This document shows positions 1-64,000 of a stretch of 64,000 nucleotides of DNA, piece by piece. Numbering within the stretch: the stretch's first letter is position 1; every line of letters starts with the position of its first letter. The position numbers were made by a program, and so were the translations under genes. Below the pieces are notes generated by a model. It saw only the letters and a program-made list of their open reading frames with translations. It searched no databases and was not told the DNA's origin. The stretch spans positions 3,962 through 67,961 of the forward strand of contig JBMNPD010000003.1 of NCBI GenBank assembly GCA_050943415.1. The letters are read 5' to 3'. The stretch comes from Candidatus Dojkabacteria bacterium (lineage in GTDB: Bacteria; Patescibacteriota; Dojkabacteria; SC72).

Positions 1-849
1 AATTCCATATTATCCCTAAAATCAGCATAAGCCCAATACCATTCCAATTGGTAATACTCCTGCAAATGCTCATCATCCATGCCCTCATTCCTAAAGTTAG
101 GACCAAGAGCATAAATTTTCTCATATCCACCACCTATTAATCTTTTCTGAAACAATTCGGTTGAAATCCTCAGATACAATTCCTGATGAAGAGCATTATG
201 GTAAGTTACAAAAGGAGAAGCATCAGCGCCACCAGTTATCAATTCTAAAACAGGTACTTCTACTTCCATAAAACCTTTCTCGTTTAGAAATTCTCTCTGA
301 ACCTGCCAAAACTTAGCCTTTCTATCAAACATCTCTACCCTTTCTGGAGAAATATTTAAATCCAAGTATCTTCTCCTAAACATCTGTTCCTTGTCCTTTA
401 GCTTTGTAGGTAAAGGACGAATAGCTTTTGCTAAGAGGCGAATTTTATCTGCCATAATTGAAATCTGTCCCGTTTTTGTCTTTCCAATAACACCGTCAAC
501 CTCAATAAAATCTGACACATCTAATAATTCCAAATAATCCCAACCAAGACAACTATTCTGAATATCATCTAATAAAGAGTCCTTTCTAATCATCACCTGA
601 ATCTCTCCACTCTTGTCCTTTATAACAGCGAAAATCAATTTTCCATGCTCTCTCCAAGCTACAATCCTTCCTGCAAGAATTACTTGTTGACCATCGTACT
701 TCTCAAAATTCTGATTTATCTCTGCATTATCATACTCCTTCTTACTTTTCGAAGGAAAAGGATTGATCCCCAACTCCTTTAGCCTCTCCAACTTCTTGAG
801 CCTTATCTCTCTTTGCCCTATTAAATTACTCTTTAAATTCTCTTCCATA
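1..849 (-). CDS. lysS: Lysyl-tRNA synthetase (class II), N-terminal part; the gene runs off the window start
   Basis: Translated by hand from the minus strand. ATG is at 847-849 and the protein begins MEENLKSNLIGQREIRLKKLERLKELGINPFP, with an OB-fold anticodon-binding region, then FRNEGMDDEHLQEY (class II motif 2 region). It is absent from the ORF track because the window edge truncates it. Confidence 0.8.
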
Positions 850-1130
850 TGGCACTAGTATACCTTTAAGTTAGATAAATTGGTAGTCTACGGATAACAA
901 AACTACTCTTTTTTCATATTTATTTAAGATTCTATAAGTTAAAACTAATTCAAAAGTACTGCAACTACCTTAATATATTAATTTCCCACATATAATCTTC
1001 TTTTATATTACATGTGTATAAACAAATAATGTTTGTCTAACACATATTTACCTCCCAAATTTAACTTATAGAATCTTAAATATTTCTAACAAAGCTACCC
1101 AAAACCCAATCTATAAGCTATAATCCAATT

Positions 1131-2426
1131 ATGTTAAAGGTAAACTTACTAGATTCAATAATTGCATTATGTAAAAGAAGAGGAATTATCTATCCTAACT
1201 CCGAAATATACGGAGGGTTAGGTGGCTTCTATGACTACGGTCCTGTTGGAGTAGAAATGAAAAACAACCTCAAACAGTATTGGTGGAAAAACATGGTCAC
1301 AAAACGTGAGAATGTCGTAGGTATAGATGGAACCATAATTACCCACCCAAAAGTATGGGAAGCATCAGGCCATATACAAAACTTTGGAGATGAGGTAGTC
1401 GAATGCAAGAAATGTCATCAGAGATTTAGACCCGAAGATATAGATGGAAAATGTCCTAATTGTGGCAGTAATGATTTCACAGAACCAAGAACATATAATC
1501 TTCTTTTCGAGACAGAGGTAGGTGTTCTAGATGGTGCAAAACTAAAAGCATATCTCAGAGGAGAAGCCTGTCAAACAATTTACTTAGATTTTATGAATGT
1601 TGTAGATAGTACTAGAATGCAAATTCCTTTTGGCATAGCACAGATTGGTAAGGCTTTTAGAAATGAAATTACACCAGGCAGATTAACTTTTAGATCTCGT
1701 GAGTTTGAACAGTGGGATATGCAGTTTTTTGTACACCCTGACGAGATGGAGAAATGGTTTGAATATTGGAAGAAAGAACGAATGGATTTTTACAAGGGTT
1801 TGTACAGAAAGCATGAGAATCTGAGATTTAGACAGCACGAGAAGGACCAATTAGCGTTCTATGCAGAGGATGCTTATGATATTGAGTATCTAGCACCTTG
1901 GGGTTGGGCAGAGAATGAAGGTGTTCACTGGAGAGGTAATTACGATTTAACACAGCATGGAAAGTTCTCAGGAAAAGATCTTTCATATACTGATCCCAGC
2001 ACTGGAGAGAAATATATCCCTTGGATTGTTGAAACTTCAGGAGGTATTGATAGAACATTCTTGATGTTGCTATTTGATGCATACGAAGAAGAGGATTTAG
2101 GTGATGGTAAAAGTAGAACTGTTTTAAAGGTACATAAGGATATAGCAGCGTACAGGGCAGCAATATTCCCACTAGTTGGAAACAAAGAAGAAATTGTTAA
2201 GAAAGGAAGAGATATTTTTGAAAGGTTGTCTGATAATTTTACTGTAGTTTGGGATGGTAGAGGGAATATTGGTAAGAGATATAGATATCAAGATGAGATA
2301 GGTACTCCTTTCTGTATTACTGTTGATTACGAGACTCTTGAGAATGACACTGTTACTGTACGAGATAGAGATAGTATGGAGCAGAAGCGAGTTAAGATAG
2401 AGGATCTTGATGAGGTCTTGAGTTAG
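1131..2426 (+). CDS. glyQS: Glycine--tRNA ligase, single-chain alpha2 type
   Basis: N-terminus IIYPNSEIYGGLGGFYDYGPVGVEMKNNLKQYWW and a Cys4 insertion CKKCHQRF..CPNCG are typical of GlyRS. Confidence 0.9.
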   Translation: MLKVNLLDSIIALCKRRGIIYPNSEIYGGLGGFYDYGPVGVEMKNNLKQYWWKNMVTKRENVVGIDGTIITHPKVWEASGHIQNFGDEVVECKKCHQRFRPEDIDGKCPNCGSNDFTEPRTYNLLFETEVGVLDGAKLKAYLRGEACQTIYLDFMNVVDSTRMQIPFGIAQIGKAFRNEITPGRLTFRSREFEQWDMQFFVHPDEMEKWFEYWKKERMDFYKGLYRKHENLRFRQHEKDQLAFYAEDAYDIEYLAPWGWAENEGVHWRGNYDLTQHGKFSGKDLSYTDPSTGEKYIPWIVETSGGIDRTFLMLLFDAYEEEDLGDGKSRTVLKVHKDIAAYRAAIFPLVGNKEEIVKKGRDIFERLSDNFTVVWDGRGNIGKRYRYQDEIGTPFCITVDYETLENDTVTVRDRDSMEQKRVKIEDLDEVLS

Positions 2427-3073
2427 GTTATTTCTCCTTTTGCATTGTCTCTGTATTTCCTAATTTCCCCATGGTTTCCAGATAGAAGAATATTTGGAAC
2501 TTTCCAACCGTTAAATTCTTCAGGCTTGGTATACTGTGGGTACTCTAATGTTCCGTCTTCAAATGTCTCTTCTTCCAAAGATTGTTCGTTACCTAAAACA
2601 CCTGGTATCAGTCTAGTTATTCCATCTACAAGTGCAAGAGCAGGTATTTCTCCTCCAGAAAGGACATAGTCTCCTATTGAGAATTCATAATCAACTAGGT
2701 AATCATGTACTCTTTGGTCTACTCCTTCATATCTCCCGCAGATTATTATCATATGTAAATCTTTTTCTAAAGAGAATTCTTTTAATCTTTCTTGTACTAA
2801 TTTTTCTCCTTTAGGTGTAGTTATAGCAACTATTGTATTCTCTTTTTTTAATTCATCTACTGCTTTGAATATTGGTTCAACTTTCATTATCATTCCCGGT
2901 CCTCCACCGTACGGGGTATCATCTACTGTTTTATGTTTATCGGTCGTCCACTTTCGTAAATCATGAACATTAATTTCGACTAGGTTATTCTTTCTAGCAT
3001 TATTTACTATACCTACATTTATGTATTCCTCTACTGCTTTAGGGAATATTGTAATTATATCGAATTTAATCAT
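2423..3073 (-). CDS. trmD: tRNA (guanine37-N1)-methyltransferase
   Basis: MIKFDIITIFPKAVEEYINVGIV...TDDTPYGGGPGMIMKVEPI is a SPOUT TrmD signature. It is convergent with glyQS and overlaps it by 4 nt. Confidence 0.9.
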   Translation of the reverse strand: MIKFDIITIFPKAVEEYINVGIVNNARKNNLVEINVHDLRKWTTDKHKTVDDTPYGGGPGMIMKVEPIFKAVDELKKENTIVAITTPKGEKLVQERLKEFSLEKDLHMIIICGRYEGVDQRVHDYLVDYEFSIGDYVLSGGEIPALALVDGITRLIPGVLGNEQSLEEETFEDGTLEYPQYTKPEEFNGWKVPNILLSGNHGEIRKYRDNAKGEIT

Positions 3074-3084
3074 GGTAGATTATA

Positions 3085-3678
3085 CTATATAAATCCTAAT
3101 GCTATTGTTGCCACTCCTAATACAGCATGACTTATACTAACTCCTAACAAATTGTTTGTCTTTCCGTAGGTAACATACCAGAGTAGCCCAATAAAAAAGG
3201 TTATGGTCAAAAGAAATATGTCTTTGTACATGATATGAACAAAGGAGTACAGAACAGATGAAAGAATCAAAGCTGTTTTAGAAGATATTACTTTTGTTGA
3301 TTCAAAGTATTTGAAAATTCCTCTATACAGAAATTCTTGTGCTGGAGATGATGTGAAAATATAGAAGATGTAGAAAGAGAATGTTTCTGTTGGATTAAAT
3401 CTTTGAAATTTAAATGTTTTCAATATTAATACAACTATTATTAAGAATATAGTAAAGTTTGAAATGCTTTTAAGAGATTCTTTCCATTTTTTCTTTGTTA
3501 TCCCTAATTCTTCGTTTTTTACTCCTATGAATCTAAACCCTAAGTATATGAGAATTGCTAATACTACAAGGAAAACAAATTTGTAGTTGTATAGTGGTGG
3601 ATTAAAGAGTATGAGTAGAGGAGTAAATATGTAGATGAAGAGTATTATTATGAAGCTTACGATGTTTTTCTTTTTCAT
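3085..3678 (-). CDS. CPBP family intramembrane metalloprotease (CAAX protease-like)
   Basis: Polytopic membrane protein carrying the CPBP motifs AQEFLYRG (EExxxR), FVH and HAVLGV. Confidence 0.6.
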   Translation of the reverse strand: MKKKNIVSFIIILFIYIFTPLLILFNPPLYNYKFVFLVVLAILIYLGFRFIGVKNEELGITKKKWKESLKSISNFTIFLIIVVLILKTFKFQRFNPTETFSFYIFYIFTSSPAQEFLYRGIFKYFESTKVISSKTALILSSVLYSFVHIMYKDIFLLTITFFIGLLWYVTYGKTNNLLGVSISHAVLGVATIALGFI

Positions 3679-3757
3679 TTTGTTATGATTATACTACCTA
3701 TCATAACAAATTTTTACTATTCCACTTTGACATATCTTTCTCAGACACTCATTTGCC

Positions 3758-3786
3758 TTGTAAAAACATACTATGGGTGGTATATT
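3758..3786 (+). promoter_or_regulatory. Candidate sigma70-type promoter with an extended -10 for the 3839 gene
   Basis: TTGTAA at 3758-3763, a 17 nt spacer, then TGgTATATT at 3778-3786. A strong SD, GAAAGGAGAAAATT, directly precedes the ATG at 3839. Confidence 0.4.
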
Positions 3787-3838
3787 CTTTTCCTAGGATA
3801 GTAAAATTTAGCTCATTGAAAATTGAAAGGAGAAAATT

Positions 3839-4417
3839 ATGGCTATTTTATGGCAAGCAATATATTATGATCACACGATAGGATACACCGAGACTTCAAG
3901 ACTTACTGGTGTAAAACTATCAAAAGGATGGCAAGTTCGTCATTACTCTGGCGATTACACAGATCGCTATAGAGAACATAGTGAGCTAGGAGTAATACGT
4001 ATTAAACCTGATGGGGAAATTTTTGTTCCTCCTAAACTTCAAATAAAAGAAGGAACAATGCTAGAATATGCAACTCTAGCACGTAATCCTAAGCTTCAAG
4101 ATGGTGAACATAATCCTCTACCATATTGTTACAAAAGCATCCGATTTGACGACCCTGAGACTCAGAACGATAAATCTATTCTGTTAAATCTTATATTTGA
4201 TTCGTATCCAAATATGTCAGGAATTAACGATGATTTGCTTAGAGCAACAAGTGTCATTAATCAGGAAGACTCTTATGCTTCCATCAAGGAGAAAGGTTGG
4301 ACTTCAATTGGTTGGGTAATACTCCATATCAAAGACGGTGAATGTCTACAAATAAGAGACTTTCTAAGTTTTTATAATCATTGCGGTGAGCTATACAGCC
4401 AAATACTATCCCACTGA
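3839..4417 (+). CDS. Hypothetical protein (192 aa) with no recognisable domain
   Basis: Clean ORF with a good SD, its own promoter-like element and a downstream bidirectional hairpin. Confidence 0.6.
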   Translation: MAILWQAIYYDHTIGYTETSRLTGVKLSKGWQVRHYSGDYTDRYREHSELGVIRIKPDGEIFVPPKLQIKEGTMLEYATLARNPKLQDGEHNPLPYCYKSIRFDDPETQNDKSILLNLIFDSYPNMSGINDDLLRATSVINQEDSYASIKEKGWTSIGWVILHIKDGECLQIRDFLSFYNHCGELYSQILSH

Positions 4418-4424
4418 CCCACAC

Positions 4425-4456
4425 TAGGGTTCTTCTATTTTCTTAGGAGAACCCTA
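4425..4456. terminator. Hairpin terminator between convergent genes
   Basis: A 9-bp inverted repeat TAGGGTTCT...AGAACCCTA with a 14-nt loop, followed by T-rich sequence on the + strand. Confidence 0.5.
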
Positions 4457-4470
4457 ATATTGTTTATACT

Positions 4471-5088
4471 TCAATTCCTACTAACAAACATACTATCTTC
4501 CAAATACCATCTCCATGGAACATCCTTGTATTCTTCTGCATAATCAATACCTACCCTAGCCTTCTTAATAATATCTTCTTCATTAACCCTAAAACCATCA
4601 TCAACTAAAAATAATTTTGAATTCTTCTTAGTCATATCTTCTCCATACAACTCTCTTGTAATATTCATAGCCTGACATAGTTTACCTGGTCCATTAGTCA
4701 GAGATACAATATCCTCTTTCTTTCTTCTTTCTTTCATAATATCTAAACCATACAGAGGTTCTAAAGCTCTAATAAGTACTACACATGGATTATCTTTCTC
4801 CCCTGTTACAAAATTAAACAAATCATACATATGCGATTTATATACATATACATAACCACCTTCATTAAATTGAATCTCTGTTCTCTTTGTTCTTCTATTC
4901 CCATATGAATGAGAACCTTTATCTTCACCTCCAATATATGCTTCCACTTCAACTACTCTTCCTCCTGTTAGGAAATTATTTTCATCATGAATAAATATCT
5001 TACCTAAACATTCTCTCAAGCAAACAAAAGTATCTTGAAGATAGAAAGAACGAGAAAGGATATTGTCTTTTAATTCTGAAATAGTCAT
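4471..5088 (-). CDS. mpg: DNA-3-methyladenine glycosylase (Mpg/AAG family)
   Basis: GGRVVEVEAYIGGEDKGSHSYGNRRTKRTEIQFNEGGYVYVY matches the AAG-family core VETEAYxGxxDxASHAxxGxTxRN...YVY. Confidence 0.85.
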   Translation of the reverse strand: MTISELKDNILSRSFYLQDTFVCLRECLGKIFIHDENNFLTGGRVVEVEAYIGGEDKGSHSYGNRRTKRTEIQFNEGGYVYVYKSHMYDLFNFVTGEKDNPCVVLIRALEPLYGLDIMKERRKKEDIVSLTNGPGKLCQAMNITRELYGEDMTKKNSKLFLVDDGFRVNEEDIIKKARVGIDYAEEYKDVPWRWYLEDSMFVSRN

Positions 5089-5091
5089 ATC

Positions 5092-5166
5092 TGGTACCGC
5101 TACGGGGAATCGAACCCCGATTGCAGGATTGAGAATCCTGTGTCCTAACCGTTAGACGATAGCGGC
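5092..5166 (-). tRNA. tRNA-Glu (anticodon CUC) with encoded CCA
   Basis: The minus-strand reading folds by eye as a cloverleaf: GCCGCTATCGTCTAACGGTTAGGACACAGGATTCTCAATCCTGCAATCGGGGTTCGATTCCCCGTAGCGGTACCA. The anticodon stem is CAGGA/TCCTG with loop TTCTCAA, giving anticodon CTC. The D-loop TCTAACGGTTAGGAC is typical of tRNA-Glu. The T-arm is GGGGTTCGATTCCCC. Confidence 0.85.
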
Positions 5167-5232
5167 ATATTCGAGTGAGATTTTAACATATAACAAGATA
5201 TTTGAATATAGTTACTACAGGGCCATATTTAT

Positions 5233-5259
5233 TTGACATTCTAGCTCAAGCAATATAAT
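5233..5259 (+). promoter_or_regulatory. Candidate sigma70 promoter for greA
   Basis: TTGACA at 5233-5238, a 15-16 nt spacer, then TATAAT at 5254-5259, about 35 nt upstream of the greA ATG. Confidence 0.5.
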
Positions 5260-5292
5260 ATCCAGTCGATTTAAATTTATAGGTTTGGCAAA

Positions 5293-5754
5293 ATGGACGA
5301 AAATAATATATACCAAACCACCAAATCTGGTTTGGAAAAATTAGTTAACGAACTCAAAGATAGAGAAAAAAATCTTAGAGTCAAAATCGCAAATACCTTA
5401 AATGAAATGAGAAGCCAAGGTGACCTCAGAGAAAATGATGGATATACCATGGCTTTAGAAGAACAAAACATCAATGAGGAGAGAATATTAGAATTGAAAG
5501 AGAAAATAAAGAATGCAAAAGTCATCAAAGACAAAAGTAAAAACAAAGTGGGTATTGGCGACACAGTCATATTAAAGGGTGAGAAAAACTTGAAATATGA
5601 AATAACTAGTGAAGAAGAAGCTAACCCTCTAGAGGGCAAAGTCTCCCATTTATCACCAATAGGTAAATCTGTAATAAACAAGAAAAAAGGTGAAGAAGTA
5701 AAAATAGAGACACCTACTGGAGTAAAAAAATACAAAATAGAGAGCATAGAGTAA
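5293..5754 (+). CDS. greA: Transcription elongation factor GreA
   Basis: An N-terminal coiled coil (GLEKLVNELKDREKNLRVKIANTLNEMRSQGDLRENDGY) and a C-terminal FKBP-like domain (VGIGDTVILKG...KYEITS) match the GreA/GreB family. Confidence 0.85.
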   Translation: MDENNIYQTTKSGLEKLVNELKDREKNLRVKIANTLNEMRSQGDLRENDGYTMALEEQNINEERILELKEKIKNAKVIKDKSKNKVGIGDTVILKGEKNLKYEITSEEEANPLEGKVSHLSPIGKSVINKKKGEEVKIETPTGVKKYKIESIE

Positions 5755-5755
5755 C

Positions 5756-6460
5756 CTACGGATGAATCAATGTCCCATCAGACAAGATATCTTCTAAGGT
5801 ATTTTTCTCTGTAATATTCTTACCACCACATATAAAGAAAGAGATACCCTTGTTAGCACAAAATCTAGAACACTCTTTATCTACAGGAATATTCACATTA
5901 GCCTGATGAGTATCACTATCCGAAATACCAAACAAATTAAAATACTCATTCCAAGAAATATCCTTAATCATATTTGCATTATTATTCTTATTTGGATCTA
6001 CATCATACAAATAATCAATATTTGAAAGCTTCAGTATTCTCTCAGCAGATACAATATCTGCAAATACCGCAGAATCCATATCTGTACTCCACCCAACTCT
6101 TAATCCACCACTAACAACAGAAAAGTTTTCATTGCTCATTAAATATTCATAAGCATCACCTAATTTCTTTGGAACAAATATACTGTCATCATCAATATAT
6201 GCTTTTACAATTTCAGCACTTGTTTGAGTAATTGACATAGCAATACTATGTAAATCATTTTGCTCACTAATACCTGAAGCAACTCTTCTTTGCAATTCCC
6301 TTGAAAGATAACCACCTCCAACTACAATAATCCTTTTACAATACATATCTTTAGTACGATAGTACCAATCCTTAACTTTCTGCAACAAAGAGAAATTAAT
6401 ATTCAAATCCTGATCATACAGAACAGATCCCCCTATTTTCAAAACAATCTGCTCTTCCAC
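5756..6460 (-). CDS. Amino-acid kinase family protein, probably UMP kinase-like
   Basis: VLKIGGSVL...RIIVVGGGYLSREL...GTLI resembles the carbamate/UMP kinase fold. Whether it is PyrH or another family member cannot be settled by eye. Confidence 0.45.
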   Translation of the reverse strand: MEEQIVLKIGGSVLYDQDLNINFSLLQKVKDWYYRTKDMYCKRIIVVGGGYLSRELQRRVASGISEQNDLHSIAMSITQTSAEIVKAYIDDDSIFVPKKLGDAYEYLMSNENFSVVSGGLRVGWSTDMDSAVFADIVSAERILKLSNIDYLYDVDPNKNNNANMIKDISWNEYFNLFGISDSDTHQANVNIPVDKECSRFCANKGISFFICGGKNITEKNTLEDILSDGTLIHP

Positions 6461-6465
6461 TACAA

Positions 6466-7263
6466 TTAAACAGTTAAAATTAAAGATAATGCCAAAAGTA
6501 CATACACAACAGGATAGAGATAATCTGTAAATTTCGTTCTACCTGCAAATCTAAGATTCCAAAAAGAAGTAATCAGATAGAAAGACAACGCTCCAACAGA
6601 TGGAATAACCAATATATTATTATTCCAAACCGCCAACATCGAAAGAGAAACTATTACAGAACTAATTATAGCTATCAAAAATTCCAAACTTCCAAATTTA
6701 TCATGTATTTTCAGTATGGATATTAGCAGAACTAAAGAAGAAACAAAGCTAAGAAATATGAATTCCCACATTGAAAAACCTATACGCAGGTATGAATTTA
6801 GTAACAGATATAAAGTAGTAATACATATGAAGTCAAAGATTGTTCTTGTAGCCAACGCTACAGAGTAATATTTGTTAAGTGAACTTTTCACATTCAAAAA
6901 CAATAGAAGAACGAAAGATACACAAATCACTATCACAAAATGTCCTAAGAGTATATTTCTATTGAAATAGAGAAATAGTAGAAGAGATGTATAGAAAAGT
7001 GCTGGAAGAATGAAATATTGAAAGAATCTTCTCTTTAATGATATTTTCATAACAACATCACTATACTTTGATATTTTCTTTCTTGAATAGAGAATAAATG
7101 TTCTTACAAACCACAATTCTAATATTAGTAGTGCTAATACTCCAAGAATCAAAAGATATTTAAATGATGTTCTTAAGACAGCATAGTTAAAAGCTTCAGT
7201 TACAAAAAGAAGTACAATAATATACAGTATTTCATTTTTCAATTTTAATTTTGTAGCAGACAT
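6466..7263 (-). CDS. Polytopic integral membrane protein of unknown function
   Basis: Eight or more hydrophobic helices and no recognisable motif. Confidence 0.55.
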   Translation of the reverse strand: MSATKLKLKNEILYIIVLLFVTEAFNYAVLRTSFKYLLILGVLALLILELWFVRTFILYSRKKISKYSDVVMKISLKRRFFQYFILPALFYTSLLLFLYFNRNILLGHFVIVICVSFVLLLFLNVKSSLNKYYSVALATRTIFDFICITTLYLLLNSYLRIGFSMWEFIFLSFVSSLVLLISILKIHDKFGSLEFLIAIISSVIVSLSMLAVWNNNILVIPSVGALSFYLITSFWNLRFAGRTKFTDYLYPVVYVLLALSLILTV

Positions 7264-7270
7264 ATCTTAC

Positions 7271-8710
7271 CTAATTAATTTTACCTGAGAATCCAGAAAA
7301 TATTGCAATTGCTAAGATAGACCACCATATACTTACAGTTAGTAAATCACTTACAGCATTTTTAAACATACCTTTTTTAACATAGACAAATATCTCTATG
7401 CATAGCAGAATAAATACAAAGAGTACTATACCTAAACTGATTCCATTCCCAATTGATAGCGAAACTATTGGAATTAATGATTTTCTAGGTTCTTCTTTCT
7501 TAAAATAGTCAGATATATCTAGTTCGGAATCATTTTCGTACTGATCAGCCATACGAATCAATACTCTGTCAGCTACATCTTTTTTAGGAAGTACTACTTG
7601 TATACCCTCTGGAGTTATATTGTATACTGGTATTATCTTTGAACCAGATATTATTTCTACAACTTCAAATTCTCCAGAAACTGTGAACGAAAGCATAAAA
7701 TGATCGTTTTCTTCAGATACTGTTACAGAGTTAACATCTACTTGTGGAGGAGTAGAGTCTATTCTGAATAACACTTTATCTGAATTTATATCTGTTCCTT
7801 TAATATTTGCTTTAATTGTATGGTCTCCCTCTGACCAATCAGCTTCTCTTTTTACTGTCCAATCAGGATTTGTTGTAGTAGCATTACCCACAACATTTTC
7901 TCCTTCATATATCTGAACTGTGTACTCTTCATTAACATTAACTACTTTTCCTGAAACTGCTAAACCTGGATCGTTGTATGTAGTACCGTTTGTTGGAGCA
8001 GATATACTTATACTTTTAATTTGTTCTTCCTTTTGAGTTACGGTTGTTTTAGGTTTAGAGGTTGGTGTAGGTGTTGACTTCGGTGTGGCTGGTGTAGAAG
8101 TTGGAGTAGGATTTGTTGGTTGTGTTGTTGTTGGTGCTGGTGGTGTTGTCTGAGCACTTTCTACTTGGCCTGCTACAGTTCCAAACATCTGAACAACTAA
8201 GGTGGTTTCTTTGCCAAGAAGTTTTCCATTGACTACAGCTATTCCAATATCTTTGTAATTAGCACTAACTATATTGGCCTTATGTGTAGGACTGGCCATC
8301 CAAGCCTCTATAACGCCCTCTGAGGTCTTGAAACCTTTTGCAAGGTTCTCTCCAGCGTATACGTAGTTATACCCTGCTCCACGAATAAATTGCCACGGTG
8401 TTTCTCCATTTGGACCAAAATGATCCCAGTATTGTTTCTCCATCATATCGTTTGCTTTTGCCAAGGCAGCAGATGCTAATCTAGAGTTACTGTTTAACGC
8501 GTTTAAACCCAACTTTGTTCTTTCATTGTTTGTTAATGAAATAATATTTTGAGAAGATATGGCACTAGCAACAGCTTGTTGCATTCCTAGTATGCCTCCG
8601 AAGCTATTTACAAAAATTAGTATGAAAGAGTAAATAACTATAGCTATTTTTCTAAGTAAATACGGTTTGTATGAGTTACCCTTGTTTGGTATTAGACAGT
8701 TTTTTATCAT
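7271..8710 (-). CDS. Membrane-anchored CAP/SCP (YkwD-like) domain protein with a Thr/Pro-rich linker
   Basis: N-terminal TM, CAP domain (NNERTKLGLNALNSNSRLASAALAKANDM...WMASPTHKANI), linker TTPPAPTTTQPTNPTPTSTPATPKSTPTPTSKPKTT, and C-terminal TM helices. Confidence 0.7.
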   Translation of the reverse strand: MIKNCLIPNKGNSYKPYLLRKIAIVIYSFILIFVNSFGGILGMQQAVASAISSQNIISLTNNERTKLGLNALNSNSRLASAALAKANDMMEKQYWDHFGPNGETPWQFIRGAGYNYVYAGENLAKGFKTSEGVIEAWMASPTHKANIVSANYKDIGIAVVNGKLLGKETTLVVQMFGTVAGQVESAQTTPPAPTTTQPTNPTPTSTPATPKSTPTPTSKPKTTVTQKEEQIKSISISAPTNGTTYNDPGLAVSGKVVNVNEEYTVQIYEGENVVGNATTTNPDWTVKREADWSEGDHTIKANIKGTDINSDKVLFRIDSTPPQVDVNSVTVSEENDHFMLSFTVSGEFEVVEIISGSKIIPVYNITPEGIQVVLPKKDVADRVLIRMADQYENDSELDISDYFKKEEPRKSLIPIVSLSIGNGISLGIVLFVFILLCIEIFVYVKKGMFKNAVSDLLTVSIWWSILAIAIFSGFSGKIN

Positions 8711-8789
8711 AGCAATACTATAGTTTATGACATCAAGAGATTATACGCAAGGATAATTAACAAATATTTCTAAACTAAAGGTTAAACTT

Positions 8790-8823
8790 GATAAAAACAG
8801 AGAAGGACTTCAACAGTCCTTCT
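8790..8823 (-). terminator. Rho-independent terminator of hup
   Basis: AGAAGGACT(tcaac)AGTCCTTCT at 8801-8823, followed on the minus strand by CTGTTTTTAT. Confidence 0.6.
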
Positions 8824-8860
8824 CATTACAATTTCTTTGTCTACAAAGAAATACCGGCAA

Positions 8861-9130
8861 TTACTTAACAGCAGCTCTTAAAGCTTTACCTGCTTTAAAT
8901 GCAGGAACCTTTGTTGCTGGAAGTTGAATCTTAGCAAGAGTCTTAGGATTGATTCCTGTTCTTGCAGCTCTTGTTCTGACTTCGAATTTACCGAAACCAG
9001 TAAGAAGTACAGGCTCACCACTCTTCAAAGAATCAGTAATTGCTTCCAATGTTGCATCCAAAGCTGCAGCTGCCTGCTTCTTTGTTAATCCAACAGATGC
9101 AATTCTTTCTACTAAATCTTTCTTTAACAT
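8861..9130 (-). CDS. hup: DNA-binding protein HU
   Basis: 89 aa. MLKKDLVERIA...GFGKFEVRTRAARTGINPKT...AFKAGKALR is the HU/IHF signature. Confidence 0.9.
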   Translation of the reverse strand: MLKKDLVERIASVGLTKKQAAAALDATLEAITDSLKSGEPVLLTGFGKFEVRTRAARTGINPKTLAKIQLPATKVPAFKAGKALRAAVK

Positions 9131-9431
9131 TTTGTGTATAACCTCCTTTCTTAAGTGATATATACAAAAATTTCTTTTATTAAGAAGATTTTAAGTATAT
9201 CCACTCATAAAATAAGAAAAAGAAAGGGAATCGTCAAGGTAGAGTAATATTATGGGGTACACCTATAATTGCAAGAAAATCTCTACTGCTAAAGGATATT
9301 CGAACATATTTAATATACATCAAAAAGTATTGATATATTACATTTACAAAAGGAGATGCAGAAACGCGATTACATCAACCTTTTTGAAACCCCATGTTTT
9401 TTACTTTGAAAATGTTATTACAAAGGTATTA

Positions 9432-9474
9432 CTGTTTAAACAAACAAAGGGAGTACTCAATTTAGTACTCCCCC
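9432..9474 (-). terminator. Rho-independent terminator of rny
   Basis: GGGAGTAC(tcaattta)GTACTCCC at 9449-9472, followed on the minus strand by TTTGTTTGTTT. Confidence 0.65.
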
Positions 9475-9509
9475 TATAGCATTTATTACTAGAAGCCAAC
9501 TACATAAAA

Positions 9510-11033
9510 CTACTTAGCCACCTCGGTTGCTCTAGTTTCTCTAATAACAGTAACCTCTATATTACCTGGGTAGTTTAGTTTTTTCTCAATCTCCTGAGCA
9601 ACATCCTTAGCCATCACTACTGCTTCATCATCAGAAACAAGCTTTGGCTTAACTATTATTCTCACTTCTCTTCCTGCCTTTATTGCAAATACTTCATCAA
9701 TCCTATCTCCACCAATATCTTTTGCAGCACTCTCTATACCCTCAATTCTTTGAATATACTGTTCGTAGCTATCTTTTCTTGCACCAGGTCTAGAACCAGA
9801 TATTGCATCAGCAAGATAAACAACCACAGCTTCAGGACTTTGTGGCTCAACATCTAAATGATGTGCCTCTATTGCATTTACCAACTTCTCATCAAGCATA
9901 TATTTTCTAGCTATTTGACCAGAAATATGATGGTGAGGACTGTCTACTTTATGTGTTAATACTTTACCGACATCATGTAGAAGAGCTGCTCTCTTAACTA
10001 ATGTTGTATCCAAACCTAATTCCGTAGCCAGTACTTCAGCTATTCTAACAACCTCTATAGTGTGAGACATAAGTGATTGCCCATAACTAGTTCTATACTT
10101 CATCTTTCCAATCAATTTCATTAACCCAACATCCATATCTGGCCAATCTGCTTCATCTGCAAGTACTTGTCCATTTTTCTTAATCTCTTGAGCAATATCA
10201 TTCTTTGCTTTCCTAACTGCTTCCTCTATTGAACTTGGATGGATTCTTCCATCACCAATTAATTTATTCATAGCTACATACGCAATCTCTCTTCTTAACG
10301 GATCAAAAGAAGACAAAGCAATTGCATTTGGTGATTCATCTACAATTACATCTACACCTGTTAGCTGTTCAAAAGATCTAATATTTCTTCCCTCTTTTCC
10401 TATGATTCTACCTTTAACCTTGTCATCATCAACTTTGATAACTTTTGTTGTAGTCTCTCCAACATAGTCTGTCACAACTCGTTGCATTGATTCTACAAGT
10501 ATCTTCTGTGCTTTCTCCTCTGCAGTAGCTTCAATATTCTTCTCTGCCTGTCTTATCTTCTGAGCCTCATAGCCTTTCAAGTCCTCATCTATCTCACTCT
10601 TAAGCTTCTCAGTTGCTTCCTCTCTAGACAAACCAGAGATTCTTTCCAATTCTCCCTTTAATTGAGTTCTATCATTCTCTAGCTTTTCATTCATCTCTTT
10701 TAAACTCTTCTCTTTACTCTGCAATTCATTACTTTTATCATCAAGAATCTTAGACCTCTTGTTTAATGCTTTCTCTCTATCTATTAGAATAGATTCATGC
10801 TCAGCATTCTCTTTTCTAATCTCTTTTAGTCTTTTCTCTTCTCTTTCGCGAAGCTCAGATATTTCATCTTCTGCATCACTAAACTTCTTACTCATTATTT
10901 TTTTGGCAGCAGCCTCTATCTCTTCTCTAGGAATATTATTAATATTTACCCATTTAAATACATACCTTAGAAGAGCAATAGTGCCACCTATACTTATTAC
11001 CGCAGTAACAAGCGATGCTATTACTGTTTCCAT
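9510..11033 (-). CDS. rny: Ribonuclease Y
   Basis: N-terminal TM, long coiled coil, KH domain (GRIIGKEGRNIRSFEQLTGVDVIVD) and HD domain (HTIEV...LLHDVGK). Confidence 0.9.
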   Translation of the reverse strand: METVIASLVTAVISIGGTIALLRYVFKWVNINNIPREEIEAAAKKIMSKKFSDAEDEISELREREEKRLKEIRKENAEHESILIDREKALNKRSKILDDKSNELQSKEKSLKEMNEKLENDRTQLKGELERISGLSREEATEKLKSEIDEDLKGYEAQKIRQAEKNIEATAEEKAQKILVESMQRVVTDYVGETTTKVIKVDDDKVKGRIIGKEGRNIRSFEQLTGVDVIVDESPNAIALSSFDPLRREIAYVAMNKLIGDGRIHPSSIEEAVRKAKNDIAQEIKKNGQVLADEADWPDMDVGLMKLIGKMKYRTSYGQSLMSHTIEVVRIAEVLATELGLDTTLVKRAALLHDVGKVLTHKVDSPHHHISGQIARKYMLDEKLVNAIEAHHLDVEPQSPEAVVVYLADAISGSRPGARKDSYEQYIQRIEGIESAAKDIGGDRIDEVFAIKAGREVRIIVKPKLVSDDEAVVMAKDVAQEIEKKLNYPGNIEVTVIRETRATEVAK

Positions 11034-11255
11034 TTTTTTAATTGTTTAAATTTAATAGGTCCTCTATTAAACTATTTGGTGAAAAGATACGGTCGACAAA
11101 CCGTTTTGTAATATTAATAATTGTAATAGTTTCAACACAATATATTTAACAAAATTAATTTATACAGTATCTTTCAGTATTCTAAAAATGTTTAATTACA
11201 GGACTTTCTAATAATACCATGTTTGGGGATAGATGAGAAGAAGAATGAAAATTCC

Positions 11256-12293
11256 TTATATATACTTTCTATTCAATTCCTCTATTATTCTTTGATAATA
11301 TCGTAGATTATGAATAGTTGCTAAAGTCATACCTGTGGCTTCATTAGCTTTTAACATATGATGAACATACGCTCTACTAAAGTTTCTGCATGTATAACAA
11401 TCACAATTTGAATCTATTGGTCTTTTATCTAACGAGTACTCTGAGTTCATAATCTTAAGAACTTCATTCTCCAAATTAGAAGAGTAGAGAGTACCATGTC
11501 TAGCATTTCTAGTAACCAAGACCGTATCAAATACTGTATATCCCAATTTAGAACACTCTCTGATATCCTCTGGCTTTCCAACTCCCATTGCATATTTAAA
11601 TTTATCAGCAGGAGTGTTTTGAACTACTGTTTCCATCTCTTTCTTTACCAAATTACCTTTATTATCCACCACAAAACCACCAAAGTTATATCCATCAAAA
11701 CCGATATTCACCAAAGCTTCTGCACACTCCTTTCTTAAATCAAGATAGTTTGCTCCTTGAACTACACAACTCAGCAACTTTCCTGTTTTCTCTGTTCCTC
11801 CATATTTATTTTCAAAATGATTCTTACATCTTTTAGCCCAAGATACAGTTCTCTCCACTGAGGTTTCTGCTTCTTTTCTAGTTAGACCTGTATCTCTACA
11901 ATCATCTAAAGTAACCAAAATATCTGACCCTATTGCCATTTGGATATCTATGGAACTCTCCGGTGTTAATTCATATACATCACCAGTTGTTGGAGATTTA
12001 AATGTAGCACCATTTTCATGTACTTTTCCTTTCCATTTTTTTGAATGAATAAGAGAGAATACTTGAAAACCCCCTGAGTCCGTTAGAACTATACCTTTCC
12101 AATTCATGAGATTTTTAATACCTCCTAATTTGAGTAGTTTTTCTGTTCCAAAAGTCATTAGTAGATGGAGAGTATTTGTTACTATGGCTTGAGTATTGGT
12201 GTTCTCTAGCTGTTCTGTCGTCAAGTATCTAACTGCTCCTCTAGTAGCATCTGGCATGAATATGTGTTTTTTACCAAAATCTTTTAATTGCAT
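11256..12293 (-). CDS. tgt: Queuine tRNA-ribosyltransferase (tRNA-guanine transglycosylase)
   Basis: LVLTDSGGFQVFSL and the zinc site CDCYTCRNFSRAYVHH. Confidence 0.9.
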   Translation of the reverse strand: MQLKDFGKKHIFMPDATRGAVRYLTTEQLENTNTQAIVTNTLHLLMTFGTEKLLKLGGIKNLMNWKGIVLTDSGGFQVFSLIHSKKWKGKVHENGATFKSPTTGDVYELTPESSIDIQMAIGSDILVTLDDCRDTGLTRKEAETSVERTVSWAKRCKNHFENKYGGTEKTGKLLSCVVQGANYLDLRKECAEALVNIGFDGYNFGGFVVDNKGNLVKKEMETVVQNTPADKFKYAMGVGKPEDIRECSKLGYTVFDTVLVTRNARHGTLYSSNLENEVLKIMNSEYSLDKRPIDSNCDCYTCRNFSRAYVHHMLKANEATGMTLATIHNLRYYQRIIEELNRKYI

Positions 12294-12297
12294 ATAT

Positions 12298-13374
12298 TTA
12301 TATTATCACCATGCTATCACCGTAGCTTAGAAATTTGTAATCATTTTCTAAAGCGTGGTTATATGCTTTTTTAATTAAGTCTTTACCGCCAAAGGAGGAA
12401 ACTAGTAGCATTAAAGTAGAATCAGGCATGTGGAAGTTAGTTATTAGATGGTCTACACATTTCCATTTATAACTAGGATAGATGTAAAGTTCCGTATCTC
12501 CTGTATATTCTGAGATATACCCATCTCTATCTGCAATACTTTCCAAAGTTCTTGCAACTGTTGTACCAAAAGCCCAAATCTTTCCACCATTTTTCTTAGC
12601 CTCATTCACTATTTCTGCTGTTTCTTTAGAAACAGATATCATTTCTTTATGTATCTTGTGATCTTTTATGTTTTCTTCTCTAATTGGGGAGAATGTACCC
12701 CATCCTATCTGTAGTTCTATGAAAGCCTTTCTAACACCTTTTTTCTCGATCTCTGCAAGTATCTCATCTGTTAGGTTTAAACTAGCTGTAGGAGCCGCTA
12801 CAGAGCCTTTTAGATGAGCAAAAACAGTGTTGTACCTCTGATAGTCTTCCTTGGTATCTTCTCTCCTCATATATGGAGGTATTGGGGTATGCCCTATCTT
12901 CTCAAATATATCTTCTCCTTTAATCTTTTCTGTATCTGTATTCAGTATGGTTACTATAAACCCATCTCCTTTTCTCTCTAATACCTGTATTTTAATTTCT
13001 GGATTTTCTATTGAAGTTAGAATATCTTCTAGTTTGACATGTCTAGCACCTTTAACTAGACAGTACCATTTTTGATTCTCCACGTTTTCTACTTCATTCC
13101 TATTATTATCATTGTTCTCTTTGTTTAAAAAGAGTACCTCTATATTCCTACCTTTTTCATTTTGAAAGTATGTTCTTCTTTTTTCAACTTTTGTTTCGTT
13201 CAAAACAATAACATCACCTTTGTTAATATATTTTGGTATTTCTGAATATTTTGCATCTACTAGCTTGTTGTTGGTTCGATTTACTACCAACAGTTTTGTT
13301 GTCCCCCTACCTTTAGGAGGATACTTAGCTATACTGCTTTGTGGTAAGTCATATATGTATTCTGATATTTTCAT
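12298..13374 (-). CDS. queA: S-adenosylmethionine:tRNA ribosyltransferase-isomerase
   Basis: N-terminus MKISEYIYDLPQSSIAKYPPKGRGTTKLLVV and C-terminus HMPDSTLMLLVSSFGG...FLSYGDSMVI. Confidence 0.85.
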   Translation of the reverse strand: MKISEYIYDLPQSSIAKYPPKGRGTTKLLVVNRTNNKLVDAKYSEIPKYINKGDVIVLNETKVEKRRTYFQNEKGRNIEVLFLNKENNDNNRNEVENVENQKWYCLVKGARHVKLEDILTSIENPEIKIQVLERKGDGFIVTILNTDTEKIKGEDIFEKIGHTPIPPYMRREDTKEDYQRYNTVFAHLKGSVAAPTASLNLTDEILAEIEKKGVRKAFIELQIGWGTFSPIREENIKDHKIHKEMISVSKETAEIVNEAKKNGGKIWAFGTTVARTLESIADRDGYISEYTGDTELYIYPSYKWKCVDHLITNFHMPDSTLMLLVSSFGGKDLIKKAYNHALENDYKFLSYGDSMVII

Positions 13375-13522
13375 TCTTGTATTCTATCACAAGTTATCCA
13401 CATTACTATATTAAAGAGATTTTTAGGAAGAATATTGTAGATACAAGGATACTTCTTAATATTTAGCTTATAGCATCTTAACAAAACATTAAAATATGCT
13501 GGATTTTGCTCTCGGGGAGGGG

Positions 13523-13548
13523 TAAACACTATACCTTAAAGGTGTTTA
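13523..13548. repeat. Nested palindrome carrying the recurring motif ACCTTAAAGGT
   Basis: TAAACAC tataCCTTAAAGG GTGTTTA. The 16-mer ACCTTAAAGGTGTTTA recurs with one mismatch at 23612-23627. Confidence 0.4.
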
Positions 13549-13564
13549 AATGCTATCATAGGAT

Positions 13565-14539
13565 ATGCGAAATTTAATAGAAGAACCAGTAAAGGTATTA
13601 TTTCTTGGAACAGGTTGGGAGTCTGTAGAGACTTTGAAAGCTCTCCATTCTGACAGTAGATTTGATGTTATTGGAGCGATAACAACTGTAGATAAGTTAG
13701 TTGGACGTAAGCAGATTGCTACTCCATCTGATGTTAAGGTATTTTGTCTTGAGAATAATATTCCTGTATTTCATACTGAGAATAACAAGGACAGGTATAT
13801 TAAGGCTTTGGAGAAGTTTAAGCCTGAAATGGTTGTATGTAAGGCATTTGGTGAAATTGTACCGAAGGTGTTTTTAGATTATCCTAAGTACGGTTGTATC
13901 AATATTCATTTTTCTATTCTTCCTAAATATCGAGGTGCTGTTCCTATACAGAAAGCTATTTTAGACGGAGAGAAAGAGACAGGCATATCTATAATGTTGA
14001 TGTCTGAAGGGCTTGATGAGGGTGATGTTTTGCATATTGAGAAAGAGGATATTTTAGATACAGATACTAATCTATCTTTGAGAAAAAGATTAGTAAAGAA
14101 AAGTGCTTTGATCTTAGGAAATATTTTAGAAAAATGGGTTAATGGAGAGATAGGTGCTGTTGAACAGGATCACAAGAGTGCTACATACTGTTGGCAGAAA
14201 GATATTTCAAAGGAGAAAGCAGAGATTAAATTGGAGGAACAATCTCCAATTTATATTGAGAGGATGGTGAGAGCTTTTATTCCTTGGCCTATTGCTTGGT
14301 GTAGGATTAATGCAAGTGGAAATAAAGGTTTGGATGGAAAGGTTATGAAGATTTTTGAGGCTGAATTGGTAGAGGTATCTAGTAGTAGAGATGTCGGGAC
14401 TCTTTTTTCAAAGGATGGAATGTTACTGTTTGTAACTATTGATCCTCATATTTGTTTAAGAGTAAAAGAATTACAAATCGAAGGGAAGACCAAGGTTAAG
14501 GAGAAGGATTTCTTAAATGGTTTGGGGAAGAGTCTTTAA
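13565..14539 (+). CDS. fmt: Methionyl-tRNA formyltransferase
   Basis: INIHFSILPKYRGAVPIQKAILDGEKETGISIM matches the Fmt core NxHxSLLPxxRGAAPIQxAIxxGDxETGVTIM. Confidence 0.9.
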   Translation: MRNLIEEPVKVLFLGTGWESVETLKALHSDSRFDVIGAITTVDKLVGRKQIATPSDVKVFCLENNIPVFHTENNKDRYIKALEKFKPEMVVCKAFGEIVPKVFLDYPKYGCINIHFSILPKYRGAVPIQKAILDGEKETGISIMLMSEGLDEGDVLHIEKEDILDTDTNLSLRKRLVKKSALILGNILEKWVNGEIGAVEQDHKSATYCWQKDISKEKAEIKLEEQSPIYIERMVRAFIPWPIAWCRINASGNKGLDGKVMKIFEAELVEVSSSRDVGTLFSKDGMLLFVTIDPHICLRVKELQIEGKTKVKEKDFLNGLGKSL

Positions 14540-14547
14540 TTCTCCTC

Positions 14548-14857
14548 AAAATGTGCAAGCACACAGTAAGCCGAATTCTGTATAACGATGGTTATCTATC
14601 TAAGCGGTTTTAACCTTGCTTCGAGTGGGGGTTGCCACGCAATGTTGTATTACTACAACATCCGGTAGTCTCTTACACTACCATTTCACCCTTACCTACA
14701 AGTAGGCGGTATATCTTTCTGTTGCCCTTTTCTCCAAAAGATCACTCCCCTCCAACTCTCGTTGGCACTCCTCTTGATATGTTCAAGATCGACATGAAGT
14801 CCGGACTTTCCTCATCTACTAAGAGCAGATGCAACCATCTAATGTACTTGCACAGCT
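14548..14857 (-). ncRNA. rnpB: RNase P RNA, bacterial type A
   Basis: Minus-strand read carries P4 5' GAGGAAAGUCCGGACUUC and P4 3' ACAGAAUUCGGCUUA. It also has UAAGGGUGAAAUGGUAGUGUAAGAGACUACC (consensus GGGUGAAAxGGUGCGGUAAGAGCGCACC) and CCCCACUCGAAGCAAGGUUAAAAC (consensus CCCCACCxGGAGCAAGGCCAAAUAGG). The P1 pairing is GUGCAAG/CUUGCAC. A TATAAT-like box sits just 5' of the RNA at about 14859-14866. Ends are within about 10 nt. Confidence 0.9.
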
Positions 14858-14865
14858 ATATTATA

Positions 14866-15768
14866 CTATTTTCCGCTACTTTTTTTAACAATACGGAAAA
14901 TTCCATATATTACCCAGATTGGAGCTGTGAAGACAAGGATATATATTGCTAGTGTAACAAAGACTTTCAAGAAAGAAATATATGCTCTACTTGCATCTTT
15001 TAGAACACCTAATGGTTTCCAAGGAGTATCTTCTAGTGTAGCTCCAGTACTACTCTGCTTTAATGTTATTCTAATCGTTGAGTAATCTGTCTTATTGCTA
15101 TAATAGTCTAGTTGGCTTTGAATACTTTCTATATTTGCTCTAATCTCATTTAATTCTTTGTATACACTAATTGTGTCTGTAACTGTATCTGCTTTTTTAA
15201 GTATTTCCAAAAGTTGCGCTTCTGTATTTTGTGAAGTTTTTAGTCTTGCTTCTAAATCCATAACTTCTTTGGTTACATCTCTCATATCAATAGAGGAGGA
15301 GATGTTTTCACCTTCCATTTCTTTCAATGTCGAGAACACTTTGTCAAAATTCTCTACTGGAATTTTAATTTCCATATTTAGAACTCTTCTGTTTCCTTCT
15401 CCTACATCTACAAGATACATTACCTCTCCATCGTTTTTCTCAGATATTTCCCGTATTTCTTCTTCACTTTTGTTAAAATCATCCACTAATTTGCTAATAT
15501 TTCCTGTTTTTATAATTTTTGTTCTATCTACAGATGAAGTATCTAAACTTTTAGATGTTTCTATACTGTTAGATTCATACGGTGCCACAGCCATTTCATC
15601 ACGGTAGTACATAGGTGTTGATTGTTTTCCAATAGTTGTTTTTGTATATTTATTATCTTTATTTATGCTAAATAACAGTAAGGCTATTATTGGCGTTAGT
15701 AATAGCAGTACACCTATACTAACAATTATTATGAGGATTTTCTTTCTCCTTTCCATATGGATATTCAA
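14866..15768 (-). CDS. Membrane-anchored hypothetical protein with N- and C-terminal TM helices and a central coiled coil (possibly DUF4349-like)
   Basis: Topology only; no catalytic motif seen. Confidence 0.5.
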   Translation of the reverse strand: MNIHMERRKKILIIIVSIGVLLLLTPIIALLLFSINKDNKYTKTTIGKQSTPMYYRDEMAVAPYESNSIETSKSLDTSSVDRTKIIKTGNISKLVDDFNKSEEEIREISEKNDGEVMYLVDVGEGNRRVLNMEIKIPVENFDKVFSTLKEMEGENISSSIDMRDVTKEVMDLEARLKTSQNTEAQLLEILKKADTVTDTISVYKELNEIRANIESIQSQLDYYSNKTDYSTIRITLKQSSTGATLEDTPWKPLGVLKDASRAYISFLKVFVTLAIYILVFTAPIWVIYGIFRIVKKSSGK

Positions 15769-15876
15769 GTGAATTTATTATAAATAATATCCATTACCAT
15801 AGGAGAATACAAGACTAAAAATATTTTCAACAATATGAAAAGTGAAAAATATTGTTTTGGTTTTAGTAGAATAAAA

Positions 15877-16263
15877 CTATCTCTTTGAGAACTGAGGTTT
15901 CTTTCTGGACTTTACATGGGCATATTTCTTCCTCTCAACTTCTCTAGGATCTCTTGTAACAAACTTGTTCTTTCTTAATGTTGGTTTCAAACTTTCATCC
16001 ATTAAGTACAATGCTCTTGCAAGACCTAATTTGATAGCATCTATTTGTCCTTTTACTCCACCTCCACTTACTTTTGCTGTAAAGTAATACTTGTTTTCAA
16101 GTCCAACAACAATTAGAGGTCTGTTAAGCTGTAAATCTACACCTTTTCCAAAGTAATCTTCTATACTTTTACCGTTAACAGTAGAAGTCTTATCTCCATT
16201 ATAGATTCTGACTCTTGCTGTTGATCTTTTTCTTCTTCCTATTCCTTCAAAATATTTCTGCAC
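15877..16263 (-). CDS. rpsI: 30S ribosomal protein S9
   Basis: C-terminus ...YAHVKSRKKPQFSKR. Confidence 0.95.
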   Translation of the reverse strand: MQKYFEGIGRRKRSTARVRIYNGDKTSTVNGKSIEDYFGKGVDLQLNRPLIVVGLENKYYFTAKVSGGGVKGQIDAIKLGLARALYLMDESLKPTLRKNKFVTRDPREVERKKYAHVKSRKKPQFSKR

Positions 16264-16274
16264 TGTTTAAAATA

Positions 16275-16709
16275 TTACAATTTAATCTCAATTGGTTTCT
16301 GAGCTGTATGTTTATGCTCAGAATTCTTATATACAAACAATCTCGCTAATCTTTTATCTCTTAGCTTGTTGTTTGGCAACATATTCTTAACTGCATCTAC
16401 TATTACTTTTCTAGAATCCTTCTTTATTTGTTCATCAAATCTAGTAAACTTTGCTGCACCGGGATATCCTGAGTGTCTGAAGTATGTCTTTTTCAACTCT
16501 TTACCTCTGGTAAGTTTAACATCATCACTGTTTATGACTACTACATAATCTCCACAATCTACTCCTGGTACTATCTCAGGCTTTTCCTTACCTATGAGAA
16601 GAGATGCTATTTTAGTAGCACTTCTGCCTAGTATCTGATCTTTAACATCAATCACATACCATTTTCTTTCTACTTCTTCTTTTTTTGTCCAAACTGTTTT
16701 GTATTTCAT
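16275..16709 (-). CDS. rplM: 50S ribosomal protein L13
   Basis: MKYKTVWTKKEEVERKWYVIDVKDQILGRSATKIASLL. Confidence 0.95.
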   Translation of the reverse strand: MKYKTVWTKKEEVERKWYVIDVKDQILGRSATKIASLLIGKEKPEIVPGVDCGDYVVVINSDDVKLTRGKELKKTYFRHSGYPGAAKFTRFDEQIKKDSRKVIVDAVKNMLPNNKLRDKRLARLFVYKNSEHKHTAQKPIEIKL

Positions 16710-16725
16710 TAATTCTATTATTTAA

Positions 16726-17229
16726 TTAAAGTCCTGATCTAGTATTAGATCTACCTGTTTTCTTAATTACTGCTGTTTTATCTACTCTCTTATCTTTTTC
16801 AAAGCTACTTACATGTTTAGTTTCATTTACTTTCTCTTTTTTCTCATCTTCTTTCTCCTTTTTAGTTACTTTCTTTTTCTTCTCGGTTCCTTTTAGAACA
16901 ACTCTGGATTGTTCAGCATTATCACCTGACCTAAATCCTACTTTTACTACTTTTACTCCAACATCATCTTTAGTAATATACTCTTTAAACTTCTTTATTA
17001 ATTCCTTGTTTCCAAAGACCTCTTCCAGTTTTCTTCTAAATTCCAAAGAATCTTTCTTTGATACTCCTTTATCAATTAAAGAAGAAGCATCTTGTTTCAA
17101 AACCTTTGCTTTTTGAGTTGTAGTTACCAAGCTATTATTCTTAAACAAAGACCTAAGTAGATTCCTTCTTAAAGAATCTCTATGTGACTTCTTTCTACCT
17201 AATTTTGTCCTTTTTACTCTCTTGTACAT
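16726..17229 (-). CDS. rplQ: 50S ribosomal protein L17 with a Lys/Glu-rich C-terminal extension
   Basis: The first 120 or so aa are typical L17 (MYKRVKRTKLGRKKSHRDSLRRNLL), followed by a tail KKKKVTKKEKEDEKKEKVNETK of about 45 aa. Confidence 0.9.
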   Translation of the reverse strand: MYKRVKRTKLGRKKSHRDSLRRNLLRSLFKNNSLVTTTQKAKVLKQDASSLIDKGVSKKDSLEFRRKLEEVFGNKELIKKFKEYITKDDVGVKVVKVGFRSGDNAEQSRVVLKGTEKKKKVTKKEKEDEKKEKVNETKHVSSFEKDKRVDKTAVIKKTGRSNTRSGL

Positions 17230-17230
17230 C

Positions 17231-18199
17231 CTATTTTCCTTTAATATTAATACCGTAATCTGTTAATAGTTCTAAAATTTCATTAAGTGATTTATTTCCA
17301 AATCCTGGTAAATTCAACAACTCTGTTGCTGTAGTATTTCTTAAATCAGCAACTGTTTTAAATCCTCCTGAAAGTAAACCTGTTTTTGATCTCTTTGAAA
17401 TTGGTAATTCCTCTATCTTCCAATTGCCAATTTCATCATTCTCTGATTCAGCTTCTTCTGTAGCTTCTACTTCAACAGTATTAGCTTCTTCCTCAAGAGC
17501 AATTACTTCTTTCTGTGCCATTCCTAATGCAATCATGACTTTACCTGAGAACTCCTGTAATATTTTTGCTGATTCTAAAACCGCATCTTTTGGAAGAATA
17601 CTTCCATCTGTTGTAACTCCTAGTAATACTGCATCCAAGTCTGTTTCCTGTCCTTTTCTAGCTTGTTCTACACTTAGACTTACTCTTTCTATTGGTGAGA
17701 AATCACAATCTAGAGGAATTACTCCTATCTCCTTTCTTTCAGATGCATCTACTGTCTTGTAACCAACACCTGATTCAACTGTAATCTCCATATCTAAAGA
17801 AGCTGAAGCTTCTGTCAATGTTGCAATATGTAAATCCTTATTAACAACTTCTAGGTCTCCTTTTACTTCAATATCACCTGCTTTTACATCTTTCTTACCT
17901 TTTACAGATATTTTACAAACTCGAGGCTCGTCAGAAGCAGTTGCAAACTTAACTTGCTTCAAATTCATAATGATATCAACCATATTCTCTTTAACACCAT
18001 CAACTGTAGTATATTCATGATCTATTCCTTTAATTGTTACTGATGTGATTCCTGTGCCTCTTAAACTAGAGTAAAGTATTCTTCTTAAAGAATTTCCTAA
18101 TGTATGACCGTATCCTCTTGGTAAAGGAGAGATTTCAAAGAGAGCATAATTCTCTTTCTCTTCTTTTATGGTAACTTTTATATCCTTAAATGCTTCCAT
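17231..18199 (-). CDS. rpoA: DNA-directed RNA polymerase subunit alpha
   Basis: Its position between rpsD and rplQ and an alphaNTD/alphaCTD-like sequence. Confidence 0.9.
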   Translation of the reverse strand: MEAFKDIKVTIKEEKENYALFEISPLPRGYGHTLGNSLRRILYSSLRGTGITSVTIKGIDHEYTTVDGVKENMVDIIMNLKQVKFATASDEPRVCKISVKGKKDVKAGDIEVKGDLEVVNKDLHIATLTEASASLDMEITVESGVGYKTVDASERKEIGVIPLDCDFSPIERVSLSVEQARKGQETDLDAVLLGVTTDGSILPKDAVLESAKILQEFSGKVMIALGMAQKEVIALEEEANTVEVEATEEAESENDEIGNWKIEELPISKRSKTGLLSGGFKTVADLRNTTATELLNLPGFGNKSLNEILELLTDYGINIKGK

Positions 18200-18217
18200 T
18201 AGTATTTGTAAAAAAAA

Positions 18218-18829
18218 TTATCTAGAGTAAAACTCAATAATTAAGTTCTCTTTAATACCCTCATCTATTTCATCTCTAATTGGTAACCTAGCTACTTTAC
18301 ATGACTCTCCTTTTCTCTCTATCCATGTAGGAGATTCGAAAAACCTCTCAGAAGGTGCTAATTTTGCTTTTGTTAATTCAACAGAATCTTGTTCACTAAG
18401 TTCATATGAAGGAATATTTAGCCTCTTTCCGTTAACTTTAACATGACCATGTGTTATATATTGTCTTGCAGCTGCTCTTGATGGAGCAAGTCCAGCTAGA
18501 TACAAAACATTATCCAATCTCAATTCTAAAAGTCTTAAAAGCTCCAATCCTTTATCTGTATTAGCTACTTTTGACCTTCTATCAGCCTCTTTGTATACAG
18601 AATGCATTTTCTTCTCTCTTAAGCCGTAAGTTCTTTTAACTTTTTGCTTCTCTCTAAGCTGAATTCCATAGTTTGACAATCTTGCTCTCTTTTTGTTTCC
18701 ATGCTGTCCTGGTGGAAATGGCTTTCTTTGTAACCCACTCTTATCTGAAAAAGACCTTGCACCTTTCAAATGCAAATTAACTCCCTCTCTTCTACTTAAT
18801 TTTTCTTTTGGTCCTGTATATCTTCCCAT
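18218..18829 (-). CDS. rpsD: 30S ribosomal protein S4
   Basis: MGRYTGPKEKLSRREGVNLHLKG with a C-terminal S4 domain. Confidence 0.95.
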   Translation of the reverse strand: MGRYTGPKEKLSRREGVNLHLKGARSFSDKSGLQRKPFPPGQHGNKKRARLSNYGIQLREKQKVKRTYGLREKKMHSVYKEADRRSKVANTDKGLELLRLLELRLDNVLYLAGLAPSRAAARQYITHGHVKVNGKRLNIPSYELSEQDSVELTKAKLAPSERFFESPTWIERKGESCKVARLPIRDEIDEGIKENLIIEFYSR

Positions 18830-18856
18830 TCTGTTTAAATTCTAAATATATATTAA

Positions 18857-19255
18857 CTACTTTCTAGGAATCTTTCTTGGTCTACAACCATTATGTGGAA
18901 TCGGTGTTCGATCTACCAACATTGTTACTCTCAAACCTGCTGAATCTAACCCTTTAACTGCAGCATTTCTACCTGCACCAGGTCCTTTCAAAAACACCTT
19001 AACTTCTCTTAAGCCGTATTTCTTGATTACTTTCTCTGCAACATCAACAGCTGCTTTTGTCGCAGCATACGCTGTACTTCTTTTTGCTCCCTTGAAACCT
19101 ATTCTCGATGGACTTCCCTGTCCTAAGACTTCACCATTTTCATCTGTCAAGCTAATTATTGTATTGTTGAAAGTAGATTGAATTGTAGCAATACCACTTT
19201 GCACATTTTTCTTAGCACTCTTGCTTTTCTTCGTTGTTTTAGATGTTTCTGCCAT
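18857..19255 (-). CDS. rpsK: 30S ribosomal protein S11
   Basis: C-terminus ...TPIPHNGCRPRKIPRK. Confidence 0.95.
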   Translation of the reverse strand: MAETSKTTKKSKSAKKNVQSGIATIQSTFNNTIISLTDENGEVLGQGSPSRIGFKGAKRSTAYAATKAAVDVAEKVIKKYGLREVKVFLKGPGAGRNAAVKGLDSAGLRVTMLVDRTPIPHNGCRPRKIPRK

Positions 19256-19269
19256 ATTTTTATATAGTT

Positions 19270-19653
19270 TTATGTTTTATCTAAAGTTCTCTTTAAACCT
19301 CCTACAGGTTTACTTCTTCCCTTTCTAGTCCTTGCATTATGTCTAGTTCTTTGACCTCTAACAGGAAGACCTAACTTATGTCTAATTCCTCTGTATGCTC
19401 TAATATCTTTCAATCTTTTAATGTTTCTAAACAGATTCTGTCTTAACTCTCCTTCAACCACCAAATCGGTTTCAATATTCTTCCTCACTCTTTCCAACTC
19501 TGCTTCTGACAAATCTTTAACAAAAATATCTTTATCTAAATTACTTTTTTCGCAAATCTTCTTTGCACTAACCTCTCCTATTCCATATATACTAGTTAAG
19601 GAGACCCATAATCTCTTATCATTTGGTATTTCAACACCTGCAACTCTTGCCAT
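19270..19653 (-). CDS. rpsM: 30S ribosomal protein S13
   Basis: MARVAGVEIPNDKRLWVSLTSIYGIG. Confidence 0.95.
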   Translation of the reverse strand: MARVAGVEIPNDKRLWVSLTSIYGIGEVSAKKICEKSNLDKDIFVKDLSEAELERVRKNIETDLVVEGELRQNLFRNIKRLKDIRAYRGIRHKLGLPVRGQRTRHNARTRKGRSKPVGGLKRTLDKT

Positions 19654-19677
19654 TTTTAAGTAACTAAATTAATTAAA

Positions 19678-19794
19678 TTAACCTTGTCTTTGCTTATGCT
19701 TAGGGTTCTTTTTACAATATACATAAACCCTAGCCTTTCTTTTGACTACATAACAATCCGGACATCTTTTTTTTACAGAAGCTCTAACTTTCAT
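19678..19794 (-). CDS. rpmJ: 50S ribosomal protein L36
   Basis: Hand-translated 38-aa ORF missing from the track: [38 protein letters not shown]. Confidence 0.9.
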
Positions 19795-19799
19795 CTTTA

Positions 19800-20027
19800 T
19801 TATAATCTATATGTTATTCTACCTCTTTCTTTATCATAAGGAGTCATCTCAATTCGAACCTTATCTCCTTCTAAAATTCGAATATAGTGCATTCGCATTT
19901 TTCCTGAAAGATAACCTATAACTTCATGTTTCGATCCATTTACATCGATCTCAACAACAAACTGAGTGTTAGGTAGACTTTCCTTCACTACACCATCAAA
20001 TTCAAAAACCTTTTTGCTATCCTTCAT
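19800..20027 (-). CDS. infA: Translation initiation factor IF-1
   Basis: 75 aa with an S1-like fold: ...[32 protein letters not shown]. Confidence 0.95.
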
Positions 20028-20235
20028 TTTTGTTTAATTTCTCCTTTATTTAGAATCTTTCGGATTATATCAAAAGAAGACTACTAATTCAACAAAAAGT
20101 ATCTGAATTGACCCTTATTTCTATACTTGAAAGAAACAAGGAAAGGATACCAAATAACCCGAACTATTACAAGGTTTTTATATTAAATAAAAAGTATCAC
20201 TTAAAAAACAGAACAGCAGCAATCACTTTTAGAAA

Positions 20236-22017
20236 CTACTTAACTGTAACTGATTTCGCTAGATTTCTCGGTCTATCAACATTATTCCCCAATTTAACAG
20301 AAAGGAAATACGAGATTAGTTGGAAAGGAATAGCATTACTAATACTAGAAATATTACCAACCTGTGGTGTCTCAATATATCTATCAAATAGATCCATCTT
20401 ACTAAATTCTTGACTACCGACACCTATTGTAAAAGCACCTCTTGTCTTTACTTGCTCCATAGCACTAATCAAACTAGCGCTATCTTCACTCTCTTTTGGT
20501 GGAATAATACCAAAAACAATCGTTCCTTTCTCCACTAATGCTATAACACCATGTTTTAACTCTCCTGCCGCAAAACCCTCCACATGTTTGTAAGAAACTT
20601 CTTTAATTTTAAGAGCTCCTTCAAACGCGATATATACATTCTCTCCTTTACCTAAAATAAAGGCACTATCTTTGTTTACCATACAGCTTGAAATATCCCT
20701 TATATTCGCAAAGCTCTCTTTAGTAAAAAGCCTTGTTATTTCTTTAGAAAGCTCCTTGATATTCTTCTTTGCTATCCTGTACTTTCCTACAACACTCATG
20801 GCTAAAAGATATCCCCATGCACACTGTGCCGTAAAAACTTTTGTAGACGCAACGCATATCTCAGGACCCGAGTTTGCATAAAACTCAAAATCAGACAGAC
20901 TACTAATGGTAGTACCGTGCATATTAACTATACTGGCAATCTTGCAACCTTTCTCTTTCATTCCTTCAATTGCTTCAATAGTATCTGCTGTCTCTCCACT
21001 TTGTGAGAATGCAATCACAACATCTCCTTTGTTAACAATAGGAAGATATGATCTGAACTCATAGCTTTTAATCTCCCTAGCATCTACATTTGCAATATTT
21101 CTTAAGAAATACGCAACTTGCCCAGCTGCAAACCCTGCAGTACCAGCACCAATAAGGAATACCTTGTTCCTTTTTTTAACCTCATTAACTAATTGTTCTA
21201 AATCTTTCTCTGTGTAGTTTGTAGCAAAAAGCAAAGTTTCTTTCTGGTCTACTATTTCTTTAAGCATGAAATGTTTAAATTTACCTTTTTCAATATTGTT
21301 ATATTGATGCTTCAACTCTTTTACTTCAATTTTTTTCTTCTTATTTTCAAGAACATCAAAAATTTTAATATCCTTTCCATCTATTTCTACCATATCATAA
21401 TTTTCTAGAAATACAGCTTTATTTGTAGCAAACGAAAAAGAAAGCGTGTCTGAGGAAAGATATACACCATCTTTTGCAATACCAATAACTAACGGAGATC
21501 CATTTCTTAAAGCATAAATCTTTCTATCGTCATGACTTAAAATAGCTACTGTATTCCTGCCTTTCAACCTTTTAAACACATCAACAATAGCCTCTTTAAG
21601 AGACATGTTTTCAAGCTCTTGCTCTATTAATCTAACTATTACCTCTGTATCTGTTTGCGAAACAAATTTAACACCTTTTTTAATTAAACCTTGTTTTAAT
21701 TCAGCAACATTCTCAACCATACCATTTTGAGCGAGTGTAAAATTTCCTAATAACGAAAGATGAGGATGGGCATTAATCTTTGTTACACTACCATGTGTAG
21801 CCCATCTAATATGTCCAATACCGATATTTCCTTTCGGTAACTTCCGAAAAGCACCACTCTCCTTAACTTCACCTAAATCTTTGCATTGGTAAATCTTATC
21901 TTTTCCTAATACAGCCACTCCCCACGAGTCATAACCAAGATATTCCAGCCTCTTGAGGCCATCAAAAATAATATTCTTACTCTCTTTAGTTCCAGAGTAT
22001 CCAAAAATAGCACACAT
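20236..22017 (-). CDS. glmS: Glutamine--fructose-6-phosphate aminotransferase
   Basis: MCAIFGYSG (N-terminal Cys nucleophile), two SIS domains, C-terminus ...DRPRNLAKSVTVK. Confidence 0.95.
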   Translation of the reverse strand: MCAIFGYSGTKESKNIIFDGLKRLEYLGYDSWGVAVLGKDKIYQCKDLGEVKESGAFRKLPKGNIGIGHIRWATHGSVTKINAHPHLSLLGNFTLAQNGMVENVAELKQGLIKKGVKFVSQTDTEVIVRLIEQELENMSLKEAIVDVFKRLKGRNTVAILSHDDRKIYALRNGSPLVIGIAKDGVYLSSDTLSFSFATNKAVFLENYDMVEIDGKDIKIFDVLENKKKKIEVKELKHQYNNIEKGKFKHFMLKEIVDQKETLLFATNYTEKDLEQLVNEVKKRNKVFLIGAGTAGFAAGQVAYFLRNIANVDAREIKSYEFRSYLPIVNKGDVVIAFSQSGETADTIEAIEGMKEKGCKIASIVNMHGTTISSLSDFEFYANSGPEICVASTKVFTAQCAWGYLLAMSVVGKYRIAKKNIKELSKEITRLFTKESFANIRDISSCMVNKDSAFILGKGENVYIAFEGALKIKEVSYKHVEGFAAGELKHGVIALVEKGTIVFGIIPPKESEDSASLISAMEQVKTRGAFTIGVGSQEFSKMDLFDRYIETPQVGNISSISNAIPFQLISYFLSVKLGNNVDRPRNLAKSVTVK

Positions 22018-22034
22018 ATCCTTTATACCATTAT

Positions 22035-22172
22035 TTTAGATTTGGGAACTGTTAATTACTTTTTGGAATTGTAGTAATCTTTAGGCAAACAGTATTACCT
22101 GAAGGTATCCGCTGATTGTCTCGATTTCCTTCTCCTCGTAGTAGCTTCCTTACGACTACCCATACGCTTTTA
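22035..22172 (-). ncRNA. Candidate glmS ribozyme (GlcN6P-sensing self-cleaving RNA) in the glmS 5' leader
   Basis: Minus-strand read AAAGCG UAUGG GUAG..CUAC U ACGAGGAGAAGGAAAUCGAGACAAUCAGCGGAUACCUUC. This matches the ribozyme core GACGAGGAUGGAGGUUAUCGAAUUUUCGGCGGAUGCCUCC, with P2 pseudoknot arms GAAGG/CCUUC where the consensus has GGAGG/CCUCC. A 5' A-GCG cleavage-site context is present. Downstream are P3-like (AGG..CCU) and P4-like (GAUUACU..AGUAAUU) hairpins. It ends about 20 nt before the glmS SD AAAGGA. Boundaries are approximate. Confidence 0.6.
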
Positions 22173-22251
22173 TTTTAAATACCCCATTTATATACTACAA
22201 GATATAGCAGCACAGAGCAAATTCGATATTTTAGAATCAGGTTCAACAGAC

Positions 22252-22902
22252 CTACAAATTTAAAACCTTAACAACATTCTTATGAATTTCATCAATTGAA
22301 GGTGATGCATCTACTTCTATCAAAATACCTCTCTTCCTATACTCTTCAAGTATTGGTTGTATCGTCCTATTGTATTCTTTCAATCTTTCTTTAATCTTTT
22401 CAGGCTGATCATCTTCTCTTTTTTCTAATTTAGCAGAGCATTTTGTACAATATCCTTTCTCCTTTTCAGGCTTGTATTTATCATGATATGTAGCAGCACA
22501 TTTAGGACAGTACCATCTAAGTGACATTCTCTCTATTGCAGCCTCTTCACTCAATGTAAAGTGAACGAACTTATCTAATTTTCTACCTTTCTTTTCCAGT
22601 AAATCATCAAAGAGAGGGATCTGTCCAACATCTCTTACTACGGATACAAATGCCCAATTCTTAGTCGGATCATACTTATCCAACCATTTGGGCAACATTC
22701 TATATATTATTTCATTTGGAACAAACTTTCCTTGACTAACATATTTATCAGCTTCTATAGCATCAGAATCATTCTCTAACAACATTTTACGTAACATCTC
22801 TCCTGTACCGATACTCTCAAAATTGTATTGTTCTACTAACAAGTCAACTTGTGTGTCCTTACCACAACCAGAAGGACCATGAAAAAGAAAAGTCGTCTGC
22901 AT
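22252..22902 (-). CDS. adk: Adenylate kinase with a zinc-lid
   Basis: P-loop GPSGCGKDTQ and LID Cys4 CPKC...CTKC. Confidence 0.9.
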   Translation of the reverse strand: MQTTFLFHGPSGCGKDTQVDLLVEQYNFESIGTGEMLRKMLLENDSDAIEADKYVSQGKFVPNEIIYRMLPKWLDKYDPTKNWAFVSVVRDVGQIPLFDDLLEKKGRKLDKFVHFTLSEEAAIERMSLRWYCPKCAATYHDKYKPEKEKGYCTKCSAKLEKREDDQPEKIKERLKEYNRTIQPILEEYRKRGILIEVDASPSIDEIHKNVVKVLNL

Positions 22903-22931
22903 TGATATAAATAATATGTAAATTAAAAAAC

Positions 22932-22944
22932 ACCCTTAAGGTAG
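22932..22944. repeat. REP-like palindrome CCTTAAGG upstream of RAYT-like gene A
   Basis: ACCCTTAAGGTAG, related to ACCTTAAAGGTAT at 23612. Confidence 0.35.
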
Positions 22945-23071
22945 TATGATAATGTTATCACATAGGGCTTAGATGTAGCAAGTTAACAAATTTTTAAGAA
23001 ATTATCGGCTAATTTAATAAAAGAAAATTTGATTTAACCTATTTTTAATAATTACCATATATCATTTAAGA

Positions 23072-23530
23072 ATGAGGACAAGTTTAGAAAAAGATATTAT
23101 TTATCATATATATAACAGAGGAAATAGAAAACAAACTATTTGTTTTACTAGAAAGGATTACGCAAAACTCCTTAATCTATTTTACAAATACTTTGATTAT
23201 CGCTCCTTTAATATTATTTCTCTTTGTATTATGCCCAACCATTTTCATTTGTTGGTTGTCAGAAACAGCAATCTAAACACCGAAAGAGCTATACAGAATG
23301 TCTCTTCTGTATATGCGAAATATATAAATAAAAAATACGGAGTAGTTGGGCATCTATTTCAAGGTACATATAAAAGAAAGAAAGTTACTGATATTGTCTA
23401 TTTTGAGAAGTTAGTTAAATATATTAACAATAATCCTATTGAATTAAGTCCTCACACACCTTTTATCCTCAAAGAAAATAGAAAACTGATTAACTACTAC
23501 AAAATGATTCTTTCTACAGAATCCGAATAA
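23072..23530 (+). CDS. Small HUH-type transposase-like protein (IS200/IS605 Y1 or REP-associated tyrosine transposase family), copy A
   Basis: Motifs YHIYNRGNRK and the HuH box CIMPNHFHLLVV. GHLFQGTYKRKKV carries the presumed catalytic Tyr, compared with the RAYT WQxRFY/IS200 FWARGY context. A paralog is at 40026-40550. Confidence 0.65.
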   Translation: MRTSLEKDIIYHIYNRGNRKQTICFTRKDYAKLLNLFYKYFDYRSFNIISLCIMPNHFHLLVVRNSNLNTERAIQNVSSVYAKYINKKYGVVGHLFQGTYKRKKVTDIVYFEKLVKYINNNPIELSPHTPFILKENRKLINYYKMILSTESE

Positions 23531-23611
23531 AGTAGCTTTTTCCAGCCCATAGAAACTTAAATATTTATGAAATAACTCTAAATAACCCTTACTAGGAGTA
23601 GCAAAACAACC

Positions 23612-23627
23612 ACCTTAAAGGTATTTA
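23612..23627. repeat. REP-like palindrome ACCTTAAAGGTATTTA downstream of RAYT-like gene A, overlapping the secY stop codon
   Basis: Near-identical to 13533-13548 (16 nt, 1 mismatch). Confidence 0.4.
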
Positions 23628-24880
23628 TTATAGCTTCTGACCGTTATCATTGATTCAATTTCTCTTTTTATCTCAAGAACTACACCAACTACAATTAGGA
23701 GGCCAGTCCCAGAAAAGACTGATCTTGGTATCAAACCTGTCTGAACAACAACATCTGGCAAGATAGAAAGAATAGCAAGGAAGATAGCACCTATTGCTGC
23801 CAATCTAAAGCTAACTTTTCGTAAATAATCAGAGGTGTTATCACCTGGTCTTATACCTTGTATAAATGCACCTTGTTTTTGCAAATTCTCTGCTAATTCA
23901 TCTGTTTTGAATACTACGGTTAGATAGAAGAATGAAAAGGCTATGACCAATACAAATATTAAGGAGTTATATATATATGGATTGTTCAACCAATCTAATA
24001 TTTTCTGCATAAAATCAGTTAATCCTTGATTATAGTTTTTACTTACAAGAAATTTTCCTATTAGCTGAGGGAATGAAATAAATGCCATAGCAAAGATTAC
24101 TGGCATTACTCCTGACTGAGTAGGCTTTATTGGAATATAGCTTTCCATTGCACCACCTGTTCTTACTCTTCTAGAATACTGTACTTTTACTCTCCTTTCA
24201 GCTTGTGTGACAAAAACAACGGATACTATTAAGAATATTGAAAATACTGTAAATACAATTTTTTGGCCAACATCCATTGTCATAAAATTTGTCCTTATGG
24301 TACCAGGTATTCCTGAGAGGATTCCAAGCATGATTAGATATGATGATCCTCCACCTAAACCACTCTCGGATATTAACTCTCCAAACCACATCATTACTAC
24401 AGAGCCAGCTGTTAATGTTGCAGACATTGCTACGAGTTCTAATGCTCCTAGTTGTGGTATTAATCCCATTGCAAGTAATGAGGAGTATATTACAAATGAT
24501 TGTAAGATGGCTAAGGGAACTGTTGCAAGTCTTGTATACATTGATATTTTTCTTCTTCCCTCTAGTCCTTCTTTTTGTAACTCTTCTAGTTTAGGAATTA
24601 CTGTAGCTAATAATTGGAAGATGATTGAAGCGTTAATATATGGTGTCAAACCTATTGCAACAATTGATGCTGTTTCTAATACTCCTCCCGAAACAGTAGA
24701 GAGTACTTCTCCTACTCCTGTTCCTTCAAACAGCTGTCTTATGGCATCTGCAGGGATTCCTGAAACTGGTATAGCAGAAAGTACTCTGTATACAACCATG
24801 ATCATCAACGAGTAGAGTATTTTTTTTCTAATTTCCTCTGTTTTCCAAATGGACTTTAATTTTTCTATAAATTTGTTCAT
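23615..24880 (-). CDS. secY: Preprotein translocase subunit SecY
   Basis: Ten TM helices and N-terminus MNKFIEKLKSIWKTEEIRKKILYSLMIMVVYRV. Confidence 0.95.
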   Translation of the reverse strand: MNKFIEKLKSIWKTEEIRKKILYSLMIMVVYRVLSAIPVSGIPADAIRQLFEGTGVGEVLSTVSGGVLETASIVAIGLTPYINASIIFQLLATVIPKLEELQKEGLEGRRKISMYTRLATVPLAILQSFVIYSSLLAMGLIPQLGALELVAMSATLTAGSVVMMWFGELISESGLGGGSSYLIMLGILSGIPGTIRTNFMTMDVGQKIVFTVFSIFLIVSVVFVTQAERRVKVQYSRRVRTGGAMESYIPIKPTQSGVMPVIFAMAFISFPQLIGKFLVSKNYNQGLTDFMQKILDWLNNPYIYNSLIFVLVIAFSFFYLTVVFKTDELAENLQKQGAFIQGIRPGDNTSDYLRKVSFRLAAIGAIFLAILSILPDVVVQTGLIPRSVFSGTGLLIVVGVVLEIKREIESMITVRSYNKYL

Positions 24881-24891
24881 TTTCTTCGAGA

Positions 24892-25335
24892 TTATTTAAT
24901 AACCCCACCAGACTTTTTTATTTTTTCAATGGCAGTAGTAGATAATTCAATTCCTTCTATTGTTAATTTCTTCTTCAAATCTCCATTTCCAAGGATTTTG
25001 ATTTTTTTAGAATTCTTTTTAACAATTCCTTTACTCTTCAAATTTTCTGGACTTACAGTATCTCCTGATTCGAAATATTTCTCCAATGTTCCTACATTTA
25101 CGGCACTTGCTTCCTCTTTGAACTTTCTATTAAATCCTTTATATTTTGGCATTCGTCTAAAGAATGGTACATTTCCTCCTTCAAAGAATTGCAATGATTT
25201 ATGTCCTGATCGTGATTTTTGTCCTTTTGTTCCTCTTCCTACAGTATGTCCTCCGACTCCTGATCCATAGCCTCTTCCAAGTCTTTTTGATTTCATTATT
25301 CTATTTTTTCTTTTTGGTATATTCTCTAAATTCAT
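24892..25335 (-). CDS. rplO: 50S ribosomal protein L15
   Basis: KRLGRGYGSGVGGHTVGRGTKGQKSRSG. Confidence 0.95.
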   Translation of the reverse strand: MNLENIPKRKNRIMKSKRLGRGYGSGVGGHTVGRGTKGQKSRSGHKSLQFFEGGNVPFFRRMPKYKGFNRKFKEEASAVNVGTLEKYFESGDTVSPENLKSKGIVKKNSKKIKILGNGDLKKKLTIEGIELSTTAIEKIKKSGGVIK

Positions 25336-25976
25336 TACTTTTCTTTACTTACTTTAGCTTTCTTATCTGTTTTCTTTTGAAATTTTTCTTTTCTTGATGC
25401 TTTTTCTTTCTTATGTTCTTTTCTCTTTTTATCTTCTTTTGCTTTCTTTTCTTTGTCAGCGGCTTCTTTGAGCTCGATTCTATCTCTCATCTTTGTCATT
25501 CTGCTCAGTACTCTGTCACTTCTCAATGCTTTTAGTGCTTTAAATGTGCAGTATGCATTTCCATTTGGATCAGGACTTCCTAGAATTTTGCCGTATACAT
25601 TATCCACACCAGCCATCTCTAGTACTGTTCTTACGGATGAACCAGCAATTACTCCTGTACCTGGTCTTGCAGGTCTTAGCAAAACTATTGAAGCTCCATC
25701 TTTCATCAACATCTCATGTGGAATGGTATCTCCAACAAGCTGTATTTTAGTTGCATATTTAGAAGCTAATCTTTCTCCTTGTTCTACAGCACCTCTTACA
25801 TCAGCACCTCTTCCTAATGCTACACCTACTGTACCGTGTCTATCACCTACCACAACTACAGTACTGAATCGCAATCTTTTACCACCTTTAGTTACTTTTG
25901 CAACTCTTCTTATTGGTAACGATTTCTTATCGTACATTTTTCTTTCTTTGTTGTTTTTTCTAATTTTCTCGTCCAT
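25335..25976 (-). CDS. rpsE: 30S ribosomal protein S5 with a Lys-rich C-terminal tail
   Basis: RVAKVTKGGKRLRFSTVVVVGDRHGTVGVALG, then the tail KEAADKEKKAKEDKKRKEHKKEK.... There is no L30 gene between S5 and L15. Confidence 0.95.
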   Translation of the reverse strand: MDEKIRKNNKERKMYDKKSLPIRRVAKVTKGGKRLRFSTVVVVGDRHGTVGVALGRGADVRGAVEQGERLASKYATKIQLVGDTIPHEMLMKDGASIVLLRPARPGTGVIAGSSVRTVLEMAGVDNVYGKILGSPDPNGNAYCTFKALKALRSDRVLSRMTKMRDRIELKEAADKEKKAKEDKKRKEHKKEKASRKEKFQKKTDKKAKVSKEK

Positions 25977-25985
25977 GTTTTTATT

Positions 25986-26312
25986 TTAAATTTTAATATC
26001 TTGTTTTCTCAATTCCTCTACAAATTCTTGTATTAATCCATGGTATTTGTAACCACTTCTATCAAATACTAACGAATCAAATTTCTTAGCTTCTTTTCCA
26101 AATTTCTTAGCCATATCTAATATATCTTTGCCATTTTTCTTTGACATAAATGACTTAATTACAGTGTTTTTGTCATCATCTGCTATTCCTGCATAGAAAT
26201 ATTTGTTGCTTTTGAATACAAATACTCTTGGCTTCTCAGAAGTACCACTTAGATTCTTTCTAATGTGTGCTTTTCTTCTTATTCTTTTTTCTTTTTTAGT
26301 TGTTTTTGACAT
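25986..26312 (-). CDS. rplR: 50S ribosomal protein L18
   Basis: KRIRRKAHIRKNLSGTSEKPRVFVFKSNKYFYAGI. Confidence 0.9.
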   Translation of the reverse strand: MSKTTKKEKRIRRKAHIRKNLSGTSEKPRVFVFKSNKYFYAGIADDDKNTVIKSFMSKKNGKDILDMAKKFGKEAKKFDSLVFDRSGYKYHGLIQEFVEELRKQDIKI

Positions 26313-26335
26313 CTTCTTAGTTATATATTTTTATC

Positions 26336-26875
26336 TTACTTAACACTTGATTTAGAACTCTTTCTTCTAACATACTCACCTTCGTATCGTATTCCTTTTC
26401 CTTTGTAAGGTTCTGGTTTTCTAATTTCTCTAATTGCTGCTGTAAATTCTCCTACTTTCTGTTTATCGTAACCTTTAATTGTAATCTTAGTTTCTTCTGG
26501 AACTTCTATTGTTATTCCTTCTGTTGGTTCTATCTTTACAGGATGGTTCCAACCTAAGCTCATAACTAATGTTTGTCCTTCCATTCTTGCTCTGTAACCA
26601 ACTCCTACTAATTCTAATTTTTTCTCGAATCCATTTTTTACTCCTTCGATTGCATTTTTAATCATCATTCTGTATGTACCGTGATTTGATTTTGACTGTT
26701 TCTCATCATTTTCTCTAGCAACTGTTACCTCTCCATTTTCAATATTACAAGATATGCCTTCTGGTAATGTAATTTTTAGTTCACCTAAAGGACCTGTTAC
26801 AGTAACTTCATTCTCTATCACTACTACTTCTACTCCTTCTTCAATTTTAATTGGTTCTAATCCTACTCTTGACAT
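26336..26875 (-). CDS. rplF: 50S ribosomal protein L6
   Basis: MSRVGLEPIKIEEGVEVVVIENEVTVTGPLG. Confidence 0.95.
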   Translation of the reverse strand: MSRVGLEPIKIEEGVEVVVIENEVTVTGPLGELKITLPEGISCNIENGEVTVARENDEKQSKSNHGTYRMMIKNAIEGVKNGFEKKLELVGVGYRARMEGQTLVMSLGWNHPVKIEPTEGITIEVPEETKITIKGYDKQKVGEFTAAIREIRKPEPYKGKGIRYEGEYVRRKSSKSSVK

Positions 26876-26881
26876 ATTTCA

Positions 26882-27259
26882 TTACCAAACTTCACATATT
26901 AATTCACCACCAAGGTTTCTGCTTTTTGCTAATGCTCCAGACATGAGACCTTCTGATGTACTGATTATGGAGATTCCTCTTCCATTCATCACTGGTTTAA
27001 TTTCTTTCTTTGACACATAGATTCTTTGACCAGGCTTACTTATTCTAGTCAATTTTGTTAATACTGACTCGTTGTTTTCATAGAGCAACTCTACTTCTAT
27101 TGTGTTTCCATTCTCTTCGTAGTTCCCTATCATTTTTTCATTCTTTAATACTTCAAGAATAGCCCTGTTCATATTTGTATTAACAACAAGGACTGTGTCT
27201 TTCTTTCTCATTATTCCATTTTGTATTCTTGCTAGTAAATCTGCTATTAAATCGTTCAT
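26882..27259 (-). CDS. rpsH: 30S ribosomal protein S8
   Basis: MNDLIADLLARIQNGIMRKKDTVLV. Confidence 0.95.
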   Translation of the reverse strand: MNDLIADLLARIQNGIMRKKDTVLVVNTNMNRAILEVLKNEKMIGNYEENGNTIEVELLYENNESVLTKLTRISKPGQRIYVSKKEIKPVMNGRGISIISTSEGLMSGALAKSRNLGGELICEVW

Positions 27260-27275
27260 TTTTATATTTATAAAA

Positions 27276-27470
27276 TTACCATATAGATTTTTTTACTCCA
27301 GGTACTTTTCCTTCGCTGGCTAATTGTTTAAAACATATTCTACAAATTCCATAATGTCTGAGATATCCTCTTGCCCTTCCACAAATCTCGCACCTATTAT
27401 ACACTCTAGTGCTAAATTTAGACTTCTTTTTTAATGCTTTTGCTTTGTATTCTTTAGCTGTTGTTGACAT
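27276..27470 (-). CDS. rpsZ: 30S ribosomal protein S14 type Z (zinc-binding)
   Basis: [39 protein letters not shown] prefer the second Met (27470) as the start, because the first Met at 27491 would overlap the rplE 3' end. Confidence 0.85.
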
Positions 27471-28008
27471 CTTTTCTAAAAGGGAATCCAAATTTATCTA
27501 AAAATAACTTCGCTTCTTTATCATTTTCTGCAGTTGTTACTAATGTAACTTCTAAGCTTCTTATCTTTGTAACATTATTAGGATCAATTTCTACAAAAAC
27601 TGTGTGATCTTCTATTCCAATTGTGTAGTTACCATGTCCATCGAATGATTTTGTGCTTAATCCTCTAAAGTCTTTTGTTCTTGGCAATACAACATTTACT
27701 AATTTGTCAAAAAACTCCCACATTCTCTGTCCTCTTAAAGTAACAGATGCTCCAATCTCCATTCCTTCTCTTATTTTAAATGCAGAGACTGCTTTCTTTG
27801 CTTTGTTAATAACTGGTTTCTGTCCAGAAATTTTAGCAAGTATTTCAACAATTTCATCCATTGCGGCTTTATTTGTAAGACTCTCTCCTGCTCCTACATT
27901 TATAACTATCTTCTTCAGAGTAGGTACTTGCATAATGGACTGATATTTGTTCTCTTCCATTATCTCTTTCTTAATTCTTTTGTTGTATTCGTCTAATAGT
28001 CTTGCCAT
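27454..28008 (-). CDS. rplE: 50S ribosomal protein L5
   Basis: [29 protein letters not shown]. Confidence 0.95.
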
Positions 28009-28010
28009 TT

Positions 28011-28406
28011 TTATTTTTTAGTTTCTTTCTTAATTTTTTTATTATCTTTTTTAGTTTCTTTTTCTTCTTTCTTTTCTACTTTTGTTTCTTTTTTAGTAGT
28101 TACGATATCTTTTCCACACTTCTTACATACTCTAATAATTTCTTCTCCTTCCTTTCTTAATCCAACTCTTGTAGGTTTACCACATAAAGGACATACAAAC
28201 ATTACTTTAGAGATAGGGAAAGGTTTCTCTATTGTTAAGATTTCAGAAGTTCTTGTTCTTCCATCCCCCTTTAGATGTCTCTTGTACAGATTTAAGCCCT
28301 CTACAACAAGAGTTCTCTTCTTAGGGTTTAGAGCAACAACAGTTCCTCTTTTCCCTGCTTCTTTTCCGTATAGTATTTTTACTGTATCTCCTTTTCTAAT
28401 TTTCAT
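28011..28406 (-). CDS. rplX: 50S ribosomal protein L24 carrying a Cys4 zinc-ribbon insertion and a Lys-rich tail
   Basis: N-terminal KOW domain MKIRKGDTVKILYGKEAGKRGTVV, then CPLCGKPTRVGLRKEGEEIIRVCKKCG, then the tail KKETKVEKKEEKETKKDNKK. Confidence 0.9.
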   Translation of the reverse strand: MKIRKGDTVKILYGKEAGKRGTVVALNPKKRTLVVEGLNLYKRHLKGDGRTRTSEILTIEKPFPISKVMFVCPLCGKPTRVGLRKEGEEIIRVCKKCGKDIVTTKKETKVEKKEEKETKKDNKKIKKETKK

Positions 28407-28415
28407 TGTTTTTAT

Positions 28416-28787
28416 TTATAATACTTCTGGTGCTAAAGAAACTATTTTATCAAAACCTCTTTCTTTTAGTTCTCTAGCAACAGGACCAAATATACGACTT
28501 CCTTTAGGTGTTTTATTTTTCATATCAATTAAAACCACTGCATTATCATCAAATCTTATGTAGGAACCATCTTTTCTTCTATGTTCTTTGTTTGTTCTTA
28601 CTATTACTGCTTTATGCATTTCATGATCTTTAACTCCTGCATGTGGTATTGATTTCTGTATAGAAACAGTAACCACATCTCCTATTCCTGCATATCTTCT
28701 ATTAGAAGCACCTGGTATACCTATAACTTTGGCTTCTCTTGCTCCGCTGTTATCTGCTACTGTAAGTATTGTTTCTTTCTGTACCAT
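28416..28787 (-). CDS. rplN: 50S ribosomal protein L14
   Basis: [24 protein letters not shown]. Confidence 0.95.
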
Positions 28788-28788
28788 A

Positions 28789-29043
28789 TTAATCTTTCTT
28801 AATTACTACCCATCTTATTTTCTTTGAAAGAGGTTTACTCTCTCTAATTGTTACTTTATCTCCTATATTTAGTTCTTCATCTGTTCTAGCAAAGAAAACT
28901 TTCTTCCTTTTAACAACCTTTTTGTAAACAGGATGCGCTTCTAACCTATCAACTCTTACTTTAACGGTTTTATCCATCTGATTTCCTATCACAACTCCCT
29001 CTATTATTCTTTTGTTGCTTTTTCTTGTATTATTTTTTTCCAT
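28789..29043 (-). CDS. rpsQ: 30S ribosomal protein S17
   Basis: [30 protein letters not shown]. Only 49 nt separate it from rplP, and there is no L29 ORF. Confidence 0.9.
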
Positions 29044-29092
29044 ATTATTAATAACGGCTTGTATTTTATCAATTATTTATGTTATTCACAAG

Positions 29093-29506
29093 CTAAATCT
29101 CTTGTCTTGATACAAATTTTGTCTTAACTGAAAATTTATGTCCGGCCAATCTCAAAGCTTCTTTACAAGTTGTTTCGTCCAAACCTCCTATCTCTAGTAA
29201 CATAGTTCCTGGCAAAACTACTGCTACATATCCCTCTACAGCTCCTTTTCCACCTTGCATTTTACTGTTAATTGCTCTCTGGGTATAGGATTTATGTGGA
29301 AAGATTTTTATCCATACTTTACCTTTTCTTTTTGTATAGTTAGAAACTGCTCTTCTTGCCGCTTCTATTTCCCTTGCATTAATCCAACCACACTCTATAG
29401 ATTTGAGTCCATATTCACCAAAAGTTACTTTATTGTTTACAGTAGCAACTCCTTTCATTTTTCCTCTAAATTCTTTTGGATGTTTTCTTTTTTTAGGCTG
29501 TAACAT
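29093..29506 (-). CDS. rplP: 50S ribosomal protein L16
   Basis: MLQPKKRKHPKEFRGKMKG... Confidence 0.95.
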   Translation of the reverse strand: MLQPKKRKHPKEFRGKMKGVATVNNKVTFGEYGLKSIECGWINAREIEAARRAVSNYTKRKGKVWIKIFPHKSYTQRAINSKMQGGKGAVEGYVAVVLPGTMLLEIGGLDETTCKEALRLAGHKFSVKTKFVSRQEI

Positions 29507-29523
29507 ATTTATTACTTAATATT

Positions 29524-30171
29524 TTATTCTTCATAATCAACATCATTTTTTTCTCCTTTGTATATCCAAACTTTTACTCCCATAAGTCCTGCGTCCATTG
29601 TTTGTGCTACTTCGTATGCATAATCAACATCTGCTCTTAAAGTTTGTGCAGGAACAGAACCTGCTGTAGTTTTTACAGTTCTAGCTTGGCTAGCATTATT
29701 AATTCTTCCTGACACCCATATTTTCAATCCTTTAGCTCCTGCTGCCATTATTTTTTCTTTTGCACTTGCAGCAAGTAATTTAGATGGTTGTCTTCTTTCA
29801 ATTCCATCTGCAATGGTTCTTGCAACAATTCTTGCTGACAAATCTGCTTTTCCAACCTCTTTTACTTTCAATTCTACATTTGTTTTCAATTTCTTAGACA
29901 ACTCTTTCTGAAGTAAATCTATTCCTTCTCCACCTCTTCCTATAGCTACACCAGGTTTTGCAACATATGCTAATACTTCGACTTTACCTGCATATCTATT
30001 TATCTTTACTGCATCCAACCCTGCATTTTTCATAACTTCCCTAACTCTATTTTTAATCATCAAATCCTCTTTTAACAATTTTGGGTAATCTTTTTTATGT
30101 GAATACCAAACAGAATCCCATGTTCTGTTTATTCCCATTCTAATTGCTTTTGGATGTACTTTTCTTCCCAT
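29524..30171 (-). CDS. rpsC: 30S ribosomal protein S3
   Basis: MGRKVHPKAIRMGINRTWDSVWYS with a KH domain. Confidence 0.95.
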   Translation of the reverse strand: MGRKVHPKAIRMGINRTWDSVWYSHKKDYPKLLKEDLMIKNRVREVMKNAGLDAVKINRYAGKVEVLAYVAKPGVAIGRGGEGIDLLQKELSKKLKTNVELKVKEVGKADLSARIVARTIADGIERRQPSKLLAASAKEKIMAAGAKGLKIWVSGRINNASQARTVKTTAGSVPAQTLRADVDYAYEVAQTMDAGLMGVKVWIYKGEKNDVDYEE

Positions 30172-30173
30172 AC

Positions 30174-30515
30174 TTACTTTACTTTTAATTCTAAATTAAT
30201 ATGTGATCTTCTTTTACTAATTCGAGACACTCTTCCTCTTGAAGCAAATCTCGTTCTTTTCAATGTTCTTGCCCCGTCAACTGTTATACTTTTTATTACT
30301 AAAGCATCTTTATCTACTCCATGAATATCCCTAGCACTAGCTATTGCAGAAAGTAATGCTTTCTTAACAGATAGTGCACCTTTCTTGTTTACTAATTCTA
30401 AAACATTTAATGCTTCCTCAACTTCTTTTCCTCTTATCATGTCTACTACCAACCTTAACTTTAGAGGTGATTCTGCAATATTTCTAATTGTAATTTTTAC
30501 TTTTTTTTCTTCCAT
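30174..30515 (-). CDS. rplV: 50S ribosomal protein L22
   Basis: Its position and L22-like sequence. Confidence 0.9.
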   Translation of the reverse strand: MEEKKVKITIRNIAESPLKLRLVVDMIRGKEVEEALNVLELVNKKGALSVKKALLSAIASARDIHGVDKDALVIKSITVDGARTLKRTRFASRGRVSRISKRRSHINLELKVK

Positions 30516-30532
30516 AATATTTTTAATTATAT

Positions 30533-30838
30533 TTACGCTTCAAATCTACCACTGCTACCGTATACTTTAGATAGTTTACCTTTCTTAGCATGACCTTTAA
30601 ATTTTCTAGTAGGAGCAAATTCTCCTAATCTATGGTTAATCATTGACTCTGCTACTAAAACTTCCTCAAATTTTTTTCCATTGTGTACCAAGAACTTTAA
30701 TCCAACCATTTCTGGTGTAATTGTAGAAGATCTTGCCCATGTCTTTATTGGAGACATATTGCCAGCATCTCTAGCATTCTTCACTTTCTTCATCAATTTT
30801 TCGTCTGTATATGGTCCTTTCTTTAATGATCTCGACAT
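30533..30838 (-). CDS. rpsS: 30S ribosomal protein S19
   Basis: [19 protein letters not shown]. Confidence 0.95.
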
Positions 30839-30855
30839 ATTTTAGTTAATATAAT

Positions 30856-31707
30856 TTATTTCTTTGCAAACGGTCTAGTTTTAGGTCTTCTTCTCCTGAT
30901 TATGAACTTCTCTGTCTTAGCATTTCTTCTTGTTCTAGTACCAATTCTATGACCCCAAATATCTTTTGCTTTTCCACCAGTCTGACCTTTTCCTTCACCA
31001 CCACCGTGTGGGTGTTCTGCTGGATGCATAGCCATTCCTCTTACTTCTGGTCTCCAACCTAGATTTCTTTTTCTTCCTGCTTTACCCAATTTGACATTTA
31101 ATTTCTCCTCATTTCCAATTTGTCCAACTGTTGCCATACAATCTGCAAATACAAGTCTAATTTCACCTGATGGCATTTTAATTTGTACATACTTTCCTGT
31201 TGGATCAACACCTTGAACAATTGCTGTCTGTCCTGCAGATCTTGCAAATACAGCTCCTCTACCTGGCACATTCTCAACACAGTGAACATATGTACCTGAT
31301 GGAATATTCTTTATCCTCATAGCATTACCAGGTAAAATGTCTACCTGTTCTCCTGATATAACTGTACTTCCCTCTTTCAAATCTCTAGGTGCAATGATAT
31401 ATCTTTTCTCACCATCAGCATATGTCAAAAGAGCTAAATATGCTGTTCTATTTGGATCAAAGTAGAGTCCTGTAACTTTCGCAGGTATATCAAATTTATT
31501 TCTTTTAAAATCAACTATCCTGATTCTTCTCTTAAAACCACCACCTCTATGTCTTACTGTTATCCTACCTTGATTGTTTCTACCTGCACTTTTTTTCTTA
31601 GGAATAGTTAAAGATTTAGGACCAGAGCCTTTCTTTAACATGCTCCTATCTTCTAATCTTGTTTTTCTTCTTGTCGAAGTTGTAGGTTTAAATTTTTTTA
31701 TTGCCAT
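30856..31707 (-). CDS. rplB: 50S ribosomal protein L2
   Basis: ...MHPAEHPHGGGEGKGQTGG. Confidence 0.95.
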   Translation of the reverse strand: MAIKKFKPTTSTRRKTRLEDRSMLKKGSGPKSLTIPKKKSAGRNNQGRITVRHRGGGFKRRIRIVDFKRNKFDIPAKVTGLYFDPNRTAYLALLTYADGEKRYIIAPRDLKEGSTVISGEQVDILPGNAMRIKNIPSGTYVHCVENVPGRGAVFARSAGQTAIVQGVDPTGKYVQIKMPSGEIRLVFADCMATVGQIGNEEKLNVKLGKAGRKRNLGWRPEVRGMAMHPAEHPHGGGEGKGQTGGKAKDIWGHRIGTRTRRNAKTEKFIIRRRRPKTRPFAKK

Positions 31708-31710
31708 ATT

Positions 31711-32004
31711 TTAGCCTTTCAAAAACTCATCTATCTTATCTCCTTTTTTAAGTGTCACTATCATTTTAACTTTATCGGACTCTCTTCTTTGCTTGTATGT
31801 TTTGTAGTCTCTCTTCATCTTTCCAGGTTTGACTACACTGTTTACATCTACTACTTTAACCTTATATTTAGTTTCTACTGCTTTCTTTACCTCTATCTTG
31901 TTATATCCTCTTGCAACTGCAAATACATACTTGTTATCTGCATTTGCCATAGCATAGGTTTTCTCCGAAATCACTGGTTTTATTACTATCTTTTTATTTT
32001 CCAT
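31711..32004 (-). CDS. rplW: 50S ribosomal protein L23
   Basis: Its position and L23-like sequence. Confidence 0.9.
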
Positions 32005-32611
32005 TTGTTAATCTTTTTTCTAAAATATCTACGATCTCGTTATCTACATATACTAGATTTGATGTTATTAAATGTTTTGCATTTACTTTCTCTGCTGTTA
32101 TTACTTTAGCTTTTTCTGAATTTCTTATCTTTTTGCTTAAATCTTCATTATTACTAATCATCAATATTTTCTTTTTATCTTCTTTAGCTTCTTTTCTAAT
32201 ATTTTCAGCAGATTTCTCTGTACTGTTTACAAACTGTAGTTGTTCTTTTCTTAATCTTTCAGAAAGCATTATACATACCGCCTTTCGAATCATCTTTTTG
32301 TTTAATTTTCTACTATAATTCTTGTCAGAAACATTACCAAAGGTAACTCCTCCACCTACCCATATTGGGGATCGAGATGAACCGTGTCTTGCTCTTCCTG
32401 TTCCTTTTTGCCTCCAAGGTTTCTTCCCACCTCCTGAGACTTCCGATCTAGATTTTACATTAGCTGTTGCTTTTCTCTCATTGTTTCGGTAGACATAGAG
32501 TACTTGAGCTAAAAGATCGGCATTGTATGGAACTTCCCACACTGCTGGATTTAGCTTCTGTTCTACTTTCTTTTCTTCTTTTTTTGTTTTCTTAACTTCT
32601 TTCTTTTCCAT
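31994..32611 (-). CDS. rplD: 50S ribosomal protein L4 with a Lys/Glu-rich N-terminal extension
   Basis: ...[34 protein letters not shown]. Confidence 0.95.
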
Positions 32612-32612
32612 A

Positions 32613-33197
32613 TTATTCAGAATATATTGCTACTAAATCACCATTTGATCCAGGTACTGGACCTGAGACCAATATATAGTTATCTTTAATATCTACTATC
32701 TCTTTATTTAACAATGTAACTGTATCTCCTCCTTTTCTACCTGCCATCTTCTTGCCTTTTAATACTCTACCTGGAGTCGTACCTGCACCTATTGATCCTG
32801 GTGCTCTATGTCTATCGGATTGTCCATGTGTTTTAGGACCTCCCGCAAAGCCCCATCTCTTAACAACTCCTGCAAAACCTTTTCCTTTAGACACTCCTTT
32901 TACTGAAACTTTATCTCCAATTGTAAAAATGTCTGATTTAACTTCATCTCCTATCTGTACTTCATCTTTTAATGAACCTTTAAAATATCCTGTTTGAGCA
33001 GGAACTCTCTTAGCAACTTTGTATTTACCAATCATAGCTTTGGTTGGTTTTCTTTTTTCACCAATTCCTAATTCAAAACCTTCCTTCTCTACAAAAGAGA
33101 GAATACAACCTTCTACATCAACAACAGTAACAGGAACAACCTTGCTGTCCTTAAAAACTCTTGTCATTCCTTTTTTTATTCCTATTAATGCTTTCAT
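32613..33197 (-). CDS. rplC: 50S ribosomal protein L3
   Basis: I prefer the start at the internal Met ([15 protein letters not shown]), which matches the L3 N-terminus. The track ORF extends 16 codons further upstream to 33245. Confidence 0.9.
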
Positions 33198-33207
33198 ATA
33201 ATTTTTA

Positions 33208-33519
33208 TTACTGAATACCAATATCAACACCAGCAGGCATCTCAAGTCTCTGAAGAGAATCTATGGTCTTCGGTGTTGGATCGATAATATCAATTAGCCT
33301 CTTATGAGTATTAATCTCAAAGTGTTCCATTGAGCTCTTGTAAATAAATGGTGACCTTGTAACTGCAACTTTCCTCTTTTTTGTTGGAAGAGGTATTGGT
33401 CCTGCTACTTTAGCACCTGTGCTTATAGCTGTCTCTATGATACTTTTAGCAGATCTATCAACTACTACTGAATCATATCCTTTTAATTTTACTCTGATCT
33501 TTGCAGTTAAATTTGCCAT
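33208..33519 (-). CDS. rpsJ: 30S ribosomal protein S10
   Basis: [24 protein letters not shown]. Confidence 0.95.
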
Positions 33520-33552
33520 TCTATTTAAAAGAGCTAAATTAAATTATTAAGT

Positions 33553-33580
33553 AACAGAGGGCAGATTACTACCCTCTGTT
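33553..33580 (-). terminator. Hairpin between tuf and rpsJ (tuf terminator/attenuator)
   Basis: ACAGAGGG(cagattacta)CCCTCTGT with an 8-bp stem, then a moderately U-rich tail on the minus strand. Confidence 0.5.
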
Positions 33581-33589
33581 TTAACTTAC

Positions 33590-34765
33590 TTACTTTAACA
33601 CCTCCGTTACAATTCCTTGTCCAACTGTCTGGCCTCCTTCTCTAATAGCGAATGAGACTCCTTTTTCGATCGCAACTGGTGCCATCAATTTGACAGTAAA
33701 CTCAGTATTATCACCAGGGGCAACCATCTCTGTACCTTCTAGTAATATTACTTCTCCAGTAACATCAGCAGTTCTGATGTAGAACTGTGGTTTGTAACCT
33801 GATACAAATGGAGTATGTCTACCACCCTCTTCTTTGCTTAAAACATATACTTCTGCTTTAAAGTCTGTGTGTGTAGAGATGCTACCAGGAACTGCTAATA
33901 TCTGTCCTCTCTGTACATCCTCTCTCTTCAAACCTCTTAGTAAAATACCAACATTATCTCCTGCCTGACCTTCGCTTAATGTTTTGTTAAACATTTCTAC
34001 TCCAATTACTGCTGTCTTCTGTGCTTTTCTACCCATTCCCAAAACTTCAACCTCATCACCAACTTTAACAATACCTCTCTCTATTCTTCCTGTTACAACT
34101 GTACCTCTTCCTTCAATTGAGAAGATATCTTCTATAGGCATCAAGAATGGTTTCTCTGTATCTCTCTCTGGTAGAGGAATATATTCATCAACAGCTTTCA
34201 TAACTTCTCGCATTGCTGCTGCACCTTCCTCTTCTCCCTTAAATGCTTTCAATGCATCACCTTCAATCATTGGACAATCTGGATCATATCCATACTTCTT
34301 CAACAAATCCTGAATATCTGACTTAATCAATTCTAAAAGCTCAGGGTCTGGTTTTCCAAATGTATTGATAAATACAACAATCTTAGGTACACCTACCTGC
34401 TTTGCAAGTAAGATATGCTCCTTTGTCTGAGGCATAGCACCATCACTAGAAGAAACTACTAAAATAGCTCCATCCATCTGAGCTGCTCCTGTGATCATAT
34501 TCTTAATGTAGTCTTTGTGACCTGGACAATCTACCAAAGCGTAGTGTCTGTTCTCTGTTTCAAACTCAACGTGTGCAACTGCAATAGTGATTTCTTTTGC
34601 TCTCGCTTCTGGATCTTTATCCAACTTATCAATCATTCGATCAGCATCACTAGCATCTGCTGTGAATGTTCTAAGAATACCACGAACAAATGTTGTCTTA
34701 CCGTGATCGATATGACCCAAAGTTCCGATATTCATATGTGGCTTTGTTCTATTAAATTCTGCCAT
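33590..34765 (-). CDS. tuf: Elongation factor Tu
   Basis: [17 protein letters not shown] and the C-terminal beta-barrel domains. Confidence 0.97.
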
Positions 34766-35054
34766 GAATATATTTATTAAAAATTAAATACAATATTATT
34801 ATATTGCAAAGTTCTCTTTTAAGAACCTGCGATGAATACTATCAAAAAGTTCGAAGTAATGCAAGACCTTTAGCATCAATAAATATGTTCTTTAAGCAAT
34901 TGTATTACAAATAAGAAAAAAAGCATTATCTAATTTAGTAATTCACCTAATTTTACTACCTACTCATCAGAGCTTTTACTACAAAGAGAAAAAATGACTT
35001 TAAGATTCATTTTATATATACTGGAAAGAAGATAACAAAACAAAGTACAAAGAT

Positions 35055-36407
35055 ATGCCTAAATACAAAGCAATATGTATAGACCTAGACCAAACAATTG
35101 CCAATACAGAAGATTATCAGTATAGTTCTGACAACAAAGACAAATACAGAGATACTGCTGAATGGCATCTATACCAATACCTTAAACCACATTTAAAAGT
35201 TATATCTTGGCAAACTTTTATAGATGTCTATCAACTATCAAAGAATCAGGTAAAAGAAATTCTCAAAGGGAAAGCTGCCAGTCACAGCAGATATCTATAT
35301 ATACAGAAAGTACTTGAAAATCTAAATTGCAGATTTAGACCCGACCTCGTATACGATGCAACTAACATTTATTGGAACTATATTCTTTCTAATATGCAAC
35401 TTTTTCCTGAAGTATTAACAACACTTCAAGCTATAAAAAGAGAAGGAATCACAATTATGGTTGTAACAGATTTGACAGCAGACATTCAGATACTAAAGTT
35501 AAAGAAATTAAATATAAATCAATATATAGATTATTTAGTCACATCAGAGGAAGCAGATGCTGACAAACCAAATCCTCAAGTTGGTACTTTAATTTCAAAG
35601 AAGCTAGGAATTAACAGAGAAGACATTCTTATGATTGGGAATAACCCCAAGACCGACATTCAGTTGGCACATAATATAAAAATGGATTCTGTGCTTTTTG
35701 ATTTTTATAGCAAGTATCCTCCTGCAGAGCGAAATAATCCCACTTTTTATACAACTAATTTTAAAGATATATTAATATTTATGGATATCAAAGAAAGGAC
35801 ATATACTGACCAAAAGCTTGTTGTCTTTGACATGATTGGCACTTTAACTACAGACCCACGCCTTATTTCCCATGTTTTTCTTTCTACATTCCCAAATATG
35901 GATAGAGATTTAGTGAAGAAACATTACAAGGAGTATAAGGTTAACAATATTGATAGAGAAACATTTTGGAAGAATATAGGAATCACAGACTTTGAAGAAG
36001 CGGAAAAGAAATTTCTTAACAAAATAGAGTTAAGAAATGGTATTATTGAATTACTCATACAGATGAAGCAAAAGCACAAACTTGCGATACTTTCTAATAT
36101 TTCTAAGGAATGGGGAGCATTCTTGTCTAATAAATACGGATTTAAGAATATCTTTGATGAAATTGTTTTTAGTGGAGATTATCATGTAAAGAAACCTGAC
36201 TACCAAATTTACAAAATTCTTGTAGACAAATTTCCAGAAATATCTCCTGAAAATGTTTTCTTTGTTGATGATGACTTAGAAGACCTAAAATCAGGGAAAG
36301 ATTTCTTAATGAAAACAATATGGATAAAAAGTGACCAAGTTTCCACCAATTATATCCCTGATTATGTAATAGATCACATATCAGAAGTAAATAATATTGT
36401 TACTTAA
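35055..36407 (+). CDS. Tandem HAD-superfamily hydrolase (two HAD-like domains fused)
   Basis: Domain 1 has motif [12 protein letters not shown]. Domain 2 has motif [13 protein letters not shown], motif [10 protein letters not shown], and K...[11 protein letters not shown]. Confidence 0.65.
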
Positions 36408-38506
36408 ACTTTCTTTCCAGCAATCTCTTCAGCAACATTTTTAGGTACTTCAGCATAGTGAGAAGGTTCCATAGTTGCACTACCTCTACCACTAGTTAGA
36501 GATCTTAATTCACTTGTATAACCAAATAGTTCTGAAAGAGGTACCATTGCAGTTATTCTACTAATACCACTACCCAAACTCTCTGTACCTTGTATCTGCC
36601 CTCTCTTGCTACTTAAAGATCCAGTAACATCACCCATATGATTATCAGGTGTATCAACATCAACTTTCATAATTGGTTCCAAGAGTATTGGATCACCCAT
36701 TTTGCAACCCTCTTTAAATGCCATAGATCCTGCAATCTTAAAAGCTGCCTCAGATGAGTCTACATCGTGATATGATCCGTCATATACAGTAACTTTAATA
36801 TCTACAACTGGATATCCTGCTACAACTCCTGATTTCATAGCTTCCTCTACTCCTTTCTGGATAGCAGGTATGAATTCTCTAGGAATTGCACCTCCTTTAA
36901 CTTCGTTTATGAACTCAAAACCCTTACCTTTCTCATTAGGTTCTAATTTCAACCAACAGTGACCGTACTGACCCTTACCACCTGACTGCTTAATATATCT
37001 ACCCTCTGATTGTTCTACAACATTCTTAATAGTTTCTTTGTAAGCTACTTGAGGTTTACCAACATTTGCTGCAACATTAAATTCTCTTTTTAACCTATCA
37101 ACAATAATATCCAAATGTAGTTCACCCATTCCAGATATGATTGTTTGACCAGTTTCTATATCAGATTTAACTGTAAAAGTAGGATCTTCTTTAGTTAATC
37201 TTGCTAAAGCCTCAGACATTTTCTCTTCATCAGACTTTGTAGCAGGTTCAATAGCTTCAGATACAACAGGCTCTGCAAAATCTATCTTTTCAAGAATAAT
37301 AGGGTGAGATTCATCACAGAGAGTATCTCCTGTTATGGAATCTTTCAAACCTACAATTGCTCCGATATCTCCTACTTTCAAAGAATCTACTTCTTCTCTA
37401 TCATCAGCATGCATTAAGATTAATCGACTTGCTCTCTCTTTTATACCTTTTGTAGAGTTCAATACATATGAACCTGAATTTATCTTTCCTGAATAGATTC
37501 TAAAATATGAAAGGTTACCAATATGAGGATCGTTTACTATCTTAAATACTAAACCAGAGAAAGGTTCACTCTCTTCTGCTTTTCTTTCCTCTTCTTCATT
37601 TGTCTTAGGGTTAACTCCTTTAACTGCTTCTTTATCAAGAGGAGAAGGTAAACATATTGTAATGTAATCTAAAAGAGTCTTTGACATAGCAGTTCTAGAA
37701 TCACCTCCAAGAACAGGGAAGATGCTTCCACTTAAAGTTCCTTTGCGTAAAGCTGCAAACAACTCTTCCTCTCCTAATTCATCTCCAGCAAAATATTTTT
37801 CCATCAATGCATCATCCTGCTCTGCAAGTACTTCTACCAAAATATTCCTTAACTCATCAACTTTGCCTTTAATATCATCAGGTATTGGACACTCTATCAA
37901 ATCAGGAGTATCTGTGCCCTCATACTTATACGCTTTCATCTTTACCAAATCTACATATCCACAAAGATCCTGTTCTTTACCTATTGGATATGTTACAGCA
38001 ACTGCCTTGTTACTTAACCTATACTTAATTGTCTCAAAACTGTTTTCAAAGCTACCACCAATCAAGTTAATCTTGTTCATAAAGCAAATTCTAGGAACTT
38101 TATACTTGTTTGCTTGTCTCCATACAGTCTCAGACTGAGGCTCTACACCTTTCCTACCATCAAAGATAACTACTGCACCATCTAATACTCGCAAAGATCT
38201 TTCTACTTCTGCTGTAAAGTCTACATGACCCGGTGTATCAATGATGTTAATTCTATATTTATCACCATTATGCTCCCAGAAACAGGTTACCGCAGCAGAC
38301 ATAATTGTAATTCCTCTTTCCTGCTCCTGTTCCATAAAGTCAGTAGTAGCCTCACCTTCATGGGTTTCCCCGATTTTATGTACCTGACCTGTAAAATACA
38401 GTAATCTCTCAGTAGTAGTAGTCTTACCAGCATCGATATGAGCGATAATACCAATGTTTCTTACCTTATCTAAAGGCATTTGTACATTATACGTATTTTT
38501 ATCCAT
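36404..38506 (-). CDS. fusA: Elongation factor G
   Basis: [27 protein letters not shown], five-domain length. Confidence 0.97.
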
Positions 38507-38555
38507 AAAATTTACTATATAAATTAACCTGCAAAACAGTTGTGATTATACAGAA

Positions 38556-40016
38556 CTAATTGATATTAGACAACAACTTCAATGCCTCTTCTGTCACAGA
38601 GTTATCTAAATCATACTCTACAGCTTTCTCAAAAGCAGTCTTCGCAGCTTGAGAATCACCACTTTCAACACTATACCTTCCAAGAAGAAGATAGTACTTA
38701 GAATTATATTTATCCAATCCTCCTAATTCATTAAGCACTGAATTAGCTTCAGTTAAATTCTCATTCTTAAGAAGAATCTTTCCTTTCCAATACAGATACT
38801 CCTTTTTCTCCTCATCAGTAAGAGCAATTTTCTTTAATTGCTCCAAATAGTAATCAATCTTGTTGAATTCATTCAATTCATAATTACTTCTGATACCTAA
38901 TAAATAAAGGAAAGCACTCTGAGAAGAAGTTAGCATATTTGTCACACTCTCAGCAGCTTTCAAATACTGTTTGTTTCTCAAAAGGAATAGTATATATTCA
39001 TCAGCTAAATCTTTAATAATATTCTTTCCTGCGTAACTTACAGAAGTTGAATAATATTTCATAGCGGAGTCCAAATCGTTCTTTCTAACATACGCCCTAG
39101 CCATAACCCAAGCAATATCTGTTTGCATATAACCCAAATTCAGCGATTTCTCCAAAACTTCCAATCCTTTATCATACTGACCCGATTCAACATATCCTCT
39201 ACCTAAATAGTACAAACCTTCAACATATTCAGAAAGTTCCTCAACTCGAGGTTCCAAAATACTTACAGCTAAAGAAGGATAACCGTTGTTTAAAAACACG
39301 CGAGCAAGCTTAGTGGAATTAAACTTCGTATCCGTATCCAACGACTGCAAAACTTTACTAAACTCTTCATAATATAGCTTAAACTTATCAGATGCTGCAA
39401 CCTCCTTTAGAGTATTTTCTGCCTTACCGTAATCTGACAATGAGTAGATATATGATCTTAACAAAGTTGCCTCTATTAAATCATCGCCACTGTAACCATC
39501 TAATTCAAACTGCCTCTTTGCTTCCTCAACCCTACTAACATTTAACAAAGACTTCCCAAGCATCAAATCTGCATTCATATTCTCCACTCCTAAACCAATT
39601 CCTTTCTGATATATATCCTTTGCCTTTTCAAATTCTTTGTTTTCATAGTAATAATTACCAACCATCACATACAATCGAGATTTATCTGTTGCAGATAGTG
39701 CATTTGCTGATTTTTCAACAATTCCCAATGCATCTGCGCTACGATTTTTCAATAACAAAATCTTAATAATACCCTCGTAAGCTGCAATATCTGTTGGAAC
39801 TACTTTTGTAGCATCATAATACTTGTTAATTGCAGAAACATACTCGTGTGCTTCAAAACTTCTCTGTGCCTCACTCAATTTTACGCTGTAATCATCACGT
39901 TGTTCCTGAGTAACACGCCTATCCAACCACCACCAAACAAACAATCCGACCAAAACACAAAAAAGAAGTGCTATTGGAGCCCAAACCTTTAACCTTTTCT
40001 TAACCAAATCATTCAT
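38556..40016 (-). CDS. Membrane-anchored TPR-repeat protein
   Basis: N-terminal TM, then repeated Ala/Tyr-pattern TPR-like helices along the whole length. Confidence 0.6.
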   Translation of the reverse strand: MNDLVKKRLKVWAPIALLFCVLVGLFVWWWLDRRVTQEQRDDYSVKLSEAQRSFEAHEYVSAINKYYDATKVVPTDIAAYEGIIKILLLKNRSADALGIVEKSANALSATDKSRLYVMVGNYYYENKEFEKAKDIYQKGIGLGVENMNADLMLGKSLLNVSRVEEAKRQFELDGYSGDDLIEATLLRSYIYSLSDYGKAENTLKEVAASDKFKLYYEEFSKVLQSLDTDTKFNSTKLARVFLNNGYPSLAVSILEPRVEELSEYVEGLYYLGRGYVESGQYDKGLEVLEKSLNLGYMQTDIAWVMARAYVRKNDLDSAMKYYSTSVSYAGKNIIKDLADEYILFLLRNKQYLKAAESVTNMLTSSQSAFLYLLGIRSNYELNEFNKIDYYLEQLKKIALTDEEKKEYLYWKGKILLKNENLTEANSVLNELGGLDKYNSKYYLLLGRYSVESGDSQAAKTAFEKAVEYDLDNSVTEEALKLLSNIN

Positions 40017-40025
40017 ACATACAGT

Positions 40026-40550
40026 TTACCACAAATCAAGAAATTGGGAATCAAACCCACCATCTTTTGCAAGGTTTAACTTAGGTAACACCTCCTTTAT
40101 ATATAACCACCTATATTTCTTATTCTTATTACATAATCTATCCTTAACAGGGTTGTTTTTAATATATTCCAACAAATTATCAAAATCATTACTATACAAG
40201 ATCTCACGACATTTGAAAGTACCTTGAAAAAGAGAACCACAGAGTCCATGTCTTCTGTTATAGTACATACTATATGCTGTCATACTTTTATGCATCATTC
40301 TAGAAATATCACTCTTACTAGCACCCAACTTTAGAATTAGATGGTAGTGATTTGGCATTATACAGTAAGATAAAATAGAGACATCTAAAGTTTTTTCGGC
40401 TCTACGTAGACAACGGATAAAGTTGTTGTAATCTTTAACATCTAGACATATTCTGCACTTTCTATGACCACGATTATAAACATGGTATATGCCAAATTTT
40501 CTATAATCTTTTATCCTTTTACTATCTGACATTGTTAATATAATAAACAA
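40026..40550 (-). CDS. Small HUH-type transposase-like protein (IS200/RAYT family), copy B, with Phe at the presumed catalytic Tyr position
   Basis: IYHVYNRGHRK and the HuH box CIMPNHYHLILK. It has GSLFQGTFKCREI where copy A has GHLFQGTYKRKKV. Confidence 0.6.
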   Translation of the reverse strand: MFIILTMSDSKRIKDYRKFGIYHVYNRGHRKCRICLDVKDYNNFIRCLRRAEKTLDVSILSYCIMPNHYHLILKLGASKSDISRMMHKSMTAYSMYYNRRHGLCGSLFQGTFKCREILYSNDFDNLLEYIKNNPVKDRLCNKNKKYRWLYIKEVLPKLNLAKDGGFDSQFLDLW

Positions 40551-40578
40551 TAATTATTAAAATAAGATTAACTAACAA

Positions 40579-40598
40579 GGTCTAACCTAGGTTAAACC
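40579..40598. repeat. REP-like hairpin palindrome (copy 1) upstream of RAYT-like gene B
   Basis: GGTCTAACCTAGGTTAAACC; the core TAACCTAGGTTA is a perfect palindrome. Confidence 0.5.
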
Positions 40599-40732
40599 TA
40601 ACACATTACGAAGCTTAATCTAACAATATTCCCTACAAATGGAGTTCATATTCATCAATGATTTTTAATATTATTTGCACAGACACTTTCTCTATACTGG
40701 AAGCGAATTCCCTTCTATTTTACTTGCCAACA

Positions 40733-40752
40733 GGTTTAACCTAAGTTAAACC
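40733..40752. repeat. REP-like hairpin palindrome (copy 2), direct repeat of 40579-40598
   Basis: GGTTTAACCTAAGTTAAACC, with 8-bp arms GGTTTAAC/GTTAAACC. Confidence 0.5.
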
Positions 40753-40774
40753 TCGCGCATGTTGGTACAAGAGT

Positions 40775-41719
40775 ATGGTAAAATATTTCTACATTATTAT
40801 GAAGAAGTTTTTATTTTTTTTGTTTGTTGCTGTTGTTTTCGTCATAGGATTAAGGTTTTCTAATGTTGGCAAGGTTGTAAATGCCACAGCAGATAGCAAT
40901 TTCAACCTGCTTTTGGAACAGCTATACGGTATTACAGCACAGGAGGTTAAAAGTTCTCCATATATCAAACTCATTACTATTAATTATGAAGGCGACATAG
41001 GTACTTTCTTCACAAATAAGCCATCACCTGTACTTGCCCTTGTAGATCTTAATTATCCTTTAAGCAACAAGAATATTTTGATTTCAACTTCACCTATTAA
41101 CTCACTGTACAACAACACTTTTATAAATGTACAATCATATACTTCTACAATTGATGAACTAACACTAGAAATTCCATTTACTTCAGAGATTAAAGGTTCT
41201 GTTTTATGCTCAAAACTAGAAAGAAAAGAGATTGAACAAACAGGAGTTTTAGGCTTAATGTCTCAGAAAATCAAAAGAACTTACAAAGGTGAGGAATTAA
41301 TAGCTGAAGAAATTATTGAACAGACTACACTAAGAGAACCTAGGCCTCAGATTGTCATAATAAAAGGGCCTAACGACACTCCTGATTCTGTTCCACAAAG
41401 AGGGTACAACTGTCCTTACTGGGAAGCATATATCGATAATATATCTGCTTCGGAGGAGGAGAAACAATGGCTTAAATTTACAATGAGGTTAGAATCTGGT
41501 TGTAACGCTGAAAGTAACAAAGCTTTCTATAAGGGACTTTTTCAATGGGATCCTTGTCTTTGGTACTCTTTATACCCAAATGACAATATTTTTGATGGTG
41601 AAAAGCAAATTCAGAGAACCATAGAGAAAGTTCGTGCTGGTGCAAATCCCAAAAAAATGTGGCCAGCTGTCTACAAAAAATATGTTGAACAGTATGGTGA
41701 ATTAAGCTGGTTACAGTAA
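40775..41719 (+). CDS. Secreted or membrane-anchored protein with a lysozyme-like (SLT/lytic transglycosylase-like) C-terminal domain
   Basis: N-terminal signal/anchor; RLESGCNAESNKAFYKGLFQW resembles the SLT ES...A.S..GA.GLMQ catalytic motif. Confidence 0.45.
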   Translation: MVKYFYIIMKKFLFFLFVAVVFVIGLRFSNVGKVVNATADSNFNLLLEQLYGITAQEVKSSPYIKLITINYEGDIGTFFTNKPSPVLALVDLNYPLSNKNILISTSPINSLYNNTFINVQSYTSTIDELTLEIPFTSEIKGSVLCSKLERKEIEQTGVLGLMSQKIKRTYKGEELIAEEIIEQTTLREPRPQIVIIKGPNDTPDSVPQRGYNCPYWEAYIDNISASEEEKQWLKFTMRLESGCNAESNKAFYKGLFQWDPCLWYSLYPNDNIFDGEKQIQRTIEKVRAGANPKKMWPAVYKKYVEQYGELSWLQ

Positions 41720-43717
41720 CTATCTGTAGCTGTAGTATTCACAAATTTCCTGAGGTATTTCCCCTAAAAACCTAGAAGGTAGTTGAGAACCGTATCCATC
41801 TCTAGTTAATCTCGTTTCGGCAAAAGTCATAAATAGTTTTTGTTTTGCACGTGTTATTCCTACATAGCAAAGTCTTCTCTCTTCTTCTAACTCAGCTTCA
41901 TCAACAAAAGCTCGAGAGTGTGGTAACAAACCTTCTTCCATACCTATCATAAACACATAATCAAACTCTAAACCTTTTGAAGAATGTAAAGTCATCAGAT
42001 TCAAATAATTATTTGTCCCATCTTGATTTTTCTCTTGCTCCTGTTCAATTAAATTTACCTCGTTTAAGAAAATCTCTAAACTTTTCAACCCATGCTTTGA
42101 AGAGTATGATGTTGCAACATTTTTCAACTCTTGAATATTCTCTTTCTGCATCTCAGCTTGTTCAGAACCATCATCAAATGATTTTACATATTTCGTATTT
42201 ACCAGAATACTTTCTATAATTTCAATCAATGTCTGTTTCTTAGACATGAAGTATAAATGACCAAACAAGTTGATGAGATTTGAATATTTTATCCATTTTT
42301 CCTGAATAGTTTCTATTTTATTAATATCAAAAGTTAATTCTTTTGCAAACTCTTGATTTAAGACAGCATACGCTCCCACCAATAATTCCCCTACTGTTAG
42401 ACCTACTTCCTTAGCCATAGAATGTATGTCGGCTACAGCTTTTGGCCCTATCTTTCTACTAGGTACATTTATGATTCTGTCTAAACTTAATTCATCTTTT
42501 AGATTAAAACAAAACCGAAGATAACTGATAATGTCCTTAATTTCTTTACGCTCATAGAATCTAAATCCTCCTACAAGTTTGTAAGGCAAGCCACTCTTTA
42601 GTAAAGCTTCTTCTATTGCTCTTGATTGATAGTTCGTTCTATATAGAACGGCTATATTTTTCAAAGGAATCATTTGCTGACTTAAACTCCTTATCTTCTC
42701 AACCACATATGATGATTCATCTTCTTGATCAGCTGCTTGATATACAGTTATTTTCTCCCCTTCATTATTATCTGTCCACAAAACTTTATCCACTCTACTA
42801 TTGTTCTGCTTAATCACACTCACAGCTGCTTCTATGACATTTTTTGTAGAACGATAGTTCTGTTCTAATTTAACAACAGAAACATTTTCAAAATCATTCT
42901 CAAATGATTGTATATTTTTAATATCAGCACCTCTCCAAGCATATATTCCTTGATCATCATCACCTACTACACATATATTTTTATGTTTAGCTGAAATAAT
43001 TTTGGCAAACATATACTGAGCATTGTTTGTATCTTGATATTCATCAATCAACATATATTTGTATTGCTCCTGATATTTATCTCGTACCTTTTCATTTTCA
43101 TCTAAAAGTTTTACTGTTAGATAAAGGAGATCACTAAAATCTACAGAGTTTTGTGCAAGTAGTTGTTTCTGATATTGAGGATATATATCTGCAACAATAT
43201 CTTCTATGTAGCCAGAGTGATGATAACCAAACTGCTCAGGAGAAATCATTTCATTTTTCGCAGCTCCTATGAAATATGCTATTGATTTAGGTTTTATCTG
43301 TTTAATATCTATCTCTCTTTCTAACAGAATTTCTTTAATAATATTTTCACTATCATCAGTATCATATATTGAGAAATTGTTAGTCAAACCAACTTCTTTT
43401 GCATTGCTCCTCAATATCATTGCCCCTATTGAATGAAATGTTCCTATTGTTGGAAAACCTTTCTTGTCAAATCCCAAATCTTTAAGTAAAGAGAGCACTC
43501 TCTCTTGCATCTCACCAGCTGCTTTTTTAGTAAATGTTACTGCCATAATATTTCTAGGATTAACATTTTTAGCAGTAATAAGATAAGCAATTCTATTAGT
43601 AATAACTCTGGTTTTGCCAGAACCTGCTCCAGCAAAGACTAAGAGAGGTCCTTCTGTACAGAGAACAGCTTTCTTTTGTTCAGGATTTAATCCCTTTAAA
43701 ATACCATCTGTATTCAT
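41720..43717 (-). CDS. pcrA: ATP-dependent DNA helicase, UvrD/PcrA family
   Basis: LNPEQKKAVLCTEGPLLVFAGAGSGKTRVITNRIAYLI (motifs Q/I), DEYQDTN (motif II), and later UvrD-type motifs. Confidence 0.9.
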   Translation of the reverse strand: MNTDGILKGLNPEQKKAVLCTEGPLLVFAGAGSGKTRVITNRIAYLITAKNVNPRNIMAVTFTKKAAGEMQERVLSLLKDLGFDKKGFPTIGTFHSIGAMILRSNAKEVGLTNNFSIYDTDDSENIIKEILLEREIDIKQIKPKSIAYFIGAAKNEMISPEQFGYHHSGYIEDIVADIYPQYQKQLLAQNSVDFSDLLYLTVKLLDENEKVRDKYQEQYKYMLIDEYQDTNNAQYMFAKIISAKHKNICVVGDDDQGIYAWRGADIKNIQSFENDFENVSVVKLEQNYRSTKNVIEAAVSVIKQNNSRVDKVLWTDNNEGEKITVYQAADQEDESSYVVEKIRSLSQQMIPLKNIAVLYRTNYQSRAIEEALLKSGLPYKLVGGFRFYERKEIKDIISYLRFCFNLKDELSLDRIINVPSRKIGPKAVADIHSMAKEVGLTVGELLVGAYAVLNQEFAKELTFDINKIETIQEKWIKYSNLINLFGHLYFMSKKQTLIEIIESILVNTKYVKSFDDGSEQAEMQKENIQELKNVATSYSSKHGLKSLEIFLNEVNLIEQEQEKNQDGTNNYLNLMTLHSSKGLEFDYVFMIGMEEGLLPHSRAFVDEAELEEERRLCYVGITRAKQKLFMTFAETRLTRDGYGSQLPSRFLGEIPQEICEYYSYR

Positions 43718-43727
43718 TGAAATATGT

Positions 43728-44903
43728 TTAAATCTTTTTTAGATATCTTGATACTATCCAACCTTCTGATTCTAATCCAAACTTTACTCTACACCAACCA
43801 TCTTTTTCTTCTAAAAGTATGAAAACTGAGCCTTCATCAACAGTTTCTAAAATTTTACAACTACTCCACTGACACTCTCTAATATTTACAAATCCATACT
43901 TTGGAGATACTACTTCTACTAATGAATTATCTCCTTTTACAATATTCAACACAATATCAAATGAAGAATCTTCAAAAGGCTGATCGTTAAATTTAAGAAG
44001 AACAAAAGACTCTTTCGCTTCTCCTATTTTAACTTTAGCCTCCATTTCAAATGATAGTTCAACACTTTCATTTGGTAGTATAACTTTGTCAGAGATACTT
44101 ACTGGCCTACTAAAACTCTCCCAAACTTGATTAATTGCAAATCCACTATTTTTCCCACTTGCAGTTGCAATATATATAGGGTCTTTATCTGTAAACCATA
44201 CAAAATCATTCATATTTGTTACAGTTAAAGTAACTTTTGATCTTTCCAATACTTTTACTTCTTTTGAATACTGTAAGTTCTCTATTTTAGCTTTATATTT
44301 CAGATCATTTACTTTTTTCCCTTTCCAATCAGAAAAAAGTTCTTTGACTGATTTTAAAAATTCACCTGTAGCTGGTTTGAATGAAATAGCTGAAATATCT
44401 TTATCATTCTTTTTAATATCCAAAGTTATTGCCTCTATTTCAGTAATATTCCACTTAGTAGATAGTTCATCTACTATTTCTTTAAGAGAAGATTTTGCTC
44501 TACTGGTCATTACTGGATTATTTGATAGGTAACCAATTAGAATTACTCCATTAGCACCTTCTATACCTGCATCCGCTTCTATATATCCTGATTTTCCTTG
44601 ATAGATCAAACCACTTTCATCTAAGAGATATGTGTATGGCAAATCTCTCAAATGTAATCTTGTGATAGAGTAGTAGTAGAGAAATTTAACCCATTTAGCA
44701 GGATCTCTAGAAAGTACAGGAGATACTGTATTTACAGGTGTTACCAATATTTTGTTTGGTTCTGAATATGTTTGAGAAGTTTTATCTAAAAGTGATGTGT
44801 CGAATTTTTGTGAAGTAACTGAGTAAAAAGAGAAAGCATCTACTACAGACGGAAGTGATAACATAATTATTACTAAAAAAATCGATAATAGGAATTTTTT
44901 CAT
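43728..44903 (-). CDS. Secreted protein with a C-terminal bacterial SH3 (SH3b) domain and a possible degenerate Amidase_2/PGRP-like N-terminal domain
   Basis: Signal peptide MKKFLLSIFLVIIMLSLPSVVDA. DLPYTYLLDESGLIYQGKSGY resembles the PGRP DIGYNFLIGxDGxVYEGRGW region. C-terminus GFVNIRECQ..CKILETVDEGSVFILLEEKDGWCRVKF is an SH3b domain. Confidence 0.5.
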   Translation of the reverse strand: MKKFLLSIFLVIIMLSLPSVVDAFSFYSVTSQKFDTSLLDKTSQTYSEPNKILVTPVNTVSPVLSRDPAKWVKFLYYYSITRLHLRDLPYTYLLDESGLIYQGKSGYIEADAGIEGANGVILIGYLSNNPVMTSRAKSSLKEIVDELSTKWNITEIEAITLDIKKNDKDISAISFKPATGEFLKSVKELFSDWKGKKVNDLKYKAKIENLQYSKEVKVLERSKVTLTVTNMNDFVWFTDKDPIYIATASGKNSGFAINQVWESFSRPVSISDKVILPNESVELSFEMEAKVKIGEAKESFVLLKFNDQPFEDSSFDIVLNIVKGDNSLVEVVSPKYGFVNIRECQWSSCKILETVDEGSVFILLEEKDGWCRVKFGLESEGWIVSRYLKKI

Positions 44904-44950
44904 GCTCTTATTGTACCATCTATTTAGATGATTTGGGATATTTTTAATTT

Positions 44951-45967
44951 TTACTGTTCTTCTAACAAATATGGAACAGGAAGATCTCCTTCATCTTCAA
45001 TCTCACTTTTCTCTAAGAATTCTTCTGAAACAGCACAGATATAGTAATTGATAGTTGCCAGATATTCATTCCCTACAAAATCTTTTACCTTAACATCTGA
45101 ATTGATTATATATGCAGGGAATATATATCCGTGTGAGAAATTTTTGAATAAATATGTAGAGACAAGCTGTTTAGGATCATCTTGAACTATTTCTATAGAG
45201 GACTGCTGTATTGGATTTTTTTCATAATAGCTCTCATTTATACTCATATACTTGCCAAAAATCCTCTTTGTATTTATAAGATTTTTAGGATTCACAGGAA
45301 GATATGCAGAGTATTTAATAATTGACGATGTGTCATAAAGAAAGATATTAAACTGATATAGATTACCTGAGCTATCTACAAGAAGTTTGTACGCATCTGA
45401 ATCTATTTCAAGAGAACCAAACCGAAAATCTCCAATACTATATTTTCCTGAATATATATAATTACCATCAGAATCTTTGGAAACATTAATTTCATCAACC
45501 TGACAATTAAAATAATCTCTAAAGAAGTCTACAACAGCGTTTTGGTCTACAATTTTTATTCCTAAATCTGTTTTCTCACGAGAAGTTAGACTTAAAATAC
45601 CCATATCATAATTGTATCCAACTAAAACTGTACCAAAATTCCAACTAGCAGAGTATTCTGATTCAGCAATTTTAGTAAAATCTGGATTCAACTTTTCAAT
45701 TAAATCTTCAATTGATGCCTTACTTGCTTTGATTCTATATACAGGGACATATTCATTTTGAAAAAGTGACTGTTTAGATGGTATTGTTTTTATACTGTAT
45801 ATATTCTGAGCTACAAATGGTTCAACAAATACTTTATTATTAACTATAGAAGAAGCACGTTGCTCTTTTTTATGTTTGGCAACAAGAAGAAAAATTGTAA
45901 CAAGGACCAGTCCTAGAATTACTCCTGCTAGAATAAACCATTTGTATTTTTTAAAAAAGTTTTTCAT
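44951..45967 (-). CDS. Membrane-anchored (signal-anchor) extracytoplasmic protein, function unknown
   Basis: I prefer the start at the second Met (MKNFFKKYKWFILAGVILGLVLV) at 45967. The track start at 46042 would overlap the upstream gene. Confidence 0.5.
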   Translation of the reverse strand: MKNFFKKYKWFILAGVILGLVLVTIFLLVAKHKKEQRASSIVNNKVFVEPFVAQNIYSIKTIPSKQSLFQNEYVPVYRIKASKASIEDLIEKLNPDFTKIAESEYSASWNFGTVLVGYNYDMGILSLTSREKTDLGIKIVDQNAVVDFFRDYFNCQVDEINVSKDSDGNYIYSGKYSIGDFRFGSLEIDSDAYKLLVDSSGNLYQFNIFLYDTSSIIKYSAYLPVNPKNLINTKRIFGKYMSINESYYEKNPIQQSSIEIVQDDPKQLVSTYLFKNFSHGYIFPAYIINSDVKVKDFVGNEYLATINYYICAVSEEFLEKSEIEDEGDLPVPYLLEEQ

Positions 45968-45974
45968 ATTTAGA

Positions 45975-48500
45975 TTATCTACAAAAACGAATAGAAGACG
46001 CAACCATGCTACCACATGCACTTGATACGGCCCCTCCAACATTTCGAGCTAAATCAGCGAGTTCTCCTTCAGAGCAACCTCTAGAAAGGAAGTATGATTT
46101 TGTCGAAGTTGCAGTTACACACTGTCCATCTACCATGAATTTGTAATGTCCACCATTGCCTGAAAGTAAATCTGCTCCCCATTCACGTACTACAGACGGA
46201 GCTCCTCCCCCATTTCTTCCTTGTACTTGATGTAGAAGTTCATGAGTAAATAGTTTTGAAAGAGTGACATTAGATTGCTTAGCTAACTTATCACCTTTAC
46301 AATAAATTTTATCAGCACTGTAACACCACGCCCAGTCAATACTAGCACACATACGATGTCCAGGACATGTGACAAGTTCTAACTTAGTTCCAAGTCCCAT
46401 ACTTGCTGCTACTTGGTCATAAATTTCCTCTATTGATCCAGAAAAGATTGGAACATCAGCATCTAGATCTTCAAAAAAGAAGTCTCCTCTTCCACTATCA
46501 AATATACTAAACCCCTCACAAGTAACTACTTCTACAGGAGAGATATGGGAATTTACAGATAAAAATGCAGAACTTCCAAAAATAAACTTGAAGAAAAGTA
46601 CCATTACAAGTAATACCCCAACAGAAACAAAAGCTAATGTCTTGGTTACTGCTTTCATTGTTGGCTCTGCTAACTTTGTAGCAACTCTCGTAGCAGTACC
46701 TGTTGCAATATTTCCAACTATATTCCCCAATGGCCCACCAACAACACTCCCTATGACACGATTTATTGCCTTTCCTAATAGCTGCATACCACCTTTTTCT
46801 ACCCATTCTTTTAAAATCTCTCCGGCAAATTTCTTGAATGCATCACTTTGAATTAGAAGATTAGCAATCTGTTCTCTAGATTTCCTTCCTATCTTTGAAT
46901 CAAAATACATTGACACTTTGTTTTGCCATCGTTGGATAGTATTAAATCGATATGCTAAATTACTTAATCTCTCATTCTTTTTTATAAATTCAATTAAAGC
47001 TTGGGCCTGTTCTTGAGAGAGTATTGATAAGACACTCTCCATATATGCGTCATTTATCTTTCCTTTGTCGTTATATAGTCTAGTCATATCAAATCCTTGA
47101 ATACTATTCCCAAACTTATTTTGAAATTTATTCATATTTTCGTAGACTTGGTAGGCATATAGCTCTCCATTCATTAAAGATTTAACACGTACAAGAGGGA
47201 TCCTATAATAGAATTTAAGCAACCGTTCATTAAATCTTTGAGCATATTGTGATCTCGATGTTTTTGCTATTTTGAAATTAATATCTGCTCCGTTAATATT
47301 AATCTTGTTAAACCCACGCACTCCACCTTCACTTAATGTTCTGCTTGCTCCATAATCTACGGGATTGAACCAATGTTTATTTGAACGATTAAAGAAGTTT
47401 CCTGTTATGAAAAGATCACCTGCTTGAATTTGACCAGTACCCTTAAGAGAAGACCAGAAACCATCCATCCTACCGGCAAAAGCTGCAGCTCTCATACTTC
47501 CTGACATACTTCTATTTGCATACATTAATTTTATTTCCTTTTCTAACGCTTTTATTTTCTCTTTTTTATTTGGATCATTACTGTTTTTTAATCTGTTAAC
47601 CTCGTCTTTATATCTTCTAATCTCCATACTATTTTTCCGTTCACTTGTTTTTCTTTGTTCATTCGTTAATGAAGAATCTATATATCGCCGCGAAAGATAA
47701 TAATTTTGTGCCTTTAACATATCACCAGCACTTTCTGCTTCTACTGCCTTGTCACGTATTTCTTGACCCTCAACAAAGACATATACATTTTTGTCATATA
47801 ATAAAGACTTTTTTTCTTTTGTATCTTTTGCTTTCTCTATCCAATTCTTATATTCACCGAATTTTTTTTTAGCTTCTTCTTCTGAACCGTATCTCTCTAT
47901 GAAGTCTGCCAAGGTATATGATTTATTTGGATCTATTAAATGCTTATCTATTAATTGCTCTATCCTTTCTTCTGTACTTATCGCTTTAGCAGAATCAAAG
48001 TTTTCTATTTGCTTCAATCTATCAAATGCTCCATGTAGGTTTGACATAGCTAGAACTGTTTCCTTATCCAATCCATGTTTTTTAGCCCACATACTACCTA
48101 GCAACGCCTGTATTTCATCACCAGCCCAGAAAGCTTTGTTAACTTTTCTGTTCGCTTCATATTTTGTAAATGTTTTATCTAAGAAGCCTGTAGGATCTTT
48201 TAATGCTTTTGGTATATCTTTGGCATTGAGCTTCACTTTATTCCGTTTTCCTTCTCCGTATTTAACACTAAGTAAATCGTAGTTAACAACATCTTCAAAT
48301 GCGTCCATTGTTGATTTGTTTACAAACAGGAGAGGATTTTCAAGTGTAGCAACAAGAGCATCTGCAAATTCAGAGGTACCATCTATGCCTGTGACCTTTA
48401 CTGGTTTAACCTTTGCAGGATGTTTTTTTGTTTCTGCAAAAATAAAATCATATATGGAACCCAAAGCATCTTTATACTGTTTAGGTTTCTCTTTAGCCAT
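45975..48500 (-). CDS. Large bitopic protein (841 aa): about 620-aa cytoplasmic region, one TM, about 190-aa Cys-rich extracytoplasmic domain with an HExxH motif
   Basis: No signal peptide. TM at LAFVSVGVLLVMVLFFKFIFG. C-terminal domain has LFTHELLHQVQGRNGGGAPSVVREWGADL, i.e. HExxH plus a downstream Glu, which is gluzincin-like, and 10 or more Cys. No Walker motifs. Confidence 0.5.
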   Translation of the reverse strand: MAKEKPKQYKDALGSIYDFIFAETKKHPAKVKPVKVTGIDGTSEFADALVATLENPLLFVNKSTMDAFEDVVNYDLLSVKYGEGKRNKVKLNAKDIPKALKDPTGFLDKTFTKYEANRKVNKAFWAGDEIQALLGSMWAKKHGLDKETVLAMSNLHGAFDRLKQIENFDSAKAISTEERIEQLIDKHLIDPNKSYTLADFIERYGSEEEAKKKFGEYKNWIEKAKDTKEKKSLLYDKNVYVFVEGQEIRDKAVEAESAGDMLKAQNYYLSRRYIDSSLTNEQRKTSERKNSMEIRRYKDEVNRLKNSNDPNKKEKIKALEKEIKLMYANRSMSGSMRAAAFAGRMDGFWSSLKGTGQIQAGDLFITGNFFNRSNKHWFNPVDYGASRTLSEGGVRGFNKININGADINFKIAKTSRSQYAQRFNERLLKFYYRIPLVRVKSLMNGELYAYQVYENMNKFQNKFGNSIQGFDMTRLYNDKGKINDAYMESVLSILSQEQAQALIEFIKKNERLSNLAYRFNTIQRWQNKVSMYFDSKIGRKSREQIANLLIQSDAFKKFAGEILKEWVEKGGMQLLGKAINRVIGSVVGGPLGNIVGNIATGTATRVATKLAEPTMKAVTKTLAFVSVGVLLVMVLFFKFIFGSSAFLSVNSHISPVEVVTCEGFSIFDSGRGDFFFEDLDADVPIFSGSIEEIYDQVAASMGLGTKLELVTCPGHRMCASIDWAWCYSADKIYCKGDKLAKQSNVTLSKLFTHELLHQVQGRNGGGAPSVVREWGADLLSGNGGHYKFMVDGQCVTATSTKSYFLSRGCSEGELADLARNVGGAVSSACGSMVASSIRFCR

Positions 48501-48512
48501 ACTTTAATCAAA

Positions 48513-49871
48513 CTATTTAAACATACTACCAATTAATGGTATTCCTGACAGACTTGTTTTGACGGCAGTTGCTGTGTCTCCTACTTGTTTTGACACTGTA
48601 GGAGGAACTATGACAGCTGCCATAGCAGGAGCATTTGCAGCAGCGTATATTGCAACTATTTTAACAACTGCAAGCATAAATCCACCAACCTTTCCATCTA
48701 CAGCTTCTTCACCCGCTAATGATGTTGGAAATGCCAATGTTATTCCTTTTGACTCTGCATAATAAGGTAGGTTAACAATTGCATATGCTATCGGGAAAAC
48801 TAATACATTTCTTAAAGCGGACTTAAATATATTTATAGTTGATGCTTCATTGCCTGGTAATGCACCAGCAAATATAGCCAATGGAGCAAATATTACACTC
48901 ATTATTATTCCTAAATATGCTTTTAAAAGAGTAATCCAAAGCTTTACCATACCCCAGAAGACAATTCCTATGGGAATTAAAGTTAACAAAAGACCAATGA
49001 TACCAACTGTGGTAGCAGTCCCACTTTTAAACACACCCGCGATTGTAAGTATAACAGTGACTAAAGAATTAGTACCAGAAAACAATTTAAAAGTAAAACC
49101 TGTCTTACTAAAGAAATTACCAAACATGGTAATTGGATTCGTTATCTTCACTCCTTCACCCATTTCAGGACCTCCATATAGCAAAATCTGAACAAGCTTC
49201 ATAATGAGGGCTCCAATGTCTATAATCAAACCTATGATTGCAAAACTAAATGTTACAAGTACCAAAGCTACAACTACTTTAGGGATAGAATTACCTACAG
49301 TAACCATTATCTGACCTCCTATCTTATGTCTAAACATAATCATAAAACCAATAGCTATCATTATTACTACAAATCCTGTATACGCTATATTTCTAGTAGT
49401 CATCCACAGGACATCCACTTTCGAATTTCGTAAATCTGTATATCCTGCAGCGTATGTACTATTAGAATCCGCATATCCAGGTACCCACTGTTGTGCCAAA
49501 TGAGCAGGAACATCTACAGTTGGGACACTATTAAACAAGGAATATACTGCTTTCTCACTTGTTTCTAACAGACCCATTTTTGCAGAATCTGGAATAGTAG
49601 GATCATTCATAACTCTCTCCCCTCCTCTTGTACACGAAGGACAAGTTTCCATTAACATAGTTTCTAAACCACCATAGATTTGTTTAGCTATGAATTGTGA
49701 AATATTTTCACCCTTAACATCCGCGAATTTTTCTACTTTGTCTATTAGTTCAACCCAACCTGCAGTAGTATCTAGTACCTCTACTTCCTGAGCATAGGCT
49801 GTTTCTGAAATTGTACTAAATAGAAGAAACGAAAACAGAAAAGTTATAATCAATTTCTTTAGTTTAATCAT
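48513..49871 (-). CDS. Polytopic membrane protein with a cleavable signal peptide and about 130-aa extracytoplasmic N-domain; VirB6/TrbL-like topology
   Basis: Signal LIITFLFSFLLFSTISETAYA, a CPSC-containing soluble domain, then about 7 TM helices. The family assignment rests on topology only. Confidence 0.4.
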   Translation of the reverse strand: MIKLKKLIITFLFSFLLFSTISETAYAQEVEVLDTTAGWVELIDKVEKFADVKGENISQFIAKQIYGGLETMLMETCPSCTRGGERVMNDPTIPDSAKMGLLETSEKAVYSLFNSVPTVDVPAHLAQQWVPGYADSNSTYAAGYTDLRNSKVDVLWMTTRNIAYTGFVVIMIAIGFMIMFRHKIGGQIMVTVGNSIPKVVVALVLVTFSFAIIGLIIDIGALIMKLVQILLYGGPEMGEGVKITNPITMFGNFFSKTGFTFKLFSGTNSLVTVILTIAGVFKSGTATTVGIIGLLLTLIPIGIVFWGMVKLWITLLKAYLGIIMSVIFAPLAIFAGALPGNEASTINIFKSALRNVLVFPIAYAIVNLPYYAESKGITLAFPTSLAGEEAVDGKVGGFMLAVVKIVAIYAAANAPAMAAVIVPPTVSKQVGDTATAVKTSLSGIPLIGSMFK

Positions 49872-49895
49872 TTACTCTTAATAATAATTTATATT

Positions 49896-51350
49896 TTACA
49901 ATTTATAATATTTAGAAGACCTTTTAATAGCTTCCTGTGTTACTCTCCAATACTTATCAAAATTAGATGGGAAATCCTGCCCGGGAGCACTATCTGTTTT
50001 GCTTTGAAAGAACCTTAACATTGTAGGTGAATCATCCCATAAGCACCACACACCAATTTCTAAACGTGTTTCTACTACTATTGCTTTACAGGGTGTAGCA
50101 ACAAAGTGCATCAAGGAATCTTCTGAATTACTAGATATTACTTTTTTCTTAGATGCTTGCTGAGGAGAAAGAGTTGCCTTATGTAGATATGTCATAGCTG
50201 CTGTAGCACAACCTTCAGCTTCACACTCATATGGATCTCCAAATATTGAAGACATTTCAATCATTATATTTACTGGTCCAGTACAATCTCCTGTAGGACC
50301 AACATCTTCACAATCTTCATCTCCTTCTTCGCATTTTATACCGTGACAAGCATTCCATTCTGCTCTACTAAATGAATCCTCAAATACTCCTTTAATTCTA
50401 GCAACAATTTTCCAACACGCAGTTTCTAGGCCGTAATTCATTTCTGTTCTTAGATTCCCAACATCTAAGCAGCCATCTTCTGGTTCTATATCATACTTAT
50501 CTCCTCCTGGTATTTGTTGACGCCAATATAGTCCATCTTCATTATCAGAAGCCACATAGTTACTTTTGCCACCATTAAAATCCGATACGGCTACTTCTGG
50601 AGCACAAAATGTTTTCGGATCATGATCAGCATTTTTGATAATATACTCTCCTGATTCTAAAAGTTCAGTTATCTTTGGGTAAGCAATGAGTGATCCCTTA
50701 ACCATGAATTGCTGTCTTACTGTACCATCTATATTCTTTCGAAAAGTTTCTGCTTCTTTTGGTGCAAGAGCTCTACTTTGAGCAGCTTCGTCCAACACTT
50801 CTCCACTAGAATTGTAAGAAGGATCCCTAGAAGTAATTGTTTTTGTACTATTTTCAAAACCATCTTGACCTAACCAATATCCTAATGGATAAGTTACTTC
50901 TACTAATTGTATCTCTGCATCTTTATCGACAATGACATCTCCACCTACTACCGTACCATCTTTGTAGTCAATAGTACCAGTACCATCTGAACATAAAAGA
51001 GTATCTGATTCTAGTCGATTTGCCACGCTATAACCTCTTTTGCATGACCAAGCTGTTCCCCTGCCCACTATACTACTGGACCCTAAAACAACTTCTGTAA
51101 TATCTACTGTTTCCGAAGCAGGTAGTATCGTAACCTTCATACCATTTTCTTCTGGAAGTATCTTTTCTTCTACTACCTTAGATTTTACTCCACCACAACT
51201 TGTACATTCTTCTGTAGATATTACTTTTATCTCAGTAGCCTTTGTTCCTATATTGATTCTGTTTGTAATTTTTACAACAAAGAAAGAAAACGTTACTAAC
51301 ATTATTAAGAAATAGAGACCTTTTTTGTTTTTTCTTCTTGGTTGCATCAT
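49896..51350 (-). CDS. Secreted Cys-rich protein (484 aa), unknown function
   Basis: N-terminal anchor/signal LYFLIMLVTFSFFVV, more than 20 Cys, an acidic Cys cluster EEGDEDCEDVGPTGDCTGP...YECEAEGC. Confidence 0.5.
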   Translation of the reverse strand: MMQPRRKNKKGLYFLIMLVTFSFFVVKITNRINIGTKATEIKVISTEECTSCGGVKSKVVEEKILPEENGMKVTILPASETVDITEVVLGSSSIVGRGTAWSCKRGYSVANRLESDTLLCSDGTGTIDYKDGTVVGGDVIVDKDAEIQLVEVTYPLGYWLGQDGFENSTKTITSRDPSYNSSGEVLDEAAQSRALAPKEAETFRKNIDGTVRQQFMVKGSLIAYPKITELLESGEYIIKNADHDPKTFCAPEVAVSDFNGGKSNYVASDNEDGLYWRQQIPGGDKYDIEPEDGCLDVGNLRTEMNYGLETACWKIVARIKGVFEDSFSRAEWNACHGIKCEEGDEDCEDVGPTGDCTGPVNIMIEMSSIFGDPYECEAEGCATAAMTYLHKATLSPQQASKKKVISSNSEDSLMHFVATPCKAIVVETRLEIGVWCLWDDSPTMLRFFQSKTDSAPGQDFPSNFDKYWRVTQEAIKRSSKYYKL

Positions 51351-53218
51351 AGATTATTAACCATTTTACCTTTATATCTCTTATTTTTGCCTGATTTAAA
51401 GTATATTACACTTCCCACAACAATTAAAGTAAAAGATGCTAACAAAGCGTAAATCATATCCTCTACCACTCCCGTTTTTGGTATTGAGCCACTTGTAGCA
51501 GTAATGTTTTCATTTGATGTTGTCGATATTGACGGATTGCTTACAGGTAAAGATGATCCATCTGTTGCTCCAACTATACCGTAATTTGTTAATTTTGGAA
51601 TTTTACTTGTAGATGTACTTGTTGGAATTGATGATATATCTTTCAGATCTACATCTATATCTATACTTTCCACATCTTTCATCGTTGTTGTTTGTGTTTT
51701 AACATCAAATGTTGTCATTATATCCAAAGTTATTCTATCTGGAGATGTATATTCAAAATATTTAGTACCATCTTCACTCCAACTGTTTGATACTGTTAGG
51801 GTAAATAGGCCAGCATCTCCTATTAGTGTAGCAATCGGAAGACTTTTACCTAATGTACCAGTTTCGTCAGTATCTTCTATACTTGCTATCAAAATTCCTT
51901 CTCCATGTGATGGCATGTTGCTAAATTTTCCTTTTATGCTCTTAAATGCAGGAGGTGAACTTAATGTTGCAAACGAGTCTATACTGTATTTAGCACCGTT
52001 ATTATCGTAAGTATTTTGTCCTGATTTTATTTCATAGTAATATGTTGTTTCTGGTTGTAGCTTTGATACATCAACATAGTGTACATAGTATTCTCCTTGT
52101 GATACTAAACCATCTCTAGTATCTTTAGCTGTACTGTTTAAGTTTGACTTACTTGTTCCATAATTTACAGATCCTTTTTCTTTTTCTTTTGAAACCCAGA
52201 TCACTGTAAATCCAGTATCTGTAAGATTCGTTACTTTTACACTCTTCTCTCCTGTAACTGTAGTTGTTACTGGTGATACTGCCTTAGTAGAGAGATTTTC
52301 CCAAGGTAATTGGTGAACTATTCTGTATATCCTTTTAAAAGTTTCTTCCTTTGGTTCAGGAGTTGGTGCAGGCGTGGGGGTTGGCGCTGGTCTAGGAACG
52401 GGTGTTGGTGTAGGAGTCGGTATCTCGTCATATGCAACTAGTTTTGCTCCATCAGGTATAAACGAATACATATCTGTTCTTTCTGCCAATGCTAGAGTAT
52501 TTGATGCTGTTAATTGTCCATCGTTATTAAAGAGTGATGAATATACCCCTTCTACTACTGCTCCTCTATTTGTTTCTGAGATTGCTACTATGGTTATGCT
52601 CGTAGTATTTGAGATTGTAACTAGACTTTTATCAGAGATGCTTCTTAAGGATGCTAGATCTATCAACCAAGTTCCTTTGTCTTCTTTTACTACAGCAGAG
52701 ACAGGGTATGTTGATTTGTCACTTAGTATTGCATAGATTATTGGGTTGTCTCCTGATTTCATTGTAATAGATCCAAATATTGGGTGTGGTGTTACTTGTT
52801 GTGGTGTAATAGATGGTGTGGTGAATGTGAACTTTTTACCTCCTTGTGCTGCATATTTGTCTGTCCCAGAAAGAATTGTAAAATCATATGTAGTGCCTTG
52901 TTCTAGGTTATCTACAGTTACATAGTGAGTTAGTTTTCTTCCTGAACCTCTTGTGTCTGTTACTTGTGATTTTTGTGTTCCGTTTTGGTATACAATTACA
53001 CCTCCTGTTAGTGGTGAGTCTGTTATCCATGAAATGTTTATGGAATTGGTAGTTATATCACTAACTACTACATTTTTTGGTTGTGTGTCAGCTGAAGCGT
53101 TGATAATTATTTGAACCACCTTGTATGTTGCAAACAGTAGTATTGGTAATCCTATGATGAGGATTGTTAATACTATATTGTTTTTAGTTCTTCTCTTAGG
53201 AAGTTGAGCAATTTTCAT
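51347..53218 (-). CDS. Cell-surface protein with two FN3-like domains, a Pro/Thr linker and a C-terminal sortase-type sorting signal (IPKTG)
   Basis: FN3-like VVVSDITTNSINISWITDSPLTGGVIVYQ...TTYDFTIL and VTNLTDTGFTVIWVS...TTYYYEIK. Linker PTPTPTPVPRPAPTPTPAPTPEP. C-terminus SIPKTG + VVEDMIYALLASFTLIVVGSVIYF + KSGKNKRYKGK is a tripartite sorting signal. Confidence 0.6.
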   Translation of the reverse strand: MKIAQLPKRRTKNNIVLTILIIGLPILLFATYKVVQIIINASADTQPKNVVVSDITTNSINISWITDSPLTGGVIVYQNGTQKSQVTDTRGSGRKLTHYVTVDNLEQGTTYDFTILSGTDKYAAQGGKKFTFTTPSITPQQVTPHPIFGSITMKSGDNPIIYAILSDKSTYPVSAVVKEDKGTWLIDLASLRSISDKSLVTISNTTSITIVAISETNRGAVVEGVYSSLFNNDGQLTASNTLALAERTDMYSFIPDGAKLVAYDEIPTPTPTPVPRPAPTPTPAPTPEPKEETFKRIYRIVHQLPWENLSTKAVSPVTTTVTGEKSVKVTNLTDTGFTVIWVSKEKEKGSVNYGTSKSNLNSTAKDTRDGLVSQGEYYVHYVDVSKLQPETTYYYEIKSGQNTYDNNGAKYSIDSFATLSSPPAFKSIKGKFSNMPSHGEGILIASIEDTDETGTLGKSLPIATLIGDAGLFTLTVSNSWSEDGTKYFEYTSPDRITLDIMTTFDVKTQTTTMKDVESIDIDVDLKDISSIPTSTSTSKIPKLTNYGIVGATDGSSLPVSNPSISTTSNENITATSGSIPKTGVVEDMIYALLASFTLIVVGSVIYFKSGKNKRYKGKMVNNL

Positions 53219-53266
53219 TATGAAATATGATACCTTTTAATGGAGTCTGTGACAATGTTCCTCTAT

Positions 53267-53554
53267 TTATTCTTTTTCGGTAGTATCTTTTTTGATTCCA
53301 GTGATTATTCCGTTTACCACAGATATTGCTGCTCCTATCCCTCTTACTGGTTTTATTATTAGTGTATTTATTTCGTTTAATGTTTCTGTTATGGATGTAA
53401 TTGATGTTTGTAGGTCTTTGATTATGGGTTCTGTTTTTGATACTGTATCTCTGCTTTCTTTAAGTAGCATTGCTAAGTAGTAGAGTACTACACATAGCAT
53501 TATTGTTAGTATTGATACTATTATCATCCAAAATATTGGTGGTACTGTTTCCAT
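53267..53554 (-). CDS. Small bitopic membrane protein (95 aa)
   Basis: N-terminal TM IFWMIIVSILTIMLCVVLYYLAMLL, then a polar helical tail. Confidence 0.45.
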   Translation of the reverse strand: METVPPIFWMIIVSILTIMLCVVLYYLAMLLKESRDTVSKTEPIIKDLQTSITSITETLNEINTLIIKPVRGIGAAISVVNGIITGIKKDTTEKE

Positions 53555-53577
53555 TGTTTTTCAATTTAACAAGTTAT

Positions 53578-56500
53578 TTACATACTTTTACTGTTAGCAC
53601 ATTTACCATTATGTGTTCCTCCTTCATGCCAGAGAAGGGAACCACAGTTGGTATCTTTTGGTTCGAATTTGTTAATACGGATGAAGTAGCCATTACTAGA
53701 ACTGATGGGGTAATCGAATCCGTATTCTTGACCATCGGTTAGTTGTAAGCCTTCGTATTTACCTTTAGAAGTGGGCCACCATGAGATGTTGTTAGCTGTT
53801 AAACCTTCTACTTTGTTGATACTATCTAACAAACTACGTGCGGTATATATCTGTGAATAACCGTGAACACCTACTAAGTTCCAACCTGCACTAAGGTTTA
53901 TTGGAACACTGCTAGTTATTTTATGACCAGGTATACTTACTTCAGTGGTATTAGTTGTATATATGAGATAGCCTCTACCTGGAGTTACACTGAAGTCTTC
54001 GCCTGTAACTTCTCCATTTACATATCCAATACCTTTCCATCTACCGTCAGAGAAGTAAGAGAAGTGTTCAACTCGAGCTCCTTTGTTAATTAACCATTTA
54101 AGTAGACTAGATGCCTTGGTATATTCATCGTCATCTAGTTTAGGTATGTAATCAAAGGATATGAGGTTGACTCCTTGTTTAAGGTTGAGGGTCATTACAT
54201 CTGCACTTTTTTTGTATTTGATATCTAAAGCATCTGATTTTAGTACATAGTCTTCTCCTACTTTAGGGTTGTCAGGATCTGCAGGGAATTGGAGACCGGC
54301 TACACCATTCATTTCAATATAGAAGATACGAAGATTGTTTTCTCCTCCTTCTACTTTTTCATTTTCAATTAGACCATTTACTTCCATATCATAGAAACCG
54401 TATTCTGGAAGATATGTGATGTAGCCACTACCTGTAGCATTTATTTCTGAAGATTGATCATTAACACCAAGGACAGAGTCAGAAATACCATGAGCATCCC
54501 CTTTATCTTGGACTAAAGGTTTACCTAAGCAATCTACAAACTCATCATCACTCTCTTTTGTACATTCGGTAAATCGTTTACTAAGGGAAGTTACTGCTTC
54601 AATTCTTTCGCTAACAAGAGAAGAAACTGTTGTAGGATTATTACTATCTCTTGCTTGTTGGATAGAATTGTTAAGCGCTAAAACTTCTTCTCCTGCAGTA
54701 TTCGACAGATATGTAATTAAAACGTTATAATTTTCAACATAACCATCAGGTGTGGTAACAGACTTTAACTTGATTTCTATTGGTTCTTGATCATATTTAC
54801 ATTCGATAACAATATTATCACAAGCATCTTTTTCACAGACAACCTCTTTAAACGCCATAATCTTTTGTATTTCCTCATTTGTTAAAATTTTACTTGGTTT
54901 GTCTGTCTCTTTCCCGTCATCTTGTACAATCTCTGTTGTTTGACCATTTTGTGCAACCTCCTCTTTGTTAATAAAACCACAATCTTGTCTCTCACCTGCT
55001 TTACAATCATTATACTTAATTACATTTTTATTATGATTTTCTCTTAAAATACTCAACTCTTCAAGAGTAATTTTGTCCTTTTCTAGAAGTTCAGAAAAAG
55101 CTACACCTAAATTAGGATATGACTCCAATTCTATTGTTTCCTTTAACATATCAGAATTTACATTTTTAAGGTCAAGATCAAATGTACCATTATCATTGTA
55201 TACTAAAACCATATCTTTATCCCCTACTTTAAAAGGTATTTGTTTCTTATCATCAACAACAGTTTCTATACTTTCTTTCTGTAAGTTGAAAAAATTATCT
55301 ACTGCTTCTTCACTGTATTGATTGCTAGTTAATAATTTTGAAGCAAACTCCGTACGATACACAATATTTTTTGATTGAATTTTTATACTACACCAATTTT
55401 CAAATTGACTGCCAATACATACAGTACAATCTCCACCACATTGTTTTTTAATGACGTTTTGAGTTTCTTTATCAAAAATATCCAACGACAATCCATCAAT
55501 TGTAAAATCCCCTTTTTCATCCGTTTTAACATCTGCAACCCTATAAGGTTGTTTTCCACTCTCTGTTATAGCGGCTATACTTACACATTTACCTCCATTA
55601 CAAACTTGACCACTTCCACATTGAACACCTGCACAAGCATCATATGCACCGATCTGAATAGGTTTACCTGGAGTTATATATATAGGTTTATAAGTACAAA
55701 CATTATTTTTATCACATTTTTCAATAGTTTCCCTTACTGTCACATTATCACTTTGTGTATTATATCCAGCAATTGCATTCGCATTTCCAACAAGGACTGT
55801 CTGCTTCATTGCTGGATCCATATTATTATTGCCTGCAAGACCCATATAATCTAACACTGCATTATCTATTACCCCTCCTTTTTCATTAGCTAACAACCTT
55901 GCAACATTTCCGTATCCTATTTCCTTCATTTTTTCATCTGCTTTCTTTCTATATTCTGCAGCCTCTTCTTCACTTAAATTTTCATCATTAGCCTTCTCTA
56001 ATGCTTCGAACAATGGTGTTGTATGTGCTGGTGTAATCCAACTTGGAATATTAAATTTATTTGCAGGTTGAGTTTGAGAACTAGAAGTTTGTCCAGAAGA
56101 TCCTTCATCTCTTTGCTCTCCTTCTTCCGAATTATTAACTGTTCCAGTATCAACTGTATCAGTACCAGGTCCCCCTGATTCAAGAGAAACAACTGCTTCT
56201 TTATTGGTAGATTCTGTGACTTTATTATAAATAGCAGTCAACAAACCACTTGTTAATCCACCTAGAATGGTATTAGTAATTATCATATTAGTAGGAGTTG
56301 GTGTTTCATTATTTACATCTCCCTCCTCGTTCGCACGCACACTCTTAATAAAGTTATCCTCATTCATACTTAAATCCTTCTCCCATTCATCACTAACTAC
56401 TAGATCTGGATATGCTATTGAGCTATTTCCATAAACCCAATCATAGGGATCACTCAATGTATAGTTCTCATATTGTGCATACGCTTTAATCATATCCTGA

Positions 56501-57300
56501 CCCTCTTCTACTATTATTGGTTCTCCCTCTATTGTTCTAATGTTATTACCATCTAAATACCAACTACCATTATCTGCGGTAACACTACTGTAATATATTG
56601 ATTCTTTATCCAAATAACCATTTACAAACTTAATATATACTATTGAATCATTTACATAGTTTCCTTTATCATTAACTACCTTACCAAAGATAGGGGCCGG
56701 AGCTTTCACCTCTCTATTTAATGTATAGAAAGTTGCACTCTTGTTAATATCCTTCTTCCAACTAATCAAACCATCTCCTACTCTAAAGTAATACTCCTTG
56801 TTAGCATCCAAATTCTTTAATGTTACATGGTGTGTAAAATAATTACCAAATCTTCTTACCTTCACACTATCACAATCGTAGTTACTAGTATCTACTACAA
56901 AATCTTCACTAACCTTAGCTTTTTCGTTAAAATCGTCTACACATTTCTTCTCTGCTTTTGCTATATCCCTATCATCATAGGCCACATCTGCGCCTATCCA
57001 ACTTAAAGGACCAGGAAGAATGCTATCCTTCTCCTTATAATACACTACTCCTCGCATAGGATAGTTAGTCATCCAAGAGACTGTAAAAGATGTATCTGTG
57101 ACATTAGTTAATCTTACATCGTGTGGCTTGAAAAATATTGATAAAAATAGCTGAAAGCCTAAATACAACACTAACACTACACCCAACAGTATTCCAAAGA
57201 TTTTTGATACTTTCTTTAAAATTCTCTTTGCTTTCTCTCCTCTATACTTATTCTTATCAATATTTTCTGTATATGCAAAACCACTTATCTGATTATCCAT
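53578..57300 (-). CDS. Giant surface protein (1240 aa) with an N-terminal TM anchor, an FN3-like domain and multiple Cys-rich modules
   Basis: TM ILLGVVLVLYLGFQLFLSIFF. FN3-like LTNVTDTSFTVSWMTNYPMRGVVYY...KEYYFRV. Cys-rich GAYDACAGVQCGSGQVCNGGKCVS and CGGDCTVCIGSQFENWCS. Confidence 0.55.
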   Translation of the reverse strand: MDNQISGFAYTENIDKNKYRGEKAKRILKKVSKIFGILLGVVLVLYLGFQLFLSIFFKPHDVRLTNVTDTSFTVSWMTNYPMRGVVYYKEKDSILPGPLSWIGADVAYDDRDIAKAEKKCVDDFNEKAKVSEDFVVDTSNYDCDSVKVRRFGNYFTHHVTLKNLDANKEYYFRVGDGLISWKKDINKSATFYTLNREVKAPAPIFGKVVNDKGNYVNDSIVYIKFVNGYLDKESIYYSSVTADNGSWYLDGNNIRTIEGEPIIVEEGQDMIKAYAQYENYTLSDPYDWVYGNSSIAYPDLVVSDEWEKDLSMNEDNFIKSVRANEEGDVNNETPTPTNMIITNTILGGLTSGLLTAIYNKVTESTNKEAVVSLESGGPGTDTVDTGTVNNSEEGEQRDEGSSGQTSSSQTQPANKFNIPSWITPAHTTPLFEALEKANDENLSEEEAAEYRKKADEKMKEIGYGNVARLLANEKGGVIDNAVLDYMGLAGNNNMDPAMKQTVLVGNANAIAGYNTQSDNVTVRETIEKCDKNNVCTYKPIYITPGKPIQIGAYDACAGVQCGSGQVCNGGKCVSIAAITESGKQPYRVADVKTDEKGDFTIDGLSLDIFDKETQNVIKKQCGGDCTVCIGSQFENWCSIKIQSKNIVYRTEFASKLLTSNQYSEEAVDNFFNLQKESIETVVDDKKQIPFKVGDKDMVLVYNDNGTFDLDLKNVNSDMLKETIELESYPNLGVAFSELLEKDKITLEELSILRENHNKNVIKYNDCKAGERQDCGFINKEEVAQNGQTTEIVQDDGKETDKPSKILTNEEIQKIMAFKEVVCEKDACDNIVIECKYDQEPIEIKLKSVTTPDGYVENYNVLITYLSNTAGEEVLALNNSIQQARDSNNPTTVSSLVSERIEAVTSLSKRFTECTKESDDEFVDCLGKPLVQDKGDAHGISDSVLGVNDQSSEINATGSGYITYLPEYGFYDMEVNGLIENEKVEGGENNLRIFYIEMNGVAGLQFPADPDNPKVGEDYVLKSDALDIKYKKSADVMTLNLKQGVNLISFDYIPKLDDDEYTKASSLLKWLINKGARVEHFSYFSDGRWKGIGYVNGEVTGEDFSVTPGRGYLIYTTNTTEVSIPGHKITSSVPINLSAGWNLVGVHGYSQIYTARSLLDSINKVEGLTANNISWWPTSKGKYEGLQLTDGQEYGFDYPISSSNGYFIRINKFEPKDTNCGSLLWHEGGTHNGKCANSKSM

Positions 57301-57362
57301 AACACATGGCAGTCAAATTATATGTACATATATATAACTAAATCCAAGAGAAAAAGTCAAAC

Positions 57363-58346
57363 TTAATCATGGATTAACACATAATCACCTTTTTCAAAAA
57401 TACCATACAAATATTTTGCATCCTCTACTAGCATTCGTATACATCCACCACTAATCCGTTTACCAATATTACTTTCAGACTCTACCCACCTACTACCATC
57501 AGATCTGGGTATCCATATCAATCCGTGTAAACCATACCAAGTCGATTTAGTAGGTTCATAGTAAAACGCCATCCAGTAAGGCATATATTTATTACCTGGT
57601 GCTATCGGTTGTAAACCCTTATCCACTATCTTGAATACACCTCTTACTGATGAATCTTCTCTAGCACCTGAAAGGAATATTTCTCTAACAACTACACCAT
57701 CAATCCAGACATAAAGCTTTTGTTGAGTATTATCTACTTCTATATATTTGTATGCAAACTTTCCATCAGTTGAAGCTGTCATTATAGATGGAATCTCTAC
57801 AATTATGTCATGCTCACCACTACGATATTTAGTATTTAATGAATTGTAAACAACAGTATAATTAGGAACATACTCTGAAATTCTACTGAGGTATTCTCCT
57901 TTTGAGTTTTTGACTAATTCTTTTTTCGAATACAAAGGAGAAAAATATTTCTCTACATCTGAGTGCACCCATGTGTTAAATAGGTCTTTAGATATGTCTC
58001 CATCTTGAATCATCTTAAGAAACTTTTCGTTTTCTAACTTTTTGCAAAAATCCATATAACAGAAAAGAATATTGTAATTTGGACTATCTGTGACTCCAAC
58101 AACTTCTGTAGTACTAGCAGAAGCTACTGTAGGAATTAATGTCTCTACTTCCACCTCCTTTATATCCTCTTGTATGTATTTCACTAAATCTTCGTTCCTA
58201 TTCTTAGAAAGCATTAAAAGACCTATCAGTAACATTGCAAAGGACCAAATACACAAAACAAAAATAAGAAGATTCTTACTTTCCAACAATCCTTTAGAAA
58301 GAAATTTCATAGCAAATAATGTATATGAAAAAACCGTATATTTCAA
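57363..58346 (-). CDS. Membrane-anchored L,D-transpeptidase (YkuD domain) protein
   Basis: N-terminal TM. C-terminal YkuD catalytic motifs GLHGLIW and SGGCIRM (His/Cys dyad). Confidence 0.75.
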   Translation of the reverse strand: MKYTVFSYTLFAMKFLSKGLLESKNLLIFVLCIWSFAMLLIGLLMLSKNRNEDLVKYIQEDIKEVEVETLIPTVASASTTEVVGVTDSPNYNILFCYMDFCKKLENEKFLKMIQDGDISKDLFNTWVHSDVEKYFSPLYSKKELVKNSKGEYLSRISEYVPNYTVVYNSLNTKYRSGEHDIIVEIPSIMTASTDGKFAYKYIEVDNTQQKLYVWIDGVVVREIFLSGAREDSSVRGVFKIVDKGLQPIAPGNKYMPYWMAFYYEPTKSTWYGLHGLIWIPRSDGSRWVESESNIGKRISGGCIRMLVEDAKYLYGIFEKGDYVLIHD

Positions 58347-58547
58347 GAAAAAACAACTAATCTGCCTAAAATATCCACATAATTAAGACCTTGTAAATTA
58401 ACTACAAAGTTAGATCTAAATTCGGACAAATAGATGAAATGAGAGTTTTTTAACTCATAGCATCTTAAATATTGGTTAAATATATTGAAATTAGATCCTA
58501 TTGTAGAGCCTTTTCTTCTGTCTCGAAGGTAGTATATAATACATGAT

Positions 58548-59285
58548 ATGCAAAAGTACTATATTAGGCATAAGCTATCATTAGGTGATATTACATACCT
58601 ATCAGATTCTGATAGTAGAAATGTAATCGCTCAAAACTTGCTCGATATCGAAGATATTGTAGAAATAGAAACATATGAAAAGAGGTTTCTTGCTCAAGTT
58701 ACTAATATTCAAAAGAATTCAGTAGAGGTTGAGATCATTGAAGATTTAGGAGAAAGGGAATCTGAATATGTTCCAAATATTACAATTATTCAATCATTGA
58801 GTAATGATTCTAAATTTAATTACTTCATTGAGAAGAGCGTAGAGATTGGTATAGAACGAATTATTCCAGTTGAAACCAAGTATTCTTTGAAAAGCGTAAA
58901 GAAAGCACAGAAGGATTATGAGTATTGGAATAAGTTGGTTAAAGATGCCACTGAGCAGTCTAGAAATATATTTCCTACGATAATAGATAAACCTATACAT
59001 ATTTCTGAATTGAATGAAAAGAATATTGTTAAAGATTCTGTAAGAATTTGCTTAGCAACAGAGGTTGATAATTCTAAATATTTGTCAGATTTGGTTAAGG
59101 AGTTAGACTTTTCTAAACCAGTATATATTGCTATTGGTCCCGAGAGTGGTTGGGATATTTCTGATATAGATATTTTTAAGAGGCTAGGTTTTGATTTTGT
59201 TAAATTAAAAGGTAATATTTTGCGAACTGAAACAACTGGTTTAGTGATTGGTAGTATAATTAAGTATATTAAAGGAGATATTTAA
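58548..59285 (+). CDS. rsmE: 16S rRNA (uracil1498-N3)-methyltransferase
   Basis: PUA-like N-terminus and SPOUT C-terminus ...IAIGPESGWDISDIDIFKRLGFDFVKLKGNILRTETTGLVIGSII. Confidence 0.75.
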   Translation: MQKYYIRHKLSLGDITYLSDSDSRNVIAQNLLDIEDIVEIETYEKRFLAQVTNIQKNSVEVEIIEDLGERESEYVPNITIIQSLSNDSKFNYFIEKSVEIGIERIIPVETKYSLKSVKKAQKDYEYWNKLVKDATEQSRNIFPTIIDKPIHISELNEKNIVKDSVRICLATEVDNSKYLSDLVKELDFSKPVYIAIGPESGWDISDIDIFKRLGFDFVKLKGNILRTETTGLVIGSIIKYIKGDI

Positions 59286-60313
59286 TGAAAAAGAAAAAGA
59301 GAAGTAACTACAAAAAAGGAAGAGAGAAGTTTACAAACAGAACAATTCCTACGAAGTATTATACAAAGGATGATATTTTCTTTTCTCGTATGGCTAGTAT
59401 TTTGATGGTATCTAAGGGTAAGGTTAGGAGTGTTTTTTCACACAGACCAATTACAACTATACGGTTAAATTCTTTAAAAGGTGATGTTAGGGAAACAGAG
59501 GAGATATTGAAGAGAAAGGGTTTTGATTTAGAAGAGGTTACTTGGGCAAAGAATACTTTTTTTGTTTTGAACAGAGATAAGTCTGTAGTTTCTCAGACTG
59601 AGGAGTACAGTGATGGTAAGTACTATATTCAGAATCTTTCTAGTATTCTTGCTGTTACTGTTTTAAATCCTAAGGCTAAAGAAAAAATTTTAGATATGTG
59701 TGCTGCACCAGGTAGTAAGACTACATATATTGCTGATTTGACTGGTGGAAAGGCTCAGATTTTAGCTAATGATTCTGATATGAAGAGGGTTGGAGATTTA
59801 CAATCTGTTGTTAATCAGTTTGGTGATGAGAGTATTAAGGTTACTTTGAGTGATGGTAGAGATTTTGGTAAGAAGTACCCTATTTATTTTGATAATGTAC
59901 TTCTTGATGCTCCTTGTAGTGGAGAGGGGTTGATTTATATGAATGGTCCTAGGCCTTTGAGGTATTGGAGTATGGATAAGGTTAAGAGGAGTGTGTTTTT
60001 ACAGAAAGATTTGATTGTTTCTGCATTTAAAACACTGAAGCATGGTAAGAGTATGGTTTATTCTACTTGTACATTAGAGCCTGAAGAGAATGAAGGAGTT
60101 GTTTCTCATCTTTTGAATCTATTTCCTAATGCGAGGATTGAGAAGATACCAATTGTAGAAAGTAAGGAGTTTGGTGAGTACAGAGAATTTGTTAAGCCCG
60201 GAATTAAGAAATGGAGTGGTCATGTATATTGCCCTGAAGTAGTAGACACTATTAGGATTATTCCTAATGCTAAGATGATGGGCTTCTATATTGCTAAGAT
60301 ATTTAAGGAGTAG
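59285..60313 (+). CDS. RsmB/NOP2/Sun-family RNA cytosine-C5-methyltransferase (no NusB-like N-domain)
   Basis: SAM motif I DMCAAPGSKT, motif IV DAPCSGEG and the second catalytic Cys TCT (YSTCTLEPEENE). Start overlaps the rsmE stop (ATGA). Confidence 0.75.
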   Translation: MKKKKRSNYKKGREKFTNRTIPTKYYTKDDIFFSRMASILMVSKGKVRSVFSHRPITTIRLNSLKGDVRETEEILKRKGFDLEEVTWAKNTFFVLNRDKSVVSQTEEYSDGKYYIQNLSSILAVTVLNPKAKEKILDMCAAPGSKTTYIADLTGGKAQILANDSDMKRVGDLQSVVNQFGDESIKVTLSDGRDFGKKYPIYFDNVLLDAPCSGEGLIYMNGPRPLRYWSMDKVKRSVFLQKDLIVSAFKTLKHGKSMVYSTCTLEPEENEGVVSHLLNLFPNARIEKIPIVESKEFGEYREFVKPGIKKWSGHVYCPEVVDTIRIIPNAKMMGFYIAKIFKE

Positions 60314-60365
60314 TTGTCCGACATTATCGGACAACTTACTATTTACCTCAATAGATTGGTAAACT

Positions 60366-62459
60366 CTATTTCTTCTCCAATCCTTTCATACTCAACTTGA
60401 TTTTGCCCTGATTATCTATTCCAACTATCTTTACCTTAATAATATCTCCCTCATTGATAAACTTTCTAACATCTTTAACAAATTCATCAGATATTTCTGA
60501 CACATGAAGAAGACCAGAAATGCCTGGTGCTAAATCTACAAATCCACCGTAAGGCATAATTGATGCTACCTTACCTTCATAGATTTCTCCTATCTGTGGT
60601 ACAAAGTTATATCCTCCAATAATCCTTGATGCTTCATCTATAGATTCCTTAGAAGAACTATAGATATTAACTGTACCATCTTCATCAATTTCAATTTCTG
60701 CTCCTGTTCTTTCCGAAAGTTCACGAATATTCTTTCCTCCAGGGCCAATTATCTCACCAATCTTGTCTGTAGGAACCTTAATCTGTACAACTCTAGGTGC
60801 ATACTGAGACATCTCTTCTCTTGGCTTTGAAATAGCTTCAGCCATTTTTGCAAGAATCTTCAATCTTGCATCCTTTGACTGTTTGAATGTCTGCTTTACA
60901 ACCTCCATACTCAAACCCTTTGTCTTAGTATCCATCTGTACTGCAGTTACTCCCTTATCTGTTCCTGTAATCTTAAAATCCATATCACCATAGAAATCTT
61001 CAACATCTCTCATATCTGTCAAAACTTTAAAACTTCCATCTTCTCCTGTTATCAATCCACAAGCAACACCAGCAACAGCATTCTTTAGTGGAACTCCTGC
61101 TGTCATCAAAGACATAGTAGATCCACAAGCAGAAGCCATTGAGCTTGATCCATTCTCACCTTGTATTTCACTCATAACTAACATCGTGTATGGGAATTCT
61201 TCCTCAGATGGAATTACTGGCCACAAAGCTTTCTCTGCTAACATTCCATGACCAATAGCTCTTCTACTTGGAGCTAGTTTAACTCTCTCTGCTTCTCCAT
61301 ATGCAAATGGTAAATCGTTGTAAAAATGCATATATCTCTGCTCTCTCTCGCCCTCCATATCATCTACCAATCTAACATCTTTCAAACTACCCAAGGTTGT
61401 TACTGTTAATGTCTGAGTAACACCTCTGGTAAACAACGCAGAACCGTGTACTCTAGGTAGAAGATCTACTTCAGTAGCCATTTCTCTAATCTCATCTGTT
61501 TTCCTGCCATCTGCTCTTACATCATCTTCTAATATGAGTTTTCTAAGAGCTTTTTTCTGTAAAGTATCGTATGCTTCATCCATAGCTAATTTAGAGTACT
61601 TACCCTCTAGTTTTTCATACAATTCATTTTTGCTTGCTTCGTGTACAGTCCTGTCACCTACACCATTTTTTAGATTCTCTGCAATTTTCTTCTCACCAAG
61701 AATTTCTAAGACAGCATCTACTACCTCATCTTCAAGAGCATATGATGTATATGTTTTTTCCTTAGGTTTAACCAATTTCAAAAATTCATTCTGTGCTTTA
61801 ATCCATTCATCCATCAGAGTTAATGATTTCTCCATACCCTCGAAAATCTTCTCTTCTTCTACTTCGTATGCACCTGCATCAATCATTGTAAATGTTTTAC
61901 CATCACCTGCTACAACATAGTTCATTCTCTCCTCCTCAGATGTTAAATCCATTGATTTCATGACATTCAAAATATTTTCATTAGCATCAAGGCCCATTCT
62001 TACAGCTCCAAGAGGTCCTTCAAACGGTGCTTTCGAATTCATCAAAGCCAAGGATACTGCATTTATTGCTAAAAGTGCTGGATCATTCTCATTGTCATAT
62101 GACATAACAGTAACAATCACACTCACTTCATCTTTGTAATCATGTGGAAATCTAGGTCTAACAGCTCTATCTATCATTCTTGCTTTAAGAATTGCATCAT
62201 CACTTGGAAATCTTTCTCTTTTAACAAATCTGGATCCACTTATCTTTCCTGATGCATAGAATTTTTCAATGTATTCAACAGAAAGAGGAAAGTAATCTGT
62301 TTCTCCAGTTGCTTCCTTTGTATTTACATTTACAGTAATTACTGTATCTCCCATTCTTGCTAGGATAGATGATTGAGATTTTAGAGCCAACTTTCCAGTT
62401 TCAAAGGAGCATTTTGTTCCTTCTATCTCAAACTCGTATTTTTTCTCGTTAAATAACAT
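60366..62459 (-). CDS. pnp: Polyribonucleotide nucleotidyltransferase (PNPase)
   Basis: Two RNase PH domains, then KH (IGPGGKNIRELSERTGAEIEI) and S1 (GEIYEGKVASIMPYGGFVDL) domains. Confidence 0.95.
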   Translation of the reverse strand: MLFNEKKYEFEIEGTKCSFETGKLALKSQSSILARMGDTVITVNVNTKEATGETDYFPLSVEYIEKFYASGKISGSRFVKRERFPSDDAILKARMIDRAVRPRFPHDYKDEVSVIVTVMSYDNENDPALLAINAVSLALMNSKAPFEGPLGAVRMGLDANENILNVMKSMDLTSEEERMNYVVAGDGKTFTMIDAGAYEVEEEKIFEGMEKSLTLMDEWIKAQNEFLKLVKPKEKTYTSYALEDEVVDAVLEILGEKKIAENLKNGVGDRTVHEASKNELYEKLEGKYSKLAMDEAYDTLQKKALRKLILEDDVRADGRKTDEIREMATEVDLLPRVHGSALFTRGVTQTLTVTTLGSLKDVRLVDDMEGEREQRYMHFYNDLPFAYGEAERVKLAPSRRAIGHGMLAEKALWPVIPSEEEFPYTMLVMSEIQGENGSSSMASACGSTMSLMTAGVPLKNAVAGVACGLITGEDGSFKVLTDMRDVEDFYGDMDFKITGTDKGVTAVQMDTKTKGLSMEVVKQTFKQSKDARLKILAKMAEAISKPREEMSQYAPRVVQIKVPTDKIGEIIGPGGKNIRELSERTGAEIEIDEDGTVNIYSSSKESIDEASRIIGGYNFVPQIGEIYEGKVASIMPYGGFVDLAPGISGLLHVSEISDEFVKDVRKFINEGDIIKVKIVGIDNQGKIKLSMKGLEKK

Positions 62460-62532
62460 GTTTGTTTAAATAAATTTATATTAAAGCACAGGTTAATCAC
62501 CTATGTATTTTAAATGGAAAGTTGTTACAAAG

Positions 62533-62549
62533 AAAGGGTGTCTCCCTTT
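62533..62549 (-). terminator. Hairpin in the rpsO-pnp intergenic region (attenuator/processing-site candidate)
   Basis: AAAGGG(tgtct)CCCTTT, 2 nt after the rpsO stop, with a weak U-tract on the minus strand. Analogous to the E. coli rpsO t1/RNase III region. Confidence 0.35.
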
Positions 62550-62550
62550 T

Positions 62551-62814
62551 TTAAATTTTTAGCTTCTTGCTTAATGCATCAAATCTTTCAGCTTCATTAC
62601 TTTTCAAATACTGCATCAATCTTCTTCTCTTACCTACCATCTGAAGTAAACCTCTTCTAGAGTGGTTGTCTTTTTTATGTGTTTTCAAATGTTCTGTAAG
62701 GTTGTTTATCTGTTTAGTTAACAGTGCAATCTGTACTTCTGGCGAACCAGTATCACCCTCATGGAGTGCATACTTCTTTATTACTTCAATTTTTTCTGCG
62801 TTACTTAGTGCCAT
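62551..62814 (-). CDS. rpsO: 30S ribosomal protein S15
   Basis: [33 protein letters not shown]... Confidence 0.95.
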
Positions 62815-62912
62815 ATATTTAGGTTAGCATTATATTTTTATATTTACAAGAGATTTTATACTCTAATGTATAAGGTGAGTATTGTATAATTTTATAGGCT
62901 GTTTGTCAATAA

Positions 62913-63827
62913 TTACGGTTTGTAACCAACCTCTCTTTTAAAAACAGAGGCTTCTTTTCCAAAGAATACTTCTGATATTTTAGTATATTTTATATCATAT
63001 GCTATTACTAATGATGGATTGATATCGTTGTAAAGACGTAAGTCTCTGTGATGTGAAATTGCAGAATTACCATCAGTGCCAGACAAGTCTTTACCTACAC
63101 CAATTACTCCACCATATATCTCTACGCCATCTCGGATCAGTTTGTCTCCATCTACAAAAGGTACTAATATTTGATTACCTGCATAAAGATAACCTTCAAT
63201 ATAGTCATAACCTACTACATTTGCACTTCTATATTCTCCTTGTAATATCTCTATGTTCTCCCTAGCTACAAACATACAACCATTTAAACCAACCTTATCA
63301 CTAGTTACATTAGGATTGATGAGTATATTACCTTCGGTCATAAATAATATGGTTTTGTCGCAAACATAATCTGATGGAATAACTATATCTTCGGAACTAT
63401 ACATTATACATTTGGAACCAACAGAACAAGCATTTATGTCTGTTATTTCTACTACTCCCTCTTGTTTCTTGCTTAGGTTCTTTTTTAAGGTGTCATAGTA
63501 TTGTTCTGGTCTGTTATTGGTATCAATTACATTGGTTGCTCTTGCACTTGTTTTGTTTGCTTCTATTATATTTCTAATGAAGTTAGAAGAAGAAGAAATT
63601 ATTTCACTACCTATTTTTAATTCTGACTTCAGGGCATTGGTTATTGTTTGAATTCCTCCTATATTGTAATAATAGTCATCAACCGAAGAAAGATCCTTTG
63701 CGTTAGTTAGTATGTTACCTTTACTGTATAGTGTTCCACCTTTAGTGGAAATCCATGGGTCTAGATTTACGCTATTATTAGAAGATGTTGTATAGTTGCA
63801 AGCTTGATCAAAAGCAGTAATATACAT
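62913..63827 (-). CDS. Hypothetical protein (304 aa or more), Gly/Asn/Ser-rich, possibly beta-helix-like
   Basis: ORF with an in-frame stop at 63936-63938, so it is complete within the window. Start codon uncertain. No motif recognised. Confidence 0.4.
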   Translation of the reverse strand: MYITAFDQACNYTTSSNNSVNLDPWISTKGGTLYSKGNILTNAKDLSSVDDYYYNIGGIQTITNALKSELKIGSEIISSSSNFIRNIIEANKTSARATNVIDTNNRPEQYYDTLKKNLSKKQEGVVEITDINACSVGSKCIMYSSEDIVIPSDYVCDKTILFMTEGNILINPNVTSDKVGLNGCMFVARENIEILQGEYRSANVVGYDYIEGYLYAGNQILVPFVDGDKLIRDGVEIYGGVIGVGKDLSGTDGNSAISHHRDLRLYNDINPSLVIAYDIKYTKISEVFFGKEASVFKREVGYKP

Positions 63828-64000
63828 ATCTATAGCTCCACCTTCGTTTGAGGATATACCTACATCTGAATTATCAATAACGGGAGTGGTATTAATGTTA
63901 AGATAATCCCATTGATTTGGATTTCTAGGATTGCCTATCTCTGCTTCTGGTGGTGTACCTGCATTTAAAGTTATACTGTTTGGATTGTTTGCTATAGTTA

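Follow-up and report, generated by a model that had tools for sequence, protein, structure and literature searches.

We propose that g5, a 452-aa protein encoded in the 64-kb window (the whole stretch of DNA analysed here), is a VirB6-type subunit, much diverged, of the non-conjugative T4SS that Patescibacteria carry on their chromosomes; it would serve there as a platform, with energy from a VirB4 encoded elsewhere, and we put the probability of this reading at about 0.6. The g5 family is linked, both by sequence and by gene neighbourhood, to the VirB6 analogues of monoderm conjugation systems and to T4SS pilin, PrgI and TraC-like genes. Because the conserved operon that holds g5 combines wall enzymes with surface proteins and has no motor ATPase, we regard the protein as an extension of a recently described Patescibacteria secretion system and not as a new kind of machine. 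Much of the diversity of bacteria falls to the Patescibacteria (CPR), whose cells live attached to those of a host, and in the one species of this group studied genetically the T4SS is reportedly essential for the host-attached lifestyle.

The interval 48513..49871, for which the first-pass annotation gave no strand, is exactly one ORF with an ATG start on the minus strand. It belongs to an operon of minus-strand genes separated by gaps of -4 to 48 nt, which encode FN3 surface proteins, a Cys-rich secreted protein and wall hydrolases. By descending coordinates, the features of this region are the following:

57363..58346, minus strand: YkuD L,D-transpeptidase, the first same-strand gene, seen at this position in just 2 other loci
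53578..57300, minus strand: g1, FN3-type surface protein of 1240 aa with an N-terminal anchor, variable and present in roughly half of the loci
53267..53554, minus strand: g2, 95-aa small membrane protein with an N-terminal TM and a coiled coil, DUF948-like, in 61 loci
51347..53218, minus strand: g3, 623-aa FN3 / Pur_ac_phosph_N surface protein (Pfam), ending in a sorting signal of IPKTG, TM and basic tail, in 67 loci
49896..51350, minus strand: g4, 484-aa N-anchored or secreted Cys-rich protein with at least 8 invariant Cys, in 63 loci
48513..49871, minus strand: g5, VirB6-like polytopic membrane protein, 452 aa (ORF, AF2 model, Foldseek, and family links to TrbL, pLS20_p028 and Mbov_0396)
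49791..49871, minus strand: g5 signal peptide, residues 1-27, cleavage after AYA (sequence, hydropathy, A27 conservation)
49422..49790, minus strand: g5 extracytoplasmic helical N-domain, residues ~28-150, with CPSC at 77-80 (AF2 helices 35-149)
48516..49421, minus strand: g5 membrane core, residues ~151-452 (invariant columns, TrbL match on the relative P0182, hhalign registers)
45975..48500, minus strand: g6, 841-aa partner protein; in 79 of 88 loci its gene directly follows the VirB6-like one
44951..45967, minus strand: g7, bitopic protein of ~338 aa with an N-terminal TM and an external domain, position conserved, fast-evolving
43728..44903, minus strand: g8, secreted protein of 391 aa whose C-terminal domain is a wall-binding bacterial SH3 (Pfam SH3_3, 1.3e-7), in 57 loci

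The g5 protein is exported by Sec with a cleavable signal peptide. Its N-terminus (MIKLKKLIITFLFSFLLFSTISETAYA, followed by QE after the cleavage site) has a basic n-region, a hydrophobic core and an AxA site, and A27 is kept in at least 90% of 54 orthologues, in full agreement with the signal peptide of the first-pass annotation. The extracytoplasmic domain with a CPSC motif claimed there held up as well, at ~120 aa in place of ~130 aa: residues ~28-150 are hydrophilic, all-helical by prediction, and enclose C77-P-S-C80. This CxxC occurs in ~25 of 54 orthologues and, since both cysteines vanish together in those that do not carry the motif, its distribution makes it look like a dispensable local disulfide rather than a catalytic motif. 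The membrane core that follows contains an invariant GFMIMFRxKIGGQ loop and a PLxxxxGALPGN motif, and it is this region that aligns with TrbL, TrwI and p028. Hydropathy marks segments at ~162-180, 199-217, 263-281, 291-309, 320-338, (352-370) and 395-420, and the AlphaFold model has long helices at 152-179, 186-232, 270-282, 287-336, 342-374 and 393-411; considering both, g5 is predicted to make 5-7 membrane passes, so that the polytopic core described earlier stands and its count of about seven TM helices becomes a range. With at least five hydrophobic helices and an extracytoplasmic N-terminal region, by hydropathy and AF2, the protein has the layout of TrbL/VirB6.

The AF2 model of g5 (pLDDT 81, pTM 0.62) was then used for a Foldseek search against the PDB. 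Ranks 1-5 were all TrwI/VirB6 of plasmid R388 (E=0.02-0.12), with probabilities of 0.99-1.00 at ranks 1-4 and 0.80 at rank 5, and rank 6 was DotA. The TM-score against TrwI, normalised to the target, reached up to 0.49, a borderline value accompanied by a weak E of 0.02. The predicted fold of g5 is closest to TrwI/VirB6 (PDB 8rt9, 8rtd, 7o3v; Pfam TrbL PF04610), and the model resembles the VirB6 solved as TrwI in the R388 T4SS. Both proteins are polytopic, with long helices and an extracytoplasmic N-terminal part. In contrast to TrwI, g5 adds the cleavable signal peptide and the ~120-aa helical ectodomain, belongs to a monoderm CPR bacterium in which its gene is chromosomal and not conjugative, and has no adjoining VirB5, VirB2, VirB3, VirB4 or VirB8. 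Helical membrane bundles are known to yield spurious structural matches, and the best Foldseek E value, the lack of a significant direct profile match for g5 and the wall-active enzymes in the operon could also be read as signs of a polytopic membrane protein with no relation to VirB6 (for example a permease, flippase or Wzy / GT-C polymerase) that acts in wall or surface-polymer biogenesis and resembles VirB6 by chance. We consider this improbable: transporters and GPCRs among the Foldseek matches received probabilities of at most 0.2, against 0.99-1.0 for the four best VirB6 matches, and the sequence comparisons that follow point in the same direction.

A word-indexed search returned 332 homologues of g5, and a profile search 4,084 cluster representatives. 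Neither g5 nor its 53 closest orthologues had any match in Pfam or NCBIfam; against Pfam TrbL (PF04610), g5 gave nothing at E<=0.1 and did not reach the gathering score of 25.9 bits, and PDB sequences gave no match even with the family profiles A1 and A2. We also scanned 57 distant family members, each of which matches the Dojkabacteria profile at E 1e-47 to 1e-137. Pfam TrbL matched 3 of these 57 (best E=5.4e-4), and on the distant relative P0182 it scored 17.1 bits over the conserved core, target residues ~287-376. NCBIfam matched the same set with Mbov_0396 (4 members), pLS20_p028 (3), MMCAP2_0566 (2) and CD3337/EF1877 (1), and with no other family, at E=2e-4 to 5e-3 (pLS20_p028, NF045890, down to 7e-4), where ~0.6 chance matches are expected across all families. 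Every one of these curated-profile matches falls under the cut-off of its own family, and no Pfam or NCBIfam cut-off was reached by any of the ~110 family members scanned. The Mycoplasma ICE proteins (Mbov_0396, NF045889; MMCAP2_0566, NF045848) and the mobilome membrane protein CD3337/EF1877 (NF046089) were matched by distant relatives only, with no matches within the Dojkabacteria subfamily of g5. Mollicutes-derived conjugation models also match small AT-rich membrane proteins noisily, and the matches to Mbov_0396 and MMCAP2_0566 therefore deserve cautious weight. Where the first-pass annotation had set TrbL/VirB6 against a transporter family, g5 itself thus fails to match any Pfam or NCBIfam profile, its distant relatives match TrbL, and no transporter family was matched. 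Searches of Pfam, NCBIfam and the PDB with g5 or 110 relatives found no transporter, flippase or glycosyltransferase family; all curated families matched are conjugation membrane proteins, those of NCBIfam from monoderms, which argues against a chance likeness, as does the fact that relatives of g5 adjoin T4SS pilins and PrgI.

Profile-profile comparison provided additional evidence. Aligned by hhalign with a 14-sequence pLS20_p028/TcpH alignment, the g5 family gave E=0.0036 (score 33.5, probability 9%), which is marginal in absolute terms but on par with the accepted pair p028 and TrwI (E=0.0071) and above all controls. These controls were 18 comparisons, namely, six unrelated membrane proteins or families each set against the g5 family, p028 and TrwI, and their best E was 0.042; Wzy_C, YidC, SecY, TetA and a Na/Ca-exchanger all aligned with the g5 family less well than p028/TcpH did, which again speaks against an unrelated membrane protein. 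Similarity to the TrwI alignment was not significant (E=0.059-0.079, probability <1%), inside the range of the unrelated membrane-protein controls. The weak alignments to TrwI and TcpH nevertheless keep the register of the TrbL match (target 287-359 versus TrwI 142-210). Neither hhalign of the g5 family against single TcpH and p028 sequences nor hmmsearch with the family HMM against TcpH, p028 and TrwI among decoys gave a significant result. Taken with the TrwI structural matches and the T4SS neighbours of relatives, the TrbL and conjugation-family matches and the p028/TcpH profile match support the VirB6/TrbL/TcpH-type identity that had been suggested from the topology.

The pLS20_p028 / TcpH family (NF045890), the VirB6 analogue of the Firmicutes conjugative plasmids pLS20 and pCW3, is thus the best profile-profile match of g5. 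Both come from monoderm envelopes, and both are accompanied by a dedicated wall hydrolase (TcpG in pCW3, g6 in the Dojkabacteria operon). Unlike g5, the p028/TcpH proteins, at 630-980 aa, carry a long extension at the C-terminus and lack a signal peptide. Their genes lie on plasmids directly after VirD4 and near VirB4, whereas g5 is chromosomal, sits between g4 and g6, and has no T4CP near it.

The partner protein g6 has a conserved cytoplasmic N-terminus (QYxDALGSIYDFIF...KVKPVKVTGxDGTSE, the 'DFIF' motif), a helical middle region of ~600 aa, one TM (~622-640) and an extracytoplasmic C-domain that carries HELLHQ (zincin-like); orthologues have Peptidase_M23 in its place. Against the PDB, the best match of the HELLHQ domain was ColH collagenase at only E=0.4, and the structure prediction of g6, built on a 10-sequence alignment, had a pLDDT of 53, at which its Foldseek matches are meaningless.

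We next considered how the locus is inherited. Synteny of the g5 operon extends over 80 Dojkabacteria loci at species level, with rsmE/rsmB on one side and uvrD on the other. The order rsmB-rsmE / operon / uvrD is kept by ~40-50 species-level genomes whose identity to one another is only 35-70%, which indicates vertical inheritance in Dojkabacteria. Since the closest curated families come from ICEs and conjugative plasmids, and an IS200-like transposase ORF lies 8 kb off (40026-40550), g5 might instead be taken for a mobile conjugation gene, left behind or carried by an integrated conjugative element or a plasmid, and not for a host core gene. That origin is effectively refuted by the synteny and is highly improbable in our view: housekeeping genes flank the operon, which itself has neither relaxase nor integrase, T4CP or VirB4, and tblastn against 72,556 plasmids returned no match. 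The gene accordingly presents itself as a chromosomal one of a Patescibacteria (CPR) genome, with no relaxase found, housekeeping flanks and class-wide synteny; the assignment to this host group rests on 100% identity to proteins of a Candidatus Dojkabacteria MAG. Dojkabacteria have three paralogous VirB6-like genes per genome, one in the operon and two in tandem beside dnaA, at 5-8 kb from it, and g6-like genes also adjoin these paralogues. More distant members of the g5 family adjoin PF18895 T4SS_pilin arrays, an SLT_3 or M23 hydrolase, PrgI (VirB3-like) and a TraC-like gene.

The T4SS of Patescibacteria is described for Southlakia epibionticum ML1 (Wang et al. 2023) and in a survey (Quinonero-Coronel et al. 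2025; PMC12102498). These chromosomal systems are MPF_FATA-like, have no relaxase and are accompanied by M23-type hydrolases; VirB6 is rare among Microgenomatia and missing from Gracilibacteria, for which the authors blame 'extreme sequence divergence' (PMC12102498). The VirB6/PrgH HMMs used in that survey would probably miss g5 as well. The g5 operon shares with the Patescibacteria T4SS the chromosomal location, the absence of a detected relaxase, the MPF_FATA-type resemblance and the M23 hydrolases. Further likeness is seen among the relatives, as the T4SS often lies near oriC and the two paralogues lie beside dnaA, and T4SS features such as VirB2-like pilin arrays, PrgI and the TraC-like gene occur at loci of relatives. 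In contrast, the g5 operon has no pilin array, VirB3, VirB4 or TrsD nearby, and FN3 and Cys-rich proteins take their place; T4SS-pilin genes, TrsD and PrgI are all absent from the operon itself.

The first-pass annotation had described adhesin-like neighbours in place of ATPases, and this was confirmed, the operon being made of FN3, Cys-rich and wall-hydrolase genes with no ATPase. VirB4, VirD4, VirB3 and VirB8 were found neither in the 64-kb window nor within 10 kb of g5 in >80 orthologous loci, and the same holds within 10 kb of the two dnaA-side paralogues. Searches by phmmer with TcpF and TrwK (VirB4), with TcpA and TrwB (T4CP), and with TcpC, TrwG, TrwM, TrwL, TcpD, TcpE and TcpG against all ORFs of 90 loci gave nothing at E<=1. 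Large neighbours of distant g5 relatives (1145-1297 aa) were considered as hidden VirB4 proteins, and Pfam found nothing in them.

These absences can be read in a second way, namely, that g5 and g6 form a self-contained scaffold, an envelope module descended from a T4SS that has no ATPase and no longer works as a T4SS. Such a scaffold would position wall hydrolases and anchor or export the FN3 and Cys-rich proteins, for example at a site of host attachment or wall remodelling. It would account for the finding that, in all genomes sampled, none of the three paralogous loci has an ATPase within 10 kb, for the recurrence of the VirB6-like and g6-like pair by itself (beside dnaA and in the operon), and for an operon rich in wall enzymes (M23/zincin-like, SH3b, YkuD) and FN3 proteins but devoid of pilins; three paralogues in a ~0.75-Mb genome also suggest diversified roles. 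We hold this reading to be tentative and rather unlikely. To our knowledge, no VirB6 works without VirB4, the absence within 10 kb is silent on the rest of the genome, and related family members share loci with PrgI and a TraC-like gene. Moreover, T4SS genes are dispersed in some Patescibacteria classes, VirB3 of Microgenomatia being mostly away from virB4 (PMC12102498). Dojkabacteria are named among the T4SS-bearing groups in the preprint of the survey, and its Table S1 lists at least two Dojkabacteria assemblies with VirB4 = Yes (PMC12102498). A more specific form of the ATPase-independent reading, which we find doubtful, is a T4SS-derived two-gene module of VirB6-like platform and 'DFIF' protein that works without VirB4 and builds a wall-spanning, FN3-/Cys-rich host-contact structure; its operon copy would have acquired exchangeable heads, M23 or HExxH, for wall hydrolysis.

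Under the preferred reading of g5 as a diverged VirB6-type subunit, a working model can be outlined. By analogy with the TrwI pentamer of R388, g5 would oligomerise within the cytoplasmic membrane and provide a platform or channel for building the extracellular part of the machine. The g6 protein may open the peptidoglycan locally through its swappable M23 or zincin-like domain and could tie the platform to cytoplasmic components through its large cytoplasmic domain. The FN3, Cys-rich and SH3 proteins might form or decorate a wall-spanning, host-contacting part, and energy would come from the VirB4 ATPase encoded elsewhere in the genome.

With >4,000 cluster representatives, the g5 family is a strong candidate for the VirB6 that the survey missed in several classes, and an HMM built from it could complete T4SS annotation across CPR genomes. 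The class-wide operon, the g6 partner and the three paralogues per small genome offer handles on the host-contact apparatus of ultra-small cells, and they bear on the use of VirB6-type platforms apart from the classical ATPase locus. That the VirB6-like platform and the 'DFIF' protein constitute a previously unrecognised module in Dojkabacteria is a suggestion we make with considerable reserve.

Several candidates for T4SS roles among the remaining neighbours were rejected. No match assigned VirB1, VirB8 or another T4SS role to g6, g7 or g4, and the g4 profile matched nothing known in the PDB or Pfam. A VirB8/TcpC-like identity of g7 gave no signal with its profile against the PDB, with Pfam on 40 orthologues or with hhalign against TcpC. 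For g2, considered as a pilin or VirB3-like protein, the weak matches to Mollicutes conjugation families came along with matches to many membrane families of other kinds and were not taken as evidence. The YkuD gene, found at the same spot in so few other loci, is probably not a core part of the operon, and translation of g7 probably starts at the ATG at 45967 rather than at 46042.

The gene at window 48513-49871 (-), here g5, is a single ORF of 452 aa with an ATG start, the fifth of about nine closely packed minus-strand genes that are followed by a UvrD gene. No terminator-like site was found on the minus strand in a scan of the operon. Both g5 and its neighbour g6 have counterparts of 100% identity in a Candidatus Dojkabacteria MAG, which places the window in the CPR/Patescibacteria.

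Genes of the g5 operon (all on the minus strand)
YkuD, 327 aa (-): L,D-transpeptidase
g1, 1240 aa (-): FN3-type surface protein
g2, 95 aa (-): small membrane protein
g3, 623 aa (-): FN3 protein with C-terminal IPKTG and TM helix
g4, 484 aa (-): secreted, Cys-rich protein
g5, 452 aa (-), 48513-49871: the VirB6-like protein under study
g6, 841 aa (-): cytoplasmic domain, one TM helix, external HELLHQ domain
g7, about 338 aa (-): bitopic protein
g8, 391 aa (-): secreted SH3b protein

The g5 N-terminus, MIKLKKLIITFLFSFLLFSTISETAYA followed at the predicted cleavage site by QE, reads as a typical Sec signal peptide, and the Ala at this site is kept in at least 90% of orthologues. Residues ~28-150 are hydrophilic, all-helical by prediction and carry C77-P-S-C80, and hydropathy reveals 6-7 hydrophobic segments from residue 162 to residue 420. 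The layout proposed by the first-pass annotation, a signal peptide, an ectodomain of about 130 aa with a CPSC motif and about seven TM helices, was thus borne out, with the caveat that the true membrane passes number 5-7. The AlphaFold2 model (54-sequence alignment; mean pLDDT 81, pTM 0.62) renders the segments as long helices, that of residues 287-336 spanning 50 residues. Of 54 orthologues, only about half keep the CxxC, the remainder lacking both Cys together; the motif is probably a dispensable local disulfide with no value as a functional signature.

Searches with g5, its 53 close orthologues and the derived profiles gave no match in Pfam, NCBIfam or PDB sequences, the TrbL/VirB6 and TcpH profiles by which the first-pass annotation proposed to check its assignment included. 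A Foldseek search of the g5 model against the PDB placed TrwI/VirB6 chains of the R388 T4SS at ranks 1-5 (E=0.02-0.12; probability 0.99-1.00 for ranks 1-4 and 0.80 for rank 5; target-normalised TM <=0.49), followed by DotA, with channels, GPCRs and transporters all at probability <=0.2. Searching 1.84 billion cluster representatives with a profile expanded the family to 4,084 members. Among 57 distant members, Pfam returned TrbL three times (best E=5.4e-4) and one weak match each to the TrbC/VirB2 and T4SS_pilin models, and these last two matches hint at pilin-like segments or fusions in some long VirB6-like proteins of the family alignment. NCBIfam matches of the same members were confined to Mbov_0396, pLS20_p028, MMCAP2_0566 and CD3337/EF1877, all membrane proteins of monoderm conjugation systems; since ten matches fell into one functional class against about 0.6 expected over all 18,950 models, they are not due to chance. 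The TrbL match on the distant member P0182 (residues 575-662) maps to the conserved g5 core (~287-376), and the hhalign alignments with TrwI and TcpH, though weak, share its register.

We compared a g5-family profile (265 sequences) with an alignment of 14 plasmid-derived N-domains of the pLS20_p028/TcpH family, the VirB6 analogue of Firmicutes conjugative plasmids, and obtained E=0.0036 (score 33.5), whereas 18 control comparisons (Wzy_C, YidC, SecY, TetA, QacE and a Na/Ca exchanger, each against the g5 family, p028 and TrwI) gave E=0.04-0.76. Because p028/TcpH and TrwI, two accepted VirB6-type families, stand at E=0.0071, the g5 family is related to the monoderm analogue as closely as the latter to classical VirB6. 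Compared directly with TrwI, the g5 family gave E ~0.06, indistinguishable from noise. That an unrelated permease resembles VirB6 by chance is improbable, given the NCBIfam matches and the calibrated p028/TcpH comparison. Homology of g5 to VirB6 is, in our judgement, probable, and we regard g5 as a new, highly diverged variant of this known component in a recently described system. The initial VirB6/TrbL/TcpH assignment was essentially right, as fold, transitive links, profile comparison and relatives' loci all indicate.

In other lineages, family members at L008 and L009 have PF18895 T4SS_pilin arrays and a large lysozyme-like (SLT_3) protein as neighbours, and the L096 locus combines the VirB6-like gene with PrgI (VirB3-like), a TraC-like gene, a pilin array and an M23 protein with a cytoplasmic domain and a TM, a gene content that marks a recognisable T4SS locus. 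Very large proteins accompany the VirB6-like gene in these CPR lineages (L096:16664-19618; L009:3896-7459; L008:6000-9563), one of which (984 aa) combines an M23 domain with a Gly-rich TM region and a cytoplasmic coiled coil, and others of which (~1187-1450 aa) have SLT_3 or NAGPA-like ends; this repeated arrangement of a cytoplasmic domain, a TM and a wall hydrolase recalls that of g6. According to a survey of Patescibacteria T4SS (Quinonero-Coronel et al. 2025, PMC12102498), most classes carry chromosomal, relaxase-less, MPF_FATA-related systems, often near dnaA and associated with VirB2-like pilin arrays and M23-type hydrolases; it reports few VirB6 homologues in Microgenomatia and none in Gracilibacteria, "suggesting extreme sequence divergence". 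As cited in the literature, Southlakia epibionticum requires its T4SS, virB6 included, for epibiotic growth.

When one genome was scanned for each GTDB species, 325 relatives emerged, the best 80 of which all lie on Dojkabacteria/WS6-type contigs, with the recurrent order rsmB-rsmE, (g1) g2 g3 g4 g5 g6 (g7) g8, uvrD. As this order recurs at 35-70% g5 identity, the operon is a core feature of the class, inherited vertically and not part of a mobile element. A mobile-element remnant is accordingly very improbable, given the class-wide synteny and the absence of any tblastn match in 72,556 plasmids. Many operon-bearing GTDB MAGs (L011, L017, L019 and others) are titled "uncultured Candidatus Saccharibacteria bacterium", and a small number of short contigs sit in bins assigned to Clostridia, Gammaproteobacteria or Caldisericales; placeholder naming or mis-binning probably accounts for this.

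The partner g6 lies immediately downstream of the VirB6-like gene in 79 of 88 loci. Its N-terminus (QYxDALGSIYDFIF...KVKPVKVTGxDGTSE) is almost invariant. The protein comprises a ~600-aa helical cytoplasmic region, one TM helix and an external domain, which in most orthologues is Peptidase_M23 (HxxxD / HLH; 30 bits in L003:11363-14029). In the window (45975-46550) and the nearest relative, an unrelated Cys-containing domain with HELLHQ (HExxH) stands instead, so that the extracytoplasmic head has been swapped. Structure prediction for g6 reached only pLDDT 53, too poor for the fold matches to carry meaning. At a distance of 5-8 kb from dnaA, Dojkabacteria genomes hold a tandem pair of additional VirB6-like paralogues, which makes three VirB6-like genes in a ~0.75-Mb genome.

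Tandem-paralogue loci (Dojkabacteria, dnaA side)
L095:8068-14709
L006:8198-14501
L092:10001-14254

These paralogues, of ~600 and 850 aa with large insertions, precede a g6-like "DFIF" protein without the hydrolase head; the L095 locus shares one 750-kb contig with the L001 operon copy.

The first-pass annotation had also remarked on adhesin-like companions in place of ATPases, and indeed FN3 surface proteins are present and no VirB4- or VirD4-type P-loop ATPase occurs in the 64-kb window. Searches with pCW3 and R388 queries (phmmer) found no VirB4, T4CP, VirB3 or VirB8 within 10 kb of g5 in ~90 loci, and the dnaA-side paralogues likewise have no VirB4 at this range. The operon context is unusual, ATPase-free and rich in hydrolases and adhesins. 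The main rival takes these absences at face value and sees a T4SS-derived, ATPase-independent module, which we consider possible but rather unlikely. At least two Dojkabacteria assemblies in Table S1 of the survey are marked VirB4-positive (PMC12102498), and the preprint names the group among T4SS bearers. An ATPase encoded elsewhere in the genome is inferred from the published survey. We favour, at a probability of roughly 0.6, a full ATPase-coupled T4SS, in which g5, like TrwI with its pentamer, would assemble into an oligomeric platform in the cytoplasmic membrane on which an envelope-spanning apparatus stands. In this model g6 would make a local opening in the wall and link to cytoplasmic components, the host-facing exterior would consist of the FN3, Cys-rich and SH3b proteins, and a distal VirB4 would supply energy.

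Among the other genes, g7 and g4 matched no known family (profiles against PDB, Pfam on 40 orthologues, hhalign against TcpC), and weak conjugation-family matches of g2 were buried in noise. The mechanical g7 ORF (44951-46042, -) overlaps the g6 end by 68 nt; translation more likely begins at the internal ATG at 45967 (MKNFFKKYKW...), directly ahead of the TM helix. The g3 C-terminus (51347-51500, -) combines IPKTG with a hydrophobic helix and a basic tail, a sortase-type sorting signal shared by just 10 of 67 orthologues; the 64-kb window showed no sortase gene. Between genes for a TPR protein and a G5-domain protein lies an IS200/IS605-type Y1 transposase-like ORF (40026-40550, -; Pfam Y1_Tnp, E=9.8e-9), with no such gene called at the matching position of the syntenic loci L001 and L003. 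Two antiparallel ORFs of 153-156 aa, at 5277-5747 (-) and 5293-5754 (+), overlap almost completely.
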